Positions 1-64,000 of a DNA stretch of 64,000 bases are shown piece after piece. The stretch's first letter is position 1. Each line of letters starts with the position of its first letter. The DNA lies in contig NC_085843.1 in the NCBI RefSeq assembly GCF_035594765.1, positions 217,473,971-217,537,970 of the forward strand, written 5' to 3'. The position numbers and the translations under genes are program-made. Under the pieces are notes generated by a model. It worked only from the letters and a program-made list of their open reading frames with translations, did no database searches and had not been told where the DNA came from. Origin of the DNA: Anolis carolinensis (lineage: Eukaryota).

Positions 1-12544: not shown

Positions 12545-14894
12545 GGCGATCCCTCATCGTTCGAGGATGATAGTCTTCCAACCTTGGTATCTTGGGTGTG
12601 TGTTCTTACGTGGCTGAAGAGACCGATTCTTGACCCGCATATTCTCCCACAGTGAGGACATCGGTTTCCAGGTGGAAGGTGGTCCCGGTCGGGGTTAGCT
12701 TGACGCTCCTTCCTCTTGGCACGTTTCTCCCTTAAGCCCTCCGTTCGTGCCTCTTCAAACTCCGCAGCACTGCTGGTTACAGCTGACCTCCAGTTAGAGC
12801 GCTCAAGGGCCAGGGCTTCCCAGTTCTCAGTGTCTATGACACAGTTTTTAAGGTTGGCTTTGAGCCCATCTTTAAATCTCTTTTCCTGCCCACCAACATT
12901 CCGTTTCCCATTCTTGAGTTCGGAGTAGAGGAGCTGCTTTGGGAGACGGTGATCGGGCATTCGGACAACGTGGCCAGTCCAGCGGAGTTGATGGCGTAGG
13001 AGCATCGCTTCAATGCTGGTGGTCTTTGCTTCCTCAAGCACGCTGACATTTGTCCGCCTGTCTTCCCAAGAGATTTGCAGGATTTTCCTGAGGCAACGCT
13101 GATGGAAACGCTCCAGGAGTTTGGTGTGACGTCTGTAGACAGTCCAGGTTTCGCAGGCGTAGAGCAGGGTTGGGAGGACAATGGCTTTATAAACAAGCAC
13201 CTTGGTATCTCTACGGATGTCCCGGTCATCAAACACTCTCTGCTTCATACGGAAAAATGCTGCACTCGCAGAGCTCAGGCGGTGTTGTATTTCAGTGTTG
13301 ATGTTGACTTTTGTGGAGAGGTGGCTGCCAAGGTAGCGGAAATGGTCAACATTTTCTAATATTACACCGTTAAGCTGTATTCCTGGCTTTGCAGAGGGAT
13401 TAGCTGGTGTCTGTTGGAAGAGCACTTTGGTATTCTCGATGTTCAGTGAGAGGCCGAGCTTCTCGTATGCTTCTGCGAAGGTGTTTAGAGTGGCTTGTAG
13501 GTCTTCTTCTGAATGCACACAGACTACATTGTCATCAGCATATTGGAGTTCTATAACAGATGTTGTGGTGACCTTGGTTTTGGCTCTCAGTCTGCTGAGG
13601 TTAAATAGCTTGCAATCTGTCCGCTAGATGATTTCCACTCCGGTGGGAAGCTTCCCATCAACAAGGTGAAGTATCATAGCGATCAAGATGGAAAATAAGG
13701 TGGGGGCAATAACACATCCCTGCTTGACACCTGATTCCACCTTAAATGGGTCACTTTGGAAGCCGTTGCTGTCCAAGACTGTTGCCATCATGTCATCATG
13801 GAGGAGCCGCAGGATGTTCACAAATTTGTCAGGGCACCCGATTTTTTGGAGGATGGTCCAGAGGGCGCTGCGATTCACTGTGTCGAATGCCTTTGCAAGG
13901 TCAATGAATGCCATGTACAGAGGTTGGTTTTGTTCCCTGCATTTTTCTTGGAGCTGTCGAGCAGTGAAGATCATGTCCACTGTTCCTCTGGAGGGGCGGA
14001 AGCCATTCTGGGATTCTGGGAGGGTGTCTTCTGAGACAGGGAGAAGGCGGTTTGCAAGGATTCTTGCAAGGATTTTCCCGGCGGAGGTTAGAAGGGAGAT
14101 ACCACAATAGTTCCCGCAGTCTGTTCTGTCCCCTTTCTTAAAAAGGGTGATGATGGTGGCATCCTTGAAGTCTGCTGGGATTTTCTCGGTCATCCACACC
14201 TTTTCAATGAGCTGGTGGAGTTGTTGTATCAGCTCAGGTCCACCCTCTTTGAAGATTTCAGCAGGAATCCCATCAGGTCTGCTGGCTTTGTTGTTTTTTT
14301 GTTGGCTGATGGCATTGCTGACTTCTTCCAAACTAGGCAGTGCTGCAAGCTCATCCCTGGTTTGTTGTTGCGGGATTTGTGAGAGGGTCTCTTCGGCCAC
14401 ATTGGAGCTGCGATTCCAACATAGTGCAATTGATGTTTTGTCCTTCAGAATTTTGGTTCCATCTGATGAGCGTAGGGGCTGTATGCCATGGTTTCTTGGT
14501 CCATAAATGATCTTTGTGGCTTTGAAAAATCCCTAAGCGTCATGGGTATCTGCAAGGTGTTGGATTTCTTCAGCCTTCTTTGTCCACCAGATGTTCTTGA
14601 GTTCTCTGGTCCTTCTTTGGACCTCAGCTTTTGCACTGGCATAGATCTTTTTCTTGGTAGCACAGTTGGTGTCTCTCTGCCATGTTTGGAAGGCTTTCCT
14701 TTTGTTATCAATCAGCTGTTGGATCTCTTTGTCGTTATCATCAAACCAGTCTTGATGTTTCTTAGTTAGGTATCCAATGCTTTCTTCGCAGGCTGTGATG
14801 ATGGAGGTCTTCAGTTTGTTCCAATGTTCCTCAACATTTTCGGGGTGTTCTGTGGGTAGATGATCTTTGAGTGTTGTTTGGAGAAGGGCTCGTT
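12505..14894 (-). mobile_element. RTE-1 LINE, 5'-truncated, disrupted ORF
   Basis: RT motifs (AFIDLAKAFDTVNR, SGVKQGCVIAPTLF, YADD), C-terminal CPHC...H...H finger, (TAAG)n tail. In-frame stop at 13624. TSD TG(A/G)AAAATTGTA at 12493 and 14895. Inserted into a MIR-like SINE. Confidence 0.95.
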
Positions 14895-15419
14895 TGGAAA
14901 ATTGTAACTTGCCCAAGATCACCCAATGGGTAGTCATGGCTGAATGGAGAGTCAGAGATGATCTTATAGTCCTCTGCTCAAACGACTACATCACACTGTA
15001 TCTTAAAATCAGGATAGAAAGTTATTTATCAGTTCATGCCTATGAATGCTTTTCTTTTAAAAAGATGTTTTGAAAGACATTATTTTTGTAAGACAGAGTA
15101 ATGGATCTTATGAACTGTATTTTCAAATATTATTCATGTGGCCCAGGGCCAGCTCTGTCATTTAGTGGAGCAAGTCAGTCACCTTGGATGTCAAATTTCA
15201 GAAGTCATGAAATGGCAGAGGTTTTTTGCAGAATTTCTTGTTTTAAATGTCAAAAATCAAACAGACAAATACCAAAAACAGCCTACCATGTTGATTGGGG
15301 GGTTCTGGGACTTGTAGTACAAAAATAACTTTGCAAAGTTTTTGCTAATCCACCCATGGTTTGGACCTATTCCAACACAGCAAAGGACACTCAACACTTT
15401 GGGATGGGTGCATATACAC

Positions 15420-15620
15420 CAGGTATGGGCAAATCCAGGCCTGGGGGCCAGATGCGGCCCTTTGGGCTCTTGTCTCAGGCCCTCCTCTCTCTCACCATCC
15501 TATCCTTCCTTCCCTCTTTCCTTCCTCCTTCCTTCTCTCCCTCCCTCCCTCCCTTCCTCCCTTCCTTCCTTCTCTCCCTCCCTCCCTTCTCTTTTTCCTT
15601 CCTCCTTTCCTCCTGGAGGA
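15420..15620 (+). mobile_element. hAT element end with CT-rich tract (similar end in reverse at about 11320-11508)
   Basis: CAGGTATGGGCAAA...GGGCCAGATGCGGCCC terminal motif. Confidence 0.6.
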
Positions 15621-15960
15621 TATTTAGCTGGGAGAAGAGATTGTTGAGAGGGAACATGAAAATCATGTTTCAAGATTTCAAAGGGTGTCCCACTGAGGAG
15701 GAAGGGAGGGTGAAAACTGATTTTCTGCTTCTCTAGAAACCAGGAGACAAGGGAGCAATGGGTTCAAATGGCAGGGAAAGATTAGGAAGAAGTTCTTGAA
15801 GAGTGGCATAGGCTGCCTGGGAGTGTGGTGAAGTCTTCTTCTCTGGAGGCTTTTCCACAGAAGCTGTCTATTGGGAGTGTTTTGATTGTGCCACCTTGCA
15901 TGGCAGGGGGTTGGTCTGGATGGCCCTTGGGGATGTCTTCCAACTCCAGGATTCTGGGAT
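15615..15960 (+). mobile_element. CR1 LINE 3' end (other CR1 tails at 5823-5940, 41450-41595, 52338-52403 on the minus strand)
   Basis: GGCCCTTGGGGATGTCTTCCAACTC...GATTCT terminal motif. Confidence 0.8.
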
Positions 15961-16221
15961 TATATATCAGGAGTAGGCAATACAGGGTCTCAAGGATGCA
16001 CTTTTTCTCTCCCATCCACCATCTCATCCTGACCAGGGACAATCCTTTTGAGATCCAAATGTTTCCCATCTTTCCTCCACTTTCTGCCTCCAGAAGAGAA
16101 GAGGAATAGGAGGAAAGGAAAGGGATGGGTCTTGAGGAGAACCCCCTCCTTCCTGGTCCCTCCACCCCGCTCTGGCCCATCATGCAGTCCCCCAGTTAGA
16201 AAGTTGGCCTATGCCTGATAT

Positions 16222-16422
16222 ACACTGTAGAGTGCATGCAGTTGGACACCTCTTCAATTGCCACAGCTCAGTGTTATGGAATCTTGCAAATAGTTATTTC
16301 ACAAAGTCTTTTGCCTTCTCTGCCAAAGAGTGCTTGTGCCTCACCAAACTCCAGATTCTAAGTTCCCATAGCATCACACTTAAAATGGTGTCAAACAGTG
16401 TTCATTCTGCTGTGTAGATGCA
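16222..16422. mobile_element. Palindromic MITE (monomer of the intron-1 tandem array)
   Basis: TACACTGTAGA...CTCTGCCAAAGAGTGCT...TCTGCTGTGTAGATG. Confidence 0.65.
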
Positions 16423-18573
16423 CTTTCAGTTGGATTTTGTGGAGGAGGCTGACTTTGTCCCTCGGGTGACCTAGGATTTGGAAGATGATGACTCAAGTAT
16501 GACTCAGTATAGTCAGTATAGCTACTGACTGCAAAAAGAGTACAGCTAGGGATTGGCCCGATATCAGGTTTCTCCAGAAGCTCATTTCATGTTCCATTGT
16601 TGTTTAATATCCGTATTCATTAGTGTCAAGGAATGTGGTCTGGGGGTTATGCTGATCAAATTTGCGACTGGTACAAATCTAAGAAGGATCTTGGATTCTT
16701 GAGGAGATAACACCAGGATTAAAACCTGAAGTATAAATACTTTTTTGTACATGGGAAAGCCAGGCTGATATAAATAAACTACAAATCATGGAAGAGGTTT
16801 GCAAGGGGCTGAGTTACAGGTGGAAGGCAGAAATAAAGTGTGTGAGGGAGAGTTAAAGCAGAAAAAGTTCTATAAAATATTAGGTAGATTGGTCAAGAAT
16901 CGGCAGAACATGCCCATGATTAAAAATATTCCTTTAACAATCGTGCTGGATTACAAAAATGGAGAAAAGATAATTTCTGCTCTACTTAGTTCCAGTTCAT
17001 AGTGTTATGGGAACTGTATAAAAGAAAGCACAACTAAAATGACTTCACACAAGGGAAGCATTTCCAAAGTGGCATTGATCCGTGCTGGCTCCATTGGAGG
17101 CAACACAACATGGGCAGGCTCCCATTTTTGGAGGGAAGCTTCTAAGGACACTTTCACTCTGGTTGTGGGTGGAGCCTCCACTGGAAGTCCAGCAATGTTG
17201 TGTGATGGGCAGTGTATCCATCCATCGCTGGACTGGCGGGGAAGTGTCCTAGGATGCTAAAGAAGCCCCGTGTGATGAGGTGGTATATCTTCAGTTCTGA
17301 AGGTACAATGTTAATGCTATAAATTAAGGGTGAGAATTATGTGGACTTTGATATATTGTTGGACTGCAATTCCAATATCCCTAGTCAGGATAGCCAATTG
17401 TGGATGCTAGGTTCAACACCATTTGAAGGACTATAGAACCTCACCTCCAAATCAACTTTTCTCTTCCTCCTGATGTAGCATTGATCTGGAATTCTCTTGG
17501 TGACTTATGTTCTGGGAGAAGAATTAACAGCTCATTAAGTTATTATTCACTCTTCTTCTAGTCAATTAATTAGAATCCCACAAGAATTTTGTAGTAGTAA
17601 AAACAAACTTTATCAATTAGGTTGTTAGAGTTGATTAGGATGATGCCCCTTTCTCTGTCACAATCTATAAAACAAAAAATCCTACTGTCACAAGAGGACA
17701 AATATTAGAATTGGAGGAAAGATGTCACATAGTTCTCTGGTTTTAAAAAGTGGGTGTTTTACTTGCTGTTTTTCCACTTTTGTGGTGGCCCTGTGCTCCT
17801 AAACCCAGCCAGGATGGACTATAGAGAATTTTATCTTTCTAGATTGTTTTCCAGAAGCTGTTTAGGCATTATGCACTCTCTTAGTATGGAAATATATCCA
17901 ATGTTCATGACTTTCAACAAATCTAGGATGTGGTTACATATTATTTCACAGCTTTACTACTGTGCTATTTATTATTACATATATGGCATCCTAGCAGTGA
18001 TTTTTGAAGGCAAAGCCATTTTAGACCTGGCCATTTACAGACCTGTGGAAAGTGGTGACAGAGAAGCATCCAGCTTTGTTTCTGTATATGGATGTACCGT
18101 AATTATATCACTCTTTGAAATCATGGGATTTTTAAAGCTCAAGAGTGTGTGACTTGCCCAAGGTCCTCCTAAGGGCTTTCATAGAGACCTGAACCCTGTG
18201 TTCCAGAGTCATAGTTGAACACTCACACCACTACAGCAAATGGAGAAGTCCTGTAAATAATACCTTATGGAGAAGACTTGTAGCAGGGTGACATGGAGTA
18301 TTGAACTTTATGGTACATCTCTTGATACAAGATCATTCATCCAGATGTTCAGCCCAGGTGGATGAAACTATGGATCAAGGTATATTAGTTACCATGGCGC
18401 ATCACTATAACATCCTATGGGAATGATCTGTCCCAAAGAGGAATATACCAGGGTGGTTTTACACTGACAAATGAAGCGGGGTCGATTTGGTGTTCTGGCT
18501 GCTGGATTGATCCCATTTGGTGTCCTGATATGAACTTCCTCACTGCTGGGGAGCATGGGATGATTGGCAAGAT

Positions 18574-20541
18574 GTTGTTGTTGTTTATTTGTTCTGTCTC
18601 TTCCAATTCTGTGTGACCTCATAGGCCAGCCCATGCCAGAGCTCCCTGTTAGTCGTTGCCACCCCCAGCTCTTTCAAGGTCAAACCAGTCACTTCAACTA
18701 CCATCCATCCATCTTGCCCTTGGTCGGCCCCTCTTCCTTTTTCTTTCATTTCTTCTCCAAGCTTTCCTGTCTTCTTATTATGTGGCCAAAGTAATTCATC
18801 TTTACCTCTAATATCCTTCCCTCCAATGAGCAGTTGGGCATTATTTCCTGGAGTATGGACTGGCTGGATCTTCTTGCGATCCAAGGCACTCTTAGAATTT
18901 TCCTCCAACATCACAGTTCAAAAGCTCAGCCTTCCTTATGGTCTAGCTCTCGCATTCATAGGTTACTACGGGGAATACAATTGCTTTAACTATGTGGACC
19001 TTTGATGCCGGTGTGATGTCTCTACTCTTCACTATTTTATTGAGATTGGTTCTCACAAGAAGTAAATGTCTTCTAATTTCCTGGCTGAAGTAACCTTTGT
19101 GCCTAGAAATACAAAATCTGTCGCTGCCTCCACGTTTTCTCCCTCTATTTGCCAGTTATCAATCAGTCTGGTTGCCATAATCTTGGTTTTTTTAATGTTT
19201 AACTGCAACCCAGCTTTTGCACTTTCTTCTTTCACCTTGGTGGTAAGGCTCCTCAGCTCCTCCTCACTTTCAGTCATAAAAGTGGTATCATCTGCGTATC
19301 TAAGGTTGTTAATGTTTTTTCCAGCAATTTTAACTCAAGTCGTGGATTCATCAAGACCTGTATGTTGCATGATTTGTTCTGCATACAAGTTGAATAGGTA
19401 GGGTGAAAGTATACAGCCCTGCCACACTCCTTTCCCAATCTTGAACCAGTCTGTTGTTCCGTGGTCTGTTCTTACTGCTGCTACGTGGTTGTTATACAGA
19501 TTTCTCAGGAGACAGACAAGGTGACTTGGTACCCCCATACCACCAAGAACTTGCCACAATTTATTATGATCCACACAGTCAGTCTTTAAAATAGTCAATA
19601 AAACAGAAATAGTTGTTTTTCTGAAACTCCCTGCCTTCCTCCATTATTCTCTACCTTTTCAAAGCCCAGCTTATACATCTGGCAACTCTCACTCAATGTA
19701 TTGCTGGCATCTACCTTGCACGATCTTGAGCATTACCTTACTGGCATGTGAAATAAGTGCCACTGTATGAAAGTGTGAGCATTCTTTAGCATTTCCCTTT
19801 TTTGGTATGGGGATATACATTGATTTTTTCCAATCTGATGGCCATTCTTGTGTTTTCCATATATGCTGGCATATGGCATGCATCACCTTGACAGCATCAT
19901 CTTTCAAGATTTTAAACAGTTTGGCTGGGATCCTGTTGTCTCCTGCTGCCTTTTTATTAGCAATGTTTCTTAAGGCCCATTAAACCTCCCGTCTCAAGCT
20001 GTCTGGTTCTAATACACTCACCACACCGTCAAAGCAATCCTCGATATTATTGTTGTTCCTATACAGATCTTCTGTATAGTCTTGCTACCTTCTCTTGATC
20101 TCTTCAGCTTCTGTTAGGTCCTTGCCATCTTTGTTTTTGATCATGCCCATTTTTGCCTGAAATTTACCTCCAATGTTTCTAATTTTCTGGAAGAAGTCTC
20201 TTGTCCTTCCTATTCTATTGTCTTCTTCCACTTCCATGCATTGTTTAAAATTAGTTCCTTGACTCTTCTGGCTAACCTCTGGAATTGTGCGTTTAATTGG
20301 GCATATCTCCCCCTGTCACTATTTCCTTTCACCTACCTTCTTTCTTGGGATACTTCCAGTGTCTCAGCAGACAACCATCTTGCTTTCTTGGTTTTCTTTT
20401 TCTTTGTGACGTACTTTGTTGCTGCCTCCTGAACAATGTTGCGAACTTCTGTCCATAGTTCTTCTGGGACTCTATTTACTAAATCTAGTCCCTTAAATCT
20501 ATTCTTCACCTCCACTGCATATTCACTAGGAATATTTGGAC
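18574..20541 (-). mobile_element. BovB (RTE clade) LINE, 5'-truncated and decayed
   Basis: Fragmented peptides 'IWKTQEWPSDWKKSMYIPIPKKGNAKEC', 'WFKIGKGVWQGCILSPYLFNLYAE', 'KEESAKAGLQLNIKKTKIM'. (CAA)n tail. Candidate TSD TG(G/A)CAAGAT at 18565 and 20542. Confidence 0.92.
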
Positions 20542-21642
20542 TGACAAGATAGCTACTACCATTTAGGAACTGGCTAAGCTGTCTCAACACCTTTTGACTA
20601 TAGGGACAACCTGAATCCTACCTCATGCAATGCAATTGTTTACTAGAAATGAAAAAGTCATGATTACAGCACAGAAAAAGTAAGGTTATTCCTATTAAGT
20701 TATAATTCTAGCAACATAGTTGTACCCTTCTCACAGAGGGGGGGAAAAGATATTGTAAATGAATTGTTATTTTGATAACTAGTTACTCCTCAAGCTACAG
20801 CACGGGCCATAACATTAAAGAAAGAATAGAAATAAGCCACAGCTAATCAAAAAGTTGATTGTGAAGCAAGCCTGGCTGAAATGGGGTCACTGAGAATCAT
20901 GCTGACAAGTTTGGAAGCTTTCCACTTTCTACTGTAAACAGCTAATGAGCAAGTAATGGAAGAGGGAAAGAGAGATTTAATCTCCTTCTAGGAACACATA
21001 CTCAGAGGTGAAAATAACAAATTCTTCAGTCAAATTCCTGTCCAGGGCCAGCATAAGCAAAGGCACAGTAGTGGTACAGTAGGAATGTTGTTTGTTTAAG
21101 AGAGCATACCCACCAGCTTTTCATCAATGAAAACCAGGATGCTGTGGCCGAGTGTCATCAGGTGGCAGTCAAAATGACAGACTTTATAAACACATAAGCT
21201 AACTACCTCATCACATTAGACAATTTTCCCATTTCTAGATGCTGTTAAATTGAAGTCCCATGGTTGCCATCACATGACCCAAGGCTACTTCTGGTGTTCA
21301 CCTGATGGTCCCTGGTGCTTTCATTAAAAAATATGTGTTATTTGAAACCAGCAATCTACCAGCTTCAGCACTCTGTATGTGCCTAGATGTGTGAAAAATC
21401 ATGGATTTTCCCATGTGATGGCAACTGGTCATTTTCACCATGGCAAACTGTTTTATGACATCAGTTGGCAGGCAAAAAGTGGATGGTTCCAAATGCTAAC
21501 TGTAAATCTTCTCTCGTTGCCATTACTCCCTTGCATCTATCATTACTGTTAGTCCCTGCAGTTGTAAGTTTCCTCCCCCTCATTAAAAGAAATGTTTTGC
21601 ATTGTGATATCTGGAACTCCCCCTCTCATCTTGATTAACCAA

Positions 21643-22382
21643 TAGGCATGTGCGATCCATGAAAAAAATGGTTCACTACTCGCTTTGAAAGTAGGGGGTG
21701 CTGGCGCTTCGTTTCTAAAGTCATTTCCAAATTTTGAAGCAAAAAATTAAAAACTTTACAAAACTTCCGAATCTTTGTATGTACCTCGTTAATGGCGGAT
21801 GTGCATACGCATCATGGGAATCATTATCGTCAATGGGGAAAATTGAGGGACTTCTCCCTCCCTCATTTTTTGAGCTATCCCAATGAAATTAGCCACAGTG
21901 GTAGAACACAAAAACCACTGTTAGCTCACCAAATCTAAGAATGTTTGACTTATTCTCAGATTTTTGATGAATTTTCAAAGTTTGTATAAAAACATTTTTA
22001 AATAATAACAAAAATCTGTTCCTGGTTTGAGGAAGTGGTTTGCAAGGGAGATCCTGCAGAGGCGAAGCAGTAGTCAGCCCACCAGCAATGCTCTTTGCAA
22101 ATCCAGGCTCACTCCACTTCTGCAAGAGCCCCTTAGAAACCAACCACTCCAGGACAGGAAGGGGATTTCTCTCCTGAATAGCAATGGTTGGTTGAATTAA
22201 AACACTTTCTCATTTATCAGAAGGTTATCTGAAGGTATTTCAAGCCATGGGCACTAACATTCAAATTGGAAGGTTAATTCAGAAGCGCCAAACCACCTTG
22301 TAACCCAGGTCAATATTAATACAATTAACAAATTTATTACAATTAACGACTTTACCGATTTTTTATTTTTTGCTCATGCCTA
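21643..22382. mobile_element. hAT non-autonomous element
   Basis: TIR TAGGCATG...CATGCCTA; 8-bp TSD TTAA(C/G)CAA. Confidence 0.85.
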
Positions 22383-22773
22383 TTAAGCAATGCAAGTTCT
22401 GAACTAATCAAGTGATAACTGTAGACCCCAGTTTCGGTAGTCAGGTGGCCTGAACATCAACCACTGGCATAATGCCATCCTTAATTCTCTGCCTTGATGA
22501 GTTTCATACTCCAGTGAGTGGGAAAAAAGAGTGGGGGAGGCAGGATGCCTGTGATAGCAAATGAAGCGAGCAAATCCAGATAAGAAGAACAGATGTGATG
22601 AATTAATTATCTATTTCATTTAAACATGTGCTAACACTGAACACTAATGGGAAGGTCCACATCAACCCGCATTATTTGTCTAATGTGATGAACTCCTAAG
22701 AGCAGTTTGCTTTTGTCTGAGCTTACTGGGAATGGCAAGAACCCACCTTCTTGTCCCTTCTCACTGCTTCTGT

Positions 22774-22919
22774 GGCCCCTTCACTGCCATATAAAATCCA
22801 GATTATCTGCTTTGAACTGGATTATATAGCAGTGTAGACTCATATAATCCAGTTCAAAGCAGATAGTGTGTATTATCTGATTTGATAATTTGGATTTTGT
22901 GGCAGTGTAGAAGGGGCCT
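22774..22919. mobile_element. Palindromic PIF/Harbinger-like MITE (copies at 4032-4182, 32889-33918, 44077-45165, 62717-62945)
   Basis: GGCCCCTT(CTA)CACTGCCATATAA...TTATATGGCAGTGTAGAAGGGGCC inverted structure. Confidence 0.75.
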
Positions 22920-24367
22920 GTTTTAGTTAAGTGCAAAATACTTTGTCACCTTGAACTCCATTGCAGCAAATTAAGTAAACTGTGGACAAAAGAGGAAAGC
23001 GAATGGTAGAGAAACAGGGCCTTTTTAACAACAGCTGAAAAGGTTGGATGTTAGAGAACTAATCAGGAATGTGCCCACAATACTGGGACAGTTGGTGCGT
23101 ATGGAAGAGAGGACAGAAGAAGGATAGAGACCTAGTTAGGCTTTGTGCATAATTATGTTTGTTGTTAATGGTTATAACAGCAACATATGTAGAACCAGTG
23201 GTAGCACAACAGCAAGCACCACACTTGTCTCAATGTAAAATAAATCATTTACCTGCTTTTATGCTCGGCCTCTGTGTCAGGATTTGATATCATGGGTTAA
23301 GGAAGCCTCATGAAGGAAGAACAGTCAAGTTAGGACTTTTGGTGCTATCTCAGATTAAATTAGAAGATTCAGATCTTCATTACAAGCAATGAAGGATATT
23401 TACAATTTGAAGGAGGGGGTTCAGTCTCAGTACATTAAGCTATACATATTTACTCAAAAGTAAGTCTCATTAAATTTAGCAGGGAATTAATTTACTAAAT
23501 CCTAAATAAATGTGAATCTGATCTTGGGTGGACCAGAAATGGACCTCAGTGCATGAAGTTTGGTGCCAAACAAAACTTGTTAGGTACCACAATATATTTT
23601 TGCTGTATTTAACTCAGTGGTACTTATTTCTGTGTCAACAAGCTTAGAAATGTGCTACTTTTCAAATAATGGGGGTGGGGGGGGGGGGAACCTGCCTTTC
23701 AGGTCTAAAAGGGCCCTACTAAAAGATATACTAACTGTACATTATACCATAGTATAAGATGAGACAAGAACATAGTTAATAGAGGTTATTTGTGCATTCC
23801 CCTTACCGTCTCATCTCATACACTTTTTGCAACACTGTTCCTGATTAGGAAATATGGAGATTTGTAAACACTTGCCCTTTGGACAGCTCTAATGTAAGTA
23901 GTACATTAACATTATTTGTGGAAATTTTTCTAAGTTTATATATACAGAAGTAAACAAGCTTAGAATCCCCACTGAGTTAATGCAGGCAAAAGTTACGAAC
24001 AGAGTCACTTGACCATTCTTTGTATGCTCCAAATATGATGAAAATACAGGAATTCCATTTTTTGCAGTGTTCTCAATGCCAAGAGTGTTATAGAATTCCA
24101 TACCTGCTGAACAACTCTTGATGCATTCTTTGGTGAGTGACTAATTCTTGAAATTAGTCATTTTTAATCATGTTTTTCTTTTTTTAATCTGTGACTTCCT
24201 TTTGTTATATATGTCTGTGCTGCGATATTGTTAGTGTATGCTAATAGAAGGCTGTTGTTGCTGACTTCTGTTGTTATGTGCCTTCAGGTCACAGCGACTC
24301 TAAAGTGAACATATTGTGGCCACAATTTCTTCAGAGGGAATTTGAACCCAGGTTTCCCAAACTTTTA

Positions 24368-25633
24368 GCCTATGTCTACACCAGGTGAAACAATCCAGAA
24401 TAGTTTGCTCTAGTGCAGCGCTGGATGTATCATGGTGAGTCCACATGTACTACTAAGGAATCACTCCAAAGCTATTTATTGATGACATATTGGTATGGGT
24501 GCTGTGTTCCTTTGGGTGCCAGTCCCAGTGGTGACGTCATTTCCGGTGAGCTCACAACAGAGCACGCATCAATGGGTACTTCCAGAAAGTGTCAAAACGT
24601 GGGATTGATTTGTGGGATAAACAATGTTGGGACCTCAGAACAGGTCCCCACACAGACCTGCTGGTCCTGGGCTTTCTTCTCCTGCCATCCTCACAGCCCT
24701 TCTGTATCGCAGGATAAAATGAGGGTGGACGAGAGACATCTGCCAGAATTTCTTTTTAAAAAAACACTCAATTATGCCCTGATCCTTATAGGCGCACATG
24801 CGAATATCCTAATACAAATTTGGAGAAATTCGTATGTGTGCATATTCGCATCAGTACTTAACAATGGGACATTTAATAAAAATGCAGCCAGATTTCCCTC
24901 TTTCCCCAATTGCTTATTCACTATCTATTTAATATTATAAAGTGTAAAATAAATGCTTTCAGAAACCTCTAATGGCGCTCCGCTTCTCTCTTGAAACTAG
25001 CTGGAAATCAGCTGTGTCTCCGTGGCAGCCCGAACAGGTGATCAGCTGCTTTGGGCTTTTAAAAGCCAGCATCGGTGAGAAACAGTCTCCACAGGGGGTA
25101 AAGAGGGAAATCACAAACTTTGCATGATTGCAGGGGCACATAGTCATGGGAAAATTCATTTTTTTTTTGTCTGGAATCGGGACAAAAGGGGACCTTTTTG
25201 AATCAGGTTTTTTCTCCGTTGCTGTGATTGAGCACACATTTAGCACAAATGTCATCTGGGCATCCCTCTTTTTAACTCGCTGTCTCCCAAACTATAGGTA
25301 CTGTATGGAAGTGGCCAATGTGATCACCAGAAATGATGTCACCAGCAAGGTTTAATGGGGAGCTGCTCCTGGCTGGCAAAACAGTGGTAGGTCTTTTGTA
25401 TGGGTGGACACTGAATCACCCCAGATTCAGTCTAATCTAGCTGTCTGCATGTCAAAAACACCAGGGATCGCTTTGGAGCTTACTAGGAAGCTTTAGAGCA
25501 GGCAGTAATTCTTTTAGTAATTGATTACAGGCTGGAAGCAGGACTTTTGTTGCAGAACTGGCCATGCATCATCTGGATTGTGCACTGTGGGTTTGAGGTG
25601 AGTATGTTTTATTTGGCCAGTGTAGACATGGGG
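24368..25633. mobile_element. Probable Harbinger-like non-autonomous element
   Basis: TIR ATGTCTACAC/GTGTAGACAT and subterminal inverted GACGTCATTTCCGGTGA / TCACCAGAAATGATGTC. Confidence 0.6.
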
Positions 25634-25907
25634 CAAGTCTAATTATCAAACCACTACACCTAATTCTCAAACCACTAGCTCTTGGGATTCATAGAAATCA
25701 TTGAATTATTGCTGTAGGCCAGGGGCAGCTCAGACATTTTATAGCCTGAAGTAGAGCAGTAGTTCCTGATCCCTCACCTTGTAGAAAGCCAAGATTCATA
25801 ATACTCTAGGTCTGCAAAGTTATTTGACATTTCACAAGCATTTCTCCCTTTTCCTGGCAATGAAAACAAATTAATAAGCAAGAATTCACTGCTTTTTATG
25901 ATACAGA

Positions 25908-25908
<1 letters not shown>

Positions 25909-25960
<52 letters not shown>

Positions 25961-26342
25961 CTTTATTTATACCCCGCCACCATCTCCCCAACGGGGACTC
26001 GGGGCGGCTTACATGGGGCCATGCCCAAAACAATACAATGTAAACAGCATATAAAAGAACAGCACAACACAATACAATAAGCAATACAGTAAATAATATC
26101 CATTACAAAATAAAACAAGGAGACAATAAAAACAAGGGTAGACCACATGAACATTAAGTTAAAACTCGGTGTGAGAAAGACATAAAAATAAAAACCACAG
26201 CGAACAGGGTCATAAGGGAGTGGGGTATTCTGGAGGAGATATTAGAGGGAGCAACGGAAAAGAAATATAAAATGGTTACTCTCCAAAAGCACAGCGAAAG
26301 AGCCATGTTTTCAAGTCTTTCTTGAAGGCTTCTAGTGTGCTA
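25909..26342 (-). mobile_element. L2 LINE 3' end with (AAT)n tail
   Basis: Peptide end 'TLEAFKKDLKTWLFRCAF'. Tail shared with 774-900, 55366-55471, 56280-56360 and 63885-63960. Confidence 0.85.
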
Positions 26343-27584
26343 GAATGGACCACCTGAGACAGGTGCCTCCAGCCTAAAGATAGGGCCAACAGTGGTATTG
26401 ACATTCCTGTAATCCTTTTGGTGGTGAGCTGTTTGGGAAAGACTGCTTGAAAGATTTCTTCTTGGCATTGGCAGGCACGCCTTCTCATACATAGCATGTT
26501 TGCCACAGTTGAAGCATGTATATCTCACATTTCTTTCTTTCTTTCCCCTCTGCACATATAGATACTTTTGATATGGGACCTATCTCTCTCCCCACTGTTG
26601 ATGCAATAGTAAATATTTTCCATTCTCATATAATCCTCGCTGTGCACGTCTGGAGGATGAGATCATCCTCATTCATGGGGATGCTGCTAGCGTTTGGACA
26701 GTCAAGGCTTCAGGATCATAATCATTGCAGGGAGCTCAAGTGCGGTGGCAGTGAACTGAAACGGTGCTTCAAAAGCTGGTGAGAGAATGCAAAGAATGAT
26801 CACACATGGTAAATGGGGACTATTGAAGCTGTGTACTGATTTGATAACAGCTGATTACAGACATGCTGAGCAAGTAAGAGTAAGCAGGCATATAGATAAA
26901 GTATACAAGGTTTCGAGCATCAGCTCCACCCTAAACTACAAAGTTCTGTTACAGCTTTCCAGTGCTTTTTCTTGGGACTTCATCATATGTCTCTTCAGCA
27001 GCATTGTAGGATGCTTTTGCCCCAGTTGATCCATGGAGCCCCACACTGCCCATCACACTGTGGGGCTCTGTGGATCAACTAGGGTGAAAGCATCCTACGA
27101 CGCTGCCGAAGAGACGTATGATCATCCTATGATGCCGTGCTCAGAACACGGGAGGCTTCCCGTGTTCCATTAGAAACAATGGGGCCAGTGCAGGGGGGAG
27201 CTGCATGGCAACACTTTCCCAGGTGGTTTGGCAAAGTACTGCTGTGGCTTAGGCTGCCCTGACGATTTGCCATGGAGGATGTGCAATCGCATTAATGTGA
27301 TGAGGTCCGTGCTAGCTATCTGGCTTTCTGCATTTTTTCTCTCATCCATTCTATCTCCTTTTAGTTTTAACAAACTTTCTTTTTCAGCACACATTCAGGC
27401 AGGTGAAATGCATGAAGAGGGTGAGATGCTGTGATTTGGAATATAGCATAGCATTTTGTCCTTATAAAAAGTCAGGTATGGGTGATAGTTGTGCCTTTTT
27501 CTTTTCTTTCTTTTTTGGATTTAGAATTGGAAAATCCCCCAATGCCCCTTCCAAAACACAAAAAGGCACGAGTAAATATTAGTT

Positions 27585-27915
27585 GGAGCCCCTGGTGGCA
27601 CAGTGGGTTAATCTGCTGAGCTCCTGAACTTGCTGACCGAAGGTTGGTGGTTCGAATCCGGGGAGCGGGGTGAACTCCCGCTGTTAGCCCCAGCTTCTGC
27701 CAACCTAGCAGTTTGAAAACATGCACATGTGAGTAGATCAACAGGTACCACTCCGGCAACAAGGTAAAGGCACTCCATGCAGTCATGCCGGCCACATGAC
27801 CTTGGAGGCGTCTACAAACAATGCCGGCTCTTCAGCATAGAAATGGAAATGAGCACCACACCCTAGAGTCAGATATGACTAGACTTAATGTCAAGGGGAA
27901 ACCTTTACCTTTACC
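27585..27915 (+). mobile_element. Sauria SINE
   Basis: GGAGCCCCTGGTGGCACAGTGG...GGTTCGAATCC (A/B boxes), ACCTTTACC tail, TSD TAAATAT(T/G)AGTT. Confidence 0.93.
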
Positions 27916-29530
27916 TAAATATGAGTTATTACATCATAGCCCAATATCCACTGATTATTTAACGCAGTTTGAAGTGGCCAGAACAAAAAGCTTCCCGAGA
28001 ATCGATCAAAAGAAAGCTCTTAATGTACATCAGTGCATCCAGGTCTCAAAGATTATCAATATCAACAATTTCCTGCTACAATTAATTCATTCTGTGGCGC
28101 ACAGATGACATTGTGAGATACCCAACAGTGCCTTTTTATGTTGCTTGACTATTGCTGGTTTTTTAAACAATTACCAAGAAGCGATTCTCAGATTGCCAGA
28201 TGGAACCACTGTGCTTTCTGTTCTCACCTTGGAGGTCTCAGGATATTGGATCATACACATGAGAGGTTTCCAGATAGGAAATAATTTTTTGTCATTAGAG
28301 AAAAGACTTTTATAATTTATTGTTTTGGGCTTGCACACCCATTCTTGAAGAGTCTTGTGCTCATGGATTTCACATATGAGGAGACTGGAAGCAGCACCAA
28401 TTAAAATTTATTTTTGAGCTCTAGCCAATATTTCTAAGAGAGAGCTTTAGTAAAAATGTGACATACACAAAATGCATTATACCCTTGGATGGAAGTTCCA
28501 TTGACACTCATTTGGGATATGGATTTGTTCATATCCCGAACTCATGGCCAGGAAGACCCTTTCTAATATATATGATCTGTAAAAATCTGGATGAAAAAGA
28601 GTCTAATATTTAAAGGACTATATTTTTGGATTGGATAGAAGTGAGTGCTCTGGATAAAAGGCATATCTCCAAATTGAGAATGGCAGGAGCATTGAAATAA
28701 ACCTAAATAAGCTTATAGCAGTTTGTGGTCAGCAGGCATGGATTTATATTACAGGATATTGTGAAAATATTCCCCAAAGTTGTTTAAATGTTTGAAAGGC
28801 AATATAATATTCTCAAGCCATCATTTCAAACCCAGTGTGTAACTTGGGGTTACTTTCCTGCAAAAATACTGCCTACCTTTAGAATGAAAATGTCATGAAT
28901 TTGAACCAATACCTCCACAGGGCCACCCTAAGACATGTTGCTACCTGGTTGGGGTTTATTCTGAGTTTCCTCCTCCCTCACTGCAAAAGCAAAGGGATTA
29001 GTACTAAGGAGATGCTTTTCCCCAATCCATATGTTATTTGGTGCGGTCATACATGATATGCGTTCCTTACATGGGGAACTGGGGCAGTCAGATTGTTTCC
29101 CATGTAAGGGATAGTAATCCCACAGACATATTGTTAATTATTAATATTAATAAATTAATATTATTAATTTAAACAATGGTTGTGAAATATTTCTTTATCT
29201 TTTTTGTATACATTTCTTTTTAGAAATAGCCTCATCCCTGATCATAGCTCATATTGCTAACCACAGAAAAACACAACTAGTTCCTACTACATTGTGTCTA
29301 CTATGCAAAATGTATCCAGCTGCACATTAGGATAATATCTGGGAATCGGGATGTAGCAGCTATCAAGATGAGTTCCTGAATTTTAAAATGTACTGTTTCT
29401 TCACCAAAGTACTACAGACCACTCCCAAGGCCTTAACCTGCTTGTAAAAGTTGTGACATCTGAAACATATTCAGAGAACAGTCCGTGTTGTGTTCTGTTA
29501 GGTATTTTCCTGAATAAACATGCAGGGGAT

Positions 29531-29912
29531 TAGAGTTGTGCTTTTGTATGGAATTGCTGTTCATTTTCTGTAGTTCATTCATTTCCATTTCATTTTCGCA
29601 TTTGTTCCCACTAACAAAAATGGGGCACCTACATGAACAAAAATTTCATCTGGCTTACGAAAAAATTGAAAATTTTTGGACCATTGGCTACAATGGGAGG
29701 GCTTCCGAGGCTCATCCCCCCTTGGTTTTGGGGCTAGAGGGGTGAAAATCACCACACAATGAGGGCATTTCGATCCTTTTAGCCCAGCAACTTTTAAAAC
29801 ATTTGGGTCTTACTCAGAGCACTATTGTTATTAATATTATTATTATTAACACCCATTGGAACACATCAGCTGTCATGGGAAGGCACTCCTCTTCCAGCTT
29901 AGGTCCCAGAGT

Positions 29913-30005
<93 letters not shown>

Positions 30006-30336
30006 TAAGACCCATTGGTACACATCCGATGTGACGGGGAAGCACTCCTCTCCTTAGGAGTCCCAGAATAACTATCTTTATTTATATTAATATTATTATT
30101 AACACCCATTGGTACACATCAGCTGTAATGGGAAAGCAGCCCTCTGTCAGTACCTGCTGATTGTTACAGGGCCAAAATGAAAGGAAAACGAAAGCAAGCA
30201 TGATTACTGTGCAGCTTTCATTTTCGTGTTGCCTCTCGTTTCCTACGAAAATGTTGTCATTCGTTTTGTGTTGACAAACTGTTGAAACAAAACAATAGCA
30301 TGAAGCAAACAAAGGAAAAAATTGCGCACATCTCTA
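29531..30336. mobile_element. hAT non-autonomous element with internal triplicated ~70-bp unit and (CT)n(AT)n
   Basis: TIR TAGAGTTGTGC/GCACATCTCTA; perfect 8-bp TSD CAGGGGAT. Confidence 0.9.
29914..30002. repeat. (CT)n(AT)n compound microsatellite
   Basis: Seen directly. Confidence 0.95.
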
Positions 30337-32096
30337 CAGGGGATTGCACTATGTGTAGGTTCAAGTGACCCACTGCTGTTACTCTCTATATACTACAGGA
30401 CAGCTGCAATGAAGGAGAGCACTCTCTCTCCACCTCAATCTGACAGAGAACTTTATTTTCTTGTACAATTCTGTGATGAAACTTTATAACATCTGTTCTG
30501 CATGATACGAATCATAAGCAGTAAGGCATAACTGCCATATGATCTTAAGTGCAAACAGCTGTCCGCAAAGGAATCTCCAAGGGGGTCCCCAGAAATTGCA
30601 AGCAGGACTTTGCAGCTCCTAGGATTACCATAGCAAATGTTCAAAAATATGCATATGACAGTGTGATATGAAACTAGGGTGCTGTGGAAGAAGGATCATT
30701 CTTTGGGAATGACACTTGCCCAGCCACTATATCATTACATCTCTTCAGTCCTGACCAAAATGGGACAAGCATTGAGTACTTGTCATAACAGGAATGCAAT
30801 GTTCTAAATATCTGGATCATAAAGCAACTTCAGAGCCCTTGGTATGAGGTTGTAAAGGCTGGCAGACTTGAACATCTCACCTGCAGGCAAAATGAGAAAT
30901 CTAAGGGCATCCTTAAATGGCTGAGATGCATCCATGCTATCAGAAATTTAAATTTATTTTACATATTCCATTTCAAAATCACATTGAAATATGGATAAGA
31001 AGGGTGTTGTTATGCTAAGAGATGCTAGGAACAAGAGAGAAATGCCTTTGTCCATGCCCACCTCTTTATCTCCCCACTTATCTCTTCTCTTAAATAAATG
31101 ATTACTTTAGAAAAATAAACTCAATGACAATGAACTTACAAAACATTCTGCAAAACAAATCATCTGGAAAGACGGAGCATGCACCAAAATCTCACAAACA
31201 CCTTTGGCTGTCTCTAGCAAGCAAAGCTTCTCTCTCATCAAAATATAAAAATTAGAGTGATTTAGAAGAGTGCAAATTAGTATTCCCCTTGTTGGGGCAG
31301 TGAAACTACACCAGGGATTAATCCAAGCTCTAAAAGAGCGATCCAATGTACTGAATCTTGGGGACAACTAGATCCAGCACCTTGGACAGCTCCTTGAAAA
31401 CTGTTCAAAGCCTGGGATGGAGTCACGGATCAACCAACATGGAATCACAAGCTGACACTCTTATATTTGGAACAAGGCTGCTTATGAGATTGCTTGGTCT
31501 TGTATTAATCAAGATCTCTAACCACTTTATGCAGTCTGACTGGTTAGAGCCCAGCAACTGAAATACTAAAAGTGGCCATTAGTAGTAAGCCATAGCTGGC
31601 TGTAAACATAAACATAGTTCAATTGTTTACTCCCCCCCTCCCCCCCCCCCCCCCCAAGAAAAGAATACAAATCTTAACCAGGTTCCTGGGCGACCTCACC
31701 CTGAGAGGTCTTCTGAAACGAGAAAGGCAGCCAAAAGCAAAAGTGGTACACTCAGCTCTCAATATCAATTTCTAAAGGCCATTTTTGTGTATTTGTTTAC
31801 TGTATTTTAATTCTGTTTTTACCACACTCTTTTTAAATTGTTTTTTAAATTTTGTGCTGTAGCTTTTAAACTTATTTAGTGTGGAGTGTTAGCTGCCTTG
31901 ACTCCCCATGATACTATACTATTGCAGTATAGTAGTATAGTGCAATATAATAATATATAATACTAATATGTGCAATTAATAATATTGTAATGTAATACAA
32001 TATAATAATACACTATACTAATATATTATAATAATATTGTAATATAATAATACTAATATATTAATTATAATACTAATAATATATAATTATAATACT

Positions 32097-32880
32097 GGGT
32101 TGTTGTGTGTTTTTTGGGATGTGGCCATGTTCCAGAAGCATTCTCTCCTAATGTTTCACCCACATCTATGGTAGGCATCCTCAGAGGTGGTGAGGTACAG
32201 TAGAGTCTCGCTTATCCTTCGCTTATCCAACATTCTGGATTATCCAACACAGTCTGCCTCCTGCCCATATCCACAGCTGGTTCTCTAGACAGCAAGGACT
32301 GAACTTTTTACAGATTTAACTTCTGACAATGTTGTTACTGGAAGTTCATTTCATGCAGTTCTATTGTAGTCAAGTTTTTAGTAGTCAATATTTGTGTAGT
32401 CAATGTTTTCAATACATTGCGATGTTCAGTGCAAAATTCGTCAATATAGTAATTATTACATAACCTTACAGTGTATTGAACTGCTTTTTTCTATCGATTT
32501 GTTGTAAAACATGATGTTTTGGTGCTTAATTTGTAAAATCATAACGTAATTTGATGTTTAATAGGCTTTTACTTTATCCCTCCTTATTATCCAACATCTT
32601 CACTTATCCAACATTTTGCTGGTCCATTGGATAAGTGAGACTCTACTGTATATTGGAAACTAAGCAAGCAAGGTTTATATATTTGTGGAAGGTTCAGGAT
32701 GGGAGAAAGAACTTTTGTCTGTTGGAGGCCGGTGTTAATGTTGTAATTAATCATCTTGATTAGCATTAATGGCCTTGCCAGCTTCAAGGCCTGGCTTCTT
32801 CCTGCCTGGGGGAATTTTTAGTTCTGAGGCGTTGGTTGGCCCTGATTGATTCATGTCTAGAATTGCTCTGTTTGCAGAAA
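32097..32880 (-). mobile_element. Penelope 3' fragment interrupted by a Tc1/mariner MITE
   Basis: Degenerate hammerhead-bearing terminal repeat at 32097-32197. It resumes after 32650 with sequence homologous to 54680-54810 and 43820-43990. Confidence 0.75.
32198..32648. mobile_element. Tc1/mariner MITE
   Basis: TIR CAGTAGAGTCTC(G/A)CTTATCC; TA TSD. Confidence 0.92.
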
Positions 32881-32986
32881 GGTCACCCAGGCACCTTCTA
32901 CACTGCCATATAATCCAGATTATCAAGAAATAATCCACATTATCTACCTTGAACTGGATTATATGAATCTACACTACCATATAATC

Positions 32987-33435
32987 CAGGGGTCCCCAAA
33001 CTAAGGCCCGGGGGCCGGATGTGGCCCTCCAAGGCCATTTACCTGGCCCCCGCCCTCAGTTTTAGACTTAGGCTTGCCCAAAGTCTGAAATGACTTGAAG
33101 GCACAACAACAACAATCCTACTTGATTATCTCATTGGCAAGAAGCAGGCCCACACTTCCCACTGAAATCCTTATAAGTTTACAGTATGTTGGTTAAAATT
33201 ATTTTTATTTTTAAATATTGTATTGTTTTTTCATTTACCAATATTGTAAATGAAATATTGTAAATGAATGATATGGTAATAATATAATATATTGTAATAA
33301 AAATATTGTGTATACATATAATATTGATAATAAATATTATAATGTAATACAATATAACATTTATTTATTTATGTATTTATTACAGTATTTCTACCCCCGC
33401 CCTTCTCACCCAATAGGGGACTCAGGGCGGCTAAT

Positions 33436-33470
<35 letters not shown>

Positions 33471-33862
33471 AATATAATAATATTGTATAATATAATAATA
33501 TTAATTATATATTATATATTAAATGTAATATTACTAATAATATTACGGTATAGTGGTATAGTGAAATATAGTAATATATAATGCTAATATTGTGCTATGC
33601 TAATAATATAATATATTGTATGTACATACAACTTGTAAGCCGCTCTGAGTCCCCTTCGGGGTGAGAGAGGGTGGGGTAGAAATGTAATAAATAAATAAAT
33701 AATTGTTGCTGGGTTTTTGGGGGTTTTTTAGCACTACAAATAAGACATGTGCAGTGAGCATAGGAATTTGCTGTTTTTTTTTCTTTCAAATGATAATTCG
33801 GCCCCTCAACAATCTGAGGGACCATGAACCGGCCCTCCACTTAAAAAGTTTGAGGACCCCTG
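32987..33862. mobile_element. hAT non-autonomous element nested in a Harbinger-like MITE
   Basis: TIR CAGGGGTCCCCAAACT/AGTTTGAGGACCCCTG; perfect TSD ATATAATC; contains L2 tail fragments. Confidence 0.9.
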
Positions 33863-34187
33863 ATATAATCCAATTCAAAACAGATAATCTGGATTTATAT
33901 GGCAGTGTAGAAGGGCCCCCAGTGAAACCTCATGCATTGAATATTGAATGTGGCACTGAATACTGCCAATGTGGAAGCCACTCTGAGTCCACTTAGAGGT
34001 TGAGATAGGTACAAGTCAGGTCTAGTCGTGTCTGACTCTTGGGGTTGGTGCTCATCTCCATTTCTAAGCCAAAGAGCCGGCGTTGTCCGCAGATGCCTCC
34101 AAGGTCATGTGGCTGCCATGACTGCATGGAGCGCTGTTACCTTCCTGCCGAAGCGGCACCTATTGTTGATCTACTCATATTTTGCAT

Positions 34188-34395
34188 GGTGTTGTTGTAT
34201 GTTTTCCGGACTGTATGGCCATGTTCCAAAAGTATTCTCTCCTGACTTTTCGCCCACATACCTCATAACCTCTGAGGATGCCTGCCATAGATGTGGGCGA
34301 AACGTCAGGAGAGAATACTTCTGGAACATTGCCATACAGCCTGGAAAACATACAACAACCCTGTGATCTTGGCTATGAAAGCTTTCGACAACACA
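34188..34395 (+). mobile_element. Fold-back mini-Penelope insertion inside a Sauria SINE
   Basis: 34191-34258 is the reverse complement of about 34291-34358. 3' tail ...GAAAGCTTTCGACAACAC. Host sequence ATTTTGCATG is duplicated on both sides. Confidence 0.8.
34269..34309 (+). ncRNA. Minimal hammerhead ribozyme motif in Penelope terminal repeat
   Basis: CCU-CUGAGGA-U-GCCUGC(CAUAGAU)GUGGGC-GAAA-CG-UC-AGG. All conserved core nucleotides present, with stem II, stem I (CCU/AGG) and palindromic ACGU in place of stem III. Predicted cleavage after C34306. Confidence 0.75.
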
Positions 34396-34597
34396 CATTT
34401 TGCATGTTTTCGAACTGCTAGGTTGGCGGAAACTGGAGCTAACAGCAGGAGCTCACCCTGCTCTCCAGATTCGGACCGCCAATCTTTCGGTCAGCAAGTT
34501 CCGCAGTTCAGCGGTTTAACCCCCTGCGCCACAGAGGGTTTTAGCGGGGATAAGATAGAGCGGGGTAAATGCAATCCAAGAAAGAAAGAAAAAACAG

Positions 34598-34705
34598 AGT
34601 TGTTGTATGTCTTTCGGGCTGTGTGGCCATGTTCCAGAAGTATTCTCTCCTGACGTTTTGCCCACATCTATGGCAGGCATCCTCAGAGGTTGTGAGGTAT
34701 GGAAA
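34598..34705 (-). mobile_element. Penelope terminal-repeat fragment (hammerhead GAAA mutated to AAAA)
   Basis: Reverse complement of the 34259-34360 unit. Confidence 0.8.
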
Positions 34706-34799
34706 AAACAATCCAAGCACTCCTAGCAGAGGCACATCTAGCCTCTGCTTCGAAACTCCACCAAAGCAACCCCTCTCCCCAGGTTTTGGAATAAACAGC

Positions 34800-35500
34800 C
34801 CCGCGCTTTTGCAGAGGCAAGGACCTTTGCAAGCAACAGAACCCGGGAAGGCTCGCGCTGCCTTCCGCGCGCGCCCCATCCTTCTGATAAGAGACGAAAC
34901 CACCGAAGTTCTTTGGGGTTGTGGTCCTTAGAAGTGGGCGGGGCTTGGCCGAAGGGGGCTGACCAATGGCGTACTGAGGAGCGCTGGAAGCGCCACGTGC
35001 AATGGAAAGTCTCCCCCCTCTCTCTCGTTCACTCCCGAGGGAGGGAGGGAGGGGAGAGGGGCAGCTCACTCTGGCAGCCCCCCTCCCTCTCCTTCGCTGG
35101 CCCGCCCGGCTGTCACTCAAGCTGGGGACCTCCCCTCCGTCGCCTCCCCTCAGCTGGCACCAAGCTCCGCGTTTCATTTGCCCATTCGCTTTGCATGGAG
35201 GAGGAGGAGGGGACGCGTCCCGGGCGGCGGCGGAGGCTGAGGGGCCAGCTGGGGACCCGGCTCTCCTGCCGCTGACAGGACGAAGGAAGGGAAGCAAGAA
35301 AGCGCCCCTCGCTTGCCAAATGGATTACCCGCCCCTCTATGTGATGCTCTCCTGCTTGGTCCCTCTCCACTGGTGGCTGGCCCAAGGCAGAGGAGCCCGA
35401 GCCCAAGGTAGGCAGAAGGCGCGCGCTGAAAGAGTGGCTGGACTTTCCTGAGGAGAGGGAATGCGACGCAGGGCTGTCCGAAAGGCCGGGGAGAAGAAGC
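34800..35500 (+). promoter_or_regulatory. CpG-island-type ADAMTS14 promoter/5'UTR
   Basis: The main GC/CpG-rich unique stretch of the window. GC box GGGCGGGG at 34936, CCAAT at 34963, E-box CACGTG at 34994. No TATA box evident. Surrounds exon 1. Confidence 0.75.
35320..35407 (+). CDS. ADAMTS14: ADAMTS14 coding exon 1 (signal peptide MDYPPLYVMLSCLVPLHWWLAQGRGARAQ)
   Basis: ATG at 35320 in a CpG-rich region. Hydrophobic leader resembles human ADAMTS14 'LLSYLLPLH'. Donor G|GTAGGC at 35408 (phase 1) joins exon 2 in frame (G+AG=Glu). Confidence 0.88.
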
Positions 35501-35553
35501 CTCTTTGGATTTAAAGGGGAAGGGGATTGATTTTAGAATGGTTTCATATACAT

Positions 35554-35747
35554 CAGGCATGGGCCAACTTGGGCCCTCCAGGTGTTTTGGACTTCAACTC
35601 CCACCATTCCTAACAACCTCAGGCCCCTTCCTTTTCCTCCTCAGCCGCTTAAGCGGCTGAGGGGGAAAAGGAAAGGGCCTGAGGGTGTTAGGAATGGTGG
35701 GAGTTGAAGTCCAAAACACCTGGAGGGCCCAAGTTGGCCCATGCCTG
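35554..35747. mobile_element. Palindromic hAT MITE in ADAMTS14 intron 1
   Basis: Near-perfect 194-bp palindrome centred on GCTTAAGC; perfect TSD ATATACAT. Confidence 0.93.
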
Positions 35748-35774
35748 ATATACATCTTGATACACATATTGAAT

Positions 35775-36695
35775 CCCTGCAGTTTTGACACCCCTCGAGT
35801 TGCCACTGCCCAGTGCTATGGGACCCTGGGAGTTGTAGTTTGACAAGGTCTTCAAACTTCCCTGCCAAAGAATTCTGTTGCCTCACTAAAGTAGAACTCA
35901 CAGGATTTTATGGAATTAATGCCATTTGATGCCACCCAAACGGTCATGGCTCAACACTGTGGGACACTGGGAGTTATAGTTTGACAAAGACTTCAGCTTT
36001 CTCTGACCAAGAGTGCTGGTGCTTCTCCAAAGTAGAACTCCCAGGATTTCATGGGCATATCTATAGAGTGAATGCAGTTTGGCACCACTCAAACTGCCAC
36101 TGCTCAATGCTATGGGATCCTGGGAGTTGTAGTTTGACAAAGACTTCAGCTTTCTCTGACCAAGAGTGCTCGTGCTTCTCCAAAGTAGAACTCCCAGGAT
36201 TTCATGGGCATAGCTATAGAGTGAATGCATTGCTCAGTGCTAGGGAACCCTGGGAGTTATAGTTTGACAAGGTCTTCAGCTTTCTCTGCCTAAGAGTGCT
36301 GGTGTCTCACCAAAGGATTTCATGGGCACATCCTCTGAATGAAAGCCATTTCACACCACCCAAATCACCCATGGCTCTATGCTATAGCATCCTGGGAGTT
36401 GTAATTTGACAAGGTCTTCAGCTCTCCCTGCCAGAGGGTGCTGGTGCCTCACCAAAGTATAACTCCCAGGATTTTATGGAACGGATGCCATTTGACACCA
36501 CCCAAATGGCCATGGGCTCAGTGCTATGGGATCCTGGGAGCTGTAGTTTGATGATGTGCTAGCACTCTTTGGCAGAGAAAGCTAAAGACCCTAAGAAACT
36601 AGTACGCTTTGGCAGAGAAGGCATAGACCCATGATTTCATAGCATTGAGAGGCGGGAGTTCAAGTGGTGCCAAACTACATAACTTCTATAGCGTA
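35775..36695. repeat. Tandem array of about six ~140-bp MITE-derived units
   Basis: GGGAG(T/C)T(G/A)TA(G/A)TTTGA recurs at 35828, 35969, 36122, 36252, 36394 and 36536. Confidence 0.88.
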
Positions 36696-49592: not shown

Positions 49593-51229
49593 CTGATGGC
49601 TGTCTGTACAAAGGCTTGGACCGAAACCAATTGTCCAGAGGGCTGCTGAGCCCCAGGATACTCTGGAGTTTCCAGAAAATCCTGACTTTGCTTAAAGTGG
49701 GGTTGACAGTGTAGATTAGACTGGTGTAGACAAGCCCTGGTATTGGCCACAGGGAACATAAAACTCCCTTGCAGCAGCTGGTCTCCTGGATTCCAGCCTG
49801 CTTCCAGGCACAATGCAAAGTACTGGTTGGACTATAAAGCCATATGGTGTTCAGGTCCAGGCAGTTTGAAGGCATTTATCTTCCTATATGAGCTCTGCTA
49901 TCATGGCTCTTCTTTTGGTTCTACTCCCAGGCAAGTTGGTAAGAAGAAGGAAGGAGGCCTTTTTGGTGGCTACTCTCAGACTTTAGAACTCTCTTCCAGC
50001 AAAGGCAAGGATGACTTCCTCCTTGATCCCTTTCTTCCAGCAAGTGAAAACTTCCCTTTTCCACAAGGCTTTTAGGAACTGACTGTGATGGGCTTTTAAC
50101 AATGTGGTGTTTTGTTGATTTTTGAAATATTGTGTCAAGAGTTTAAAATGGTTTTAACTCTAGAGGTTGTTTATTTGTTAAGATTATATATATTTGCGTG
50201 ATATGCATATTTGTGCGTATTTACTGATGTTTTTGTATGTTTTTAATTTGTATTGCTTTTCATGATTTGTAAAATGCCTTTGGTTCCACTGTTGAGAAAA
50301 ATGGGACAAAATGCATCTTAAAATTATGAAAAGGTATAAAGTATTACAACAATAGTAACTTCTCTCTTCCTCTTCCTCTGTGGTTTCTTTTTGAAGACAG
50401 ACTATCAGGTAAAACCACACATAATTGTAGGATGTTTAGGAAGAAATACCTCCAGACCCCCTTTCTCATGCAGACACTAACGTTTTTCTCAACTGCTTCT
50501 CAACCATGTAATTATGCATATGGGATCAAATCCTTCAAAGTGGTTTAGGAAATTAGATGTTCTAATTCTCATGTAACTGGAGGCCAAACCATGTTATTAA
50601 TTTGAAAAACAGCACCACAGCCATAGCTGTGCCAGCTGTTGCTTATTGTCTGAACAAGTTGGTTAGCAGGTTCGGAAATGGCCAGGAGTCTTTGTTTTGC
50701 TATAATCTTAACTTGAATTGAAGTGTTAGCTAACATTCTTGTTATATTTTTAGACTTGCAGCCACATTTCAAAAGGTAAAATGTATCCATCTGTCTTATA
50801 CCCAGTAGGCCACTGGCTGATTTGAACTGGACTTTTCTGCAGCAGTTAATCTGTGTTTCAGATTGGAATATTTCCCAGACATCCCTGGAGATGACAAAGA
50901 TTGGCCTTGGGATTTTTTGTATGGAAATTGTGTGCCGTCTTGTAGAACTGCAGCCCTTTCTGTTCTAAGCTGCTGCTAGTTTGTAGACATCACAGAAATG
51001 CTGCCTCATCTTGGCACGTTTTCCTAGTGTTGGCTGTTTTCCTGCTAAGAACAGGCCAGTAACCATAACACTAAAGTGTCTGCCAAACCAGATGGATGTC
51101 ATGGCCAGAACTGTTACAGGAATTAGATCAGAAGGCATTGTTAAAGGTCAGGATTTGAAAGTGGGTTGGGAAAAGTTTTCAGGAAAAAATCTTGCACTGT
51201 CCCTTCCAGCTTTAAATAAATAAAAAAAT

Positions 51230-51450
51230 GGGCTGGTGTGAGTTTTCCAGGCTGTATGACCATGTTTCAGTAGCATTCTCTCCTGATTTGCCTGCATCTG
51301 TGACCGGCATCTTCAGAGATTTGTTCTGAAGATGCCTGCCACAGATGCAGGTGAAATGAAAGGAGATAATAGTATTGAAACATGGCCATACAGACTGAAA
51401 ACTCACAGCAACCCGATGATTGTGGACATGAAGGCCTTCAGCAACACATT
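51230..51450 (+). mobile_element. Fold-back mini-Penelope (older copy)
   Basis: Inverted arms 51230-51317 and 51325-51414, each with a decayed hammerhead, plus tail ...CATGAAGGCCTTCAGCAACACATT. A-rich flanks resemble a TSD. Confidence 0.75.
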
Positions 51451-51649
51451 AAACAAAAAATAATTCAAATTCTCCCACCTGCCTTCCATTAGTGTAAAGA
51501 GGAAAATACATGAAGGATTGAGCCATATGCCATCTTAAATGTATAGCACAACTAATTGTTAATTTCATTTTATTCTGAAGAGCTAAATCTAATTTCTAGT
51601 CCTAGCTCAGGTAGATCAGTTGCATACATTTCTGAATAGCAAGTCTATA

Positions 51650-51973
51650 CAGTAGAGTCTCACTTATCCAAGCTAAATGGGCCGGCAGAAGCTTGGATAA
51701 GCTAATAACTTGAATAATAAGGAAGGATTAAGGAAAAAGCCTATTAAACATCAAATTAGGTTATGATTTTACAAATTAAGCACCAAAACTTCATGTTATA
51801 CAACAAATTTGACAGAAAAAGTAGTTCAATACGCAGTAATGTTATGTTGTAATTACTGTATGTACAAATTTAGCACCAAAATATCACAATATATTGAAAA
51901 CATTGACTACAAAAATGGCTTGGATTATCCAGAGGCTTGGATAAGCGAGGCTTGGATTAGTGAGACTCTACTG
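51650..51973. mobile_element. Tc1/mariner MITE (same family as 32198, opposite orientation)
   Basis: TIR CAGTAGAGTCTCACT; TA TSD. Confidence 0.92.
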
Positions 51974-54810
51974 TACTTCTTCTCATAGTAATTTAAATGA
52001 AAGAGTTTTACCTTTCTTGGAGGTAGAAACCTCAAAGAGTTAAGTCCCAGTTGATCAACTCCCTTATGTTAAAGGCTCCACTTTTGCAGCTAAAGTCTTC
52101 AAATCCAGGAAATATATTCATATTCAAGGGTAGTCACTGTTTCCCATGGAGCAATATACAACAAAAGGGCAATTTATCTTGAACAGGATACAGATTGCCT
52201 AGAGGTACTTCCAGACAGCATCATAATCCAGGTCAAAGAAGTGGGGCAAAATCAGAGTGGGGCAAAGAAATGGGGGCAAAGACCTGACAGCAAGTCTAAA
52301 CATAGACCTGTCAGTCCCGGTAAAATTTTCCCCACTGTCATAGAATCATAGAATAATAGAGTTGGAAGAGACCACATGGGCCATCTAGTCCAACCCCCTG
52401 CCACTCTACCACCTTCATTTTTAATGGATTTTAGAAATCTGCAAGATGGAAGGGAGACATCTGGCAGAAATTTACTTAATTGACTCTCCGAGATTCACTA
52501 GACCTGAAATGCACTGATGCGGATATCTAAATGTGCACACAAATAGATTTATTATCTCTCCTCACCCTACTGTAAATTTAAGCTCTGTTTAATTTCATAG
52601 ACATCAAAACAAAAGAATAGTTGCAGAGAGTTATCATTGTAGTTGTGTTTCCATTTAGCTACCTGTTTATTCATGGCTCCATTTGTTTACAGCCTGGATC
52701 TGCTGTTTAGAGATTTTAATATACGCACATGTGCTGGAGCAGTCAACATCATGTGTTTTCCTTGACTTCAGGGTTATAGGATCATATGAATATGAACATT
52801 TTTCAGCTGAAATCAGGTTTTAAATGCACCTTTTTAGCACATGTTTTTCAGCTGTTAATCTGAATCAGTGTGCATTTTCCTTTAAATGTCATTTAGCCAC
52901 CACCCCTTTTATCCCAGTTTCTTCTGCATTTTAGGGCCTGAGTAGAAGGGCCCTAGATCTCAATTGAATATACTTTGCTGCTGCTGCTAATGAATTTGCA
53001 TTTTGCTAATGTTTTCCTGCCCCATTGTCCCTGATTCCCAAATGGCCAAGAAGGGGAGTGGCCTCAGCTTGCAATAAAATCCTTCTAGAAACTTTAATTG
53101 ACAACAGAAGTTATATATGACAGGGCTGTGATTCTAACATTATCACTTTTCTTCTGTATAATTTTAACACCTTTCTGTGATGAAGCTGATTAAGTTTTGA
53201 GTGATTGCATGATGTGCAGTATTTTATGCTTTTTAGTTGGTCCAATAAAGATAACACTGTTTCATGGATTTTGAATTTTGTTGCATTAATACCAGTGTAA
53301 CCATATAGGGTAGTAATTCTGGAATTATGGTATAGACTCTTCTAGCAACTTACTCATTTGGAAGAACTGCAGTTTCTGTCCAAACAATGAATCAGGGTGT
53401 CAGGGTAGGGGCATTTACAGAGTTAACCTAGTAGTGAGAGCTTTATTCTAAAGATAAATGGTTTGCATGATATTCCTCCCTGATTATGCCCAAAAGGAAA
53501 GAGCACTTTGGTTGAGTCCTTTTCATATCATGCCTTCTGGCCTTCAAAAGGAAAGAAAAACATAGCCATGCTTCTTACGCACACCTCCTTTTCATCTCTC
53601 TCAATACCAGTGATATGAAAGCATTATTATTCCTATCTGTATTTTCCCACTCTTCCCCTCGGATCATGGCTGTGTTTTGAAATATATTATTTGACATTTC
53701 CCCCCTCGGTGGTGATCCATGCCCCTTAATCTAAAGATCCCCAGGACATAATATTTAGTTGTGCATGGTCTTCTAAACTAGCAAATCAGTTTGACTGAAA
53801 CATCCCCTTTTAAAAATCAGTTTCTCTGTTTTTTAAAAATTGGTTTGTATTCTGGGCTGTAGTGGTATTTTCTTTTATTCCAGTGTGTTTGTTACAATAG
53901 CTAGTGTCATGATATAGCTTTTGTCATAGTTAAGCCATATTTACACAATTCATATACTGCCTTTGAGGTGTGTAAGGATTTTTTTCAACCCACTCCTAAC
54001 TGGACATGGAGCTCCATCTGGACTTTTGGCCATCAGGGCCTTCCCATTCTAATATCAACAACCATTTGAAAGAGGGCATCAGATGATATTGTTGGCAAGA
54101 TATAAGAGAAGAGAATTGCTCAAGGAATATGACCCTAAGCTTTCCCCACCTTAGTTTTGTGCCCCCCTCCCACCAAATAAGCAGAAGAGCTTTTATGGGG
54201 GTAAGGGAACTTGCCCAAAAGTATGGTTGTCTATTTGGAGGTAAAGGAGCTGGTGTTGTGTAGTAATTTGTGTGTTGGACCAGCACTCTGGAAAGTAGAG
54301 TTTCAATCCCCAGACAAGCATGGAAACCTATTGAATATCTTTGGACAAGTCACACTCCTGTAGCCTTAGAAGAAGGTAATGGGAAACCTTCTCCAAGGAC
54401 TTGATGAGCCTCTGAAGTGGTTCCTGATGCCATCAGAAGTTACCCACATCTATTCCAAAAACATGCAGTTGGATTCCACATTTTTTTCACCGTATTTTTT
54501 CATGCGTTCATTTGATCATATGCCTGGAAAATATGCAAATAAAGCTAGTATTCTCTAAAATGGGTGTGTGTTTGAAATATTAAGTGCCCAGTTTTTGTGA
54601 GGTCCACTTGGTTTTCTGCTTTTTCTAAAAGGATACTCTCATTGGATTGTTGTATGTTTTCTTTGTTAGCTTTGTTAGGATGCCCCCAGGCAGAAAGTAG
54701 CCAGTAGAATAAGCCATTCAATGCAAATTAGGGTGATTAACTGCAACATTCACACTGGCCTCCAACTGACAAGAGTTCTTCCCTCACCCTGGACTTCCAA
54801 CAGATATATA

Positions 54811-55229
54811 CCGTGTTTCCCCAAAAATAAGACAGTGTCTTATATTAATTTTTGCTCCCAAAGATGTGCTAGGTCTTATTTTCAGGGGATGTCTTATTTT
54901 TCTATGAAGAAGAATTTACATTTATTGTTGAACAACAAATTAACATTTATTATATACTGTACAGTAGTTGTCATCACAAACCAACATAACCAGACAAACT
55001 GTGAATCCTATCAAGAATTTCTTGTTACTACCATTATTTCCATGTACAGCTGGTATGTACATTTACCAATCCTGCATGCTCTGGTGTTCTGTTTGGCAGG
55101 CACTGGGCATGCTTCCAAACAAAAACTTTGCTAGGTCTTACTTTCGGGGGAGGCCTTATATTGAGCAATTCAGCAAAACTTCTACTAGGTCTTATTTTTC
55201 GGGGATGTCTTATTTTTGGGAAAACAGGG
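54811..55229. mobile_element. Tc1/mariner (pogo/Tc2-like) MITE in Penelope
   Basis: TIR CCGTGTTTCCCCAAAAATAAGACA; TA TSD; subterminal CTAGGTCTTA repeats. Confidence 0.88.
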
Positions 55230-55267
55230 TATAAACCTTCCTTGCTGAGTTCCTCCATACCTCACAA

Positions 55268-55308
55268 CCTCTGAGGATGCCTGCCATAGATGTGGGTGAA
55301 ACGTCAGG
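55268..55308 (+). ncRNA. Minimal hammerhead ribozyme motif (Penelope), intron 2 sense strand
   Basis: CCT CTGAGGA T GCCTGC CATAGAT GTGGGT GAAA CGTC AGG. Core intact; closing pair of stem II is G-U. Confidence 0.65.
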
Positions 55309-55365
55309 AGAGACTACTTCTAGAACATGGCCATACAGCCCAGAAATCATACAACAACCCTGTGA

Positions 55366-55471
55366 TTTATATTGTATTGTTTTGGGCATGGCCCCATGTA
55401 AGCCGCCCCGAGTCCCCGTTGGGGAGATGGTGGCGGGGTATAAATAAAGTTTTATTATTATTATTATTATT
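55366..55471 (+). mobile_element. Very short L2 3' insertion inside the Penelope tail
   Basis: Nearly identical to the reverse complement of 25940-26040; TGAT duplicated at both ends. Confidence 0.85.
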
Positions 55472-58104
55472 ATGATCCCGGCCATGAAAGTCTTCGACAA
55501 CACATTGATACTCTCACTGTAAATGAAAAGCATACACCAATAATGATTCTATTTGCAGTGAAATGGGAAAGTACTCTGATTAGAGAGAGGAGGTTGCAGT
55601 TGATTTTCCTGTGGCCTTTACAAACAAACTGCTTAATGCACATTATGACCTCATCAGTCTGCAAACTGCTTAATGCACATTATGTCCTCATCATACGGGG
55701 CTAAATTCAGCAGCAAATGCTGATCTAGCCTCGGTCCCCCACGGAGCCAGATGGCTCCCATCAAACGATATCGTGCCGGCTCCGTGGGTGCAGAGGGGTG
55801 GAACCGGCATGCCACTGCCTCCCTGGCAACATAGGAGGCTTCCCGTGTTGCCCAATCTATGGGGGGAAGCTGCACACACCACATGTGCTCCATGTTTCTC
55901 CCCCCCCCCCATGTGATTGCCCTACTGGCAAGATGGGTAATGCGAGGCGTAGGGCCCCAGGTTCCCCACGCCTTGCAACATAGCGGACTGCTGCCTCCTT
56001 CTGCTGCTAGTTGTCTGATTAGGTGGTTAAGCAGCTCCCAGTATGTGTTGCATGATTTTTCTATGCCAAATCCTATGTCTTCTAGTATTGGGTTGAAATA
56101 GGATTTTGATTTTCACTTACACTTTGAGGCAAAAGACATTATTCTATTGAAACATTGTGAGTGTGCATCTATGTTGAACTTGTGTAATTTTAAATGGATG
56201 TTTTTATAATGGATGTTTTAATTATCTGTTTTAACTGTGATTGTTTTATAGCTTTTGTATTTTTGGCATGTAATGACTGCCGGTTGTGAGACCGTGCTGA
56301 GCCCCCCTTTGGGGGGTGAGATGGACATGATACAAATGTATGAAATAAATAATAAATAAATATGTTTGAAGGAGGATAGAAATATTTCCATATTTTGTGG
56401 CCATGTCAACGCTTCTTCAGAAGTTGATGAAAATAGTAAAAAAGACTAAATCAGGTAGAGATCAGATATGTGATTTTAAAATCTCATCACATTTGCAGTG
56501 TGACACTTGATTAGTTTATTCTGCCATTCATAGGAAGGAGATAATCCAGTAAAAAGAAATTATAATTTTGCTTCAGTACCAAAGAGATTGCAAATTGAAT
56601 GTAGGTGATGGAGAATGGGGAAAATTTCCATCAAATGGAACAGTTGCTGCAAACTGTTGAAAGACCATTCATTGGACATCCTAGCAATCCCCAAGTTACG
56701 AACAAGTTAGGTTCTGTAGGTTTATTCTTAAGTTGAATTTGTTTGTAAATCAAAACAGGTACATTTCTTAAGTGTAACTCCAGCCAATTTTTAAAGCTTT
56801 GGATAGGGAAGGATTAACACCCATGTAGTGTCCAGAAGATTTCACCTCACTTTCTATCCCTGTGATAATTGAATTTTGAAAAGTGACTTGTTGTGGAAAC
56901 ATAGATTGGTGATAAAGCTTAAGTGGTAACACATTTTCCCCTTGATAACTTTTACAGGAATGAATTTCCTTTCCGAGGGGTAGATTTCACTCACTTCCTG
57001 TTGTCTAACTCACATTCTTAACTAGGAGTCATTTGTAACTGCCTATATTTAGTATGTGCTGGTTCAAGGTTTGCTAGACAGAAAGAACTCAGTTACTTGG
57101 GAAAGTGTAGGAATGAATATGTCTTTGCCTATTAAATGTGTTGTTGGATAATGAAAGAGCCTAATGTAAAAGTGGCCTCTACAATTTGATGGAAAACTAA
57201 CTGTGTACTTCTGTTGGTTACTTCTGCTCCACCCTTCCTCTAGCAGTTACCCATAAAAAAAACTGTTCCAAAGGTCTGGAAAACCCTTTGGAATGGGTTT
57301 TTGGCACCACAAAGAGCTGCTTCTACAGGAAAGGGAGAGGAAGAAAACCCCATTTCTGATGCAATTGGATTATGAATTACACTATTGGATCGGGTCTTGG
57401 CCTTTAAGTTATTCAATATTTTAAAAAATGTGAGCAAGAGAATTTGGCTTTGTTTTTTTCTGGCAATAGTTTGGAAGCAAGCTCTCCCTTTTCGTGTTTG
57501 GCTAGGCTTTCTGTTTATTTATTTGTATTGCTACGTCTGTGTTTGGCCCCATCACAATGTTTTGATGGTACCCTTCTTCCTGATTGATCTTTTCTTATGG
57601 GGAAAAAACCCTGGCTACCTGTCTGAGTGTGTATTCTTATTTAACTGCAAAGGTAAATATATAAAAATACCTCCTACAATTTTTTAATACTGCCATTGAT
57701 AATATTTTTCTCCATTTCCATGAACTTGTGTTGTTGTGGACTAGTTAATATGGAGTTGTGGGGATCAAGATTTTTCCAGACATGGCATGACTTCTATAAA
57801 CCCATAAGGCAGTTTCTGGCAAGTTGCTATCTCTGAACCACAGCCTCGCCATGTACAATATACAATAAAATCCTATGTGCATGCTGTGTCTATGGGAGTG
57901 GGCAAGGTACATGTCTATCTGGTCTGTGGTTGTGTTGGAGATCATGAAAGACTTTATGGTGCTACAAGATCCATTGTAGTCCTAGGACTGCACTATTTCA
58001 GAATACAGATGCTGGTGTCAGTGTTTGTGTGTTTCTCTACATCAAAAATTCCCTGGATTTGGAAAACTATGCTAGAAACTTGATTTGAGATAACTATGCT
58101 AGAG

Positions 58105-58712
58105 AGAACCAGTGTGGTGTAGGGCACTCAGCACTGAATGATGTCTCTGGAGACCAGGTTTCAAATCCCCGCTTGACTATGGAAACCCACTGAGTGACTT
58201 CAGACAAGTCACTCTCTCTTGGCCTCAGATGAAGATAAAGTCAACCCTGTCAGAGTAATTTACGCAGCGCAGCAGTAGTTGGATGGAGTCAGTGGAACAT
58301 AGAACGAAGAGACATCAGAGACGATGGTAAAACTATATACAAGTTTTACTGTAAGCAGTAATACACAAGACAAACAGACTTGCAGACGAACACAGGACTT
58401 AACTTCTCAGCAGACAGCACTCGACACAACTCAGAACAGAACTGATGCAATCAGCAATGCTTACACACTTGTGTCTGGACACTCCCCAGTTCCAGCCCCA
58501 CATCAAGGTCATCACAGCTTCTTAGTAATTAACTCTTTACAGACTATAGTACACTCTGGATGATGCAATCAGTATGCAATACAGGCAAGACACAAATTTC
58601 ATTTAAACACTATCAATACACAAATCCCACATTAACAAACCCCTCCTCTCACACTGAATAAATCTTACCAAGAAAACCCAATGATAGGTTCACCTTATAG
58701 TTACCATACAAT
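58105..58712 (+). mobile_element. MIR/CORE-like SINE interrupted by a solo LTR (related copies near 12400-15000, 18140, 24270, 42340, 45420, 54250)
   Basis: TGTGGTGTAG...GGTTTCAAATCCCCGC...GTGACTT...ACAAGTCAC CORE-like motifs. Confidence 0.7.
58248..58637 (-). mobile_element. Solo LTR (BEL/Gypsy-like), 390 bp
   Basis: TGT...ACA termini, perfect 5-bp TSD AACCC, AGTAAA signal on the minus strand. Confidence 0.85.
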
Positions 58713-58888
58713 GGTAGAAAACACCAACAGCAATGCTAGAAACATCAATGTGCTTGCTTTGTTTAGATAAGGCAGTTGTTTAATGTATGGAACATTTCAA
58801 TATGTCATTGACTTCTCCCCCTCCACTTCCAGTAATGGTGCATTCCAAATATCACTTTTTGTTTTGAACCCTTAAATCGGCTTAAAAG

Positions 58889-59200
58889 ATAAAGGTAAAG
58901 GTTCTCCCCTGACATTAAGTCTAGTTGTTTCCGACTCTGGGATTTGGTGCTCATCTCCATTTCTAAGCCGAAGAGCTGGCGTTGTCCGTAGACGCCTCCA
59001 AGGTCATGTGGCCGGCATGACTGCATGGAGCACCGTTACCTTCCTGCCAGAGCGGGACCTATTGATCTCACATTTGCATGTTTTCAGACTGCTGGGGCTA
59101 ACAGTGGGAGCTCACCTGCTCCCCGGATTCGAACCACTGACCTTTCAGTCAGCAAGTTCAGCAGCTCAGCAGTTTAACCCACTGCACCACCAGAAGCTCC
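58889..59200 (-). mobile_element. Sauria SINE
   Basis: Full-length with small internal deletion; TSD TAAAT(C/T)GGCTTA. Confidence 0.92.
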
Positions 59201-59869
59201 GTAAATTGGCTTAGATAATATCTACGTCCATGAAAAATACCCAATTTTTTTGTTTTGCTTTTTCATAATTGGTAAAAATATACAGTAGTCTAGAGATTTA
59301 AGGTCCATCCATATATTCACCATGTCTGCTGTAAATAAAATGTTTAAGACCAAACTTTACCAGATAGCTGGCAAGCAATTGCAGGCTTTGGCAAGGATTT
59401 CTTATTGCTCTCCTGTGCTGGGAACTGCCAGGAGGTTCGGCCAAGCAAATTTCTGTTGGCTCAAAGTGGGTGCTAAACTCCAGGGTTGCAGACAAGATTC
59501 CAGAGGAGAAATGTGAAACGTCTGGTGCCAGGCCTGTTGGGGAAGTGAAAATAATGGGATTAGGCTTCTGTTTGGGTTCCTTTGGGGACACTTTGCTTGC
59601 ATGTCGGCAGCTTTGATTCTGCTCTAAAAGAAAACAGTAATTCCTTAGACAATATAATTGTTTTTCTTTTTAAATTTAAAATGTGCTGCCGCTAATTGTT
59701 TTTGAAACAAATTGTGTTATCAGAAGTTCAGCAGATGTGGAATTTGATTTTTAAAAAACCCTTGTCGGTTCAGGATCAAAATTGCAGCTATCTGATACTC
59801 CAGTTCTCCAAAGTGATTGACCTGAAAGCTAAAGTAGATGCCTCTTGTCCTGTAATGATGTTATAAGAT

Positions 59870-60195
59870 AACGGTAAAGTTTTCCCCCTGACATTAAATG
59901 TAGTCATGTCCGACTCTGGGGGTTGGTGCTCATCTCCATTTCTAAGCTGAAGACCGGCGTTTTCTGTAGACCTCTCCAAGGTCATGTGACCGGCATGACT
60001 GCATGGAGCGCTGTTACCTTCCTGCAGAAGCGGTACCTATTGATCTCCTCACATTTGATGTTTTCGAACTGCTAGGTTGGCAGAAGCTGGGGCTAATAGT
60101 GGGAGTTCACTCCACTCCCCAGATTCGAACCACCAACTTTTTGGTCAGTAAATTCAATAGCTCAGCAGTTTAACCCGCTGCACCTCTGAGGGCTC
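59870..60195 (-). mobile_element. Sauria SINE
   Basis: Full-length match to the other copies. Confidence 0.92.
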
Positions 60196-61391
60196 TATAT
60201 AATTATTTATAACATGTAATATTTGTGACTCTATATAATGATGTTATATAGAGTCACAAATTGTACTTAAAATATGTAATACACATGTCAACATCAGGCA
60301 TAAATCCACGGCAGGTTCTGGGCCAAAATTATTGAATTTGATTTGACCAATGGATAAGGTCATGCCACAGAGGGAACACCTTGAGCATCCACCCCTGGCC
60401 ACCACTGCCATTTCCCTTTCAGGCATTCAAAAATGCCAGAAGCAGTACCATGGCAGAGAAAGTAGAGGTTTGGCGCTTCTTGCACATTAGGCAGCAGAGG
60501 GATTCCTAGGGAGAACATATCTGCAAAAGTCAAATCCGCAAATGTGGAGGGCCAATTATAGTTAAAAAGTTATTTACAGTTAAGACAGAAGTGGTGCAGC
60601 CTAATGTAGGAAACTGTTGTAGCCACATTGATTTCCAAGTGATGTTTAAGAATTACAGTTGTTCTGCTCAATTGATATGCTGAGAATAAGGTCATTGCCA
60701 CCTATTCAAAGTAAGAGCAATAGAAGGGAAGTATGTACTTCCCTTTCACTCTTCGGTAATTCAACCATACAAACCAATTAGCCTGAAAAATGTGGTATGT
60801 ATGGACAAGTTTGTTTTTTTCCACACATTAACACAGCTGTATGATAATCTGGAGGCACAGATATGGTGACATGGCCAAGCTGGGTTTCAGATTCCCAAAG
60901 AGTTTGTTGATTTAATAGGGACAAAAATATTTCTTAAAAAAATAGTCTGGATTGTTGCAGAGCTTCAAAAGATACTGCTGATGTGAATTATTAAAGGTTG
61001 CTTGCTTCTAGCCAAGAGACGAAGTCAAAGTGGATGATCGTTGAGGGATCCAATAATCTCTGACTCTGTTTACTATGAACTGCAGCAAAGAGATGCCCAA
61101 ATGTAATTTTGGGAAGACAGTCATAACATTGCTGTTTTGTAATAAGTGGGTAAGACAAATAGTTTCTTAATGGTGTCTGGCCATGCAAATGGTGAATTTG
61201 ATGATCAGTGGTGTTCCTGCTTTTTCTCCCAATCCAGAAGCTCTGGTATTCAGTGATACTCATTAATACTCTGCTGTGTACAAGAGATGGGTGGGCGGGG
61301 GAAAAGCATCATATCCCATGTGTTGAATTTTTCTATATCAAGAATTCATTTTCTTACTGTTCTTTCACTGTGTTTTCCCCTGGTTTCCTAG

Positions 61392-61548
61392 GCAGGTTTG
61401 ATCCGAACAGACAACGGTGAGTTTTTTATTGAGCCTCTGGAGCGAGGACAATGGGTGACAGAGAAGAACGGGAGAGCTCATGTGGTCTACCGCAGGTCTG
61501 CTGTCAAACGAGATAGACCAGAAGCATTCAAGGACCATCGTAATGAAG
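61392..61548 (+). CDS. ADAMTS14: ADAMTS14 coding exon 3 (prodomain)
   Basis: Acceptor TTTCCTAG|GCA, donor GAAG|GTACAA. 157 nt encoding AGLIRTDNGEFFIEPLERGQWVTEKNGRAHVVYRRSAVKRDRPEAFKDHRNE, phase-compatible with exons 2 and 4. Confidence 0.95.
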
Positions 61549-62376
61549 GTACAATTATGTCCTTCTGTTGTTTTATGTGCCTTAAAACTACATTGATTCA
61601 TATTAATTCCTCCCATATTCACCCCAGATGGGTTTGCACAGGGGAAATGTGTTGATTCTACACTCTCAGGACAGAAAGAGTCATTTAGTTCCAAACATAA
61701 CTTCTGTCAAGGTGCTGTAAGGGTTCCTGTCCAGATGCTGCCAGTGTTGGCCATTTCCTCACATTCCTCATCTACCTAACATCTGCCTGTCTGAAAATAT
61801 GAACTTAGTGTCTGCTAAATTGTTCCTACTGGTACTGGAAAAACACATATCTTTTGTTTCTTATATGGATACCCCACATTTCCCCTTAGTTTTTCTGGTT
61901 TACTTTTCTGTGCACACACTGATCTTTGCTTTGAGATATACAGATTGCCCCTACATTTTGTGGCGTTAGGAGTTTTCCAACTTCTTTAAACTAGAAAAAA
62001 TGTAAATATAGTGGAAGCAGGGACAAGGCATATGGGGCTGTTCAGACTTCATTGCTGGGAGCTCCTCTGCAGCTGGCATCCTGCCCCCATCCGAAGCAAT
62101 TCTGTTCCAAATATATATTCCGCTTGGAATGTAACTTGCACACTTTACCCTGCCTGTTTTTTCTGTATGCTGAAAAACATATGATAGAGCTGAGGTGGAA
62201 GTCATCAGAACCTCCAGCAATTGTCGTATTGTATCTCCCAGCATTCATCACTTTTGCTGCTGCCACTTTGGATTGTTAGGATAGTATTTAATTGGCACCT
62301 TTTTGTTAGACATCAGAGCAACAATTGTCTGTGGAATAGGAAGAACAAGTTAAGTTCTTAACTTTTCTAGTTCCAG

Positions 62377-62567
62377 GCTTCAATTTGGGTCAGCTTCCGA
62401 AAAGCCTGAACCTGGTTGAAGAGCAGGTTGGTGAAGCAGATCGGAAGAGGCGCCATGCCAAGAAAGATGATTACAACATAGAGGTTCTGCTGGCAGTGGA
62501 TGATTCAGTTGTACGGTTCCATGGGAAGGAGCACGTCCAGAATTACGTCCTCACCCTCATGAACATA
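62377..62567 (+). CDS. ADAMTS14: ADAMTS14 coding exon 4 (furin site RKRR and start of reprolysin metalloprotease domain); alternative start at 62371
   Basis: Encodes [64 protein letters not shown]. 'RRHAK' and '[10 protein letters not shown]' favour ADAMTS14 over ADAMTS2/3. Donor ATA|GTGAGG. The gene continues beyond the window. Confidence 0.95.
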
Positions 62568-63499
62568 GTGAGGCTCTTTCTTATAACTTTTGGTTCTTAT
62601 GGATGGGGGCAGGAGGCGAGAAATGAGTGAGTGTGATCTGTTTGGATATTATGCCTTGATAGGATGGATTTTGTATTTATATGAAATGTTTATAGCATCT
62701 TATGTTGATTCTCTGAGAGCCCTTCCACCCAGCTGTATAAAATTCACATTGAACTGGATTATATGGCAGTGCAGATTCAGATAACACAGTTCAAAGCAGA
62801 TATTGTGGATTGTCTGCCTTGATATTCTGGTTTAAATAATAATAATAATAATAATAATAATCATCATCATCATCATCATCATCATAATCATCATCTTTAT
62901 ATCCCGTCCCCTCTCCTCGAAGGGACTATATGGCTGTGTGGAAGTTGTTCTTTTTGCATGGGTATGTTTTCAAAATTGTATTTTTAAATTTTACATGATG
63001 TGAAGTTTTTTAGCTGTATCTTGAGAAACCATCTTGAGAAAAAGCAGAATGACAACAATAGCAGCAGCAATTAATTGGCTGCAGTATTGGAAGAGGCTCA
63101 GGGAAATCTCTTCCTAAGATCAAAAAATGAAGAGAGCCCAGTTGGGTGGCTGCATGTCATGGTAGTGTTGGAAGTTTCCAGAGGAGGTGTATTCCAGTGC
63201 TGAAAAAGAAAAGAAAAAAAGGCAGGAATACAAACACAGAAGAAGGGAACAACTGAACTATTGGGGTAGACTGGAGAAAGTCATTACTGATGGTGGTTGT
63301 TCCCTTATCCTGTCAAATTTCCTAGATGATAAAATCAGGAGTTGATCAGAAATCCCCCAAAGATCAAATACTGGATACTATTGGACATTCAATTTATATT
63401 CGAAAACCAATATATTCAATCAATATCTATTCCTTATTGGCTTGACAATACTTTGAATACATATCAAATAGCACTTTTAGGTATGTTCATAGGTTTTAA

Positions 63500-63865
63500 A
63501 TGTTTTTTTTTAATGAAGCATTTCCAAATAAAATTTAAACATTTCACACTAAGGGAATGTGGGGGCGAGGGAAAGAAACCAAAGGGAATAAAAAAGAATA
63601 TAGGGATAGAAGAGTTATTGTTAGTTAGTTGCACCTTTACAGATGTCTGATATGTCGTAGAGAAAGAACACAAAAAGTGTGGGTTGTTGGAATGGGGAGA
63701 GGTTCTTATATAACATTATAATTGTTACAATTAAATCATCTCTATTCCATTGACACACATTGCATAAGGTTTTGGAGCTTCTAACAAATCTAGTGTTATG
63801 GCTAGAAGTTGTATCTTCTTATTCTTTTTCAGATTGTTTCATGTTCTTCTAATTTTCTCTTCCAG
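63500..63865 (-). mobile_element. Probable L1 3' end remnant
   Basis: Poly-T start and composition similar to the other L1 fragments; no diagnostic motif. Confidence 0.35.
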
Positions 63866-64000
63866 CTATTAAATAAACTTTAATAAACTTTATTTTTATA
63901 TCCCGCCCCATCTCCCTGAAGGGACTTGGGGCGGCTCACAACAGGGACAAGCCCGAACAAGGACACAACATATTTGACAAAACTTAAAACATTTCAACAA

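Follow-up and report, generated by a model that had tools for sequence, protein, structure and literature searches.

The hammerhead motif upstream of ADAMTS14 in Anolis carolinensis lies in a short fold-back insertion of the Penelope-like element Poseidon_Ac

The locus and the hammerhead motif

The DNA analysed, referred to here as the window, was a stretch of 64,000 nucleotides of the Anolis carolinensis genome (NC_085843.1, positions 217,473,971 to 217,537,970). A hammerhead motif of 41 nucleotides was located on the plus strand at 34269..34309, and protein matches identified the first coding exon of ADAMTS14 (35320..35406, plus strand), a neighbour that lies outside the element described below. 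The first-pass annotation had put about 1 kb between the motif and the ADAMTS14 start codon further downstream, and the distance to the ATG at 35320 was indeed 1011 bp. This ATG matched residues 1-29 of the A. sagrei ADAMTS14 protein at 100%, and exon 2 shared 99% identity with the ADAMTS14 entry of Anolis carolinensis. That UniRef entry begins at the second Met (35344) and those of other lizards at the Met matching 35320; the Anolis carolinensis entry may be 8 residues short. The CpG content climbed from about 34600, with a GC box at 34936 and a CCAAT box at 34963, which likely puts the start of the ADAMTS14 transcript beyond the motif; the motif itself is probably upstream of the promoter.

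Several other features were seen in the window. In a GA-rich stretch upstream of the ADAMTS14 ATG, at 35036, the contigs of 3/4 runs had 4 extra bases, which may be a polymorphism or an assembly difference. The first intron contained a long near-perfect inverted repeat (35565-35755) with sub-threshold microRNA matches that is probably a miniature transposon. Tandem repeats with units of 153, 142 and 75 bp occupied 35949-36551 and 43390-43802, and broken LINE-type reverse transcriptase frames (RVT_1) were found on the minus strand at 12538-14985.

The letters at 34269..34309 were those of the motif as first annotated and every part of it could be mapped onto the hammerhead numbering. The 5' strand of a 3-bp stem I (34269-71) was followed by C3-A9 of the catalytic core (34272-78), an extra U between positions 9 and 10.1 (34279), stem II (34280-85 paired with 34293-98; six pairs, two of them G-U), loop II (34286-92), G12-A15.1 of the catalytic core (34299-302), C15.2-G16.2 (34303-04), U16.1 of the core (34305), C17, the residue 5' of the predicted cut (34306), and the 3' strand of stem I (34307-09). 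The G10.1-C11.1 pair of the hammerhead corresponded to G34280-C34298, and the extra nucleotide to U34279. The core, C3U4G5A6N7G8A9, G12A13A14A15.1, U16.1 and H17, was complete, with all 12 core nucleotides intact. The stem III remnant was the self-complementary 4 nt at 34302-34305, which include C15.2-G16.2, and there was no loop III. In the isolated 41-mer, stem II was predicted with a probability of 0.996.

A loose pattern for the hammerhead core matched the window 20 times, compared with 5.6 matches expected. The strict descriptor search proposed in the first-pass annotation, which combined the core with a stem II of at least 4 pairs, a palindromic insert and a 3-bp stem I, matched the window twice and none of 200 dinucleotide shuffles. 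The second match (55268-55308) carried C11.1U. The motif at 34269..34309 had been called the best-preserved copy, and it was the only unchanged one among 7 near-complete copies in the window; the others had G12A, C11.1U or further changes. The 68 Rfam matches with E up to 10 included no hammerhead family, as expected for a motif that lacks stem III, and the Rfam microRNA matches at 34223-34327 were below the gathering score and reflect only a hairpin.

Poseidon_Ac and the window insertion

The motif is already known and has been tested in vitro as the hammerhead of an anole Penelope-like retrotransposon, Poseidon_Ac (PAc). The earlier assignment to the minimal type I hammerheads that Penelope-like elements carry was borne out, since the core is complete and identical to the PAc motif: the 41-mer was the same, by script, as that of a full-length locus, L184, and, compared by eye, equalled the RNA template printed in the available text of PMC11167929. 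An 846-aa ORF starts at the hammerhead ATG in four full-length loci (L183-L186). The L184 ORF contained a reverse transcriptase domain (RVT_1; Pfam, E 3.5e-13) and a GVY...YIG motif. The GIY-YIG endonuclease was recognised as a motif only; Pfam gave no match for a GIY-YIG domain in the PAc ORF, nor did it assign the endonuclease fragment at another locus, L032, to any family.

The ATG shared with L183-L186 is present in the window copy at 34278..34280 (plus strand), where it is made up of A9, the extra U and G10.1. That the extra U of the hammerhead is the U of the PAc start codon had been overlooked. The first 39 ORF residues of the window copy and full-length PAc were identical at 30/39 positions. 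According to the available text of PMC11167929, the PAc ORF begins at stem II and the hammerhead is cut 26 bp after the start codon, so that 34278-80 and 34306 match the PAc start codon and cut. The predicted cleavage site after C17 (34306..34307, plus strand), 26 nt past the start codon, agrees with the position given for PAc and with the first-pass annotation.

At least 14 of the 150 listed matches sit in open frames no shorter than 860 aa, and some PAc frames (L183-L186 and others) are in tandem, 2.66 kb apart, with endonuclease parts that are 98-99% identical. The long open frames and the 98-99% identity of tandem copies make the family look recently active. Two loci contained head-to-tail arrays of pLTR fragments with a hammerhead in each unit, L032 (3385-3928; a 220-bp unit present three times) and L033 (4310-4935; a 173-bp unit present four times). 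These arrays are natural multimer substrates and are retrozyme-like.

The copy in the window is a 5'-truncated PAc fragment (34257..34395, plus strand; 139 nt compared with L184) that runs from -21 to +118 of the ORF and consists of the pLTR end and the tail. It was identical to L184 at 128/139 nt. The 11 differences were all outside the motif; 4 were shared with an older subfamily and common among sampled copies, and 7 were private. Upstream of the motif was an inverted arm of the same insertion that had also been overlooked (34191..34259, minus strand; 69 nt, +14 to +82, 93% complementary to 34291-34359), in which the 5' half of the core is missing and C15.2A is present. The forward and inverted arms differed at 5/69 positions, which suggests that the insertion is not recent. 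The copy is not autonomous, as the full pLTR-ORF-pLTR is absent and homology ends at +118. Template activity of PAc is described in the accessible part of PMC11167929 as requiring the first 172 ORF nt, a proposed protein-binding region; the window copy, without +119 to +172, stops short of it.

The insertion was flanked by a target-site duplication, the left copy at 34179..34188 (plus strand; 10 bp exact, or as long as 13 bp if one mismatch is allowed) and the right copy at 34397..34406 (plus strand). The right copy begins with ATT, the motif favoured at the target by the PAc endonuclease in the available text of PMC11167929. The insertion splits an older dispersed SINE-like repeat into a left part (34020..34188, plus strand; 81-88% matches to 5 other window places) and a right part (34398..34532, plus strand; 79-84% matches to 5 other window places), and uninterrupted copies of the repeat hold the duplicated stretch once. 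This host repeat is presumably the Sauria SINE. A consensus by which to name it was not found in the part of PMC13295347 that was available.

A second, separate PAc fragment, identified by sequence comparison on the minus strand at 34594..34701, has a hammerhead with G12A. Within the ADAMTS14 introns there were plus-strand copies at 40614, 51325 and 55256, one of them with a complete core. Another fold-back pair lies in an intron at 51230-51448 and belongs to an older lineage (N7 = A and an altered loop II), and the copy at 55256-55504, with a complete core and C11.1U, is broken by about 105 bp of another repeat, its tail resuming at 55473.

The shape of the insertion was compared with an evenly spaced sample of the genome (136 stretches of 10 kb from contigs C1-C6, 1.36 Mb in total), which gave 96 matches. 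The 3' ends of 32/96 fell at +82 to +85 and those of 38/96 at +114 to +118, the query itself also ending at +118. The arm ends at +82 and +118 fit these two clusters. A head-to-head partner within 60 nt accompanied 16/96 matches. In the accessible text of PMC3846280 and PMC8557442, an inverted pLTR, a one-sided tail and a target duplication are known features of Penelope-like elements. The window copy may have arisen from nicking of an ATT site by the PAc endonuclease, with reverse transcription starting at two internal sites, which would leave arms ending near +82 and +118.

Decay of the copies and prospects for cleavage

The genome contained 12,566 exact copies of the 41-mer, i.e. one per 147 kb, and 27,991 copies with no more than one mismatch. 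Of the sampled copies, 72 spanned the motif; 5 of these were exact, 40 kept the 12 core bases and 18 kept the core and the key pairs; the core was damaged in 32/72. The CpGs at C11.1-G12 and C15.2-G16.2 had decayed in 19-40% of copies per site, like the flanking CpGs. When decay was compared with that of the flanks, leaving aside 4 nt at either end of every match and 17 sites that looked diagnostic of subfamilies on visual inspection, 45 core changes were observed and 62 expected (ratio 0.73, P 0.014), with a ratio of 0.74 for non-CpG core changes (P 0.056); in the stems there were 167 changes compared with 143 expected. Stem changes in the 72 copies were mostly one-sided or CpG decay, with no clean compensatory pair changes.

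A genome-wide comparison of single-position variants, based on 15,184 unchanged 35-mers, found 546 changed only at G5/G8 and 625 changed only at N7 or the loop G. At 0.87 the ratio is below 1 (P 0.023), and the catalytic bases decay nearly as fast as tolerated ones, close to neutrality. The modest deficit of core changes and the departure of this ratio from 1 count against an inert relic, and the nearly neutral decay of G5 and G8 genome-wide counts in favour of one. In an older lineage (6/76 copies), N7, loop II and two wobble pairs were altered, one pair becoming G-C and the other an A-A mismatch. Because these positions change together, selection within the source lineages, combined with sequence context, would account for the small deficit, although weak selection on inserted copies may contribute. 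Ribozyme selection would then act in active source elements, where the hammerhead likely processes a tandem precursor RNA, and not in inserted fragments.

The window copy had 0/7 of its private changes within the 41-mer and both CpGs were intact. The chance of no private motif change was P 0.056, uncorrected for picking the best of 7 copies. The motif most likely stayed unchanged here by chance, and low methylation beside the CpG-rich promoter perhaps helped.

The biochemistry of PAc, as far as it is given in the accessible text of PMC11167929, limits what the window copy can be expected to do. The RNA tested for cleavage spanned -126/+235 and was cut in vitro only when PAc protein was added; without protein it was uncut at 500 nM RNA and 5 mM Mg2+. 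C3G and G8C each abolished cleavage and the double change gave partial rescue, while cleavage persisted with endonuclease mutants. Insertion in vitro was unaffected by hammerhead mutants, so that cleavage was dispensable, and the RNA-seq described there had no reads starting or ending at the cut site.

Folding predictions point the same way, although the energies leave aside tertiary contacts and protein. In the isolated 41-mer, CUGA was predicted to pair with UCAG (probability 0.99), and the fold was no better than that of shuffled sequences (z -1.55; 15/200 shuffles as stable). The region that includes the inverted arm was predicted to form a hairpin of -123.3 kcal/mol (z -16.4). In this context the probability of stem II fell to about 1e-8, and a structure constrained to contain stems I and II, its core left unpaired, was 34.5 kcal/mol uphill. 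As the inverted arm is 5' of the motif, it would be made first in a plus-strand read-through RNA and would form a 69-bp hairpin that hides G12-C17. The arm is thus predicted to sequester the 3' half of the motif and the cleavage site, and cleavage here would be blocked. The energy gap alone is no proof of inactivity, because a forced double hammerhead in the natural tandem array L033 also has a gap of 22.9 kcal/mol.

The first-pass annotation had suggested that the copy self-cleaves after C34306 when paired with a second copy, as a double hammerhead joined through the 4-nt palindrome. The core and palindrome are intact, thousands of identical copies elsewhere in the genome make a partner in trans possible, and dimers and trimers of Schistosoma minimal hammerheads cut weakly where the monomer did not (PMC4209133, available text). 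Nevertheless, several observations make this improbable, 1) two 41-mers as a double hammerhead were predicted at -15.5 kcal/mol, whereas the best dimer fold reached -31.6 and a pair of monomers -27.4, 2) the CUGA/UCAG pairing within the monomer and, far more so, the arm hairpin are stable competitors, the latter predicted to hide the 3' half, 3) there was no full same-strand copy within 33900-35000, the next plus-strand copy, at 40614, being damaged and the copy at 34594-34701 antisense with G12A, and 4) the PAc motif needs protein in the accessible text of PMC11167929, and the window copy stops at +118.

Slightly less probable still is that PAc protein, when expressed, licenses cutting of thousands of such fragments within host transcripts, in trans or after refolding, with the window copy cutting read-through RNA upstream of ADAMTS14 under the control of the transposon.

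We consider co-option of the copy at the ADAMTS14 promoter, with selection keeping it intact, less probable again; in such a role it would cut or terminate RNA reading through from upstream, or serve as a DNA element. The copy lies about 600 bp upstream of the GC box and CCAAT box, at the edge of the CpG-rich region, and its motif has no private change. However, that lack is not significant and the motif is likely upstream of the transcript start. Antisense transcription from the promoter would copy the opposite strand, on which the sense-oriented hammerhead has G12A, and at a density of one exact copy per 147 kb many would be near promoters by chance. A literature search for ADAMTS14 and ribozyme returned nothing beyond an unrelated general review of circular RNAs. 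An importance of the position near ADAMTS14 was not supported; this is an ordinary copy among 12,566, and probably upstream of the promoter. The idea that part of a repeat resembles a hammerhead by chance, to which the Rfam result, the shuffle-like folding of the 41-mer and the lack of clean compensatory changes in 72 sampled copies might point, has a negligible probability, given 0 descriptor matches in 200 shuffles, and is refuted by the cleavage of the identical motif and its response to C3G, G8C and the double change (PMC11167929, available text).

Identity to full-length elements, an inverted arm, a target duplication, a split host repeat and thousands of copies alike are all present. The preferred reading, to which we assign a probability of about 0.9, is a short 5'-truncated fold-back PAc insertion with the known hammerhead and start codon, likely an inert relic and predicted not to cleave. 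The family, motif, cut site and fold-back insertion shape are already published and the locus itself matters little. The in vivo role of Penelope hammerheads is called unclear in the accessible part of PMC8557442, and more than 12,000 perfect copies with near-neutral decay of catalytic bases provide a baseline for it. The natural head-to-tail arrays L032 and L033 are better test substrates than the window copy.

Comparison with known systems

The host-domesticated intronic hammerheads of amniotes are single copy, have a stable stem III and are conserved at the orthologous site. The 12,566 identical copies and the missing stem III rule out this class. Animal non-LTR retrozymes, in the available text of bioRxiv 10.64898/2026.07.22.740005, are likewise non-autonomous, hammerhead-bearing and Penelope-derived. 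They are head-to-tail tandem units, whereas the window copy is solitary and head-to-head with a partial inverse of itself, and assignment to this class was rejected.

The minimal type I hammerheads (min-HHR) of metazoan Penelope-like elements were described by Cervera and de la Pena (2014; PMC4209133, available text). Compared with the Schistosoma min-HHR, in which stems I and II have 4-5 and 7-8 bp, those of the window motif are shorter, with 3 and 6 bp, respectively. Inverted-pLTR insertions, as presented in the accessible text of PMC3846280 and PMC8557442, share with the window copy a 5' head-to-head inverted copy, a tail of 30-40 bp on one arm and a target duplication of about 10 bp. The window copy has no ORF body between the repeats and is a minimal version of this arrangement.

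The closest relative is PAc itself. The window copy belongs to an older subfamily and is cut down to 139 bp; it departs from the active element at 11 positions, all outside the motif, most of the pLTR and everything past +118 are missing, and an inverted arm is directly upstream. It nevertheless has the same 41-nt motif, the same ORF start at stem II and the same cut position as PAc in the available text of Frangieh et al. (2024; PMC11167929), and here, as there, the insertion ends at internal reverse-transcription start sites and has an ATT target.

Follow-up and report, generated by a model that had tools for sequence, protein, structure and literature searches.

Twin priming by LINE-1, in which both strands of the target site prime cDNA synthesis, leaves a head-to-head inversion within one target site duplication (TSD); the second priming site is internal and variable, and the two arms do not overlap. 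Inverted arrangements are also encountered among EN+ Penelope-like elements, which carry an inverted, 5'-truncated copy, often with a tail on one end, and the accessible text of PMC8557442 lists the origin of both the inverted repeats and the one-sided tail among the unanswered questions. For example, Pen2a of Adineta vaga has a 9-bp TSD around inverted pLTRs and a 31-bp tail (PMC3846280, accessible part). For PAc (Poseidon_Ac) of the anole, the accessible portion of PMC11167929 describes an ORF that begins at stem II of a hammerhead ribozyme, ribozyme cleavage 26 nt past the start codon, initiation of reverse transcription in an AC-rich loop at +111 to +118, and a tail located between two such start sites. 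Moreover, both target strands are cut and extended by PAc in vitro, a dimer is predicted, and the RNA is required out to +172.

The DNA analysed here, referred to as the window, is a 64,000-nt stretch of the Anolis carolinensis genome (contig NC_085843.1), in which a 208-bp insert occupies positions 34189-34396, flanked by two copies of the 10-bp TSD ATTTTGCATG. Element positions are numbered with the A of the ATG at 34278 as +1. The features of the insert, its host site and related copies in the window are as follows:

34020 to 34188, plus strand: host interspersed repeat, 5' part, with five other copies in the window (81-88%)
34179 to 34188, plus strand: left copy of the TSD, 10 bp
34189 to 34259, minus strand: inverted arm, without tail, element +84 to +14
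34257 to 34259, plus strand: junction, a 3-nt overlap (CAT) common to both arms
34257 to 34395, plus strand: direct arm, comprising the end of the 3' UTR and the first 39 ORF codons, element -21 to +118
34269 to 34309, plus strand: minimal type I hammerhead motif, found by eye with the descriptor in the accessible text of PMC4209133
34272 to 34278, plus strand: hammerhead core, with stem II at 34280 to 34298 and the predicted cut after 34306 (+29)
34362 to 34395, plus strand: 34-nt tail, on the direct arm only, element +85 to +118
34397 to 34406, plus strand: right copy of the TSD
34407 to 34531, plus strand: host repeat, 3' part, contiguous with the 5' part across the insert
34594 to 34709, minus strand: separate single-arm stub without tail, element about -23 to +84
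51217 to 51227 and 51450 to 51460: TSD of the second fold-back, 11 nt with one mismatch
51230 to 51448, plus strand: second, older fold-back, with its hammerhead triplet lost
51230 to 51321: inverted arm of the second fold-back, +84 to -10
51325 to 51448: direct arm of the second fold-back, -7 to +118

The first-pass annotation had described a hammerhead-bearing fold-back with its own TSD, and the duplication, the 34-nt tail, the minimal hammerhead and the arms (34191-34259 and 34291-34359, 93% complementary across 69 nt) were all confirmed, the TSD scoring 9.7 vs 5.3 for the 99th percentile of shuffled flanks. Insertion into a multi-copy repeat, for which 'Sauria SINE' is the name used in that annotation, was borne out by the host repeat, which with the insert removed aligns unbroken over the insertion point in all three copies tried. 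The description of the insert as ORF-less holds in that a full ORF is absent, but the ATG at 34278 starts the first codons of the element ORF. The minimal hammerhead core, read by eye, is intact at 34272-34306; the ribozyme overlaps the ORF start within the pLTR, as in the descriptions accessible in PMC4209133 and PMC11167929, and the distance from the start codon to the predicted cut, 26 nt, equals that reported for PAc (PMC11167929). An Rfam scan of the whole window at the gathering score returned no match, hammerhead included.

The frame of the direct arm continues into the N-terminus of an ORF in loci L131 and L229, the latter displaying 816 aa without a stop and a match to RVT_1 (E 1.6e-13), and such arms are preceded upstream by a 3' UTR and a C-terminus resembling an endonuclease. 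In the C-terminus of the parent ORF a GVY-YIG motif was read by eye, for which Pfam gave no match up to E 5; a genome search with PF01541 yielded 10 loci, in none of which an element arm lies beside the domain, and one unrelated stub in L058. Locus L059 contains a different GIY-YIG-bearing retroelement, with a 748-aa open frame and without a match to the arm of the focal element, which probably represents another Penelope-like clade. Positions +111 to +118 read ACAACACA, matching the AC-rich start site of reverse transcription in PAc (PMC11167929, accessible part). The parent thus appears to be a Poseidon-type Penelope element, equated with Repbase Poseidon_Ac by coordinates only and not letter by letter.

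Like PAc, the element has its ORF start at stem II, an AC-rich end at +111 to +118, a 34-nt tail and genomic ends on both start sites; neither inverted pairs nor the coupling of one short to one tailed end are described for PAc in the accessible text of PMC11167929. With EN+ elements (accessible parts of PMC8557442, PMC3846280 and PMC2377424) it shares an inverted 5' copy, a 30-40-nt tail on one end, an 8-10-bp TSD and first codons within the pLTR, although the arms here, of about 70 and 140 nt, set it apart from the layout published there. The inverted pLTR with a one-sided tail is already published, and the claim of an undescribed system is not upheld: the focal copy is ordinary debris, a stub derived from the 3' part of a Penelope element of Poseidon type, and a known kind of insertion. 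It also resembles non-LTR retrozymes (PMC7229834 and bioRxiv 10.64898/2026.07.22.740005, accessible parts) in its type I hammerhead, the lack of a full ORF, the long TSD and the link to Penelope pLTRs; unlike these, it has a single, sense hammerhead, without the tandem units that a retrozyme would need and without a lineage of its own.

The second copy in the window, also noted in the first pass, has its own TSD and the outer ends of the focal copy. The two fold-backs turn at different junctions, +14/-21 in the focal copy and about -10/-7 in the second. The window also contains five single-arm stubs of the Poseidon-type element, and in the single-arm stub at 55230-55504 another short repeat (100 bp) has inserted into the tail. 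Just downstream of the focal insert lies an ADAMTS-type gene, presumably ADAMTS14-like: a GC box, a CCAAT box and a signal-peptide-like exon are located at 34937-35410 on the plus strand (about 0.5-1 kb from the insert), and an exon within 39279-39824 on the same strand matches Pfam Pep_M12B_propep (E 1.8e-14); a PDB sequence search with this propeptide exon gave no match below E 0.4. The second fold-back probably lies inside an intron of this gene. Long reverse transcriptase frames of a non-LTR retrotransposon, interrupted by stops and presumably RTE-like, occupy 12538-14985 on the minus strand.

An initial genome search returned 5,925 candidates, of which 40 were scored, and to avoid its bias a sample of 160 stretches of 10 kb was taken at set positions on nine contigs (1.58 Mb without N), the later batches of which lean towards chromosome ends. 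To this fixed-step sample were added 14 further stretches next to dense ones, along with 2 extensions and 19 loci of the endonuclease region. The counts of end types leave out L001-L030, the 30 best BLAST hits, because the query selects for the focal layout. Curation of the 1.58-Mb sample yielded 27 fold-backs between 85 and 1,187 bp long, or about 17 per Mb, including 7 of 190-250 bp; rough extrapolation gives ~30,000 fold-backs per genome, ~8,000 of them in the latter size range. Across all loci, sizes form a continuum from 85 to 3,572 bp, and TSDs of 7-18 bp, mostly 10-13, were detected in 29 of the 35 fold-backs tested. The largest fold-back (L229:4292-7863, 3,572 bp) has a 12-bp TSD, and its +84 arm is one whole unit that ends at +89 and would need four more bases to complete the circuit. 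Several fold-backs lie within or beside older copies of the same element (L120:2133-2353, L246 and L171:9093-9905), in line with the reported nicking of the element's own pLTR.

The outer ends of the fold-backs obey a pairing rule. Most of the 113 arms in the 1.58-Mb sample end at +82 to +86 or at +114 to +119. Short ends are as frequent as tailed ones (95 vs 89). In an automated pass, every head-to-head couple at most 4.2 kb apart was paired and a TSD was then sought, which for the resulting 83 candidates revealed a bounding TSD in 35/56 short/tail couples compared with 1/11 short/short, 0/9 tail/tail and 1/7 odd-ended couples (Fisher p 5e-6). The lone short/short case has a 6-nt TSD that was judged spurious, its right arm belonging to another insert, and a couple with a tail at both ends (L239:7100-7905) lacks a TSD. 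Hence, 35 of the 37 TSD-bounded head-to-head pairs consist of a +84 end joined to a +118 end, and the one-sided tail is not optional, unlike in the EN+ layout as far as its published description is accessible. A search of the open literature (subscription papers not covered) found neither a count of this kind nor a twin-priming model for Penelope, and the pairing rule is what the sample adds to the already published layout.

Both arms of a fold-back stem from the same subfamily or source. Arms of one copy agree at 358/381 non-CpG diagnostic sites in a set of 56 copies, which includes the 30 query-selected loci and from which 7 of 63 copies with fewer than 35 shared sites were dropped, while 5,000 shuffles gave a mean agreement of 0.63 and a maximum of 0.735. 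Among 31 pairs, the +84 arm reaches further in 17 and the tail arm in 9, the remaining 5 being equal, in a count that includes L125 and L155 with swapped arm labels, which cancel each other. The two arms lack any overlap in L067 and L240, and 6 of the 31 tail arms stop at or past +66, which hints at collision on one RNA.

The inner ends behave differently. The first-pass annotation had suggested a stereotyped product of Penelope reverse transcription with a template switch near the ribozyme, of which the stereotyped product is supported; the fixed points are the outer ends at +84 and +118, not the inner junction. Inner junctions are spread between +96 and positions further up than -600, but accumulate in a pile-up at -25 to -16, where 22 of the 122 arms reaching the ATG region end and the stop rate amounts to 0.022 per base vs 0.008-0.011 adjacent and 0.001-0.005 further up. 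Clean junctions (22) comprise 7 with an overlap, 2 that are blunt and 13 with a few filler bases, 9 of the 31 junctions being too complex for this count; 5/31 are symmetric, and a 12-nt overlap occurs in one. The mode of the inner ends, at -20, is located ~30 nt below a TATA-like motif at -54 to -50 (in 4/7 reference copies), and the chances are about even that the pile-up represents the 5' terminus of a transcript initiated within the pLTR. TATA and Inr motifs are described for rotifer pLTRs (PMC3846280, accessible part), but the D. virilis pLTR promoter is TATA-less (PMC2377424, accessible part), which weakens the analogy. A spliced-intron boundary at -18 was considered and rejected, the AG occurring in the older subfamily only and no common upstream exon being seen. 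Arm stops at the ribozyme cut (+29/+30) were likewise rejected as a sign of cleavage in vivo, as 6 of 110 arms begin at +27 to +33, which is too few.

The focal insert is a mirror-image stub, quite probably generated in one landing from two cDNAs of one RNA that were primed from the two nicked strands, started at +118 and +84 and were joined by their 3' ends. In contrast to LINE-1 twin priming, the second site of Poseidon lies at a constant distance of 34 nt from the first, and the two arms mostly cover the same sequence. In such an event, the protein would nick both strands about 10-14 bp apart, as suggested by the TSDs observed and by the two-strand cleavage in vitro (PMC11167929, accessible part), and each nick would prime one cDNA, one per tail boundary, presumably coupled on one RNA by one dimer. 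The cDNAs would stop independently, many at -25 to -16, the long arm of the focal copy being a run-off copy of the RNA 5' end, after which their 3' ends would be joined via a few shared or filler bases (CAT in the focal copy) and filled in. The product would probably be a dead end, without the region +119 to +172 needed by PAc in vitro and with its ribozyme buried in a hairpin; this requirement is perhaps not absolute, since some fold-backs spread, as illustrated by three of the 30 best hits, which lie inside a DNA transposon, and by a spacer-bearing fold-back junction at no fewer than 42 places on contig C17. Part of the evidence runs counter to paired priming: the two start sites of PAc display no strand difference in vitro, and paired products are not reported in the accessible text of PMC11167929; microhomology is not the rule (7/22 clean junctions overlap); 5/31 turns are symmetric, as expected from self-priming; and the L239 couple is tailed at both ends.

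A one-short/one-tail rule would likewise result if both cDNAs began at +118 and the endonuclease trimmed the tail of one arm while resolving the intermediate. Such trimming is the origin suggested for the one-sided tail in PMC8557442 (accessible part) and fits the need of the D. virilis Penelope endonuclease for the tail in recognition (as cited in the accessible text of PMC11167929), but it is considered unlikely, as two reverse transcription start sites bounding the tail have been mapped in vitro (PMC11167929), and the tail-arm stops at +85/+96 beside a long +84 arm (L240, L067), as well as the stop of the whole-unit arm of L229 at +89, suggest that +84 was occupied on the template. Slightly less probable again is self-priming, proposed from palindromic junctions in the accessible part of PMC3846280, in which one strand, either the first cDNA or antisense RNA, would fold onto itself and serve as its own template: the subfamily agreement of the arms, the symmetric junctions and the 12-nt overlap agree with it, but snap-back of a +118 cDNA requires a longer tail arm, whereas the +84 arm is the longer one in 17/31 pairs, and simple snap-back is excluded for the two pairs (L067 and L240) whose arms share no sequence. 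Self-priming of antisense RNA may account for the symmetric cases.

As its alternative, the first-pass annotation had proposed a non-autonomous family of 210-bp fold-backs that amplifies independently, possibly with a ribozyme that is switched on and off. The proportion of fold-backs measuring 190-250 bp (7/27) would fit such a family, and so would the recurrence of the focal junction, of which an 18-base word has 8 exact matches genome-wide (3 inside one 156-bp array), corresponding to 5 dispersed loci and one array; moreover, a related spacer-bearing lineage did amplify. In this array (L187:813-2042), a fold-back with the focal junction has expanded into 156-bp tandem units (7.9 copies, 89% matches). 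Nevertheless, the outcome that the annotation had named as contrary to its proposal was observed: junctions scatter, and the six copies that share the focal junction fall into three subfamilies by their signatures and have different TSDs, the 70-nt arms being compared by diagnostic sites and not by tree. L181 has the focal junction with the tail on the opposite arm, and most of the arm differences that recur are CpG changes, which run both ways. Two arm differences, one of them outside CpG, are common to L003 and L181, but with their tails on opposite sides neither can simply have been copied from the other. Three of the 30 best hits (L014, L017 and L020) have common flanks and represent a single fold-back that travels within a TA-bounded repeat, presumably a DNA transposon in view of this end, which also contains captured GC-rich sequence. 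Contigs assembled from four guessed-RNA runs contained nothing specific to the focal locus.

With respect to the proposed switch, the inverted arm indeed base-pairs with the half of the ribozyme that contains the cleavage site, as had been suggested, and is transcribed first. In folding calculations, however, the hammerhead fold is disfavoured by 34.5 kcal/mol when imposed on the whole insert, compared with 10.9 on the direct arm alone, and this cost, together with the prior synthesis of the inverted arm, argues for a lock instead of a switch; as modelled, the ribozyme in the focal insert is locked off and a by-product. The triplet lost from the second window copy also argues against such a family. 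Furthermore, minimal hammerheads require a partner or a protein (PMC4209133, accessible part), and the PAc ribozyme is protein-dependent and dispensable for insertion in vitro (PMC11167929, accessible part). An amplifying family with such a switch is therefore regarded as very improbable.

A retrozyme-like derivative, another suggestion of the first pass, does not apply to the focal element but does hold for tandem arrays elsewhere in the genome. A joint in the assembled contigs led to 80-nt head-to-tail units (element -21 to +59), each with a full minimal hammerhead. The unit junction has 1,087 exact matches genome-wide, the first 100 listed lying near ends of contigs C1, C3 and C4, and the nine array loci read (L246-L254), on C4 (0.9-3.2 Mb), C17, C1, C3 and C54, contain from 2 to at least 55 units. 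The core is intact in 6/6 units of L246, and intact cleavage motifs number 14 in L247 and 49 in L249. Both ends were scored at six array loci, of which three are fold-backs that terminate like Poseidon (at about +84 and +116 to +118) and have 12-15-bp TSDs and unrelated outer flanks; among the other three, two are without a TSD and one has a weak TSD.

A 112-bp spacer combined with an antisense element piece and tandem hammerhead units recurs at no fewer than 42 places, each of them on C17 (with 40 scored among 88 candidates), and a 16-base spacer word has 47 of its 48 exact matches on this contig, the remaining one being a chance match. These places are distributed over C17:4.58-12.3 Mb of the 14-Mb contig in both orientations. 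Three spacer loci were read (L248, L250 and L252), and the others may reflect local DNA duplication. The arrays contain two or more consecutive, complete hammerheads, which is the tandem-unit criterion in the accessible text of bioRxiv 10.64898/2026.07.22.740005, a study whose species table may include this genome. Compared with canonical retrozymes (PMC7229834, accessible part), their ribozyme is minimal instead of canonical and their units are shorter than the 150-450 nt described. Judged by sequence, the 80-nt arrays would constitute a retrozyme-like lineage.

As a tentative overall picture, held with somewhat less than even confidence, Penelope would insert by asymmetric twin priming, with one dimer acting on one RNA at fixed sites 34 nt apart, one for each DNA strand, and with stubs that are mostly run-offs at the mRNA 5' end, and the same machinery would spread an 80-nt retrozyme in the making that arose from this 5' end and of which one branch is confined to a single small chromosome. 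The pairing rule is a sharp and testable constraint on the insertion mechanism, and the genomic pattern (+84 with +118, one source, either arm longer) constitutes a prediction for the assay with purified, active PAc (PMC11167929, accessible part). Finally, 80-nt arrays with Poseidon ends and TSDs would directly support the movement of non-LTR retrozymes by Penelope proteins.
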